Of a stretch of DNA of 64,000 nt, positions 1 through 64,000 are shown one piece after another (position 1 is the first letter of the stretch; every line of letters begins with the position of its first letter). The translations under genes were made by a program, and so were the position numbers. This DNA is from Trichosphaerium sp. ATCC 40318 (lineage: Eukaryota > Protista > Tubulinea). The stretch covers positions 1 through 64,000 of the forward strand of contig JALMLS010000548.1 of NCBI GenBank assembly GCA_038496445.1, given 5' to 3'. The notes beneath the pieces are model-generated. The model was not told the DNA's origin and did no database searches. It saw nothing but the letters and a program-made list of their open reading frames with translations.

Positions 1-600
1 TGTATATGTACCGCTTCGCTAAATAATGCATTCCACTGTTAAATGTTACAATTTTTGTTTCATTACAATATCTTGGATTTCCTCATTTTTTCGCATAAAG
101 CGCTTCGCTTCAAAATGCATTCCACTTTGAGGTTTATACATATACCGCTTTGCTAAATAATGCATTCCACTTTAAATATTATATTCTTCTTTCACTACAA
201 TATCTTGGATTTCTTCATTTTTTTCGCATAAAGCGCTTCGCTTCAGAATGCATTCCACTTTAGGCACCGCATATATGTCGCTTCGCTGAATAATGCATCC
301 GATATTAGGTGTTGCATGCGTACCGCTTCGCTACAGTATCTTAGATTCTTTTAATTTTTTTTTCACATTAGATTTTGTAATATGGCGCTTCGCTTCAAAA
401 TGCATTCCACCATAATCTCTGCATGCCTACCGCTTTGCTACATAATGCATTCCACTTTAGGTCCCGCATGCGTGCCGCTTCGCTACAAATTGTTGGATTC
501 TATGAATTTTTCACTTTTTTGCCGCTTCGCTACAGAATGTTGTCGTTGTGACCCTATAATATATCGCTTCGCGATATATTTCTACACAGTGCTTCGCACT
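1..600. repeat. Satellite-like tandem repeat, ~45-bp monomer with ~133-bp three-monomer higher-order unit
   Basis: CGCTTCGCT/CGCTTTGCT core at 12, 101, 146, 234, 279, 324, 386, 431, 476, 523 and 565, often followed by AATGCATTCCAC. Region 12-145 aligns with 146-278. Confidence 0.85.
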
Positions 601-671
601 GTTACATAGTACTATATGTATAAGTATCAGCAACATACGTTGCCTACATGCTGTTTAGCAACAGCATAGAT

Positions 672-858
672 CCTAACCCCTAACCCTAAACCTAATTGGC
701 TTCTAGGGTATAACCCTAATCCTTGTTGTATTCTATTAGGGCTAGGGTTTTGTGCTGGCTTGAAATCTAAAATTTAGGGCTAGGGTTAGGTTTACAACCC
801 TAACAAATATGAAACATCAGTTGCAGATTAGGGTTAGGGTTAGGTTTGCAACCCTAAG
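672..858. repeat. Degenerate telomere-like TTAGGG/CCCTAA motifs in both orientations
   Basis: CCTAACCCCTAACCCTAA at 672, TTAGGGCTAGGG at 736 and 774, TTAGGGTTAGGGTTAGG at 828, AACCCTAA at 712, 796 and 850. Confidence 0.8.
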
Positions 859-1016
859 TAAAATTAAAACATCAACACTTTTTTTTACTGTCATTTCCTA
901 TAGTCTGCCTATGCTTACTTACACATACTACTTACAACTTTATGTATTACATACTATGTTTATTTTATTATTTTTTAATTATTTCTTGATACTAATGCAA
1001 CTATTTTATCCATTGT

Positions 1017-1867
1017 TTATTTTTTTTGTTTTCTTTTTAAAGTTTGTATTAGCTCTAGCATTTCAGTTCTCATTTCTGTTACTTTAATTTGAGTAACTGA
1101 GGTTTTTAATTGTGTCCAAGACAACTTTGGTTGTGTAGCTAAAAATTTAGAAATACAAAGAACAAAAACACCACAATCATAGCCATTTTGTTGTTGTGGA
1201 GTATCAAACTTGACAACATCTACAAAGCCTTCAATTAGCTGACTTGAACAAAACACTTGCATCCATTACCTTGTTGTGATGTGTCTAGCAATACACCAAG
1301 TTTCTTTGCAGTCTCAACACTACACTTGTAGTTGCATGTGCCCATTGAGTCAAAAGAGTAAAACTTGTCATCAGAACGAACATACACCATCAAACTCCTG
1401 CCACAAACTGTAAATTGCGCCCGGCACGTTTACGCAGATGTGTTTCCACATCCAAACATTTGAAATCTGAGTTACGTACCAGTGTGTACCGCCCGATGCG
1501 TTGATATCTCGATTATTATTAATTGGTATGATAATCAGCTCGCGTTTGTCAAGTTCGAGGTCTACCAGTTCTTCTTTGAGCTCCGTTAAATCTAACAGCG
1601 GGGTGTTAAATACAAATTCATAACCAAAAAGCGCAACCAGGGTAGAATGTAGTGAGCATGATAGTGGAGGGATGCACAAATCGGACTGTATCGTCAACAC
1701 CACCTTCGTCCTGTAGGTAGCTGTTACGTGTGAGTGATAACGCGCGTAAATCGCACGTACTCGTAGAAAAAGCCAATTAACTTGTCGTTTAGCCACTGGA
1801 ACGGCTTTAAAAGCATCACATCCTCAGAAAACAGCGTAGTGTCAGCGTATGTCAGCACTGCTTTCAT
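1017..1867 (-). CDS. SENP8: NEDD8-specific protease (SENP8/DEN1, peptidase C48), multi-exon
   Basis: Spliced translation gives MKAVLTYADTTLFSEDVMLLKPFQWLNDKLIGFFYE, PINNN..GGTHW, YSFDS and PQQQNGYDCGVFV (His-Asp-Cys triad motifs). Confidence 0.9.
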
Positions 1868-2139
1868 TCTGCGTAGTGGTTTGGTTTTTTTTTTTTCACA
1901 GCGTTTTTAAAATTTGTGGCTGTTGCAACGAAGCAACGGTCAACTAGCGTCTCAGAAAACGCACAACTAGAGCGACGTTTTGCTGTAATAACATCTTTAA
2001 CATGTATGTGGTTGCGAGGGTACAACCCTTTTATCATTTTTATAACGCGTTCCAATCAGATAATTTATGACAAACGTTTCATTTTATGATATTTCTTTTT
2101 TTAAGTTTTTACAACAAGTATGGTCGAAATGCAGGCAGT

Positions 2140-3515
2140 TTATGATGTGTCCATTGCTGTCAATGGTTCCACAGTGGTAGATGTGACAGAGAATTTGGAA
2201 ATAGGTACAGTTTCAAACTTGGTAACAGCTAGAAAGCAAACAAATAAGTTGGTTAAATCGCAAAAAATAAAAAATCAAACACTAGATTATATGGGCTTTT
2301 CAATAGCGAATACACGAACTGAAGGACACGTACGTGTGGTACCACGTTCGAAGTGGTATTCTCTTCTGTGCTTTCTTTGATTAGGTTTGTCGTAGTTCCT
2401 CAAAATCTCTGTGCCATCCTTTGTAATTATGGTAACATCCACATTAGATCCGGAACCCAAATCGTTGAAAATACCAGCAGAAATTGCTTCATGTACCAAC
2501 GCGATGGCTTCATCACGCTGTTAAGTAGTCAGACAAAAACACGAATTTTCCAACAACAAAAAAAAAGGTAGTTGGTAAAATAGCCTCAGATTAAATTTCT
2601 TGATATAAGCTGTCAATCACAACAATTCAGGAGCAGGACTTGATCATCATGATGTGGCAATTATGAAAAAAAAAAAAAACAGAAAAAAAAAAAAAACCGA
2701 AATAACGTACCGTCATATCTTTTTTCCACTTCGCTTCAAACACTGACATAGCAGCTAGTGAACCTGATCCCATGGTCACGTATGGCAAGGTAGTTGTAGA
2801 ACCATGTGGGTAAATTGTGTGCAAATGTGGGCCAGCACAATCAAATCCACCAAGAACCAAGGCAGCAGATACATGGCCTGTAATAAAACGTCATTAATCT
2901 TGACAACGGTATTTTGGGAGCGTAAGTGTCAATAGTGCGCTGATGCAACCTATGATTTTAAAGTTTTTCCGCCACATACCTTGATACTTAAACAACATTT
3001 GCTTCAACATCGTTAGCGCTGTGATTACGCGCGGTTGCTTTCCAGTAGCGAGCCTGTGGAGCTCAAGGTTGCTTGAAATTAGTTCTACAAACAAATTTTT
3101 ATTATACTGACGGCAGAGCATTGACGAAAAACAAATCAATACCTGTAGTGTACTCTGTATCTGCAGCTGTACCAGCACCACAACAGTAAATATTGTCAGC
3201 GATGTAATGTATTTTCTACAGAAACAAGGCGTTTTAGTTTAAATAACGTTTTTCAAAATAATTATGTGGCCGCGGTTACCTCGCAATTTTTGTCAGCAAC
3301 GATTGGGCCGTTCGTTGCGCGTGTATCAGCGCCTAATACGATACCACCCTTGAAGAGCGTACCACAGATAGTGGTACCAGTTTTAGTAGCGCCTGGCATT
3401 TTTAAGCCCACAGCAGCTAAAATATTATTTCTAGAACGAATTAGAGAGAAAAAACGCGCTACAAACGCCAATACCTTTTACATAAGTCAAAATCAAAGCC
3501 CGCTTGACCTTCCAT
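2140..3515 (-). CDS. PSMB7: 20S proteasome subunit beta type-2 (PUP1/PSMB7), multi-exon
   Basis: KTGTTICG (catalytic Thr1), [42 protein letters not shown]. Confidence 0.97.
2582..2658 (-). ncRNA. Intronic box C/D snoRNA in the proteasome beta2 gene
   Basis: On the host (minus) strand inside a ~190-nt intron: C box ATGATGA (2650-2644), D' CTGA (2630-2627), C'-like GTGATTGA (2620-2613), D box CTGA (2589-2586) and a short GCC/GGC terminal stem. Confidence 0.75.
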
Positions 3516-3807
3516 GGTTTTGCTTGTGAAATATTTGTCGGAAGCAAAACTTAACCGAACTAAAAGTTTAAGTGGCTTTTTTTTTGGTTTGTTGTATTCC
3601 TCAAAGGTTTTTGCAGCCTCAAAATTTAACCTACGCGGTTTCGCAACACACACAGCTGCAAAGTTGTTTTATGTAAAACGACGCTAACATTGTGAATTCA
3701 AAAAAAAAATACCAATAATCTAATTGATGTCACGTGGTAGTTCGGCGTATAGTAAATTTTTCAGCGCCGCCCAGCTCATCCACGTTGTTGACCGTTTTTC
3801 AGGCACC

Positions 3808-5452
3808 TCATTTTGACTTTGCAAGTTTTACAGCGCATTCAATAATCCCTTGTAAACTATTAAAACAAAATAGTGTCGTTGCAAAAAGTACGTACCTTTC
3901 ATGTAACCAACTGCGAATAACCGCCCCAACATTGTGTAGCCACCTAGTTGTTTTGGCTGGTCAATTGCATCATTTTCTTCGCCCTAGTACCACTTAGGAC
4001 AACATAGATGGAGCCAGAACGTAACTGCTAGAATAGGTACATGATCAACTCGCATTGGACCATCAAAGCCAATCTCAACATAAGCCTTCATTGCCTCAAA
4101 CATGTCTGTCTGATGGCAAAGTATTATAATTACAATAAGGTTCCTCACAAGTATTTTGCTATACTTACACGTCCTTGATCTTGCCAAGTCTCGCGAAAAA
4201 AGCCCTGATTCACATCACCAATAACATCCCTAAACTGTATATTAGCACAGATAAAATTCAATGATCTACGAATTCTACCTGAAGTGAACGAAGACAATCT
4301 TTCCTGGATACTTCTTGCCAAAATCACGGATAGTTTGGGGAATATCGATGCCCATCTCAGCAAAGGTGCCCTGTCCAAAACAAATACAATTACTACAAGA
4401 CAAAAAAATTAGTCAACTTCTAGCGCACTGGGCACAATCATACCTTGGGCTGGGGTACTGAGTCATGAGCCTATCGAAGTCCTTGAGGTTCTTCATAATG
4501 CGTGACATGCCAAGTACTTTAGGTCTATTTAACAATTGGTTAATTTTGTTTTCTTTTGGTAGAATAGTAACCAACTCAACTCACATTGGAGGATCATCTG
4601 GATGCATAGCTAGCTTTACATTGCACTTTTCAGCAACTGGTAGAACTTGTTTCAAGAAGTGGTCTATTGATTGCCACAGACGCTCTTCAGAAATATCATC
4701 AATAGAAGTATCCTGGGTCATAGTTAGTTCAGAGCGTGAGCATTAGTGAAATAAATTATTTCGCAACTAAGTGCCTTGTACAGTGCTTCATCAAACGATG
4801 TAAAACGACAACCACCACGTCCTGCAGCACAAAAAAAGTCAACTTTCCAAATGTCTGAGTGTCTGTGTACCTGGTTCGTAGAAGTTGGTTCTGCTCCAGT
4901 CGCCACCTTGACGCGTCAGGTTAATCAATGACGCAGTCTATCCTAATACGCGTACCGGCCATCCAGTTCCAACACAATATACCTACATCTGCTACTCTCA
5001 TCATTTCTAACAGATCCTGTATGCATTTTATGTCCTGCGCAACTGCCTCTTTATCTACACCAAGTTTTGCGTTTTCAATGGGTAACGCGCGCTCGATAAC
5101 GCTAATTTTCATGCCAAATGACTTTACCTGCACGTGTACACAAATTAGAAAGTGAAAGTTTTTGGTGTTTTTTTTTTGTTGTTTTCGTTTTCTCGCACTC
5201 TTTGTTGCTGTACTACCAAATCTCTGACGTCTCCGCTTGGATAGCGCACTACTATATCTGTAACGCCAACCTACGAGTCTGTGTAAACGCCACGCTCCCC
5301 TAGCAATGCTCTTGAGTTGTAAACGGGTACCTGAGCTGCGCGCTGAAGATTAACGTCCTACAATGACACTCAGACATTTAGAGCTGGCAACAATAACATA
5401 CCGTAAAAGGAGCAACCACGAGAGCTACTTTAGGTACTTTTACACCGTTCAT
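3808..5452 (-). CDS. uxuA: Mannonate dehydratase (UxuA family), intron-containing
   Basis: LQRAAQVGVTDIV, ILCWNWMAG, FLKQVLPVAEKCNVKLAMHPDDPP, VHFRDV, GFDGPMRVDHVP, GYTMLGRLFAVGYMKG. Confidence 0.9.
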
Positions 5453-5742
5453 CCACTAAAACAAATAAATTGCGCTGTAGCGTGCAGGCACAAACCGTTT
5501 TGGCGTTAAATGAGGTTCGTGGATCGCACTGCGCCATTGTGAGTTGGACTTTTAAATGGGCTTGTAAGTATTAAAAAGGTACACTCATTATGTTCAAATT
5601 TGGTAAAACACCAAACTTACCGTAAGCAAGCGATAGCTGGCCGCTATACCAATTTCATGTCATTTTGTTAAAAATTCTGTTTTATCTGTGTTGCTTTTTA
5701 TTTACAAGTTTTTTATTTTTTCTTTTTGAAACTATTTGTTTG

Positions 5743-8700
5743 TTATGTGTTGTTTCTGGCATTTCTTTGTTCTCGATACTTCTGCTCTCGCTTTTCTTTA
5801 TCGTCAATAAACGTCATGCCAGTCTTTTTGCCCTTGTATATTTGCTTGTTTTTGTGAACAGGAGGTCCCATGAATGACACTTGATCACCGGCATCTAAAC
5901 GCAATGTGTCAGTTGTAAAAAAAAAAAAAGCCAGTCGTTGTTCGTGATGCAAATAAATAAACGAGTAACGCACTTGTGTATGTGAAAAGAGGATTACGGC
6001 CACGCTTGCTTCTCTTCCTCTTGCCCATTGAACCTTCACCCCAAATCTATTGCAGAAGAAAAATAAGTTTCTGCCGTAGCCAGTGTTCACCGTACATTAT
6101 ATTCATTCTTTCTTTTCTTCGCGCGACTCAATTTACGCTTTTGTTTCTTTGTTAGAAGGGCAGTTTCAGCTGAGTCTTGTGTAATAAAACTACAAAAAAA
6201 AAGTGTTAGATCAAGCTAGTTGATAAATAATTGTACGCACTCGTCTTTCCTGACATCTACCTCATCTTTTAAGTAGCTAGGTACATATTTCAAGTGAGCG
6301 TAACGCTTGTTTCCTACGGGAAATTAAAACGAGTCAGGCAGGAATGGTTGAACTTACGCGGTTTCCATTGAGTTCGCTTCAGCGCTGATAAATCCTCTGG
6401 AAATTGCTCAAAATGGCTCTTGAGCTTATCTTCTTTTACAATTTCCGTTGCCATCATTAATTGCTGCATACTGCACACCAGAAAGTTAGAATGATCATTC
6501 ATTCAAGGAGCACAACAAACACGTACCGTTTAAACTTTTTCTTGCCAATTTTTTTACCAAAACTGCTCATGACACGGTATCTAAGTTGTACTTGGTTAGC
6601 CGAGTAAGGTGGTGTAGATGATCAATCTTCAAAAGAACGAACCTGAAACTGTTCAAGGCGCCAGGTGGTAGCTCATACTCTTCCACTGTCATACCCTTGG
6701 AGTCTTGATCATCCATAATGTAGTTCAGTGGTACAAGTTCAAGACGTGACACAAGAGATATAGCTGTGCCAGGTTGACCTGCTCGAGCGGTCCTTCCAAC
6801 ACGATGTGTGTAGGCTTGTGTGCTTCGTGGAAGTTCCCAGTTAATGACTGCAAGAAAGGAAGTGTTAGGGCAGGTACACATTTTTGACCGTAAAACTTTA
6901 ACGTACCAACTGCGACATCTTTGAAATCAATGCCTCTAGCAACACCAAAAGCAGCATCGCGTTCAAACTGTTCTTCTTTTTCTTCGCGTTTTTGTTCACG
7001 CGTTTTCTTCGCTGGTTTATCTGCTGACTTTTGTGGTACAGGAGGAACTTTGAATACGGCGTCTTCTTTTTCCTCAACTTTATCTTCTTCACTGCTATCG
7101 TCGTTATCCGAATCACTATTGCTGCCACTTTCGCTGCCATCATTAATATCTTCCATGTCATTACCCTCGCCATCATCAGATTCATCTTCATCGTCCCTAT
7201 ATGTTTGTCAGAAACCAACTACAACAACAATGATCGGTTGAAGAGGAAGTTTTTTGATTGGAATGAGATTTTGCACTATCAACTGTCCGCATGGCATTAA
7301 TACTGGCCATGTGGGTACTTACAAGTGCTTATTTACGTCAAACAGATGTTGTTGTCACGTACATTAAATCTTTGGTTATATCAGAGACAATAGCGTCTTT
7401 GACCTGAGCGCGTCGGATTTCAGCTTCTGTCATTACGTGATCGTCTGTACAAATCAATAACCCAGCTTTACCTCTTTAAACAAAAGTTAATACTCAGCTG
7501 TAACTATGTAGTGATGCTTTAGTACCTGTTGAACTCTTCCAGTGCACCAAGACGAGAACGTTGCGGTAATTGAGGATTTAGAATAAGTACTCTTCCAAAT
7601 CCAAATTTGTCAAGGAACATCTTGATACTCATTGCCTCTCGCCCAGTGTTGGCAAAGATTAAACATTTACCCCTAAAAAAAACGTGGTAAGCGAAAGTTC
7701 TATCAATGACTATTAATAATTTTACGTACTTGACAAGCTTCAGTTTGATTAGACAATACAAGTACAGATACTTTTCCTCAATGTTTTCTACGCTCACAAA
7801 GTACTGTTTCAGTTTAGCACGGCTAACAAAAGTATAAGATTTACGATGGCGCTACTAGCGATTTGCCACATACGCAACAGCTTTTTCCTTTAGCCTCAAA
7901 ATAGCAGGGTTGTGTAGCAATAATCCTTTGAGTTGATTGACATCTGGGTTGATTGTTGCGGACATGAGATAACCTTGGCATTGTGGCAATGTCTCAGATA
8001 GCTTCTCAACATGTTCCTAAGTATTTATTTTAGATTGTGGAAATAAAAATATAAAACTAACAGCGTAACCAAAGGATAAGACGAGATCAGCTTCATCCAC
8101 TACAATGCTGGAAATGTTGTCTAGAAATACACTCGTTCCCAAGTGTGCTACAATGTGCGTAGGTGTTCCAATGAGAATGGCTGGTGTCTGCTTCAATTCT
8201 GCACTACAAAACAGGTCAAAACTAATAACCACCATTAAACAAACCCCCCACGTACGTTTGTGCCTCCTTCTCCTTGTCCGAAGCAACGTAGGCAACATTC
8301 AATTCGCAATACTTTGTCAGATCTTTGGTGAAAGTGTACGTTTGCTTTGCAAGCTCAGTTGTTGGTACAATGATCAAGGCTTTTGTTTTAGTTGGTTGCT
8401 GTGAAAAACATTTAGTTGTTGTGTCACAAGGAAAACAATTATGTAAAGAGTTCTCCGTTACCTTTTTCCTGGACAATAACTGGTGCAAAATTGGTAACAA
8501 AAACGACGCTGTCTTACCAGACCCCGTTTGAGCGCATGCAACAATGTCTTTTCCCTATTCTTTGTTAACTTCACGTTTTTTTTACATCACGCAAAATAAA
8601 AATACAAACAACATACTTCCAAAGCGAGTGGGATAGCAGTCGATTGAACCAATGAAGGAGCAGCCCATTTCAAATCTCGTATAGCCTAAATTCTCCTTAA

Positions 8701-8859
8701 ACATAACGAAATACGCACTAAACAATCGGCGTACTTGTTGTAGGCGCAAATCTAAGCCGAGTTTTTCCCAAGATGACGCAGAGTCTATAAACTGTCAAAA
8801 AAATATTCTACGCAACGCAACGCGAACGTGCCAATCTGTGCGGAAGTTTTTTGGGCCAT
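5743..8859 (-). CDS. DDX56: DEAD-box RNA helicase DDX56/DBP9, multi-exon
   Basis: AQTGSGKT, PTTEL, VVDEADLVLSFGY, MSAT, FGVARGIDF, YTHRVGRTARAG, HLKYVPSYL. Confidence 0.92.
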
Positions 8860-9224
8860 TTATTCGCGTATTAAGAATTACGCAAGAACTACGTTAAATG
8901 TACGAGAAATGTAGGGTAAAGAAGTATTGTTGGCGTTTGTTGAGCTGGCAACCCTTATAAAACAGCTAAAGGAACAATCAACATATTTTCGCAAGAATGA
9001 AGTTGACATTTTGTGATGAGAGCGTCCAAGATTCTCTTAAATCCGTGCAAGCGTTTTTTTTCATTTTAAGCATGTGTGGGTAACACTTGCGCTGTTCCTT
9101 AGTAGGATTAGTTCACAGCCGTTGTAGCCTCACAATATCACCGAATTCTGTTCTTTGATAAGAATACTTTAGCGGTACGTAAAAATAGCGTTAGTTGTTT
9201 GTAACACATCTGAGGCACACTACA

Positions 9225-10536
9225 ATGACATCACGTATGAAATGGTTTACTTTATTCTATATTGTGATCAACGTTAACAGTGCCATTAGTGCCAACCGTA
9301 AAACTGCATACAGGAGCTGAAGTCCCAGCTTTGGGGTTCGGAACATGGCAAATAGACCCATGGGAAGTAGCTGAAGCAGTAAAGGCTGCTCTAGAAGCTG
9401 GCTACAGGCACATCGATTGCGCTGAAGGATATTACAATGAAGCCCAAATAGGCGAGGTACAGAAACTTAGACTCTATCAATCGCTGAACTTGTCACAAAA
9501 AAAAAAACCCCAACTAGTGATGTTTATTTCATTGCGTAGAGGCTAACCATCTTGTTTTCTTAACAGGTGTTTGCAGAGCAGTTTAAAAGCGGCAAACTAA
9601 AACGCAAAGATTTATTCATAACGTCAAAAGTTTGGGGAACAAATTTTGATATTGTTGAGGAGCGTTTAAAGAATACACTCAAAGAATTACAAGTAGATTA
9701 TTTGGATCTATACTTGCTTCATTGTCCCACCTCTTTCGAAAGAACCAACCTTGGCTTGTACGACACGTGCCAAAAAAAAAAAGACTCTCAATTGCTTACA
9801 TCTTTATGTTTAGTCCTGCTATGGGCAAAAATGGTGAATGGAAACGCGGTAAAACACCCATTCATGTGGTATGGAAGCAGCTTGAATCATTTGTTGACCA
9901 AGGACTAGTTAAGGCAATTGGTATGTTGTACCTTTCGAATTCAGTACTCGAACAGCGCTGACGTTCTATAAATACTAGGTATTTCCAACTTTCCTTGCCT
10001 ACTTCTGAACGATCTATTGACTTATGCGCGTATTCAACCAGCAGTGCATCAAATAGAAGTGCATCCATACTTTACCAATGAGAAGCTATCTAAATGGTGC
10101 AGAGCAAATGGCATTGTTATTACTGGTTTTTCTCCACTAGGTATGGAAGGCTAGCTTTGTTTTAGTAGTTTTTTTACCGCATCCTACCATCGCTTATTTA
10201 ATTTGCTAAGGGAGTGGCAAGAAAGGCGGTCCAATGGAGGATACAGTCATTCAAGAAATCGCAAAAAAACACAAAGTCACACCAGCGCAGGTACACCGTC
10301 AGAAATTACTAGGAGGGTTGAACTCACACTTTGGTGCATAGGTTTTGATCCGGTGGAGTTCCCAGCTGGGAAATGTTGTGCTTGCAAAATCCAAGACGCC
10401 AGAACGCATAAAGCAAAATCTGGCCTCATTTTCGTTCACGCTAACAGAAGAGGAAATGAAGCAAATTACTGAATTAAATAAGAATTGGAAGGTCTGTGAC
10501 CATGCAGTTGAGTTTGGTATCCCAGTGTATGACTAG
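9225..10536 (+). CDS. Aldo-keto reductase (AKR1-like), multi-exon
   Basis: MTSLPLVPTVKLHTG after splicing, LGFGTW, GYRHIDCAEGYYNE, LFITSKVW, YLDLYLLHCP, KAIGISNF, QIEVHPYF, KSKTPERIKQN. Confidence 0.95.
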
Positions 10537-10825
10537 GTGTTTGGCACATAACAATTGAGCATGTAATCACAAAATAAATAACATATCATTACCATTTTGG
10601 TTGTAGTGAGTTTCTGTTTTGTTGACACAAACCTAGTCTAGTTTGTCGAGGTTTCAAAGTCATTTCTCCGTGCCAAAATAACTTTTTTGTTGTTGGAAAA
10701 TGCGATTACCCAAAATCCTTGGAAATGACAACCCAAAAACAGACACGGCTCTTTATTTTTGCGGTTAAAATTTGTTGTAGCCATAAAATACGCCTAAGAA
10801 TAAATATTGCGCGTATATGCACGCC

Positions 10826-13800
10826 ATGGTAAGTAATGGTAGAGGCAAAAACCCAAACCTTTTTTAAACTCGCCACGGGAATATACCCACGGGAGAGGTG
10901 CTAGCTCCGCGAGATGAAAAGAGACTAGATTTTGCTATCCCGTTTAACTTTGTAATAAATGGGCTGAGTGTGCGCGTTGCTCATGTATTAGCAGTTTCAG
11001 TGAGACACCGACTCGCGTTGCAGACTCTTTGCCTTTTTGAACTCTGTTTACTTTTTCTTTTTTTTTTGTTGCCTCAACCAAAGCTAACTAGCGGTTGGGC
11101 GTATATACGTGCATACGGTTCAAATGGAATGGCTTTGCTAAGTCACAGACATACTAGGATTTAAATAAACGTAAACTAATGGCCGACAGAACGCAGTATG
11201 TAGTGGCACAATTCTGTAGTGCTTTTCACGAATTTTTGGTTTTTTTTTTTGCTTATTTATTGCCACTTTGCTTTTTACTTCTGGCAGCTTTGTTCTGCAT
11301 ACCTCCTCAACGCAGGATATGCTACCTATACGCTGGTGTGAAGGCGCCAAAAAACCAGAAAAATACAAATGGCCAATTTATATACCTTGGGCAATTACAC
11401 GAAGCCCATTGGCTGTAATGCCGCGTTCAAAAAAATTCTACACATAATTGGATGCTGTCTCATGATTTAACTCTTCCAAACAGCTCCAGCCGTTACCGAG
11501 GCAGAGGTGGACATTATGGCAACCACGAAGATAGTAATTCTCATCGGTAACGTGTACCTTTAGCTAAATTCACAATAACCTTGAACAGAGACAAAAAACA
11601 ATATCGTGGTTACAATAATAAAAGCAGGTACGCAAGAGAACAAGATATTGCAAGGGCTGCTTTTGATGGTTTTTTTTTGGCTTTTATTTTCACACAAAGT
11701 TTTTAAGCCACACTGCGCGCATTGTGCACGATCTGGCGTATTTTGTACCGCTTTATTTCATTACCTGATGTACTAATTTGCAAAAACCAGGAATTCTAAC
11801 CACAGTCCTGTACGAAGAAGGTAACAAAAAAAAAAAAACAGAAAAAAATAAACTTTTACCCTTCAGTTGCCTCATTTGCGTTGTAGGTACAGTCCTGAAA
11901 GGCGCAATTATTCTCCAAAACGTGACTATAGTCCCAGACGTAGTCGCTCACGTAGGTACGCAAATAATGACAATACTTTAATATTAAATAATTCAGTCTG
12001 TTCTATTTTCCAAACTAACTAATAAACTCAAGCCGATACAGCAGGAGTCGCTCGCGCAGTCCCAACGTTCGTGATTCTCGTGGTCGTGGTGGCTCATGGC
12101 AACGCCGCACGCGAAGTCCAAGCACCAGCCGGTACTAAAGCACCATCAGTTGCCTTGCTTTTTTGTTGTTGTTGACTTTTGGTTTTTTTTAGCAGCAGAA
12201 GTCCTTCTAGACGAAGTAGAAGTCCTTCATATTCTCGACGACAACGTTCGTCATCTCCTAGATCTCGTCGCTATAGTAGTAGTACGCGCAGGAATGGCGA
12301 TACATACCATAGAGATAGAAACGGCCGCAGTAATGGCGCAAACCATAGAAGGCGCAGCAGATCACCCAGACGTTATAGTGCATCTCCACCGCGACAGCCC
12401 TCTCCTGAACCAAACGATATCGAAGGTATGGATACGAGAAAAGCTTGCTTCCCACTCTTGGTTTGTTCTCATTTTCTTTAACTCTTCTTTAGATTTTACT
12501 TCACGCCACTCAGCGAACCCTCCTCGCCTTGTGACAGTACCTCGGTATGTCCAAGTTGCAGTTTATGCCGTTTATCGCTAAAACAAATGTAGAAAACCAG
12601 GCCGCCAGCCTCCGATTAAGTATTTACCGAGATTGCAGCAAGGAAACTGGAAGCTACTAACAGATCCAAGTGAGTACTTCTACCCAGTGTACCGATTCTC
12701 CATTTAATCGCAACTACGTAGTTCTGGATGGGAAACACGCTCTTAAAGCTGGTGTATCCGGTAGAGCATATCGTGTTGACGGCCACGCAGCTCCAGTAGA
12801 TCCAGAAGATGACATTGTACAAGTGAGTGGTAGCGCCACAGATCCCAGGGAACGAATGAGACTCGACTTGCCTACCAAGTTACCCGTGCCTAACTTTGTC
12901 AATGACGAATATTCCATCTCTTTACCAAAACCCAGAAGGTGCTTATACCCTTTCTTTTTTTTTCATTTTTAGTATCCTAATAACATTCTCAGACTCTTCA
13001 TATCTGAAATCGACAGCGCTGACACAAATGCTTTGGTGAAGAAGTTTCGTTCTTATGGAGACATTGAAAAATGCGATTTTCCGCGCTCGTCAACTATTGG
13101 TTTTGTAATTTTTAGTACCTCCAAAATGGCTCGCCTGGCGCAGAGAAAAGTTAACGGCACAAATTACCACGGATATGATGTATCAGTTCAATATGATCCA
13201 GATGGTACCCTTATCAAACGCACTTCCAACAACTTTGTTCTTAAAAACATTATTAGGTGAGCTGTATAATGAAGCATATCAAAAGGTTCTAGATTCTGTA
13301 GAATATGACAAACACCAAAATGAACGGTGGTCAGCCAATGCTCCGCCACCTGCATCTCATTACTCTTCACCAAATTCAGGTAAACGTAACATATTGTACT
13401 TTACATGGGTAACATAGTACTTACTTCTGTTGTGCAGGTCATAGTGCTGCAAACAATTGGTCAAATGGCAATTCAGTGTCTCATGCCTGGCACCCAGCAC
13501 CTAATGCTACACAAACTCAAGTGGCTCCTCAACCTCAACCTGTAGATCAAGGACCGCATGTTGAAGAAGTAGATATGGACACAGGTGAGGACGATGCTGC
13601 TGTTGTTCCTGTTTCTGTTCCTTCTTCGTGGTCACCTTGGAATCCAAAGTGGCAAAGAGACACCACGGACCAGACACAGCATGCTGCTTCTGCTACACAA
13701 GTAGCACCAGTTACTATGACAGCCACTACAATGTCACCCATCCAAGACGTAGAAATGTACACTATTGCCTACCTTTTGGGTGTTATGCTTACTCCCCTTT

Positions 13801-16800
13801 GAAGGGCTGATGCAGAGGAGGAAGAAGAGGCAACAACTGAACCACCAAAACCTCAACCAAGACAAGAAGAGGAAGTCATAGAACCAGTGATCGAGGAAAC
13901 GTCTACAGAAGGAACACCTATGCACTCACTCAAAATATCATTCAAAGGTACACGCTATTTTTATTGTTGATTGAAGTAACCGTTCTGTTTTTAGACACAA
14001 CTGGTTGGATCGACTATGCATCCAAATTAATGGCCAAATTTTCGTATTATTCGCCAGTTTGTGTACGCTACTTCTAGCGTTAGTTGCTTCCTAACTCTCA
14101 AATTGTGCAGGCCTATTTTGACGCTGGCTTTTGGTACCTAGCGTTTGGTAGTAAGCAGGATAGAGAGATTGCATATAAGAGCATTAACGGTTCAACCTTC
14201 GAACGTAAAAAGGTAAACACACCAGCCTGATTTAAGATTCTCACGTGAATTTAGATCTTTTCTACACCGTGTCTTCGTGCGATACCACCTGAAAAGCCTA
14301 AAGAAAACAGTCAAAACACGTACGGTTTTAGTTCAAACTCTTTGAGGTGCTCACATTGTTCCTTTAGCTTTGATGAAATAGAAAAACAAACTTATAATTT
14401 GGTATGGAGCTTTCTTTTTTGGATAGTTTGCTCACTTTTTGTCTAGGTTATTTCTGAGCTTCACCGCGCCACAATGCGCACAGTCAGGAGAATGGTACTA
14501 GACAATACTATTGGCGAACATTTGTCAAAGAGGTTGAAGGCACTCATGAAAAAGAAACAAGAGGTAAACAACTCTTTTACGTTTTTCCTTCGTTGCTTAT
14601 GTTGTAAGGCCCAACTTGCGAGTGAAGCGTTGCTAAAAGAGCGTGGAAGCCCCAAAGGATCGCCTGTTGTGAAGACGGAACCCAAGAAGGCTCCTCAAGT
14701 TGATAACCGATTTTTGGCTGACATTGACATTTTGAAAAAAAGGGACAGCAAGAAGGTGGCGGTAAAGGTTAAACCCAGTGCTCCTTCAAAACCAAAGCGT
14801 CAAGATGACGATCGTGTTGCCGTAGAGTTGTTATCTCTTAATGATAGCTCATCATCAAATGGTTCTCCTGAACGCGATAGTATTGATAGCTTAGTAGAGA
14901 AGTCTGCACCAAATTCTCACGTTGACGAAGATGAGGAGCACTATCTAGATGATACTTATCTAGATGCTTTGCCTGATACCTCAGTTATTGACAATGATAC
15001 TGGCGTCACAGAAATTGGTGTATTGAAAAGAGACGAACCAGACACAAGGATTGAGACTCCACTGGAGCCACTAGATAAGGTAAACTGAAAGCTTTTTTTA
15101 CTGGTTGTACTAACTCGAACGCTTAAGATTCGACGCAATATGTCAAAGATGGCTTCTGGAGATTTGGGTAACTCAGATGAAGACAGCTTCATAGAAAATG
15201 ACATCGTTTCACCTCCGCTTAAAAAACGAAAAAGGGAAACCTACGAGACTTCTGAGCAGTCTAAATGTGCGCCTTGTTTGCAGAGCTTATCGAAGACACG
15301 TTTGCTTATTATTTACAGCTATTCCTGTTACTAATGCAGCACCGATTGATTACCAACCACCAAAGAAGCGTAAACGCTCAGTTTTTGTTGTTGGTTCTGA
15401 TGACGAAGCTTCGGATTCTGACCAAGACTTTAACGCTTCTGATATGTCTGATGAAGAAGATGAATTTAAAGTCAGTGAAGATGATATGGAAGTACAGGAT
15501 GACTATGTTGACGCAACTCCCTACAGACGCAACAAGAAAATGCCGCAACCATCCCAGCCTAAGGCAATCTTACCAACCGATGATTACACAGTTGTTGTAA
15601 AGAAAACCAACAAATCCAGCAAGGTATGTTCCTTCATGCACAAAGTAATGGAATATTAATCGTAACCAATGGCTTTAGATATCAATAAACAATGGGCACA
15701 AAAAGGTAAAGCAAGAAGCTGACGAAGATAGTGGTGAAGACGATGTTGGTTTCTTAAACTACTTTGCCAAGTCAGTTCCTCGAAAAGGTGAGGCCTTACT
15801 GATTGCTTCTGAAATATTTTTACTCATGCTTTTGTTCAGGCGATGGTTACAATCTTGATGTCATTGATGACACTACTACTGAATACTGGAAGGACTATTC
15901 ACTGGACGAAGTTTATGACGATGAAGATCAGATGTACTTTAAACAGGCCATGAAGAAATTGGCGAAAGAGCAACCTGAGCTTTTGGAGGAAAAACCAAAG
16001 CGCCACATGTTCGGGCCTACATCTTACTACAATAAGAATGCTTCAAGTGATTCTATGGATGTTGACGAAGAAGAAGAAGAAGGAGAGTGTACCAGATGCC
16101 GTGGTTATCAATACATGTCAAAATTCGAAAAAGCGGCACTCGTTGCTGCTGAAAGGCATCGCAAAAAAGAGCAGCAAAAACAAAAGCTTCTCACTGCTCA
16201 AGATAAGTTATTACCTGCAGTGGCACGTGAAGCGAACAAAAACGCACTCTCCCACAAGGCTTGGGGCCGAGAAAATAGGTTGGCACGCCGAAGATTTCAT
16301 CAGGTAAACATCGACTAGGACATGCTCTTTAGATTTTAGTTTTCGTTGTTTTTAACATAGTTTGTACAGGCAATGGCTGATCTCAACACGGATTACAGCA
16401 GTAATTATAATGTGTTAAAGAATCGTAAGAAGCGACTTAAATTCGAGAGATCTACTATCCATGAATGGGGTCTTTTTGCTCAAGAACCAATACAGGCATG
16501 CCAGATTTTTTGTTCTAAGCAAGCAAAGCAAAGATTAACATTTACTATTTAGCAAGACGATATGGTTATTGAATATGTTGGCGAAGTTATTCGATCAAAA
16601 GTCGGTGACCTACGTGAAAAGATATATGAGGGTCTTGGGATTGGATCAAGCTACCTCTTTAGGATAGATGATGTACGTACCCCTACTTGTCTACATAAAA
16701 TAATTTTGTTGCTCATGGACTACTAGCGGTATATCATTGATGCTACAAGACGCGGGAACATTGCAAGATTCATTAACCATTCTTGCGACGTACGTTGAAA

Positions 16801-17071
16801 TTTAGGTTTGGTTGTCTTTTTAACAATTATTTTGATAGCCAAACTGCTACGCCCAAGTTATTACAGTGAACAATCAACCGAAGATTGTAATATACTCTAT
16901 GCGGCCTATTAGTGCTGGAGAGGAAATAACTTACGACTACAAATTTCCTATCGAGCCCGATGAAGATAAAATACCTTGTCTATGTGGAAGTAAGTTCTAA
17001 TACTTTTTTTATCTTCTAGCGTTATATCTAATTCCGTGCCAGGTGAGAAATGTCGCGTTTACCTAAATTAA
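10826..17071 (+). CDS. SET1: SET1/SETD1-type histone H3K4 methyltransferase (RS-rich N-terminus, RRM, N-SET, SET, post-SET)
   Basis: [80 protein letters not shown]; RRM near 12990-13250. The 5' exons are less certain. Confidence 0.9.
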
Positions 17072-17316
17072 CAATGTACATGTGTAATATACATACCCAT
17101 ACGGTGCATCATTTTCGAAGCAAGTTAGTCACGATGCCACACTAGCAGCTCTTTGCCAAACTTTCTTTTTTTTTGTGTTCAGCAAAGTTGGGCTCCTTTT
17201 TCCAAAGACTTGGATTTATAACATAAAAAACCCTGTAAACAAATATACGCGCATCGATAACACATTCATATATTTATTTAGTGCGCATTATGATACACAA
17301 TGATGCATTCATATAT

Positions 17317-18630
17317 TTATTTTTTTGTTGCTTTTTTAGATCCCTTTTTACTCTGTTGAAAAAGTCGCTTTTTGGCTTCAAGAATGTGATCAAGCCATTG
17401 CTAAAGTTATAAGCTTAACTTCTTAAATATGATTACAAATACCTGAGGCGTATACGACACATCGCCACCATAATATTCGTGTAGTTGACTTTTATCAATG
17501 TACTTTAACAAATCTGCTTCAGAACTCAAAATTCGCATCTACACTGTTTGTCAGCAAATGTTTGATAGTATTTTCCTACCCTTGAAAGTATTTTTGATTT
17601 TACAAAGAGGCGTGCTATAGCCATTAGAGCAGTAAGAAACACAGGAGGATTAAGAACCTTGAGTAAGAAAAAAGTAAGAATATGGTACTTTGGCAAACAT
17701 CGTACTAGCAATCTTTTTGTGCGGCAAGGGAATTTGTTTTCAAGTAATTCCATCAATTTCTTACGCATTTCAACATCAAAATGCGCCCATGTCATGCCCT
17801 TCATATCTACTACAACACAAATGCCATTGCGATGATAGTCCATTCTATAAACACATGTTATTACATTCAATGCCCAAACAAAAAGAGTACCCTTCAGAAG
17901 TAAACGAAAGCAAATGAACAGCAGTCTAAACTACTCTTTAGTATTTATGACAACTTAGACTGTTATTACGCACAGCAAAGTCTAGCGCATCTTCTCTGTC
18001 AACAGTAGCAGGGTTGAGAAAAGTTACTCTATTGTACAGAAGTGCATAGCCCTCAATTGTTCGAGCCCCTTACTACAGGTCAACAGCAGCAACAAAACAA
18101 ATAATACTACCTGGAACGCTCAGGAATGCTCCACAAAGCGTCACCTCTTTAGAAATTGTATTGGGTTTATAGGCTCTGCTTACCCTTTCATCGTTTTGTA
18201 CCCACTTGAAGTACATAAGTAAACTCAAAAACAGAAGATTTGAAAAAAGTTCTTACTTCATAAAACCCTTTCGCCATTTTGACTGTCCTTTCCAAGTCGA
18301 ATTTTCTGGCGAATAGCATTCCCATCAATAACCTCGAGCTTCACTGAGCTTATGACTACGCCGAAATAGGCTTACCGATCATGTATTACTGACAATATAC
18401 TATCGGTGAGCAAGTTTTTCACCTCGTTAAGCGCTTTGAGCTCGTGTGGAAAGAGTTCAGTTGAAAGTCCTCCTCGTGGAAATTCCCCAAGCTGTTGTTG
18501 CTATGTACGTGTCAGACAATGCTATTAGGTATGCACCAACCTCATAAGTATCAGGGCTTTTAATTCCAGATGCTTTCTTTTTCTTTTTGCTTTTCGGTGT
18601 TGCAATAGGCGAAACTTCAACTGTTGTCAT
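17317..18630 (-). CDS. CRAL-TRIO/Sec14-like lipid-binding protein
   Basis: MLFARKFDLE, GICVVVDMKGMTW, LENKFPCRTK, VLNPP..MAIARLFVKSKILSR, LHEYYGG. Confidence 0.88.
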
Positions 18631-18999
18631 GTTGGTAGTGAATACAAAACAATTTTACATTTCTGATTCACAAAAGACACGTGGAGGACAATTGTTTTGC
18701 CCGAGCGATATTCAACTCACTAGCCTTTCAATATTTGAATGATGGAGCGGCTTGTTTGTCACCTAAATATTGATACTACCAGCGAAAATTCGTGACGAGA
18801 AACGGTGGATTAATTTGTCCTAAACCAGTCCACTCCGAGCCATTATTCAACAAACCAAAAGTTTTTAGTAGAGACCCAAAAAAAAGCGAAGGCACGTAAG
18901 TTTGGCAAAATAACAAATATATTTCGGTACAAAGTAAAGCCAATCTATAGCTGGCAAACTAACTTTTGCACAACCAACACTAAAGTATTGGAGTTTTCT

Positions 19000-20522
19000 T
19001 TAAGCTTTCCAAACTACAATGGCACCATCTAATCCAGTAGTAGAGAATGAAGAAGCATTGCCAGGTGCTCCAACAAACGCATCTAAGCATCTAGGCAAAA
19101 ATAAATAACATTAAACAAAAAAAGCAAAGTCAACTTACGTTACGCAATTTTGATGAGTTGTTTTGGCAGCTGAACCACCAGACCTGTCGGCACCGCCTCT
19201 AGCGTCCATGTTCCTGAATTTTTGGAAGGCGCTGAATTGTTGTGGTGCTGCGCTAGCTGTTTTTTGGTCCATTTCTTTTACTTTTGTAATTCCACCTTTA
19301 ACGGTAAATCAGATAAGTCAATACAAATTACCACGCACTCTCATTGCCAGAGAATATTACTGGGCGACAGTCATGACCAACACAAACAAAGTTGTCTTCA
19401 GACAACCACATTACATCAAGGAATGGTAAACCACCGTAAGGGAAAGTGAACTCTTGATGTTGATTTGGAGCAGGAGCGTGCAATAAATGCACAGTAGAGT
19501 CGTGGGTTACAAAAGCAATCCTAAAACATACGTAAACAAATAAAAACAACCACCAAATTGTCGAAAACTCGTACTTGTTACCAGATGGAGACCATTTGCA
19601 AGCATGTACCCAACCGTTTGTAGGGATTTCTTTAAGCATATTACCAAATGGCAATCTAGTACCGTAAGGAGTACCAGCCTTTGCGACTTCCCTGCGAAAC
19701 AAAGTGAATAACGTCAACCGAATTTTGTTAAAGTAGAATTAGACCACTTACTTTGAGTCTACGTTTCTAACGAAAGCAGATACTACACGTAAAGTAGAAT
19801 CAGCACAGGCAGTAGCTAACAAAATATTGTTAGGGTGCCATGCGATATCGAGAATGGTTGAAGTGAAAGACTTTTTGATGTGCTTAGACACCCACCAATC
19901 GTTCTCCTAGTTACCGCCGTAAGTATACAAAAATAGTTTTGTAGAGTGGGGTGCGTGACAGGTAATTTTTTTTTTTTCATTTTCTTTTTTTGTAACGTTG
20001 TAGAGTTGGGTGAAAGTAACGCACCTTATCAAAGTGACAAACGGACACTACTTTAGCGCCACTGGCTACAGCGAATTTGTCCTCGTTAGGGCTCCACTTA
20101 CATCTAGTGGCAGCGCGATTGAGCCTCAAAATAACCAATGTTGGTTTCCACTGGTTTTGTTGAAAGCTCCATACATAAGCGTTTCTGTCCTGCGCGCAAG
20201 TAACGATTCTGTTGCTCTTTTCTCCCCAATCTATACCAGTGACAACAGCGTCGTGCTAAGAGCGTCAGAAAGCGCATAAATCACTAAAAACGGCCAAATA
20301 CTAAAATTTGCGGTGATGCCCACCTCCTTCAAAGTGTGCTCGAGTGTGTAGTTTCCAACACCGTTTCTTTTGTAAATGAGCACTTCATTGTTATTTGGGC
20401 ACACAGCAACGCCTGTCAATTGTAAGTTAACGTGATTAGAGCTTCATCTTGTTCGTACGCGTTTTATCCGCGTTCCAAGCGTGGCAAGTGATACTAATAG
20501 CTAAACGAGCTTTATCAGTCAT
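19000..20522 (-). CDS. ARPC1: Arp2/3 complex subunit 1 (ARPC1/p41)
   Basis: [60 protein letters not shown]. Confidence 0.97.
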
Positions 20523-20772
20523 GTTTACAACAATATTTAGCTTCTATACCGGCGTTGACAGCCTGTGCAAGAAAAAAAAAAGTTTATGACTGTTTTTAGT
20601 AAAACGCAAGTTTCCCCACTGTAACTGCTAGACTACGAATGGCATTACGCCACAGTAGTTCGTAGCCTTTTTTTATTATTTTACTAGTTTGGGTATTTTG
20701 AAATTGAACACCCTACCAACGGTTGATGCACCGTGCGCCCAGTAACCGTTATGTTATACAATGACAAGCGCT

Positions 20773-23700
20773 CTAAGAGCTTAGAACAGGAAAGCGCGTT
20801 GTAGTAGAGTTACAAGTAACATCTGGCGTTTGCCATCTCGCACTGCCTTGTAGAATGAGTTCTGCAAAAAACTTGTCTGCAGCCTGTTGTACATTGTCAG
20901 ATAAAAATCGAGATGAATGACTCTACCTCAACGAGTCTAGGTACAAACGCATCTCCTAAGCGCCTAAAACTCCAAGAAAAGCTAGCACTGATTGGTGGTA
21001 CGGTTCCTTTCGGGACAGAGCGTATTAGTTTTTAACAGAACTAAGTGTGCAACACATACCATCATTGAGCTCTTCGATTGTAACGTAACGAATCTCCAAC
21101 GAAGCGAATAACCCATAGCCAGCGATTATAATTGGAATTTTACGTTTTATCCAACTATGGCGAAGGCTGGTGAGCTCCAGTGGTTGTTCGTCAGTTGCAT
21201 TTACTTTATCCAATACAGCTTACGGACGAAATTATAAGCATTAAATATTGAGCCTTGTACTTACATGGAAAGTATGTGCTGACAGTGCCGAGAGTGTCGA
21301 AGGATGAATCTAGTGGAATATTTTCAATCTTTGTCGTTTTCTCAAAATATGGCATGTGGCAATTGCCTGTAATAATAACATGTTAGGAAAAAGCGCTAAA
21401 ACACTTGTCTATAGCGTGTTGAAGTGATTCTCACCTTGATTTAACTCAATTTTTATGGAAACTGCACGTTTTTGTGGTGTGTCAGTGTCAGTATTAAATA
21501 CAGTTGTAAGGTTTTCTCCCAGGGCTCTATACAAGATACGCCCATTTTTGGTTGATGAAAACTCTGTTGATATAAATGTTAGACTTGAAATACAAAGACA
21601 TCTTTTTGACTCTGTGTACCTTTTTGTTGAATTCGAAATCTAAAGTCTTCTTGCAATTGCCTTAAAGTATCATCGTTTGTATCAAATTTTCTGCGCTCTC
21701 TTATAATGGCATCGCCTACTCCAAGATTATTTTAAGAGTATCGAATTAACATACCTTTGTTGGTCGATATAGACCAACCGGTAGGTTTAACAGCAGGATC
21801 ATCCTCCAAAGATGATAAAAACGCTAAAAAAGCTTCTACACCTTGTTCACGTGCTGTGAATTGTGCAGGGTCCAATTCAAAAGAATACTGTCGCTGATAC
21901 TGTAGTCGTGGTCCAATTGGGAAGAAAAGGAAGAATGCAACACCTACCTTTTGTCAATCCAAATTTTTAAGATAACAATCTACTCACCAAACGCAATGAC
22001 AAGCATCATCAAAGGTAGTAATACAAACGGCGTGATTTTGTCATCGTAAGCAACATATGGTAAGCGTCGCTTGATATGACCACGTCTTATGTGAAACAAA
22101 ATGAGTGCGTACACTAAAAGAACAATTAGATAAATAAATTACGTTGAATAAAGTATGTACAGCAAGAAACAGCACACACTGAGAGTAGTGCAACTCCAAA
22201 TATTTTACCAACAACGGTGCCTTGCTGCCATCCAATGTTTATCACTGGTATAGCAATACCAACAACAAATATAAGTGTGTTGAGCCACCAAAGCAATACT
22301 CTTTACAAGAAAATATTGTTACTGCCAATTCACAAGAACTTTATCTTTTCGCGTACCTCTCATTTGCAAAAAAAGTTTTTGGTTCTATTTTTTGCCTGTT
22401 ATCAATCGGAGGAACAATAAATTCGTCAAGCAGCATTTCGTTGGCTTCATGTCCTCCAATACTAGGTACCAATGATTGATTCAAATTATTAACAGTTTTT
22501 AGAGATCTCATTGTTGCTGTAAAACTTGTAAGTGTCAAAGCACGCCATACTCATGTTTATCGTACGTTTGCTTGATATAGATCGTTCCATAGGTTGTTTG
22601 ACATACCAATTAGTACCCTGTGTTGTACTAATATTTACTACTGGATTATCAAACCTGCCTATGATCAGAAAACCACTACAATGTATTTTATACGTACCAA
22701 TGCGGAAGTACTTTACAAGAGTCATACCAGTGAGTGGCTACGCCATGCTGAAACTTGGAAAAGCGTTCAGCTGAGATAAGGTAACCACTCTCTACTAGAT
22801 CAGTTACCTAGATTCAGTTAGATAATTTGGTAATCAAAAGGAAAGCGAGAATGTACCCAATCTGGAGGTATATCATGTAACTTAAGTTCCAGTACGGCCA
22901 TAGGGAATATTAATAAATCTTCTTTGTTTGATATAGGACCTTCTCTAAACCACTTTCCAGGAGCTATGGTTCATGGTAAATATAATGCGAGGTAAATCGT
23001 ATAATACCATGATTTTGTGTCTCCTTTAAGAACTGTAGCTCAGTGTCAATAGACACGCGTACTTGATTGGAGCTAGCAAGTTGGAACGCAGCACGCGTAT
23101 AGGTTGTGCGCAGGCGTGCCCTTAATTTTTTCTTTACAACCCTAAACATCAATCAATATAAAAGAATACCCACGTCTAGACTGGTTGTACGTTTCTTGAA
23201 TTTGGTTTGCTAAATCCCATTGGCGACGAATGGATGCCTTATCCATTCCTAAGTTCTTATTTAACAGGCTTCTCATTGCTGTTTTTAATACCTTCTTTTT
23301 GTAGTCTGCGTACATCGTCTTGATACGACCAATTACCTTCCAGAAAGTCTGCAACTACATTTGATCTTATAGGTACACGTTCTTTTACAGACTCTGCCAA
23401 AACCCAACTCTCATGATGAGTTTTCTGCTCAAGAAAAATCTCATCCCGTAATTTCTTTCCATACCTACAGTAGTAAGGATCTAATCATATTCTGTCGCAA
23501 TTCCATACCATCTAAATCGAATCAATTTAGCCCCTTCTTTTTTAGATAGACGAGCGTGATAACAAGAGCCACGCTTATTATCAAGGTAAACTGATGTAAT
23601 CAATCCAGCATCATTCAAATGTGGATCATCAATTTCCTCTTCCATGTTTGCGTAGTTCTCTGACAAACCTTGGCCACGTCCTAATTACAGTCCCAGTTAA

Positions 23701-24712
23701 TTCTCGTAAAGGATCTAAATATTATGGTACCAAAGATAAGGACTGGTAGGTTCTTTGCAATCTGCATTTTGACACGCATAATATCTGCGTTTTTAACCCA
23801 GAACTTTCGCGTTTGTCTGTCAAAAGACTCTGGAGGATTCCATACACTTTTTACGTTACCATGAAACAGAGTGAAATACGCGTCACTGAGTACAACCTGT
23901 GGAAAAAAGATAAAATTAGCTTTGTTCGAAAAAAATGACTACAAGTTCAATGTAGTTCCAAATATGTCAGACGTACAAGCAAACCTGAGAAATTAATGTT
24001 GGTAAACGACTCACGTGCAAGTCGCTCCACAAAGAATCCTTGGGAGTTCGATTTTTTAACCTAAAGAAGAGATTGAGTAAAATGATCATAAACCAAAAAG
24101 GTGTACCCACCTCATCGTATAAACCCAGTAGATCTACAAACTGTTTGTAAACAAGACCTACAAATTGATCCAACATCACAATTTGTTCTGCCACCTATTT
24201 TATTCCGACGGTTAATACTTGAGCGAGTGAACACAGTTCAGTGCACAGAACAACAATATCAGTACCTTATCTAATTCCTCTTCGTAGACTTGCTTGGCAC
24301 TATCAGTCATGTTCTTAATGGACTATTTCGCTTAGTTACGCGTTGTTATAAGCTGGTTGGTACCTTTCGCATCAATTTGTGTGCAATAAATACAAACGTT
24401 TCTTTTAATTCCTTGTAAAACTTGTGTGTGCATTTATTTATGCGTAGTACTTGCTCCTCAACCACTGAAAAAAACGCATCAGATTTTTTGGAGTGTATCA
24501 GCGCTTTTAGATCTGCTACTTTCAGCAAGTGCGGTGCAAACTTAGGGTCCGTTAGCACTTTTCTGTTCCGCGCTAGATCTGGTTTATTTGCCGTATCAGG
24601 GATAAACCTGTAGGCGCTAACGTTAGTTTTGAAAGGCTAGCGTTTAACAAATGTGTCACACTGACCCTTCTGTGTACCACTTAGGCGCAACTTTTGGCCT
24701 ACTGGTGGACAT
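20773..24712 (-). CDS. VTC4: VTC4-like polyphosphate polymerase: degenerate SPX + VTC catalytic domain + DUF202 3-TM region + extra C-terminal domain
   Basis: FDRQTRKFWV, ITSVYLDN, LIRFRWYG, FLEQKTHHESW, RTTYTRAAFQ, RVSIDT, FPYAVLELKL, FSKFQHG, EPKTFFANER, YDDKITP. Confidence 0.9.
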
Positions 24713-25188
24713 GCCCTAACAAAGCAGAACGTGGCTTCTTTTTGTGCAATGTGTTTGTAAATAAGATTTTTTTAGTTTTTCTGTTTAAGCTTCGTTAGTC
24801 AGCTAAAAAGTGTCACGTTCGCGTGTCATCCTTCTATGTGACTATAAAATATAATCTTATAACGGCGTTGGCGTCTGTAACGCGTCATGTGATAATTTTT
24901 CGAACTAAATGCCTATAAATTAAACGTATAAAGAGCTAGACGTGTACGTTCGAACGTCGGCGATTTTTTATGTTTATTCGAAAAACCAAAAAACCCATCG
25001 AAACGTTTGTGTACGCTCACCAACCTGTAGTTCCACATTCAAAGTTAATCTGCAGCACTTTATTGCTTTTTCTAACACTACGAAATGGTGCTGGTCATGA
25101 CTTATTATTGACCTAAATCGGGCTTTTTTACCACCTTAAAGCACTCTAACGTTTCTAATGGCGTAAACTCTGGTGATTAGAAACCATT

Positions 25189-28100
25189 ATGTCTAAATCA
25201 TCTTCTCTTGCACAAGATAGGACCTCATACTCGTCCTCAACAAGGCACACTACTCGTATATCACCAAGAAAGGTTCGTAACTGCGAAAACATGGCTATTC
25301 GATGCTATTTATTTAAAGGCGCATGCTGCAAAAAGGTTATTGAGCAACGCGCCACCAATGTCATCGAATATGCAATGGTTTTGGACTTGTCTAACACGTA
25401 AAGCAGAATTCGGACACTGAGTTATTGGACATTCCATCAGCTTTCACAGCGAGTGACAGTCCACGCTCAACGCGGAGTGGTATTTCTGGACGGAAAAATT
25501 CTACAGTCTTGACGTCGTATGCTCTTTGTTTTCTCTTTTTTAATATTGTCCAAAGTGCTGATTCATTTATTTAGCGAACCTCGCTATGACGGTCATTTGG
25601 ACAGCAGGTATGGATTTTTTAGTGACACCTTTTTTTATTTGACTCTTCGTTAAAAAAAAACTCCAAAGTGACATTATATAGCTTTAGCCGCCCATTTGGA
25701 ACTCTTAGTGTGGCCTCTACTGCAAGTGACAAAAAACGCGCAACGAGATTTGGAGAACAGGCATTTCATTTCGAAAATTAAAAGCGATACTCTAACTGTT
25801 GCTATAGAAGCGCGTTTATTGCTATGACCAATCCCTGGCTCCGGTTAAAGGCACTGAAATAAAAAATACATTTGTCACGCACACGAGGGGTATCAAAGAT
25901 GCAGAGGTGCGGCACGTGGTGGCCAAAAAGAAAAAAAAAAAAGCTTTAACGAGTTTTATCTTTTGTTTGCATCTTTCTGATTGTAGCTAGCTACGGCCTT
26001 TGTACCGCGACTGCGTGCGTTCAATACTCGTTCCAGTGCATGGAAAACGCTTGAGCGAGCCTACAGAAATGTTTAAAGAACTTAGAGTTGTTTTCTCATA
26101 CCCAAAGAACGAGCATAAGGACTTAGTCACTGAAGAGACAGAGTCCTACACGAGCGGGGTGCGTGCTGCAACGGTTATACCAAAACGATTTGCTCAAGCT
26201 GGAATTGTAGGCTGCATTGCAAGAATTAGCACAACAAGCAAAAGGATTAAAAAAACATGCATTTTACACACCTGCTTCTTTCGAAGATAAAGCTGGTTTT
26301 AATAGTTGGAAAGATGGCGAGCGAAAGCGTATACACAAACTTGCTCGGCGCATTCAAAAATTAATGGGTGACGATGACGACGAGGGTGGTAAGTTTACAT
26401 ACCTGTTCGGTGTAAAGTGTTTATTGGTAAATACCTAGATGGTGAACTTATAAAGGATGAATCTGAGGAAACAAAAGAAGAACTCTACACAAAGTTATTT
26501 CGTGCTCTGGCTACATACGATCGCAACGCGTTACTTATATCAGAGGATGAGCAAGAAATGGTAAGAAACAACAAGTTAAAAATGCGGTTAATATTGACTC
26601 ACTTATTACAGCGTACACCGCTGCAGAAAATCGTGCGGCGTGTGGCGAATTTAATGCGATACACTACAGATAATGTAGATGTCGATTTCCAACCGCTCAT
26701 ACGTAAGTGATTCTAGTTGAGCATACCAAATGTCACTAACGTGATGCGCTCTAGAAAAGGATAAGAAAGTGAAAGAGAGCGATTTAAGGCAATTATTTTT
26801 CCTTTCTCCGTTCAGCAACTGGTTGTTAGAGGAGTATAGTACACGTTATGGCGTGCGACTTTTGTATAGACACTTGGCGTGCGTAGAATTCACTGTTCAA
26901 CATAAAACTAAAAAGTTGTTTGTAGCTTCCTTGACTACTTTGCATCACAATTTTCAAATGGCATGGACATTTTAACGATTATTCACGTTATTCTCAAGCG
27001 TTGCCTAAAGTTGATGCACTCATCTAATTATTCTTTTAACAAAAATGAGGCATGTTATTATCATACTTTGTTGTAGAGAAAGGCTTACATGTATTAGGTG
27101 AGATACTTCAAAGATGTAACACGAACAATAGAATTGCATGTGAGGGAGTACATGGAAAACATGTTCTTGTACTTTACTATATCAGATCGCTCCCTTATTC
27201 CTCTTGGTGTTATCGTAAAGATTTTACTGTTGTTATTGCAAGCAGACAAGATTCTCAATAGAGAAGTAAGGACATACGAAGCCTATATTTTAAAGAGCAT
27301 GGAGGTACATAATCGAAGAAAGCAGCAAGGTTTCTAAAATTGTTTGTTTTAGGAGTCTGTACGCAATAATTTTGTATCAATATTGCAAGAAACAAAAGAG
27401 CAGGAGAAGGGGACAGCTGCTAGAAAACAACGGCTACTTAAACTCAAAGATGTCCGAACGACTCCAGATAGTATAATAGCAACGATGAAGCTTGTCTATA
27501 GAGAGCTTGATACTATTACAGAGTTTACAAAAGTGTTTCAAAGTTTTAAGAACCAGATAATAGATTTGGCAAGAGCCAAGTATGCCAAACTAGTGTCTGA
27601 GGAAATAGCGGTAATACTACATTTTCAGTGATTAATGACTCATCATTCAACTAGTCATTTGCAACAAAATATGCGAGGAAGCACAGTACAGAGAGTATTC
27701 TTAAGCTAGCAGTGTTTGCGCATGGTTTTAATGACCGCTTCAAGAAGCTTGTTCCAGGGTACTGTTTGCATCATTGGTGCTATGGTACTTATCATTCAAT
27801 ACAGATTTCAACGTATTCCTATTGCTCTTTTATTTGGACAATATGTTGATACATGGCTTGACGAAATGAATGATACTTACAGGGAGTGGGTAACCACCGC
27901 TGCCTCAAATGAACAGGTATGTAGTGGTATTGTAGGTTAATCATAACGTGTTATAGTGGGAACATGTGAGCGGTGAAAAGGCCTATTCTCAATCTGTTAT
28001 TGAGTTATTTGCAAAGTGTGCAGAGCCAGTGGACTTTGTAAGCAAACAAGAACCTCTCAGATTAAAATCAGAAGGTAGGCGTTCTGTTATAATAAGTATT

Positions 28101-30139
28101 TTATATCTAATATTCATAATATAGGACCCACGTACCTTGAGTTATATAGCAAGGTGCGTTTAGTTATTTTATGTAGTTTCATTAATGAGACCTTAGACAA
28201 TATGCCGGACTATAAAGTACTATGTTGAGTCCATATACAATTTGTTTGTACAGGAGTTTCCAGAGGACCAACAAGCCCAATTACACGAAATTTATCTTCG
28301 TAGAGATAACACAAAGTATGTTTACTATTTTGCAGGCATTTTGTTTTTACTAATTGCAATAAAGTGTATTGTGGGTGAGCGAACGAGAAAAGAAAAAGTT
28401 TGGTTGGGGTTTTCTCAAGCGTCGACGAAAGAGTCTGGCTACGTTAAAGATAGAACCAGTAAAGCAACGATTTGGTAGCAATCCAGTGAGTATCAATGAT
28501 GTATATGATATACGGTACACAACAATTAACAACGAATATATCTACTAATGCTTTAAAACACAAAGAGTTTGGAACCCTACTTTCCTTGTCAATGCCAAAA
28601 AACGACGTAATGGTAGAAAACCAAAGCGAGGGACAACGATTACTAGTTCTGTACGTTTCTTCCTCACCTTCACATAGCTTTATGTCGTGACATTTATCTA
28701 GATGTGCGTAAAAGTAAACAATATCGAGCAGTGTCGAATTTTATTGGATAAATTGGCAACTGAATACGAAGACTACTTTGCAGATGATGCTTTTGATACG
28801 ATGTTTGTCTTACTGAAACGTGTTTTTAATGCCCTAGTCCAAATGATAATTCACTCGGTACTGTTGATTGTAGTGTAATGGCACCAGCTGATGTTTTTAG
28901 ATGAATATTTACTTACAGGGAGAAATTGAATATTTGTTTGCAAAGAGTAAGAAAAAAGTATCAAGGAGGTCTACAAAGTCGTTTGAGCAGCTTCGAGAGT
29001 ATATTGATCAACAACTTGTGGTTATTTCTCGAAGCATGAGTGAAAGATTGTATGGTAAAGTACTACAGAAGCTCTGGAAGACATTAATTGAGGTAGTTTT
29101 CATTTACAAAATTCCTTTCTCACCTGTGGCTATAGAACTTTAAAGAGATTACAATTTCCGAAAATGACCCTGACTGGCATCCAGAATTCCCTCAGATTCT
29201 TCTCACTGAAGAGATTCTTATGGTATGTGGAGTGCAGTATCCGAATAACCTAACGAGTGCCTTAGGAAATGAGACAATACTTCTTGAATAACAAATTACT
29301 CTCCGAGGAAGCATTAGATCCGATGCTAGAAGATCTTATCCATAAAATGAAAGACAACGTATGGGAAGAGCATCTGGAAGGTTATAAGCAGAGCTTCTCA
29401 AGGAAACATGGTGAATCGATTTTAACGTCTCACCTGGATAGTAGTGTCAAACCACATAGTGAAGTAAGTTTCAAGGCATTTAACAATACAGCTAATAAGC
29501 ACATCCACAGATGTATTCATATGCTGAAAGCGACAGTTTGACTACAGTGACAACGAAAATGAGTGCGTGCCTTTTTTTTTTGGTTGTACTCATTTGTATG
29601 GCTTCTAGGTATCTCGAAGAGTTTGCCTGCTGTTGGAAGCTTCATGTTAACAAGTGATGAACGGAAGAGCCAAGACCAGTCGCTTAACTTACACAGCAAT
29701 AATTCAGCACCGAAGTCTACCAAGTCAACGAAATCAAGGAGAGGCAGAAGGGCGAAATCACCTTCTCCAAAACATTCACCTAGGCGGAGACGGCGGCCTA
29801 GCCCTCATCGTAACAGAACAAATAGTGCACCTCCTGGTACACCTAGACAAGAGGTTAGTTCTTTTTGTACCGTTGACTTAAACTAATTTCGAGCAGAAGG
29901 TAATGAGTTCAAAGTCAATGAACGTTGCTGTTAGACGCGTAAAGAAAAAGAAGCCTCCAAATAAACGAAGGAAGTCATCTACAGTACGTTTGATAACAAA
30001 ATGGGTCCACCGTTTTTCGCTTACGATTGGTTAGGATGCAGCATTTGGACCTATTACTATTCGTAACAATTCTTCTCCAACGAAGGCACACACGAAACAA
30101 CACAGTTCATCATCAAGATCCAGATCTACGAAAAAGTGA
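25189..30139 (+). CDS. Munc13-homology (MHD1/MHD2, MUN) domain protein
   Basis: LSPFSNWLLEEYSTRYGVRLLYRHL, WVTTAASNEQW..YSQSVIELF, MCVKVNNIEQCR, YIDQQLVVISRSMSERLYGKVLQKLWKTLI. The 5' exon structure is uncertain. Confidence 0.7.
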
Positions 30140-30320
30140 TAGGGAAAGAAATGGAAGCTAGGAGATTGCGTATTTTGAAATTTGTTGTACAAAAAAAAAC
30201 ACCTGTATTATTATTAAAACAAAAGAAACGTGTCTAGTGTAAGCGTGAAAAAAGAGTAAAGTGATTTATTTATCTCGCTTAATGTTATACTTAACGACTG
30301 TTTGAGAGCGCCCATGGACA

Positions 30321-32948
30321 ATGGGCAATGTAGCAGCTACCCCTTGTAATAACAGTGACGTAAACAATTATCAGGAAGCCCACTATTTCGATTTGGTTCT
30401 TGTTGATGTAAAGCAGCTAGAAATAGCGTTGCGCGCAGACAAATCGCGCATAGGTATCGTTGAGGCCTCAACAGTCGAAACTTGTCTTGGTATCTAGATT
30501 TATTACGTGAAATACACGTATTTTACCCGACTGGCCCTAATAACAAACCAGGAGAGCTTGGAAAGAGAGGAGACATTACCGATGCTGTTTTTGAATTTTT
30601 CACAAATAGAAATGGTGTAGGCGTTTTAGGCGCTCACTTACTGGCGTACCTGGTACGATTTAAATACACGTGAAATTTCCGTTAATACCTAACGATACAC
30701 GAATTGACATTTGGCATAGACTGCGTTTACAGGTGCAAGTCTGGACGAAAAACTTGCTTACACGTTTGGTTTGTTTGAAGCTGGTATGTTTAATCGTATT
30801 TTGTGGTAACAACAAACTCTTGCTAGATGGCTCTGGTTTTATATCTTGCGAAGATGGTACGATAAAAGTGATAACGCTATTCAACCTAATTTGAAATGTC
30901 TGAAATGGTTTAGCCGCTGTGATTCTCACGATTCTTCATCAACGTAACTCGGATCACAAGATAAACACGGAATATATCGTAAATATACTATCAACTTTTG
31001 ATGATAACAACGTTGGGAGTATAGACCATGAGCAATTTGCAAAAGGCACGTGTCAAGCAATAATTTTTTAAATTAGCATGTTGTTGCGTTGTACAGCAAT
31101 TTTTTTGCCAATTTGCACTCGCTCTCCCAAATCCAGTAAAGTCCAACGTGTTGTTGTTCTTGGCTAGTCGTTAGTTTTCGTGCTGGGCCAAAGCAAGCTG
31201 TTCAGTCAATTCCCTTTGTCAAAACGAGAATCTGTCAATTGTGATCTAAAATCCACAAGGATTTAAGGGTCAAATTCCCTCGCGTTTATTGCTTTTTTGA
31301 CGTTTTGTTACTAGGTGCTACTGCTCTGTCATTATGGATTGAGAACTACGTCACCAAAGTTGGTGGAGATGAAGATGAACCACTAAAACAAGGCGGTACT
31401 GACAAGCTAGATATTTTTTTATTTTAACTTAAATTAGATGTGCTTGTAACCCCACAAAGTGATAAGTGGCCTATTGTACTTTATATCATGCGTGGCATCT
31501 CAGATTATGTACGAAGAGTTGCATAGATTGAGTCCCCTAATTAGTGTAGGTACATAAATTAACATCTGTAACGCCACCAGAGAAACTGAGTACAACTGAC
31601 TTTACTGAAACATGGTCTATTGACACGTGCAATCAATATTATAACTTCAGTAAGTGCAGCATTCAGTAAGTGATTATTAACTATCATTCAAAGCGACATT
31701 TGCTCCTTCCGTGTTTTGTTGTATACGGGAACAATTCCGTATCACTGATGCCTTCTACAACGATTCTCTTGGTATCCAACAATTTGCAGATACTCTATTG
31801 GTACTTCTTGTTATTCTCTTATCAATTGAAAGTTCTTACTTTTACTATTCTTAGAACGGTGAAATGAATTGCTTTAGCACAATTGTTTCACAAGGAAAGA
31901 GTGGCAATCAATTTTACTTTTCTCATAACAAGTTATTCGTAATTAAAACAATAACTGAAGGAGAGAAGAGAGCACTCTTGGATATCTTACCACCGTATAT
32001 TGAGGTAAACAATCAATATCAAGTTCTTTCCAATTTCGATTCAAAATCCTAGTTCAAACTTATCAATGTCTAGTTCCTCAAGAATAACAGAAATACTCTT
32101 CTCCCTAGAATTTATGGCCTTCATTACTTGACTTACCCACACCAAAGTTTCAATTTTGTTGTGATGGAGAATGTATTTAAAGTAAGACAAAATGTGATAG
32201 ATAATGTTTATGACCTGAAGGTATGCAACATAGAAATTTTGTGACTTTTTTCTTTTACTTATCGAAGGTTTTATAGGGATCATATGTTGGTAGAACTAAC
32301 AAGGGCACACCCTCAACAGTGAGAAAAGACTTAGATTTCAGTCATGTCTTACGGTTAGGCAAGAAGCGCTCAACATTGGTTAAACAAATAAAACGAGATG
32401 TTCACGTGCGCCATACATTTTAACACTCACATGATAACGTTGTTAGTTTTTGGCTTCCAACGACATTATAGATTATAGTCTATTGGTTGGGGTACAAAAT
32501 GGAGATGGTATGGGCTTCAAAATTAATGAAGATATGGATGAAGAGTACGGAGAGTAATACACTTATGAATTCATTATTAATCTATTTTTTTTAGTGTTCA
32601 AAGCACTTTCTTTTCACAGTTTCAGACAGCATTCGGTGGTGTATCATCTGTCTTAAAAAGTGGTAAGAGCCCTGATACTACTTTAATTTATTGTACTCAA
32701 AAAAGATCTTGGATCTAGGCTCTGCTGGGAATGAGACTTATTTTTTTGGTATCATTGACACTTTTGTAAAATGGCACTTTCTAAAGAAGACTGAATACTC
32801 CATGAAGTCAATGTTACATAACGCAGAAGAGCTTTCAGTTAACCCTCCAGATAAGTATGCTGAGAGATTTTTAGCATATGTTACAAATATTCTCACAAAG
32901 GAAAAGATAGCAAATGATAGCACTGTAGCTGATTTTGTAATTGTATAA
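30321..32948 (+). CDS. PIP kinase (PIP5K family) with N-terminal recoverin/calcineurin-B-like EF-hand region
   Basis: MGNVAA start; EKLAYTFGLFEADGSGFI and FDDNNVGSIDHEQF; GKSGNQFYFS..VIKTI, YDLKGS, KDLDF, IIDYSLLVG, YFFGIID, SVNPPDKYAERF. Confidence 0.9.
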
Positions 32949-33346
32949 ACAACTCAAGGTTTTTTCCTTGCCAGCGTTGCACAGTTTGATGAATTGATAG
33001 GTTTTGTTTTGATTTTGATGTGACTCCACTAAATTTCACGCACAACAAGTGCTTGCACCAATAGTGTCAGAGCTTTAAAAAATGTGGTACACAATATTTT
33101 ACCAAGTGCCTTATTAGTGCAATTAAGTCCCAAAATGGCGTTTGTCTTTCATGCAGCAGAATTCTTTCTGGCTTGCTAAGATATACATTTATGTGGCTAT
33201 GACGCCCTAGTAATGCGTGCATACACGTTGAGTATCTTCGAGCTGTTGTTGACACTTATCAGCGAAAAGAAAAAACCGAAGCACTGAGTTTGTTGAAATT
33301 TTTTATTTACAAGTACAAGTTGCGTTTTCGCTCTTTTTTCTTAAAT

Positions 33347-36300
33347 TTAGAGTTCACCGCCTTTTGAAACACGTCGCCGTTTTGGTTCAGGTTCATCTTC
33401 GCTTTCACTTTCAGAAGCAGAATCATCGCGTGCACGTTTAGAGCCTAAAAAAAACGAGAATAAGCAAAAAATCCAAGGAGTGAAAAAAAAAACCAAAAAA
33501 CACTTACTTCGTCGATCTTCGCTCTCTTCTTCATTAGATAGAGCATCACTTCCAGACACATCATTGCCATCTTCAAAGAGTCGCTTACGAACACCATCAG
33601 TCTGTTCATCTTCAGTATGATCCTTCGATCGTCTACGTCTGCTTTTTGATGGAGATTTGTGTCCCTTTGTCATCTTTTTGATTGTATCGATAATAGTAAA
33701 ATACGGGTCATGAGCTTCTACCCGCTTATTTGCTTCAATACCCTTTGCTTGTTCTTGAACATATTCCAATCTAAGAAGGAAAAAAAAGTCAGAAAACAAG
33801 CCAAAGATCCAACAACAAAAAAAAGGAGTCCATGTTTGTAAAACGTTTCGTACAGGTATGCTGCGCTAGGCGGATCAAGCTTTGTCAAAAATATTGTAGC
33901 ACCCTCTCCGAACATTGGTAAGTTGTTAGGGAATGACTCAAATCCATAAGATATCAGTTTTCGGACTAACGTAAACAAAGATTGTCGCATGTCCTAAAAA
34001 AAAAAAAAGTCAGAAAAACCGCCTCTACCAAACGAAAAAGAAAAAAAAAATAGTACCTGTGATCTCTGGTTGGCAATACCGTAAGTCGCTGCAATGCGTG
34101 AGCATAGGTCCTTCCATCCAGACCATAGCTTATCAGTTGCTTCTTCGGTCATATTACTATCCTCAGAGCGTGCTGAGACATCATCATAATGCTAAACAAG
34201 CCATCAGTTTCAAAACCAAAAAAACCAATTTTTTTTTTGTTCTCGTAAACACAAGTGTAGTTCACGGTGACGTACGCTTGTAAGGGCATCATATACGTGT
34301 TGGTATTCTGTATTAGTTACTTTACTCTCTCCATTGTTGATATCAGTCTCCTCAGTTTTGAGGGAAGTACGCAATCTGCTCAAAAAGACACGGACCAAGT
34401 CGGCCATTTTAGGGTGCTCTGGAAATCTATTGTACTGAAGGATGATCAAAGGTGCAAATTGCTTTGCAGGGAATCCTTTGTATAGAACAGATCGACAAAG
34501 GCAAGCCAACATTGTGTACTTTCTAAGCAAGACATAAGAGACAACAACAACAGAAAAGTAAAACCAAGAAAGAAAAAAAAAAAAGAAGAAGAAAACGCAC
34601 GTCTGGAATGGTACTTCATCGTCATCTCTTAATAGCAAATCCTCAAACATAAACTTCTCAACATCAGCCAAGAAACCATCACTCCAATCTATCGTCAAAC
34701 GATACAGTGTAGAGTCAGCATTGTACTGACTGAAAGTGATAGACAAGTCTGAGCATAACTTGAAGATGAGCTCCTTCATCTCAAGAGATGTGGACTTTGC
34801 AAAGATATCTTCGCAGTAATGAGCCAAATACTGCGCAATACCTCTTAAATGTTTAGTTTGTTCGCGTATTATATCTTCATTTTCTTCTTCTGGATCAACA
34901 AGAGATATTCCCCACAAGACACGAGAAAAAGCAAACTTGCAAGCTGCAGCAACAACCTATTTTCAAAACGTGAGAAAAAACATAGAATGTCATCGAAATT
35001 GAGCTCGTACCTCATCAGGAATAGGTCTATCAGCAGCCTTAGCTTTAAGTAATCCTTCTACCTTGACGTAGACACTATCTTCTTCATCAACATCTGTAAG
35101 ATGGCCAAGCCTGTTGTATGTTTCAAGACACATGAGGCGCTTCAAAGAAATCTCAAGCTCTTCCATATTTTCGCCATCCCACAAGAACCCAATACCAGCA
35201 TCCTGTGCTGTTTGGGTTGACTCATTAATAGGGTCTCCCATTGCATCAAGTATTTGCTAAATGAAAAGATTAGAGGCTAGAGTAAACGCAGACAAACAAA
35301 GAATTCAGAAAAGCAAAACAACAAAGCAAAAAAAAATCCAGGTTAGTTCCTGTCACGTACATCCGATAGGTGATCACTCAACTTAGTTACCATTGTTTTA
35401 AATGATGACGTAATCAATGTAGAATGTTTGGATGTGCTTAGTTTGCGAAGCAAGAACTCGTACATCTTTGAAATTGCTGTGAAAACACGCTCATCAGTGC
35501 TTTGACTAACAATACTAGCAAGACGTTGTAACAACTTGTTCATAGCCTACAGTTAAACGTTTTAGTATGAATGATGGCCGAAAGCCGTTGAGCGAGTACT
35601 ACAAAACCAAAAATAAAGAGATACGTACAGTACTGGATACACTTTCAAAAGTATCGACTGGTAAAAGTTCAGGAATAGCAAGGAGTTCAATGAGTGTTTC
35701 TGCACTTGCTTTTGTCTTGAATTGATCGTAAAGACCTGGAAGAGCTTTTGCGATAGCAACACTGGCGTCAGCAATAATATGACTTTGCTAAAAGACGAGG
35801 TAAGTAAAAAAAATGAAGCCAAAAAAATTGAGAATGATTCTGATCTTTGTTCGTACATCTTTCTTTTTTCCTCTTGAGTTTGACCCAGGTACAATTCTAC
35901 GTCCAAGAGATTTACCCATAGCATTAACAAGAATACGTGCAAGCACAGTCAGTTCATCAGACTCCAAACCACCTTGACGGCTACTCAAACCCAACAATTT
36001 CGTCATTTCTGTAAAATCTTCAAGAGGTTCAAATTTTCCCCACATGGCTAAAAATGCATAAGAAGTCGAATAATCCAAACCAAAAAAGTATGATATCGTC
36101 TACACCGCGCCTACGTACCATCTACAACATATTGAGGGCGGTCAGGATGTCCTGAGTTCTCACGAATGACTTCAATCAACTTGCGAATACTATCTTCGTT
36201 ATCAAGTTGCTCTGTGAATTGGTAGTTGATGATAAACTCAGCAGCAGCTGAACGGACTCTGGCGTTTGGATCGCAAATGTAACGATGTACATCATCGATT

Positions 36301-38147
36301 TGCTCTTCGCTAAGGATATCATACTTAGATAGAGTACCACACAGCTTGATAGCTTCGACACAGACACTGTAATCCTTGAAAAAAAAGATAAGCAAAAAAA
36401 AACTACGTCAAAAAAAAAAGCCAAGTGCTTGTTTTCCCAATGACGTACAACATCGTTCATCATCTGTAATAATCTCTTGTGGAAATATACAATAAAATTA
36501 GCTAGATGAGATCCAGTAACCAGTTCCTCAACACCAAATAATCCATTGACAGCCTTGATACAAGCGAGTCTGACAGAAGATTCTCTATCGCTCAAAAGCC
36601 AACCAAGGTACTTTGTGCACTCATCCCCAATGAATAGAATAGGGTAGTCTTTTACCCAACCACCAAAACTCTCAACACAGTTGGCTCTGATCTCTGGATT
36701 CAAATCACGGTAACGGTGAGTGAAGATTTGCTAAAAAAAGGTGAGTTTCACTTGTAGATCTATAAAAAAAAAAGGGAGCGAATGGATACTTACTTTGTAT
36801 AATTGTTGAAGGCATGTATCGACTGTTTCGATGTTTTCTTCAAGCTCATTGACTTTATCGGATAGATCTTCGATCACATCATCGTCTCCGTTTCTCTAAG
36901 ATGCGTTAGCACAAATACAAGTATGTGGCATGATCCTGAGTACCTTTTTCTTCTCATTGGAGAGTTTTCTGGAGAAAGTATCCAAAGAGCTTCTCAGGGA
37001 GTTACCAACTGTCAAGAGAGCAGTACCGAGATATAAAGCAGCAAGCGTGGCTGTGTGTCTGAAAGCACGGATCTCTGATCTAAAACAGAGGGTGAGATTC
37101 GAAATCAAACTTTTCAGCAAGTGGCTTCCGCATAGGGCTTTCTACGTACTGTGATACTGCAATGAGCCACGCTACGATAGTTTCGAGCATGTAATCATCA
37201 TAGAGAATCTCTCTGGAGCATACATTGACCAAACGCCTCCAGAAATCGGCGAAACTCGTTTTGAATCGTCTGAATGCAGCTTTACGGGATACAACAGGGT
37301 ATTCACCACGTTCCTACAGCGCATAAGCGTACAAGCAAAAATGGCGCTACTCGCTCCATAAAAAAAATAGCGTACCGTCTCCATAGCGTCATCTACGAGG
37401 TCTTCTTTCAACATAGTTATGATTGCTTCATCTGTGAGTGTAATACTCTCCTCAGTTATCTTTGCTGATGAACCGGAAGACTGGAAAAATACAATTAGTT
37501 TTTATCCTATTCTACTATTCAAAAACAACTGAAAACGCACTCTGATGACAAAATTAATAATTCTTGTAACGGCTGATTCCGGTTCTTCTTTGTAATGTTC
37601 AACAAGCTCTTCAACGGCCATTTGTAGAGAGGTGTTGTTACCGAGAACTACCTCTGGAAGCGTTGTAAGTTAATGGAAATCTTCAAAATAGCGTGTAGAT
37701 CAAAAAACCGTGTAAACGGTTGAAATTTTTGATAGAACGGATCTAACGCACCATATAGCTCTGAGTCTCCAAGTTCTGAAATGTCAGATGCTTGAGAACT
37801 CTAATTTGATGTTAAATTGGCTTCAAGCACGTTTGATTGAGCGTACGAGTTGTGGTTTTGTCTTTTTTGGTTTAGAGCTCTTCTTTTTGGCCTTCAGTAC
37901 TTTCTTTGTTGGTGCTTTCTTCTTTTTACCTGCTGTGGTAGCTTTGCTGACCTTTGCGCGCTTTTTGGCGCTGGCTTTTTTTGGTGTTTTTACAGCTTTG
38001 CGCTTTCGCGTTTGCTGTGCCTTCTTGGCTGTGTTCTCCTTTTCTAGGTCCACTCTTTGCGTACGTAAGTTAACCGCGTAGATCGATATTTGTTGTTGTG
38101 GAACACACTACGTACAACCTAGATGAACGTCTACGCGCTGTGCTCAT
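33347..38147 (-). CDS. STAG: Cohesin subunit SCC3/STAG
   Basis: SEIRAFRHTATLAAL, FTHRYRDLNPEIRANCVESFGGW, KYLGWLLSDRESSVR. Confidence 0.95.
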
Positions 38148-38339
38148 TTTGCGTTTAGAAGATTGCTTTCCCGCTAGAATTAAAAATTATGGCGCCAAAG
38201 GAAAAGTTGACTTATTTCACTCTAACTTAAACTGTATAGCCGTTACAGAATAGAATGGCGGTTAAAATAATGTTCAATCCGAACTCTCAAGTTATACGGA
38301 GCACAAATAAAAACGTTAAGGAATAGAGTACACTTTGTT

Positions 38340-40413
38340 TTATTGTGGAGGCGTAGAGCCAGTTTCTGGCACGTGTTCTACATCTTGATTTCCAACTTGG
38401 TCTTCAATATTGGTATCTACATTGTAGATTAATTTACTGATACGTATCGTGAATAGGTACGTACCAACATCAATTGGTTGATTGGTATCTACGGTTGCAA
38501 AGGGAATATCAACACTTAAAATTTTTACGGGAGCAGCTTCCATTGCTGCTTGTAAAGCTGGATTACTCAGCGGCTTCCCTATGGATGAACCTACATGCTA
38601 TTAATACAAAATAGCTTAGTAACAAACGCACCTGGTTCGATATTCACATCCAAAATAATGTTTCCTTCATCATTTCTATGTAAATATAGTAAGCACACTT
38701 GGCTGCTGCGTAATTATTTACCTTCCACTCAAGTGAAGCTTCACAGCTTTATAACTTGTTTCAATAACTCCTGTTATAAGCGTACGCAAATTCCAAAGTT
38801 CTTCAACCGAAGGGATTTTACCTCCATCAGCGATAATGGTGCCTTTCAATCCATCTGAAACATCTACTGCTTGTATAGCTATCACAGCCTCAACAGGTGT
38901 TCCCACTTGCTCTACATTATCTATAACAAAGCTTTTTCCTATCACAGGCGTATTTGTGCGCTCTTCCTCTTCTACTGTTGTTGTACTTCCATAGGAAGCC
39001 AGATACTCGATATCAGCACTTTTTGTCTCAACATCATTCTTATCTGTTGCTTCAAAGTCATCACTGTTTGTTCCAAACTCGTATGTACTGACTAGTTTTG
39101 AACTACTTGGATTTGGTGTAGGAGAACTGCTGCTATACTGCCGTTGAGAAGGAGGCAATGCTTTGCCACCTGTCATTACCATCAAATTTTCCACTTCAAA
39201 TCGTAGTTCTATCTCACAGTTGTTACCCACTCTTTTTCTCTCCATAGTTACTCCAGAAGCTTCCAGCTTTATATTCCCAACAAAGGGATTGTTCCATCTG
39301 AATGAAAGAATTTTAGGTGGGATTTCGCCTTTAAGTTCTGCTGGAGTATAAGAGATGATACCCTTCGTTCCCAAACCATTAGAACTTGATCCAAACTCTA
39401 CCATTTCTCCAATCCCAATAGATCTTGGGCTCTCCATGCGCCATATACCTTGCAAATGGCGTTAAACGCAAAAAAAAGTAAGGAAAATTGTTCGTCAGGT
39501 GAAAGACTAAAGTACCTTGTTTGAGGGTGTGGTCACATCGCAAGAGTTTAGATGTTGTGTGATTTATAATACGTACAAGAACACTTCTTCCTGATTGCTC
39601 TAATTGCACTTTCCAGCCTTCATAAACAGTTGGTACCTAAAAACCAGTTTAAGCGAAAAACCGTTTAGCGCTTAGTGTACCCTTTGAATTGCCTTGTGTT
39701 GACCGTCTTTTGTACCAATGTTTGGATCGCGCACTGTAAATTTTACTTGAAGATGGCCCTCTACAATTTGTCGTTAGCGTGTGTCAAAGGATTATCTGAT
39801 ACGTTTTGACGCGAAATATAACGTTTTATGATCAAGACACTTATCATAAAAATTCTGTAAAGTGGTGACGTGCCTTTAACGAACCCATTTTTTTCTATAC
39901 AATACGCGTCATTGCAAAGGCGCTCAACGAAAGGTTTACCAAAAACTGTATTCGAGAACTTAAAGTTGAACGCTTCTTGATCCTGTGAGGGTTTAACGAC
40001 GCCATAGTAATGCAATACGCACGTTTATGCTATAATCAACATGACCAACAGCTCCTCGCGCAAAACGGCAACTCATTACGCCAAACTCACCTGTGTGGCC
40101 AGGTTCTATTACTTCCGGAGGAAACTAGCGATAGAACGTTATACTCAATAAACCCATCGCAAATATCAACGTACCTTACGCCATTTGCCCTGTTGCAACA
40201 TAAAATTGGTGCGAAACAGCGCGTCATCGGTTTTATTTTCTATAGTAACGCAAGCGCTTCTATTGGCCTTTTGAATCTCAGTTTTCCAGTTAGACTCTTT
40301 CTAGGCTTTGTTTAGTGCAAATGGTAATCCGTTTAACTGACTTCTTCTTTTTTTTGTTTTTGTGTCTTATAAGGCGCTGAACTACTTCGCGGACGTTCCC
40401 CTGGAATGCTCAT
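38340..40413 (-). CDS. Protein with two tandem aegerolysin/crystal-protein-like beta-sandwich domains and an acidic tail
   Basis: Repeat 1: RSACVTIENKT..LQQGKWRKFPPEVIEPG..GAVGHVDY..FKFSNTVFG. Repeat 2: RSVLVRIINHT..LKQGIWRMESPRSIGIG..GTKGIISY..FRWNNPFVG. Confidence 0.65.
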
Positions 40414-41121
40414 TAATAATAACGCCTCACCACGCTCCTTCAACTGGAATAAGTGATTGCGAAGTTAAGTACTGTACAAAAATACGTGTATTTTTAATCA
40501 CGTGCAACACTTATTATTCACTAGTTATATCCTCTAATGGCTAAGTCAACCATAAATCGATAGTGCGCAACAGTTGGGCAAGAGTGGCGCACTGCGCTTT
40601 GTCCGTGATAACACTGTATTTACACGTTCTCTTTAAACAATTGTCAATCAAAACTGCGTTGTAATCATCTACTGTTAGCAGTTACACTTTCCCAATCACG
40701 GTGTTGCAGATTCAATGAGTGTAACTACTTTTAAGAATTGCACTCGTTGTTGTACTTAATTAATATAAACTCCTTCTATGTGATTTGAGAAAATACGTGA
40801 GAAGAACAAAGCTACAGTGCTTAAATTACGTTCATATTGGAAAAGCAAAGACGACTATCATGTTACACAAAAGATATGCTAGATATCTAGGTGGCAAATA
40901 CCGTCTGGTCTCGATATCGGTGTTCAGTCCCTATTCAAAAGTCACTCCAAAGTTTGTAACCACCTGGATAATGACTGGAAAGTTTTTGTGACAGCGCACC
41001 GTTTGGACCGATAAAAATCGAAAGGAGCATCCTTGACAAAAGTTCATTTTTCGGCTTTTTGCGTGCGTTTACGGACCGGTCTGCTCATTTCGGCTCTGAA
41101 CAGCTTTAAAATCATTGTTCA

Positions 41122-41240
41122 CAACAAGCTCAGGATCTTCGGTTATTACAATACTGCTTCTTGGGTTCATTTTAACTGTACTTGCACTTTGAAAATAAAC
41201 AAACTTTTCAATACAAAATAGTTTACAGTTTAACCGTTTT
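41122..41240 (+). pseudogene. Orphan near-identical copy of the 3' end (GPI signal, stop, 3' UTR) of the surface-protein gene at 43203-43997
   Basis: Matches 43927-44045 with one substitution seen (ATACTG vs ATAATG). No upstream exons were found. Confidence 0.85.
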
Positions 41241-41890
41241 AGTGCTTTTTCTTTCCTATTGTCTTATTCAAGTTTTACTAATATTTCCTAGAACTTTTAG
41301 CAGATCTAGCAAGAATTGACACTTCTGTCAAGTGGTGTAGATCTATCACAATGTGAACTATTTGCGCGACATGCCGTCCTTCATATAACTTACTAGCGCC
41401 TACCCCGCGCTAACGAAAGCACTCTCACAGCATTCAAACAGAAAAGCAGGGATAATAGCGTGAAAACCTCCCAAAACACTATCAACACTGCTGTAGGCTT
41501 TGCAAACACAGCCAGGTGTCAATTTATATGTAAATATGTAAAAAATCAGTCTGTGGTTTGCTCTAACTGTAGGCAGTTTCAATATCCTAGTTTCATGAAC
41601 ATAATTTAATCCCGTTGCTGCATGTCAACAACGACAATAAAAAAAATACCCAACATCTCCTAACAACGAATGCAGTACTTTATATTTCGGGTAACGAAAA
41701 CAAAGCGTTCACTTAATTAAAAAACAATAAGACTCCTTAGACGCGCTAGCTGTTATTTCAGCGTCTATTTTAACACAGAACGAAAAGTGAGTTAAAATCT
41801 ATCACTGAACAAAAAACCAAAAGGAAGAAACTTCAAAACAACACAAACAAACGTAAACTTATCAAATTATATATATAAATTCCAACAACT

Positions 41891-42655
41891 ATGGCAACGC
41901 AAAGCACAATCGAGGAAATAAAGGCAACTTTTAAAGCCTACAAAGACTTTCCCAAGCAAGGTGTCACGTTTTTTGATATTCATCCACTAATGGTATGCTC
42001 TACGCCGCAAATATGTATTGCTAAACGTCCCAGCGCACTCCTGACGAGCGGAAGAAAATGCTAGATATATTAATAAACCGCTACAAAGGCAAGCTTTGTT
42101 TAGAAGTATTATCTAACGGAAGCAGGTAAAATTGATGCTGTCGTCGGGTTAGAGAGCCGAGGATACTATTTCGGTATACCACTGGCATTTGCTCTTGCTG
42201 TGCCTTTTGTACCATTACGAAAGGTATGGTGCAGTTGAGTACCTACTTATTTAACTCGTATTAGCCTGGTAAACTACCAGGAAAGCTACAGAGCGTTTCG
42301 TATGGCACCCAATATAGTAAAGACACTATATGCGTGCAAGAAGAGGCCTTACCAAAAGGCACAAAGGTAGCTGTTATTGATGACTTGTTGGTACGTATTA
42401 CAATTAGTTTACAGCACGTGCTCACATATTGCATAGGCCACAGGTGGTACTGCCGCGGCTGCTTTAGAGCTCATGAAGAAAGTTGGTGCGTACAAATTGA
42501 TGTCAACTACACTTTTTTTCTGACAGAGAAAAGGTGCTGAAGTAGTCGAGCTTCATTGTTGTGTAGAATTAGTCGATCTAGGAGGCAGAAAGAAACTTGG
42601 TGACACGAAATTCCACAGCTTATTAATTTTAGAGTTCTCTAAGACGTTGTATTAA
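41891..42655 (+). CDS. APRT: Adenine phosphoribosyltransferase
   Basis: [45 protein letters not shown]. Confidence 0.97.
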
Positions 42656-42702
42656 ATAAACTTACATATCGAAGCGCTTGAAAGTCTGTATGTCATGTTG
42701 CT

Positions 42703-42998
42703 AATATCTTGTGTGAGTTTTTTTAGGAATGTTCGAGCCGTTTAAACGACACGCGAAATAGTACGAAACCCGTTACCTGTTATCTTTTGTGTTCTTACCC
42801 AACTATTACATCTTGGTTTACACCTAAACCTTGTAAAACAATATAAAATGACGTTGGATGGGGTTTTTACGCGACCCTCTACCCATTATTCCATTTCCAA
42901 AATCTAGTGAATCCAAAAAGAACTTGAACTGTATTTCATACTTTGAATGCGTCTAGACGTGGATTTTAAGAGGTCTACCCTAAATATCTTGTGTGAGT
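42703..42998 (-). mobile_element. Putative ~265-bp retroposed (SINE-like or 5'-truncated) insertion with 16-bp target-site duplication
   Basis: AATATCTTGTGTGAGT at 42703-42718 and 42983-42998. A T-run abuts the left copy (short A-tail on the minus strand). Confidence 0.55.
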
Positions 42999-43202
42999 GA
43001 AAAAACGAAACTTCGTGGATTTTGGAATTAACAGACTGCCGGGCTACTTGTCGTACCCTTTCAATTTATTAACATGTTCCGTTCCACGTGTGAGACCCAA
43101 TTCTTGAATTTATACACCCAAACCGTCGTTTAGTTTTTACTTACGGGCTTTGACTTTATGAGTTACCACTTTTATCTCATAAACCAAAGCTTCACAACAA
43201 CC

Positions 43203-43997
43203 ATGACAACCCAGGTCATTGCTATCTTTCTTCTCACTACGTTTGTATTCACTACATCTGCTCAAATATGCGATCCTAGTACGCCCGTTTTCATACTTCG
43301 CTGTCAAACTTGACACTTCGTGACACCTACCTTCTTTTTTTTCAGTCAGTTCAACGCTAACACTTATTAGCTGCTTCTGAGAGCGATTGTTTAAACAATG
43401 ACCAATGCTTCCGTTGTTGTACTGCAGCAGCGTGCGCATGTTCATCTCGTGGAGGCTTGACTTGCCCACAAATATCAAGTACTTTCATGGCTCAATGCGA
43501 TGTGTCGCTGCAATGTGGAACATCAACTGGTGAACCAATCGCTCCTGTAGAATCTACCACACCTTGTCTGCCAAGTACGCTTCTACTCATTTTCTAAACG
43601 CTAATACCTATTAGCTGCTTCTGAGAGCGATTGTTTAAACAATGACCAATGCTTCCGTTGTTGTACTGCAGCAGCGTGCGCATGTTCATCTCGTGGAGGC
43701 TTGACTTGCCCACAAATATCAAGTACTTTCATGGCTCAATGCGATGTATCACTGCAATGTGGCGAACCACAAACAACTGAACCGCCACAAGCAACTGAAC
43801 CACCGCAAACAACTGAACCTCCGCAAACAACTGAACCACCACAAACAACTGAACCTCCGCAAACAACTGAACCTCCGCAAACAACTGAACCACCACAAAC
43901 AACTGATCCACCACAAACAACTGATCCAACAAGCTCAGGATCTTCGGTTATTACAATAATGCTTCTTGGGTTCATTTTAACTGTACTTGCACTTTGA
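43203..43997 (+). CDS. Predicted GPI-anchored surface protein: signal peptide, 2 duplicated Cys-rich exons, (PQTTEP)n mucin stalk
   Basis: MTTQVIAIFLLTTFVFTTSAQ signal peptide; exons at 43371 and 43615 are near-identical; hydrophobic C-terminus SSGSSVITIMLLGFILTVLAL*. Confidence 0.85.
43768..43929 (+). repeat. Coding 18-bp minisatellite, about 9 copies (CCACAAACAACTGAACCA-like)
   Basis: Direct reading; encodes PQTTEP repeats. Confidence 0.95.
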
Positions 43998-44137
43998 AAA
44001 TAAACAAACTTTTCAATACAAAATAGTTTACAGTTTAACCGTTTTGTGAACCTTGTAAAAGCCATTACAACTAGAAACAATACCATTACTTTGTGGCAAA
44101 AAAACGTGACACTCACAGTTTTATCATTATATGAGAT

Positions 44138-45652
44138 CTATCCCCACTTAAACTCTTTTTGCGCTCTACACTCCTCAGGCGATATCCAAGATTTGTCGTA
44201 ACGAGCTGTAGGCCACTAAGAAAGGTCAGTAAGTAAGGAAACTAATTCATGCTAACCTCATTTTCATCAAAAATTTGACCCACTATGAACAAGTTATTAT
44301 TAGCCTTCACAGCAATATAACGTACCATATTCTCCACCTACTTGTTTTAGGTAAAAACAATAAAAAGAACTATCGTACCTTGCCTCATTGTCGGGAATGG
44401 TTTTGCATTATATTGTACACATCTAAAGAATGATTAGTTTATTAACAGAAGATCATGTGTTTACTTTACACTATCATGTGATATATAATTTTTTGAATGA
44501 GATAACGATCGCCATAACTTTGCAAAGAGAAAATCTTGATCGGCGAAATATCCACGCTTTAAAGCAGTTGGCCTATTGTAGGTTAAAAAATAGTTTGTTA
44601 CGCAATCTAAAGTGTACCATCTAAGAATAGTTTTTGTCATATTGAACGGAATAGCACCTTTATTAACAAATTGATTACTTTTGGTTAAATAATCTATTTA
44701 CCTCTTTTAGCGCCCCACAGGCCACCCATCACCTTAATTCGTTACAATCAGTCATTAATATTTACATACCGGATGGGTGTGTTCTACATAGGCGTTGTTT
44801 GTATTGGTTGTTAAAAAAACAAAACGATGGATTCATTATTACATACGTGGATGATCTCGCATAAAATGTACACCTCAAACTTATGTCAAACACATAAGCC
44901 AGAAAAATATATTGTACCTTTGTTGCTTTGTATCCACTCCTTCACAGCAACACTCTCCCTAAATACAAAAAAATTTTCTCTCCAACCACCAAATGTTTTC
45001 CTCACCTAAGTCCTATTCTCGAATCCGTATCCCTGCCTATGGTGTCAATTTATCAATTTACTATCGATCCTTACCTAATAACAAAAGCGTCTACTTCGGG
45101 ATCATCTGCTATTGTAAACCGCCAGAACATCCCAAGTATGTTTCGTAGCCCTAGATTTTAAATGAGGATCAGTTGCACAGTCGAGTATCTTGCTTGGATC
45201 TAATTCAGTATTCACTCCTATAACTTCAGCGCCAAGTGTATCTAATGTTTGTATAATACCTGACGGTACAGTGGCATCCACATAGAACCTGCACTTCCAG
45301 CTATGAATTTGTTTGAAAAAATCATCAAATAATCAATATTGATTTGATTACCCTGGTAAGTAACGCTTTACGAGTTCTACGTTGCGTATAGCGCCGATTG
45401 TGTAGCGTGGGGCAGTTCCTTAGTGCGTTAGCTTTTTGATAACCAGAGAAATTAGCTACCATAAAGCGAAAACGCAACGTAGTAGTTATGCGCCTCATCT
45501 TCGTTATTGTTAACGCTGCTACGTGATATAAAAAGTAGAATGATCACTCCTACTATTACCAAAGCCACTACAAACAGAAACTTTGGAATCTGAGCGCTTT
45601 TGTGCTTTTGGCGCATTCTGGCACGTGATTTTACACATGACTTATTCCACAT
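44138..45652 (-). CDS. Type II membrane protein, putative glycosyltransferase-like (uncharacterised FSLYG / RDxDSR / LRDHP family)
   Basis: N-terminal TM anchor, then VAFSLYG, RYTIGAIRN, PGWKCRFYVD, GMFWRF, RDTDSR, AVKEW, ILRDHP, GGLWG. Confidence 0.6.
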
Positions 45653-45852
45653 CTTAAGTCAGTATTGCTGGCAAATACTTGAGTGTAGAAACAACCAAAT
45701 TAGGTCAGTTACAACTTGCAACATATCCTCTGATGAAACAATTGTAACCACTATTTGTTTATTGTATGTAGTCAAAAGTAGCGTACAACAACAGAAACAC
45801 AAAACCGTTGGCAACAATAATTTATTTCAAGTACTGAAAAAAACAACAGTAT

Positions 45853-48117
45853 TTAAAAGACGTATGGGAGGATACGGTATGGTACAACCTTACAATATTC
45901 CTTCCAGTATTTACCATATTTTCCACTGCAACGAGACTCGTCACGGAAGGTTCTGTGGACCAACAAGATAACCATGTAGATGGTGTAAAAGTGAGGTAGA
46001 AGACCTCCGAAACCGCATGAGAAACCGTAAGCAGAAGACAACATCAAATCACCAACGTAGTTGAAATGACGAGAAAGACCCCACCAACCTGAAAAATATG
46101 TGTTAGTCTACAATTTTTTGGTTGCTCGGGTTTTATCCTTTAACTGGGTTAATGGCATACCTGATGTGAGGAGGAGACTCTTATGTGTTTTACCATCAGC
46201 AGTTGAGTATTCAGCCTCAATGTATGTGGCAGGTTTACCGCTGATCAATAGTTTACCATTTTCACGTCTGAATAACCAGCGTTGGTTGTTAGAGCTTCTG
46301 AAGATGTAGTAACCTAAACGCCGTTAGGATTGCATGTTAACTTAAAGACTGCTCAAAATCTTGTCTACTTACCAGTGAGGCCCCATACTAGGATAACAGC
46401 GACAGCAACAGCAGGGAGTTTTACTAAGGTAAGAAGTAAGTAAATACCGTTGATAATTTGTTTTTGTAGAGTAGCAATTCGTACCTGGGTTAGGGACTAA
46501 CCAGTGACCTTGAAGAGTGTACATCATTGGTAACCATGTCAAATCACCCCAGGCGAGGTACCAACCGAAGTGGTCGTGAGAAATATCAATAGTTTTCAAA
46601 TACCAGTCCTCGTAGTAGAAGAAATCCAAAACGTAGATGGCCTGCAGATGATAATAAGTAAGAGAGAAACTCGGTAGTTGGTGAGCTGTGTACGCACTTG
46701 GAAGATGTTGACAAGGATAACAGAGTTAGTTACTTCACCGTAGAGTTCGTATTGCTTAAAACCGTATGACAAGTTGATCATTGTCCAGAGGATAATACCT
46801 AAAATAAATTAAAACCAAACTACGTAAAACCGTAATAAAGTACATACCTGGGCGACCATTGTGGAATAATTTAAAGTCAAAGTTTCCGAATCTAGGGTTC
46901 ATTTCTGCGCCCATGAAGAAATCGTAGATGAAGTTTCCGCTGAACTAAAGAAAGAAAATTAATAAATACGAAAGGAAAATTCCCTTTGTTAAATTGTACC
47001 TTGACATCTCCTTTGTGTGTTGGGAAGTAGATGGCTTTGAAATATGAGAACGCAGCTAGAGCGTAACCAAGGATGTTCATGAGAACAAGCATAGGACCCC
47101 AGTGATCGTAAATGATTGTGGATGATATCCAACCCTATTGTAGTTTAGGATATCATACAATAAAAAAAAGAGCTTGAAGAAAATTAAAAGTAGTTGCGTA
47201 CCATGTAGATAGCGCCAAGGAAAAGAGCGTGTGTGACTATCCAGCAGTTCAATCCGTTGACTTTGTATGGGAGCGTTTTACCACCAGGTGTCAATTGACC
47301 GTATCTATACAAAGAATGGTAAGTAAGTCTGACTAATCTGTTTTCGTGAAAGATACGAAAGAAGGCCACTTACGCGATTGGTCCAGGAACTACGAGGTAA
47401 AGGACAACTAAAAGTGAATGTCAGAAATGTGTAGAGGAGGTTTTAGTACAACTGTGAGTGATGACGAGTTGTGTTGGCATTTTTGTGCGTAAAGAAAGTA
47501 CGAAGGGAAAAAATGTATCTCCGCGCTGCTTTTCGTACCTTGCAAAGCATACCACATTAAATAAATCTTGGTGCTCTCCCAGTTAAGTACAGGCGTGAAC
47601 TCGGCAAATAGCGCATAAACTGTGCGTTCTCCATTGAAAATCTGAACAAGTTATATTAGCGTCATAGTCAATTATGTGGATCAGTGATATTGTTTTGAAG
47701 CAAAGGCGGCAATAAAAAGAATGTTTTTCGAGAACGAACGTACTTCCAACAATGGGTTAATAATGCTACCATCGTAGTGGCGCAGGGCAATATTGAAGTA
47801 CAGAACAAGGAATGGTACTGTCAAAAAGCTAATACATAGGTTAGAGTGACTGGAGTACTGTAGATTTGACACAACAAAAAACTTTTGCCTAAAGAGCACG
47901 CGCTATTGATGGCAACCAGCCACTATTTGCACTTGAGCTCGTATTATAAAATTACGTACATTATCGCGACAGTGAGAGCAGTGCCGAAGGAGACAGCGTC
48001 TTTACCACCAGCTCTTCCCCAGCGATCTTCTTTAGGCGCCTTTTTCGGCTCAGGGGAGGCGTCAGGTGACCTGCGTTCTTGTGCCAGGCGCTCGCGTTTT
48101 CTGCTACGTGTTTCCAT
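45853..48117 (-). CDS. DHCR7: 7-dehydrocholesterol reductase (ERG4/ERG24 family)
   Basis: [86 protein letters not shown]. Confidence 0.93.
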
Positions 48118-48252
48118 TCTTTCTGAACGCGTACAAAAAAAACAACAAAAAAAAAAAGGATAAAGGCAAGAAGACTTTAAGTCAAGTTGTCTCGAGAAAT
48201 TAGCTCGAATTTGAAAAGCCATCCAAGGTGAATTCACGGCGTTGGCACTACC

Positions 48253-51200
48253 ATGAATCCAACCAAGGACGAAAATATACCTGAATTGGTTCAAACTGGC
48301 GAAGAAATCAATGCTGTAGAACCTACTACAGAAAACACTGAAAACGGTGTCAATGGACTAGATAGTGTAGATGAAGCGCATTCCGAGGCACCAGAAGGCG
48401 ATGTGGATGAGAGATCGTTTACCTTTTCTCTACACGTAGAGACGCCGGCGCAGCCAATCATCGTAAAAGTAAGGCGTAATTACGCGAAGCGTACAGTTAA
48501 AAGCGTGAGTTTAATGTTTTTTCTCACAGGTCAGCTCCATGGACACCGTGCAGGATGTTCGCATATTCCTATTGGAGAGCCCTACTACTTGCTACATTAC
48601 AGCGTATCATTTAGAATTTAATGGCGAGCGTCTGCATGACTTCATCGAATTATCCGAGATTGAAGGTCTACAGGATGGTTCTAAGGTAGTTATGGTGCAA
48701 GGTACGCCTAATATTCAATTTGACATTAACAAACAAAACGCTACCGATTTACTGTTAAACCTTTACCAACACAAACTGATGCGTCGTGTTAATTTTTACG
48801 AGTGTATACTCTAAATGCAGAAAATACGATTTTTTACGTTTTCTTTAGACGACTACAATGAACGCACTGCGCGTGTGCACTTGAGAAGATTGCGAGAGCT
48901 CCTCTCTTCCGTCAGAGAATCACGTCCTACACTGTCACTTTTCTCGGCTATACGAGGTCAATCACCAAAGCCTAAAGCAGATAAAGAGTTCAGTATCACA
49001 AGCAAGAAGGCAAAGAAACGTGAAAGGCACGCTTTAAAAAAACCAATAAGGCTTCACATTACATTTTTTTGACTCGTATACCAAAATCGCGGGAAATTCT
49101 CATTAATTTTCTACAGGCAACGACAATCCCAACAAAACTGGACTGGCAAACTTCCACTCACTTGTGATTCATTTTACCCTGACAACGTACGTGCAAACTG
49201 TTGTACAAGCACATAGTCTTTCAAAGTGTCTTGAAAAACGTTGACTTGCAAATATTACTCACTAAGAAACAATTAGGTATGGGTGTACCCTACATGCATT
49301 AAAAAGTTGTGCTTCTCAGGCTGGAATCCTCCACCAGGTAATAGACGCCTAAGAGGTGATCTATTTTACTTGGACATTGAAACAATTGAAGGCGAACGTC
49401 TTAATATCACTGCATCCACTAAAGGTAAGTTATGAAATCTTTTTTGTCACAAGTTCATGTCACGAACATTTTATTGAACTCAGATATTCGTTGAATTATT
49501 TATACGCAAATTTACTTATTACTGCCCAAGGCTTTTTCGTAAACGCAACTAAAGGAAGTTCATTCTCTCCTGATCCTGCCACAAGACCTCATCGCGCACA
49601 TACCCTTGTAGACCTACTTCGTGGTGTACGTATAAACTATTTAAAGAACATACGATGTCTTTTGTTGTACCAATATTAGTTCATGACTAATTTTTTGATG
49701 TTTAGGCAAGCTCCAAGTTTTTCAGCAACTTTGATGAGTTGGTACAACTTCATCACCAATTACATCCTTTCGAGCTTGTAGAAGTACCTTTCTATGTTGG
49801 AAACCGCTGGATAGCACCAACACCACAACACGAATACGACTTACACCAAGCTGAAGAGATGATCTTCAATGCATCAGAAATTGAGCACAAGTACGTTGTC
49901 ACTTATTTTTGACATTGTCACGTTTCTTTCATTTTGTTTAACATACACTTAAGTATTATGGGACATGTACGTGACTGGAATGAGGAACTTCAAGTCGCTC
50001 GTGATCTACAACGTGGACAAATCAAAGATAGTATTGTTCGTGACCGTGTCATTTACAAAATCTACACAGAGTTCGTAGAAGCAGCAACTAAAGGAGCAAT
50101 GTGCGTTTGTGAATAATTGTAATATTGCTCGTTATTTTGACACTTTTTTCTCAAGGGAAGTTGTGAATGGAAATGTTCCACCAGTGAACCCTCAAGATCC
50201 TGAAAATCTTGGCATGTATGTGTACAACAACATCTTCTTTAGTATCGCAATGCCAGGTGTACAATTGATACCAGATACTGGTGTATACGAGGACCTTTAC
50301 AAGGCAGCCAACAACGATATGTTGTGCGCAAGATACTTTAACAAAGCCGTACGAATTCCTTTCCGTCTTTGTCATACCTGACCTTTTGCAACAGGATATT
50401 GGAGGCTTATACACACTCGCTACTGCTATAGTAAACTACAAAGGAAGACGTATTGTAGCACAAAGCATCATCCCAGGCTTGTTTACAAGTACGTTGTTTG
50501 TACTAAGGATTTATTCACGTCAGTCTATGACTAATGTTTTTTTTAAGGCTTGTTCAAGGATGATACTCTAAACATCTCTTATGGATCTCTTGATTACGGA
50601 AGAACAGTCAAACATGATGACAAGATACATGAGTTGATGGGAAAAGCAGGTAAAAAGCTTGGTATGAGAGAAACATCTGTATCAGACAAGGATGGTAAAA
50701 CTCATACACTCGCTTGTGCCGTTGAAGCAAAAGTGCGTCTTCATTTATATTTTGTTCTTTTTTTTTTTTTCGTTGCATTTGATCTAATGGTTGTTGTAGT
50801 GCATTAGAGGTATTGATGACAGGATTTATGTCATGGAACTTGTCCGTACTACTTGCAAAGATGTAAACTACCTTGGTGATAACAACCGTGGTTGTATTAT
50901 TCGTCCAGAGCTTATTGAAGAGTACAAGCAATATACTGTTAATAAACAAAAAGAACAGAGATTAAAGGAAAAAATACAAGAGTGGAAAAATGACCAAAAT
51001 TCAGTACGTTGTTTATCCTCAATATGTATGGTTTATTTTCATTTTTTGTGACTCTCCTCCTTTCTTCAGCAAGAAAATGGTGGTTCCTCACTTGCAGGCG
51101 CTAAATTCGATCCTCAGAACTACAGTTTGAATAAACTTGGTCAAAACAATAAATTACCAGTTGACAAGAAGAAGTTGCTTGAAGGAGAAAAATTCGAAGG

Positions 51201-53729
51201 TACAAACCACAAATATTTGATTTCTTGCTTTTTTCTCAACCTTGTGTTTTTGTTTTGTTCCTTACTCGATGTCACTAATCTTTTTTGTTTTCTTAGCACC
51301 TGAGATTTGGCTCAACCCTAATGTATTCTGTGAGTGTAAGCTTGAAGGTACTGATGAGGAGAACAAAAAAGATGAGGCCAATGCTAAAATGCTTGGTAAA
51401 TTTTTGATTGAAGTACTCATCCCAAAAACGGTACGTGACTAAAACACCCGAAAACACGAAAAAATACTTACAGTCTTGTCACTAGATCGCTGAAGAATTG
51501 ACTCGGTCTCAAATGCCTATTGATGGTCAGACATTGACTACCTTGCTTCACAGTAAAGGTATTAATTTAAGATACCTTGGTTACATTACAAAAATGTGTG
51601 ATGAAACACCAAGAGGCAATGGCTTGAAGGTACAATCAAAAAGATTTTGTTGTTTTTTTTTCTCATGTAAATTGGCTTACCTTCCTTCCTTTAGATGCTC
51701 TGCATTCGTGAGATGGTCACACGCGCAGCAAAATTATTGTTGAATGACCTCATGTTTGAGATTCGTCCTGAACAACTCGCAGCTGTTATCACCCACTTTT
51801 TGAACTGTTTCTTTGATAGGAAGAATGTCATCAAGGGTAAAAATGGTCACAGGTACGTTATAGAGAACCTTAAAAATCATTTTAAGTTAACATTGTACTC
51901 AGGTCTGGTATTTCACCTTCAGTAGCCAATCAACTACCTGTTGATGTCAACAAACATCTACGAAGACTTCAAATCGCTGATAAATTGGGCAAAGATCAAA
52001 AAGCCAAAGACCACACTCAATCACCTCTCACACTCACCCATGACGCCATTTGGCTATGGATTCGTATTGTACGTGGTTAAACAACCTCTAGCAAACAGAA
52101 AAGCAAACAAACAACAAACTAATCCTTCTCTTAGCTTGTTGAGGATAAATACAACTACAATATCCCAGAGTACATCCCTAACGAGATATACACCCTAGCT
52201 ACATTACGCTCAATCTGTTATAAATGTGGTATTCAATTATTTGCACGTAAATATGCGCTTGATTCGCGTACACCTTTCACAATGAGTGATATTCTTGATA
52301 TGTATCCAATTGTTAAACACGCTGCTCCACAAGTACGTAAAACATTACAGAACTGTTTATAATGAAGTATGTTTTTGTACTCACTGTTTTTCTTTAGTGC
52401 AGCTACGAGGCTACCTTGTCTGATATGGCAAAACAGTGTATAACTGATAACCGCTTGGATCTTGCTTTTGAACGCTTAAGCGAGAGCCTTGCTATATGCC
52501 ATCAAGTCTACGGACCAATGAACCGTGAAACAGCTCAATGCTATGCGTAAGTTGATATATCTTTAAACTTGTATTTACACGCTTTCTAGTAATATGGCTA
52601 TGGTCCTCTACCATGCTGGTGACTACAAACAAGCATTGCTCCACCAAGAGCGCGCTGTAGTCATTAACGAAAAAGTACAAGTACGTCACTCGTATTTTTT
52701 TTCTATTTGAGTATTCCTAACAATCTTATAGGGTCTTGACCACTTCGAGACTGCTCATGCTTATGGTAACCTCGCCTTGTTCAGTCATCACCTCGGTGAT
52801 ACCGAACTTGGGCTCCGTTACGTCACTAGAGCGTTGTACTTAGAAGAACTTGCCTCAGGCAACATTGATCACCCTGACATTGCCCAACATTATGTACGAC
52901 AACACTTTTTTTTGTTGCAGTCACAACTTCCTCTGACGTTTTGTTTTAACAGACGAACATTGGTATGATGCTTCAAGACTTGAAGAAGCACAGCCTTTGC
53001 TTAAAATATCTCCGTATCGCATTAGCTATCCATGAACGTCTTTCTGGAACCGAATCTATTGCTGCAGCTCAAGCGTACGTCTTTTTAAACTGTTGTTCTT
53101 GTTTTAGTGTTTTTTTTTTTGAAAACAGACTTTTTCTTCATGTTTATTGTTCGCTTATAATGTTGTTAAAGTTGTCACTGGATCGCTCACGCTTTATCTC
53201 TTAATGAGAGCTTCGGTGAAGCGCTTAAATTTGAGCGTAGAAACTACGATATTCTCATCAAAACAGTCGGCACAATGCATATTCGTACCATTGAATCCAA
53301 CATCTGGTTGAAGCAAATTACAACTAGTGCCGTTGCAGAGAAGGTACGTGTTACAATATGCTTTTTAAGTCTTTATTATCTTTTTTCTTTTGGCAACAAG
53401 ACACCTCTTTCTAACTGTCGTTTAGCGTCAGCAACTCAGAGCAAAGGAAACAGGAAAACGTCAAGCCATTAAGGTATGTTATTTGAAAAAAAACCTCAGT
53501 CACATCTAGATGGTGTCAATTTGGTTTTTTTCGTTATGATTCTAAGTTTTTGTTTAATTAGGGAGCTACACCATTAGCTAAAATGATGGACAAACTTGAC
53601 ACAAAAGAAACAGCCGCTGAAGAAGAAACAAGCACTGCTAAGAGTACTACCAAGCGCCCAGGTAGAGGACAATTATCTGCAAATGGCAACAAATCCAGAC
53701 GACGAAAAAAGAATAAATCAAGACGATAA
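48253..53729 (+). CDS. CLU1: Clustered mitochondria protein (CLU1/CLUH), TPR C-terminus
   Basis: [74 protein letters not shown]. Confidence 0.95.
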
Positions 53730-54244
53730 ATAAGAACCCAACCAAAAAAAAGCCCAACATACATTATACAATAAGTGACGAACGCCTGTTTTTTTTTACA
53801 AAGAGCCCATGCCTGGCGAACAACCTGAACCAATTCCAATATTTGGTTGATGATTCGATTGCATTTTTTTTCAAACAAATCCCAAAGGGTATTTGGTTAC
53901 CAAAGCAACTTCGATAACCATCAAACCAAACAAAAAAAAAGTAAAAATAAAAGGTCACTTCTCAGTAAACCGTTGCCTTTCACTACACAACTTGCTGGCC
54001 TTAGCACCTATTGTAAGGAATATTTACAACCTCACCTTTCAGGAGTAGTGCAACAATGAAACGGGAAGCTACAATCAATGTCAAGTTTACTTCACTGAAC
54101 ATTATCTGTAATAAGTGATGGCACTCTAACATCAAAGTTATAGCTTACGAATGGAATTACCAATCCCAAAACGCGGAATGTGTCAGAGTATTACAGCACC
54201 GAATTGTATTGACTTTAATTGGGCTGTTTAGACAACGCCAAACA

Positions 54245-55072
54245 ATGAGCTTGCTTACTATTCTACAACTTCCTATAGAAATACAATACCAGATTATACA
54301 TACTGATAACTTTGTGTATATTAAATGGCCACTGCTTTGCTTCCAAACGGCTATAACATCAAGGTTTGATAATAAGTTAAATAAACAAGGAAAAACTGTT
54401 AGACACAACACCATACCGCGTAAATCTATAACAACAGCTTATTTTGTGGATGGTTTACTCCATGGACCATGTACAACCAAATATATAGATGGTAGCGATT
54501 CCTTGAAGTGCGAGCACTATCACAAAGGACTAAAACACGGAAGATGGACTTGGCAGAGCCAAAAGGATAAACTATCTCAAGAATGGATATATGAGCATGG
54601 TGTGGAGGTTAAATTTACAGACTGGTACATCAATGGCCATGTGCGTACAATATCACGTGATGTTGGAGAGAATAAGCACTTTAACAAACATGGTGACCTT
54701 ATTATACACTTTTTTAACGATGAGCAAGGTGAAAGACATGGAGACTACAAGCAATGGCACATCAATAGACAACTAAGATTATGGTACAAGTATAAGAATG
54801 GAAAACGTCATGGCGTACAGAGGGAGTGGCATCCAGAAGGAACAATTAAAGAAATGTATTGTACAAAGGATGGTAGGAGGCATGGATCTTATGAAGCATA
54901 CTTTACAAACGGAACAAACAAAAAAGTATGTACATACAAAGAAGGATTTCTTGATGGTGAGTACAAGAGGTGGACAGACTTTGGTCATCTCGATTATCAC
55001 GAGATGTATTCAATGGGTAAGAAAATACCAATTAGTACGACACAAAATATACCACAGTGCATAACTATGTAA
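54245..55072 (+). CDS. Intronless MORN-variant (YwqK-like) repeat protein with F-box-like N-terminus
   Basis: LLTILQLPIEIQYQII at the N-terminus, then repeats such as YKNGKRHGVQREWHPEG and YKEGFLDGEYKRW. Confidence 0.8.
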   Translation: MSLLTILQLPIEIQYQIIHTDNFVYIKWPLLCFQTAITSRFDNKLNKQGKTVRHNTIPRKSITTAYFVDGLLHGPCTTKYIDGSDSLKCEHYHKGLKHGRWTWQSQKDKLSQEWIYEHGVEVKFTDWYINGHVRTISRDVGENKHFNKHGDLIIHFFNDEQGERHGDYKQWHINRQLRLWYKYKNGKRHGVQREWHPEGTIKEMYCTKDGRRHGSYEAYFTNGTNKKVCTYKEGFLDGEYKRWTDFGHLDYHEMYSMGKKIPISTTQNIPQCITM

Positions 55073-55803
55073 ATTAAAAATATAGCACATCCACATTATA
55101 AAATAGCAATTAAAATGCCTCAAAGATTTTGAAATCTCAAACTGTTTGAAACTGTCCCATAAGCGATGCTGCCTACCAACTAAAACTCAGCAAACTCTCC
55201 TCAACTGATACTTAATCCCTTAAAAAGAAACTTCGATACAACACGGGAAATTACACATGCGAGTAACTACTACAACTGTTATGCAAAAGCTATCTACAAT
55301 CAAAAACTATACGCCCACCAACAGGTTTTAAGAATAGTAGCAAAATTAGTCCGTGTATTTCCGTGTTTGGCAGTGAGAATACGAGATGACATTGGCAATA
55401 AGTAGTGTACAGCTAGAGAAAATGCAAGGATTATGTTGGAGATTTTGTCCAAGTGTACACAGGATTTGACCCGGATTATATTCCTAATTTGAACATGTTT
55501 TTGTTCGCCTGTGAGCTAGTAGTTCGTTCCACCTACATCAACATTGCTTCAGTTATCTGCTAGCACTGTATTGAGGTATGAAAATAATATAGATTTGAGT
55601 AATGACTACCTATCGATAGTTTTTTTATTGATAATCTCGGTCAAGTCCATAGCTGTGCGGTCAAAGGACGCCTGTTATTTCCACCTTTTAAACTCACATT
55701 ACAGGTACACACAAATCTTAACATGAATTTATTCTGACATAGCTAGAGTTTACAAATCTTAGCGCAAAGCGTCATTACGAGCTAATGTTTTTGATCCCAA
55801 GTG

Positions 55804-56277
55804 TTAACTACCAAAGCTGACGAAATATGATCCATCATCACGCTTACTGAACCCTTCAAAGCATACATGGTGAATATCTATACTTCCCCTTTCTTTTGCG
55901 TCAATGATTCGATCACGTCGTGTCATTGTAGCTACATTATCAAACAACTCACGTACTGTAAAGTACTCACCGTTCTTGGCTTCAAAATCCATTGTAGTAG
56001 CATATCCACGGAGTGTTATGTTCTTTCCATTAAATCCAATTGATTTAAACTCTTCAGGCGTAACATCTCTATGGTCGCCTGTACCCTCATCATAGTAAGA
56101 AAAGTGCTCCAATACACATTCAGTTATAGTAGCATTTGGATCAGCAACTTGATTTGCGACAAAAATACTTGTGTTTGGTATTTGGCCCATTGCGCGTTGA
56201 GATGTTACTTGTATATTTAGCATAGCTTGAGCATTATCAAAAAATGGTGACATTGTGTTCTTGTCAACTTGCTGCAT
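55804..56277 (-). CDS. Intronless hypothetical protein, 157 aa
   Basis: Clean ATG-to-stop ORF with globular composition; C-terminal motif FTVRELF...IDIHHVCFEGF...YFVSFGS. Confidence 0.7.
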   Translation of the reverse strand: MQQVDKNTMSPFFDNAQAMLNIQVTSQRAMGQIPNTSIFVANQVADPNATITECVLEHFSYYDEGTGDHRDVTPEEFKSIGFNGKNITLRGYATTMDFEAKNGEYFTVRELFDNVATMTRRDRIIDAKERGSIDIHHVCFEGFSKRDDGSYFVSFGS

Positions 56278-56638
56278 TGTTTGTATTTTTGTGTATTAAA
56301 TAACTCGGTGTTAACACAATTGTTAAAATCAGTTCAACGAAATTGAAACACAAAATGACTTTTTGTTTTTCTTGGTATTGAACCTTGTAAAAAAACCAAC
56401 CATAAAATAGTTTCCGTGATTGTTGTTTAATAGACGTATAAACGCTGAACTTACCATGACCAAAATATACGAGTTTTCTGAGTCATTAATATCCATTCAA
56501 AGAAGTTGGCCTGAGACACAACGTTAAACAAAATACTATTACAGTGAACTTCTGTTTTAATATTTCTGACTTTATTTTTTTGGGCACGGTGAAACTAAAA
56601 AAATACATTTTTCTTGGACTACACAAGTGTGATCACAG

Positions 56639-58455
56639 TCACGTTTTCTTTTCAAACCAAGACATCAAGTTTTTTTTTGGTACACTTTGGGAAACAGTGT
56701 TTGTCATTGTACCCATTCTCGAAAAGATTGTACCAAGCAACTCAGCATCTTCAAGAGCTGAATGTGCACGGAAGTTTTTTAAAGAAATCTTGTAATGAAT
56801 AGCCAAATCAACAAGCGCATAAGAGTGTCGAGGGAACTTTTTTCTATAATATCGCATTGTGCAAAAGACAGGTCTGTCCTGAAGTAAATCGTGTAGTCCT
56901 TGTCGCTCCAAGTCTTGTAATAACATACGCATATCAAACCTTGCATTGTGTGCTACCTAGACAACAACGACAATAAGCTGGTATAACAGGAATAAAACAA
57001 AGTTTTATGTTTTTGTTTTTCGTACTAAAGGCGAAGTTCCAACCCAAGACATGAACGAGCTAAAGATACATTAAACCAATTTTCCTCAAGAACAAGATAT
57101 CACATACCCGAGGACAAAATCTAAAGTTGGCGCATGAGCCAGTTTTTCGTTACTCAAGCCATGAACAGCGAATGCTTTGGGATGAACACGTGCCTTTCAA
57201 AAAAAAGTGAGTTAAAAAATAGTTATCCACAAGTCCACTCACTTTTGGTCTAATGTATGATTGAAATAAAGCTCCTGTGCGTTTACCATTTATGAGTTCA
57301 ACAGCTCCAATTTCAATAACATTATCATAAGAAGCAAAACCTCTAGGAGACAGAGTAAAACAAAGAGAAATTTGATTTGTTTCCAAAAAGGTCAGAAAAA
57401 AAAGTATCACAAAACTGTTTGGTTTAAACTTGTCACGCACGTTGATTCTACATCGAAACAAATCCATCTACCTGATGTATCTACATTCTCTACATCTTTA
57501 TATACATATTTACGTTTTGGAGGTGCAATGACGATTGGTGAATCATCAAGAAGACTTATTGCATCAATTTCATCAAATAACTGAGAACAAGCCTCACGCT
57601 TGTAAGCTTCTTTTCTACAATTTCTATCTTGGCTCAACTCCCGTTGTTTCTACACATACACTCATACATAAGCATTGTATTATCAACAAACTATATCACT
57701 TACAGTTGCGAGCTTCTCTTGATCTTGCATCCAATCAGGTAATTTCCTAGATGGTGCAGGCTCCTTAAGTTTGGGCTTCTGAGGCGTTGACCATGATTCT
57801 AATAATTCAAAATGTCATTCGACGTTGTGTTAAGTAAGTGCTATCTGTAGAGTACCATTTATAGTAAGGTCTATAGATAAAGGCTGAGATGTCGGTCCAG
57901 ACAGGCTTTGTGGTTGTTTATTCTTTATCGGTGATGCAGAACCGAACAAGTTACTGTATGAGCTATAAAAAGGAGTCAATAGAACGTCTGGCGTTAGTAA
58001 CTTTTCTGCGAAACTACTACATTGCTGGCAATGTGTAAAAAAACTGTTCGAAAGATAGCCGTGGATTATGGTTGGAGCGTACTCTGTTCGATTATCAACC
58101 TTGTCATTCGATGGTAGCATCTCAAGGGAGGCTTTACGCTGAAACTCAGCTTCTATATCGAACTCTTGAGTCCCCAATCCCTCGTTGTCCTTTTTTTCTA
58201 CCTGGTCGGTAAAACATGCTGATATCTCGTGTTGGAGTACTTACTGCTTGATCTACAGCCATTTCATCGTTTCCCACGTTAAATTCGAAGGAATCCTGTG
58301 AAGACACGTCCAACTGCGCGGTTACGTAAGTACGATAGCGTACGTTATGGACTTGCGTCTATACTACCCGAGCTAGGCTTTTCCGGTTTACCCTCTTCTA
58401 GTGGCGTCGGCTGTCGCTCCAGATCCATCATAAAATCAATGAGATCGTTTGACAT
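56639..58455 (-). CDS. DEDDh 3'-5' exonuclease resembling bacterial DnaQ (Pol III epsilon), with long low-complexity N-terminus
   Basis: WICFDVESTG, VIEIGAVELINGKRTG, AFAVHGLS, VAHNARFD, FCTM, AHSALEDAELL. 5' exons and 3' end are approximate. Confidence 0.85.
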
Positions 58456-58545
58456 GGTGTGTTGGTTGTTACATGAATCTTACAATTTTTGGCGGTCTTT
58501 CGTTTTCGTTAGCGACCTTTAAAACCGTCCCATGACACTGACAAT

Positions 58546-61500
58546 ATGGCGAATACTATCCTAGAGGCCTACTTGGATGAATTGGATAGTTTAATAGAAA
58601 ATGAACAAGAAGAGCGTGATGCGGTTGCTATCACCCAAGATCTAGCCAACGTTGTCAAAAATGAAGTATTACAGGAAGATTTGAGTACAACACATTAACT
58701 TTCGAATAATCTGTAACGTAACTACCAGATTTGTGCAGTTCGCTTCTTTTACAGTCTAACAAGAGCGTCCTAAAATTCCTACAAAAGACGACAACTCCAT
58801 CATTCAAACACTTTAACAAAGCCAGAGAAGAACTGTTAAGGCTCGTTAATGACTATGTAAAGATCCTTGGACCCGGTGGCGTACAAGAGTTCGCTATTGA
58901 CATAAAAGTACAAATAACATTTTTATATTCAGTATTAATGATCTAACACGATCAAGGATACTTGTGTAGGTATTTTCAGGCGTGAGACACAATCGCGAGT
59001 GAGATCAGTACGTGCTAAACCGAGTTTTTTTATTTTTTTGATAATTGTTTTTCGCGCGTTTGTTTAAATTCTGAGCTTATTCTTAGGCTACGTTCTTGCC
59101 TATCATTACAATAATAAGGTATTATACTTTTATTGAAAAAAAATCAGTTAACGTCACGTGTAGGTTTAAAGTAAAGTTTTTGGATGCTGAGAAATTTGGC
59201 GTGAGAGAAATGGCTGACGTGTATCCTTAAAAAAAGACTGTTTTGGAAAGTGATTACTCTTTTTTTTCTCCATCACACCAGAACGACTTTATGTTCTCTT
59301 TGTTCTCCAGAATAACGGTAGCAAAAAGAATTTGAAGGATTTCAACTGTTTTGCTTGTTTTTTTCTTGTTTATTTTTCCTTGACGCTTTCAGATACGTGA
59401 GGGAGTTTAAAGTTGGACAATCTATGCTACAAACATTACAAGGGAATATACTAGATTTCTTGGGAATTTTGACAGAGTATTATCCTGAACACTTGTTTGA
59501 TAAGTCTAAAGAAATCCAATTCTTGCTACTTGAGTCATTATCTAGCCAATTCCGATCAAAGAAAGCACCTAAACTTAGCATTATAGTTGGTAGTATCAAA
59601 GGTATGTTTTATGCTAAATAGCTACTTGAGGAATAAGCGAGGTACTCACTGACACCTGTAGGTTTACGCTCTTACCTTGTACATTTCTCCGGCGATTTTT
59701 TCGTGGATCCAAAAAATGTAGAGTTAGCATACCGTTGTATTATCAACGGTTCGTTAAATCGAGATGTGGAGGCTGTTTCTAAAAACTATAACTTACCAAA
59801 AGGCACGTGGAAGTTAACCAACTGCGTTTGTATCGAAGTAAAAATTGACATCTGTTTAGCTGCGTTGCGCTTCATTGCAAGACATGCCAGTATATTTAAA
59901 CGCTACATAACAGAGCGAAGTAATATTGTTTACACTTCTATTCGACATTACTGTACCCATCGAGATAATAAGGTCAGATGGGCAGCCTTCCCTGCTCTAG
60001 AAGCTGTACTGGTACTGAACAGAAATTCCTTGTATTTTTTTTTGTTTGACTTCTTGATAGGTCCAAGTGTCAAATGAGCTCGTGTCAGGCGGTAGGAACA
60101 TTCAAAGTAACATGGAGACATACAAGGTAATCGAAGGGTTTGTTAAGATTTACTAATTATTTAAAGTTCTTTATGCAAGAGTTTTGGCATGGCGTTGATT
60201 CTCAGGTGAGTAGTATAAATCAAGTGTCTATTTATATTCGCGGATTTGGTCGATTTGCTGCGCCTACTAGAAAGTTTTTGGATGTCTCTGAGGTAAAACG
60301 TATGCTTCATAAGCTGTTCTTGTATTCCGAGCGTTATTACTCCGGGTACGCTTGATTTTTTTTAGCTGACACGTGATCTCTTTATTTTTTAACGCTCTGT
60401 AACTTTTTGTTTACAACGTAATTATAGGACTTCCAATGTATTTGAAAATATGGAAGATACAATAGAACACTTGCCTAGTTTCATTAATGCATTTGCAAAT
60501 ATTCTCCTTGAACTGGATGATATTGAAGAGTCTTACTTGGAAAATCTTGAGCGTGTTATTGGTAAGGCTTTAATTTTGCAATTCAAGCAGTAAACTTTTG
60601 CAAAGTCTTACTGTTATGTTTTTTACAGGCACATTTTTTATGGTATTTCCTCAATTGTATGAAAAGCAACGAAAGAAACACTACGAGTACGGTTATAATC
60701 ACGTGATTTTTTTTTCCCTTTGTTTTTCTGTTAAACCTTGAATTTCAGGGCTCTGGCAAGATTGTTTATATCTTTGTACTCAAAGAATGCTTCGTTAAAG
60801 AACTTACTTCGCGGTGTTGTATTTCAGGTACAAGAACTTAATTTTTGTTGGATTGATTTTATTGATGAAATGGTTAGGGCCTTACACTTACTTTCTCAAA
60901 ACCGATGCCTACACGTAGAACACAGTATTCAGGTTGGTCAAATCAAAACGAATTATACAGAGAATATCAACACTTGTGGCGTAACTTCTTGGACCCAAAG
61001 ACACCAGAAGGTAAGAAACGTATGTTGAATCTGGAGATAACCGTACTTTTCGTATAGATTTGAACTTCCCTGAAGACCAGCGAAAGCATTTGTGTTCAAT
61101 TTTATACGACAGCTTCATGTCAGCAACATTAGAGATCCTTAAAAAGTTGGAGTTGCGCTATATTGTGCAACAAACAGACGAGCCTGATCTCAAGAAAAAT
61201 GAGAAAAAAGAAGGAAAAGAGGAGGAAGCAAAGCCTAAGGCCGCTGCTGAAGGTGATGGGAAAAGTGTATGGTATATCCAATGTTAATACAAGGATTAAC
61301 TCTATAACTATAGGAGGCTGCAGACGCAATGGATGTAACTGCATTACGTCCAACAAGTCCAAAGGACTTTGAACTATTTTTAAACATGGTGTCGTTTTGT
61401 AAACTCATATTACCGGATGTGCATCAAGACTTCTTTGGTAGATGGCTGTATTTACTAGGCAAAGAGATTGTTACCAAATCTAACAAGTTTCCATTAAGTA

Positions 61501-64000
61501 CGTTGTTGTAGATATTTCAACAAACCAAAGTTAACTTTCTGTTAGTTAGCGGATTTTACAGTTTGCTCAGCGTTTGTCTAAAAATAGCGTCTTCACAGAA
61601 TTATTTTGAGTCTGTGGATAATGGAGATACCCCAGTAGTACTACATATTAGTCAAAAATACTACCTACTTATAATTTAAAGGATGCAGATGACATGCAGA
61701 TTTCGGAGCTTGAGAACAAAAAGCTCTGTTTTAAAATGTTCTCTAAGTTCCTTCAAGAAGTCTTTGTTCGTATCAAGCAGTACAAGGATGAACTGTTAAG
61801 TTCATGTCTACAGCTTGTATTGTCTATTCCAAAACAATTTGTACATATTCCACAGCTCATACCGTCACTTCAAATGGCGTTCAGACTTGGTCTTACGTAT
61901 CAACCTCAATCAACTTTTTGCTTTTAATTTCTTTTTTTACCTTGATTTTTTCCTTCACTACCCCAGCTATACACCTATGGCTGATCTTGGGCTCGATACA
62001 ATAAATTACTGGTATGTTTCACTTGCTGGTTAGGGATCAGAAGTCGTCTCACTCTTTTTGTGCAGGTTTAATGTTAAAAAAGAAGAACTAAATGAACATC
62101 TGCATAAAATCTTGCCTTTGCTGAATGATTATCTTCGCCTTACTGACACAGAAACTGAATCAGCTGCTTTGGGACAAAAAGAGGATATGGAGAAAATTGA
62201 GCAAAACAAAGCAGCGGAAGAAAAGAGTGAACAGTACGAAGTCAAAATCAAAATCTTGAAATTGTTGGCAAGATTTGGAGGAGATAACATTAACTTGATA
62301 AAAGATGTCAACCTCTCTTCAGTGCGCTTTTACTTAACAACCTTCATCCTGGTTTACTGAATTTACCACTGTTACTGACGCGTGATTTCTATAGGATTCA
62401 GATTCAGCTATGGCATGGGATACAGTCAAACGTGTTGCGTTTTACCTTCCATTCCAAAACTTAAAACCAAAGTTGATGCTTGACGAAATGTTACCTCGTA
62501 TTACTGAGCTTGCAGAGGTACATTCCACTTATTATACCACTCATTGCTCATTATTCCTTGTAGAACTCTAGCGACAGACAGACAAAGGTTGCTGCGTGTG
62601 AATTGCTCCATTCACTCATACTATTAATGCTTGGTAGCAACGCAAAACCTAAACCTGTACGACCTTAACTTTTTTACTTGTCTCTGTTTTTATAAAGTCG
62701 TAGGATCCTTTGTTTAAGTTGTATGGGAAACTATTCCCTGCAGGTAATATTACCCATCTAAGTCAATACCAAGTTTCTCACATACTTGTAGTTATAAGAC
62801 TCGCTTGCGATGCTGAGCAAGTGGCTAGACAACTTTTTGAAGCATTGACAATGCAACTCATTCATTGGTTTACTAAAAATATGAAATTTGAAAACCCTGA
62901 CACAGTAGCATTACTAGACTCAATAATAGAAGTAAGTGTTGGCAGCAACTAAATGGAAAATATGTATGTTTGTTAACCTTTTCGTTCTAGGCTGTTGGTG
63001 ATTCATCTAGCTCTGGATTACGGGATTTCGCTGCTAAATGTCTTGCTGAGTTTTTGAGGTGGTCTATTAAACAGAGAACAAAAAAGGTACTGGCTGAGTT
63101 TTATGAAGTGTTGTTTTCATTGTTCTTTTTTTGTCTAACTCATGTGATTAGCAACAAAAAGATAATCCGTTTAATGCACTTTCTCTATTCAAGAGACTTT
63201 ATAGTCTTGCACAACATCCTAACCCTTACAAACGCCTCGGATGTGCCCTTACTTTCAAGGTACATTAATACCGTTACATGCAACAATAACTTATCGGTCT
63301 TTTTTAATGAAGCAACTTTATCGTGTTTTCCGAGAGGAGGAAGCCCTAGTTGACCAATTTGTATTGGAAATGGCTAGTATTATGCTTGTAAGTATGCGTC
63401 TTGCTGCAACAGATCCAGATTCTGTTGGTACAGAGAGATTAGTCGGTCAAGTCCTTGAACATCTTGGAAAGATATTAAAACACTACAGAAAAAAGTTACT
63501 AAAACCTAACCCAAAACGTCGCATGCACAAGAACCTAGTACGCTCTTTTTAATTTACTTTATCTAGCTTACGTCTGCTGTTTAGATAAAATTTGTGGATT
63601 GGCTGTTCAAGGAAGTAGGACGCCAAGAAGAGTGTGTTAGGAGGACGGCATTTTCTTTGTTCCTTACTCTTGTAACAGCTATTCCAGGCACGTGTTTTTC
63701 AATCATATCCAAATAATTTTGTTTACATTCGTACAGAGGTTTCAACGCCAGCAGATTGGCTAGAAAGGAAGGTAACATCAAAAGGAAGTGCTTGGTTAGT
63801 AAAAATCTTTGAAGAGGACCTCATTGTGCGTTACATGTTTCTCTTCGTTCGAAAACTGACTTGCTTTTAACAACAGCCGCTCGATCCCAACACTATGAAG
63901 TATAGTCTTGCTATTAAGTCTCATCAAAGAACAGCTGGTTGTATGGATGGGTATGTTTGGATTCTATCTCATAAGATGATCGATCCACGACGTATTTTCG
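58546..64000 (+). CDS. PRKDC: DNA-dependent protein kinase catalytic subunit, 5' part (runs off the window)
   Basis: [96 protein letters not shown]. Confidence 0.95.
59221..59392 (+). other. U12-type (minor spliceosome) GT-AG intron
   Basis: Donor GTATCCTT at 59221; branch site TTTCCTTGAC at 59375-59384, close to the AG at 59391-59392. Splicing here restores the frame MADV|YVREF. Confidence 0.85.

Follow-up and report, generated by a model that had tools for sequence, protein, structure and literature searches.

Yeast Vtc4 ends shortly past its third membrane helix (TM3), and the tunnel (TTM) domains of the yeast subunits Vtc2 and Vtc3 are catalytically inactive. To our knowledge, there is no settled answer to how the emerging polyphosphate is handled, measured or protected on the luminal side. 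Tunnel domains are also found in bacteria, in CYTH-CHAD proteins of the YgiF type (ygiF of E. coli and its relatives), where the tunnel domain is fused to a polyphosphate-related module. The yeast VTC complex contains cytosolic SPX and TTM domains, those of Vtc2 and Vtc3 among the latter, and a channel with three transmembrane helices per subunit; in its structure all the extramembrane domains described are on the cytosolic side, and at the luminal face of the channel nothing but lipids was noted (PMC9911596).

The locus described here was located on the minus strand of a 64,000-nt stretch of Trichosphaerium sp. ATCC 40318 DNA (the window; contig JALMLS010000548.1). As judged from its sequence, it is probably one VTC4-type polymerase gene, in which a 44-nt intron splits TM3 and the coding sequence runs on into a C-terminal, putatively luminal domain of ~277 residues that is specific to the lineage. 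The whole gene (20773–24712) was assembled in frame from 23 exons, from the ATG at 24712 to the stop at 20773. The 939-aa model was composed of a divergent SPX-like N-terminus, a VTC polymerase domain, three transmembrane helices and the C-terminal extension, in that order.

The VTC (triphosphate tunnel) polymerase domain was encoded by exons 6–12 (22700–23896). Six exons were matched co-linearly by PF09359 (profile positions 2–30, 36–70, 72–114, 136–174, 180–208, and 209–233) with E values of 1.8e-9 to 0.093, the last two being weak when taken singly. The best PDB match was yeast Vtc4, and exon 6 was aligned with its residues 189–224 (8i6v_E). The Lys of RQTRKFWV (RKFWV at 23818–23795) fell on residue 200, and the equivalent of the catalytic K200 was thus kept. 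These matches, together with the three hydrophobic helices that follow, bore out the initial annotation, in which the upstream part had been read as a VTC4-type polymerase. Two further catalytic stretches, IRFRWYG and AVLELKL, were recognised by eye only. The tunnel polymerase domain, the catalytic lysine and the subsequent three membrane helices are shared with Vtc4 of Saccharomyces cerevisiae (PDB codes 8i6v_E, 7ytj_D, and 3g3q), as are two conserved turns in the membrane region, EPKTFFANER and YDD. In contrast to yeast Vtc4, the SPX part of the protist protein had no Pfam match in the one exon searched; this exon, exon 2 (81 aa), showed an SPX-like FF..L..E...N.FY pattern by eye and was matched by no Pfam family at E values up to 0.1.

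Hydropathy placed the membrane segments at residues 563–586, 591–615, and 635–661, which correspond to TM1 (22299–22228), TM2 (22215–22094, spanning an intron) and TM3 (21912–22036, split by the 44-nt intron). No Pfam family was matched by the three membrane-part exons searched singly. Exon 16 was weakly aligned with yeast Vtc1 over the TM2–TM3 loop and the start of TM3 (E values of 0.24–0.37), and the alignment ended ~15 residues short of the end of Vtc1. The TM3 exon ended at 21988 in phase 1, and without the next exon (exon A) only ~15 hydrophobic residues would follow the YDD..TP turn. The intron between them (21944–21987, 44 nt, GTGAGT..GGTAG, phase 1) was within the 43–49 nt span of the RNA-confirmed introns of the same gene.

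Seven exons followed this intron in the gene model, and the six introns between them (36, 56, 68, 46, 53, and 43 nt) were GT..AG throughout. Exon A (21943–21755) contained the end of TM3, the segment QRQYSFELD and, at 21869–21804, a stretch predicted to form an amphipathic helix. Exon B (21620–21718) carried the CYTH-like motif KFDTNDDTLRQLQEDFRFR at 21689–21621; its acceptor was a NAGNAG, and use of the second site, 3 nt downstream, would drop one residue. Exon C (21563–21435) contained the sequon NLT (21513–21505) and an amphipathic strand-like AVSIKIELNQ, and the extension has its first in-frame Met in exon D (21366–21265). The sequon NAT and a moderately hydrophobic segment, IPIIIAGYGLFASL (21138–21082), were located in exon E (21218–21060), and an alternating SASFSWSF stretch in exon F (21006–20927). 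Exon G (20883–20773) supplied an amphipathic helix-like stretch, the sequon NST (20811–20803) and the stop codon TAG (20775–20773). When folded as single sequences, exon A and exon E each formed a lone helix (pLDDT values of 67–74), a fragment artefact of low weight; the helix of exon A, of equally low weight, lay at exon residues 25–46.

The extension comprised 289 aa, the first ~11 of which complete TM3, leaving ~277 aa past the membrane, whereas yeast Vtc4, whose solved chain (8i6v_E) consists of 721 residues, ends shortly past TM3. The initial annotation had proposed six further exons, spliced in frame and adding ~260 aa from 21905. In-frame splicing on this strand was recovered, with seven exons, 289 aa and a start at 21943 in place of those values. 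The assembled extension did contain the peptides quoted there, both Cys residues and all three sequons (NLT, NAT, and NST), three sequons being about the number expected by chance for such a length.

RNA support came from the contigs of one run, which covered 22453–22788 and 23304–23568 and nothing in 20600–22450. Three upstream introns (22517–22565, 22653–22695, and 23457–23500) were confirmed by these contigs with boundary ambiguity allowed for. The 21988/21943 junction and the 44-nt intron lie outside the covered stretches, and the fusion rests on sequence.

Codon usage was best in the model frame in all seven extension exons; for exon A the log-likelihood ratio (LLR) was +14.3 in that frame versus −8.4 and −40.5 in the other two. 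The total for the extension was +18.8 bits, compared with −38.5 ± 12.7 bits for stop-free random ORFs (z = 4.5), and +18.8 was reached by 0 of 5000 of these. The G+C content was lower in the introns (0.33 versus 0.41). A spliceable open path arose by chance in 9 of 300 simulated sequences, which corresponds to p ~0.03 for splicability alone. Because Met is absent from exons A–C, the extension has no separate start there, and since initiation of translation needs an upstream exon, the extension must hang on the TM3 exon. A real fusion is therefore favoured by the splitting of TM3 by an intron, the Met-free exons A–C, the canonical splice sites and intron sizes and the VTC4-like codon usage, and as a predicted fusion it is well supported by these sequence statistics.

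The extension was searched for relatives exon by exon. Exon A, compared by phmmer with 1.84 billion (1.84e9) representatives, gave 0 matches, the gene itself included. In scans of metagenome contigs, neither exon E nor VTC exon 8 had a relative, and the ESM Atlas gave no usable match to exon E. None of the seven extension exons was matched by Pfam at E values up to 10, the CYTH, VTC and mRNA-triphosphatase models included, and the four exons compared with the PDB by phmmer (A, B, C, and E) had chance matches only (DNA ligase, protein A, and fibrinogen). No homologue of like architecture emerged from these exon-wise searches, which counts against the fusion. An internal duplication of the gene's own VTC domain was rejected, BLASTP and Smith–Waterman comparison with the VTC part being at chance level. 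An EF-hand-like reading of DTNDDTLRQLQE, made by eye, was also rejected; its position 6 is not Gly, its position 8 is Arg, and no Pfam EF-hand was found. The best reading of the sequence is that the extension represents a domain without detectable relatives, probably specific to the lineage.

The initial annotation had assigned the extension to a second, degenerate tunnel domain. Such a luminal part would be a CYTH/TTM tunnel whose metal-binding acids have been replaced, placed where the channel opens into the lumen, and it would thread or bind polyphosphate; this is possible but doubtful. It was examined with CYTH profiles whose sequences came from E. coli ygiF, from 12 plasmid loci and from 240 proteins of the databases; these profiles represent YgiF-type CYTH only. 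KFDTNDDTL..FRFR of exon B resembles the YFDTPD..L..LRxR of the YgiF-type family alignment, and the description of FDTxDxxL..xRxR as a CYTH hallmark was sound, the motif being near-invariant in that family. Exon B was the sole part of the extension matched by the profiles. KFDTNDDTLRQLQEDFRFR matched profile positions 41–67 with 4.2 bits, a score reached by 45 of 10000 shuffles (p ~0.005, uncorrected for a family picked, out of thousands possible, after the motif had been seen). However, the match of the domain as a whole was not significant. HHalign of the entire extension against the YgiF-type profiles gave probabilities of 0.7–1% with P values of 0.055–0.086 (1% and 0.055 with the 131-sequence profile), and in glocal Viterbi alignment 60 of 800 shuffles equalled or exceeded the real score (p = 0.075). 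The exons lacked any Pfam match, the four compared with the PDB any meaningful match there, and the extension any likeness to the protein's own tunnel domain; for the domain as a whole, the tunnel assignment was not supported.

At low stringency, HHalign gave a co-linear alignment of 180 columns between the extension and CYTH. Its pairings, all of low confidence, set QRQYS opposite ExExK, R..W opposite a conserved R..W, LNDG opposite LD.G, and SxSxS..LGD with the next helix opposite ExExE..G and its helix. The N-terminal ExExK was indeed absent from the extension, as had been claimed; its replacement by QRQYS derives from this low-confidence alignment only, as does the position of SASFSWSF in place of the C-terminal ExExE, which was absent throughout. 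Several amphipathic strand-like segments with polar faces are consistent with a tunnel. The extension shares the short motif with YgiF-type CYTH-CHAD proteins and would likewise join a tunnel domain to a polyphosphate-related module, but it lacks the ExExK and ExExE acids and the CHAD domain and belongs to a eukaryotic, membrane-anchored and probably luminal protein. From the sequence comparisons, a CYTH or tunnel identity of the extension is not established.

Inactive TTM domains are already present in Vtc2 and Vtc3, and, if the tunnel reading were right, they would show that a degenerate tunnel without catalytic activity has served the VTC machine as an accessory module before. Those domains are cytosolic, precede the membrane helices and are clear homologues of that of Vtc4, whereas the protist domain is C-terminal, predicted to be luminal and devoid of detectable VTC-domain similarity. 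An unlikely extrapolation is a catalytically dead luminal tunnel in VTC4, in which the cytosolic tunnel would make the chain and pass it through the 15-helix channel into a second, non-hydrolysing tunnel or clamp. Such a clamp would stop back-sliding, determine how long the chain becomes or protect its end against polyphosphatases of the lumen, and would be a built-in exit module without counterpart among described VTC complexes.

Acceptor sites near the 44-nt intron were enumerated (21900–21949). The AG at 21949–21948, 4 nt upstream of that in the model, would give a 40-nt intron and a 23-aa tail, and the AG at 21901–21900, 44 nt downstream, an 88-nt intron and a 7-aa tail on a VTC4 of canonical length. 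Retention of the intron would stop the protein at TAG 21982–21980. These nearby acceptors, with their short canonical tails, call for caution on the fusion.

It is quite unlikely that a short canonical VTC4, produced by one of these acceptors or by retention, is the main product, with the downstream exons being part of a minor isoform or of an overlapping transcript with its start in the TM3 exon, where the segment beginning with MMLVIAFGVAFF would serve as the signal peptide of a separate secreted or luminal protein. The 88-nt intron would leave a TM3 of 21 residues in a 658-aa protein, two in-frame Met codons of the TM3 exon stand right before its hydrophobic stretch, and the junction is outside the RNA coverage. 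However, 88 nt would be the longest intron of the gene, the others being 36–80 nt, and the 40-nt form places Arg and Cys-Cys midway along TM3. A promoter within a coding exon would be unusual, and the downstream exons are coding in either case and need an upstream exon for the start of translation.

It is very unlikely that IPIIIAGYGLFASL forms a fourth membrane helix, which would leave ~190 residues in the lumen and return the last ~70 to the cytosol. The Kyte–Doolittle mean reached 1.42–1.46 across 19 residues of the segment, and the single-sequence fragment fold of exon E was helical with a block-mean pLDDT of 87–88 over residues 21–40. However, these hydropathy values are under the usual threshold of 1.6, and only 14 apolar residues are uninterrupted before Glu and Arg follow. 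The KRK cluster would face the lumen, contrary to the positive-inside rule, and the fold of exon E, one long helix, is uninformative, as alignment-free fragment folds tend towards helices.

The least probable reading, and a highly improbable one, is that the protein ends soon past TM3 and that what look like seven exons are stretches of a 3′ UTR left open by chance: GT..AG paths of such length did occur in 3% of the simulated sequences, exon A had no homologue, one extension exon had no related locus and the region is outside the RNA coverage, but the codon usage favours the model frame in every exon, G+C is lower in the proposed introns, TM3 would stay truncated and the next gene starts just ~250 nt from the stop codon.

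In the favoured reading, a single VTC4-type gene continuing past TM3, the SPX-like and polymerase parts would be cytosolic and followed by the three helices and the added domain. Because the number of helices after the cytosolic N-terminus is odd, the extension is predicted to be in the lumen. It would then reside inside an acidocalcisome-like or vacuolar compartment, beside the exit of the polyphosphate channel. The domain is taken to be non-catalytic, because the acidic residues of tunnel enzymes are missing, the one CYTH-like motif aside. Its most likely role might be to meet the emerging polyphosphate chain, which it may hold, cap or pass along, or to convey the state of the lumen back to the channel; we infer this role in polyphosphate handling only weakly. 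A naturally occurring VTC4 that bears a large domain in the lumen would be an experimental handle on the luminal fate of polyphosphate (the length of the chain, the rate of its synthesis and the formation of granules), while a mere lineage-specific glycosylated stalk or sorting signal would be a modest annotation point. The luminal part was not basic, and its net charge of −3 speaks against a simple polyanion binder.

The VTC4-type polyphosphate polymerase gene was located on the minus strand and extended from an ATG at 24712 to a TAG at 20773, with 23 exons and 2820 coding bases (939 codons), all in frame. The introns in the window were very short, within a eukaryotic gene structure. The contigs of an RNA run, the only public run holding part of the stretch, skipped the segments 22517–22565, 22653–22695, and 23457–23500, which were bounded by CT..AC on the plus strand, equivalent to GT..AG on the minus strand, and corresponded to introns of 43–49 nt. 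Since these contigs, which ended at 22453, short of the extension region, behaved as spliced RNA, the gene is expressed from the minus strand with genuine introns of 43–49 nt. The intron between the TM2 and TM3 exons (22113–22161, minus strand) had two in-frame readings, 47 nt with donor GTACAT and only 29 nt with donor GTAATT, and the 47-nt reading was adopted because it lay within the size range of the other introns of the gene.

The Pfam VTC family (PF09359) was matched by exons 6–12, which fell strictly one after another on the profile. The best alignment of exon 6 was with yeast Vtc4, and the lysine of its RKFWV motif was positioned at K200. Three hydrophobic helices (residues 563–586, 591–615, and 635–661) were found after the conserved EPKTFFANER motif and around the YDD turn, and the loop between the second and third helices aligned weakly with yeast Vtc1. 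The SPX-like N-terminal region (24364–24712, minus strand) was divergent, with a visible FF..L..E...N.FY stretch; the one exon searched there, exon 2 (81 residues), gave no match to Pfam SPX at E values up to 0.1.

The exon encoding the third membrane helix, TM3, ended at 21988 in phase 1 and was followed by a 44-nt intron (21987–21944, GTGAGT..GGTAG) leading into seven further exons, A–G. The introns between these exons were 36, 56, 68, 46, 53, and 43 nt long, all GT..AG and compatible in every phase. Exons A–G contributed 289 residues (33 basic and 36 acidic, net charge −3), of which the first ~11 (VAFFLFFPIG) completed TM3 and ~277 lay beyond the membrane. The extension contained all the peptides quoted in the initial annotation, as well as both cysteines and the three N-x-S/T sequons listed there, the sequon number being close to chance expectation; the exon count of six and the start at 21905 given in that annotation were revised to seven and 21943, respectively. 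Before exon B, a NAGNAG-type tandem acceptor (GGAG/TAG/; 21719–21721 or 21716–21718, minus strand) offered two choices differing by one codon.

The fusion of the extension to VTC4 is probably real. In a codon-usage model trained on VTC4 exons 1–16 only, the modelled frame was the top of three in all seven extension exons, and the extension scored +18.8 bits against −38.5 ± 12.7 bits for stop-free random open reading frames, with the background limited to sense codons for this comparison (z = 4.5; none of 5000 reached the real value). The proposed introns of the extension were poorer in G+C (0.33 versus 0.41). Exons A–C carried the strongest coding signal and contained no methionine, so they could not start a separate protein. 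If translation ended at the intron stop (AFGE*), TM3 would be left with only ~15 apolar residues past the YDD..TP turn; yeast Vtc1 runs ~15 residues past the point where exon 16, the TM3 exon, ends, and exon A provided the missing portion. That an open path can be spliced together says little by itself, because 9 of 300 simulated sequences contained one of equal length.

One donor and three candidate acceptors were present within 21900–21987 (minus strand), giving introns of 40, 44, and 88 nt. The 44-nt choice produced the long 289-residue extension. The AG located 4 nt upstream of the model acceptor gave the 40-nt intron and a 23-residue tail, and the AG at 21901–21900 gave the 88-nt intron, a 7-residue tail (VSATVFF*), and a VTC4 of canonical length (658 residues). 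Because further acceptors exist beside 21944, the transcript may be alternatively spliced into short and long VTC4 forms, which could amount to a switch between proteins lacking and carrying the luminal domain.

In the yeast VTC complex, the SPX and TTM domains are cytosolic and each subunit contributes three helices (PMC9911596). The TM2–TM3 loop of the present protein was strongly basic (HIRRGHIKRR), which together with the yeast arrangement suggests that TM3 runs from the cytosol to the lumen and that the extension, if the fusion is real, is likely luminal. A fourth membrane helix could in principle be formed by IPIIIAGYGLFASL (21138–21082), which was moderately hydrophobic; however, this stretch was short and fell under the usual hydropathy threshold, and its KRK cluster was on the wrong side for such a helix.

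A second, degenerate CYTH/TTM tunnel domain at the luminal exit of the polyphosphate channel had been proposed in the initial annotation. The comparison was restricted to YgiF-type CYTH profiles, built from E. coli ygiF, 12 plasmid-borne homologues (28–50% identity), and proteins from two database searches. The motif on which the proposal drew, YFDTPD..L..G..LRxR, was indeed invariant or nearly so in these domains. The profiles picked a sole segment of the extension, KFDTNDDTLRQLQEDFRFR, which scored 1.1 bits with the narrow profile (equalled or exceeded by 24 of 2000 shuffles), 2.8 bits with the 20-sequence profile (7 of 2000), and 4.2 bits with the 131-sequence profile (45 of 10000). The local p of ~0.005 refers to a family picked because the motif had already been noticed, and chance matches at this level are expected with tens of thousands of families. 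HHalign at low stringency gave a co-linear alignment of 180 columns between the extension and CYTH, pairing QRQYS with ExExK, R..W with R..W, and LNDG with LD.G, and setting SxSxS..LGD and the helix after it against ExExE..G and its own helix, a layout that matched the proposed picture. Its probability was 0.7–1% (P 0.055–0.086), and a glocal Viterbi alignment to the whole model scored −36.5 bits versus −46.7 ± 6.9 bits for shuffles, 60 of 800 of which equalled or exceeded it. Over the whole domain the relation to CYTH was not significant, and only the short motif matched. Exons A and E folded singly as lone helices with moderate confidence, as is usual for fragments without alignments, and nothing was drawn from this. 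A tunnel fold would be an attractive but unproven and rather doubtful assignment, its prior being raised only by the functional connection of TTMs with polyphosphate. If the extension were a TTM, it would be non-catalytic, because all acidic motifs are lost. The most economical guess on function is that it may act as a luminal module contacting the nascent polyphosphate chain or reporting the luminal state.

In searches run exon by exon, the extension appeared to be without detectable relatives. Exon A had no matches among 1.84 billion cluster representatives, all seven exons lacked a Pfam match at E values up to 10, PDB sequence searches with exons A (21943–21755), B (21718–21620), C (21563–21435), and E (21218–21060) returned chance matches only, and an Atlas search with exon E gave no usable match. 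Metagenome contigs scanned with exon E and with one VTC exon contained no related locus. An origin by duplication of the VTC tunnel domain in the same gene was ruled out by comparison with that domain. In the literature searched, at the level of titles and abstracts and over part of the journals, no VTC subunit was described as having a luminal domain.

Downstream, the adjacent minus-strand gene (19300–20522) started ~250 nt past the VTC4 stop and, by eye, resembled a WD-repeat protein of the Arp2/3 complex subunit 1 type; the single large exon searched had no Pfam match. Two neighbours unconnected with the VTC4 extension were an exon with a CRAL/TRIO (Sec14-like) domain (17529–17870, minus strand; PF00650, E = 7.8e-11) and the C terminus of a SET domain (16866–16997, plus strand; PF00856, E = 9e-6). 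A 287-residue open frame at 54209–55069 (plus strand) showed only a weak match to a MORN-repeat variant (PF07661, E = 0.0045), under the curated cut-off.
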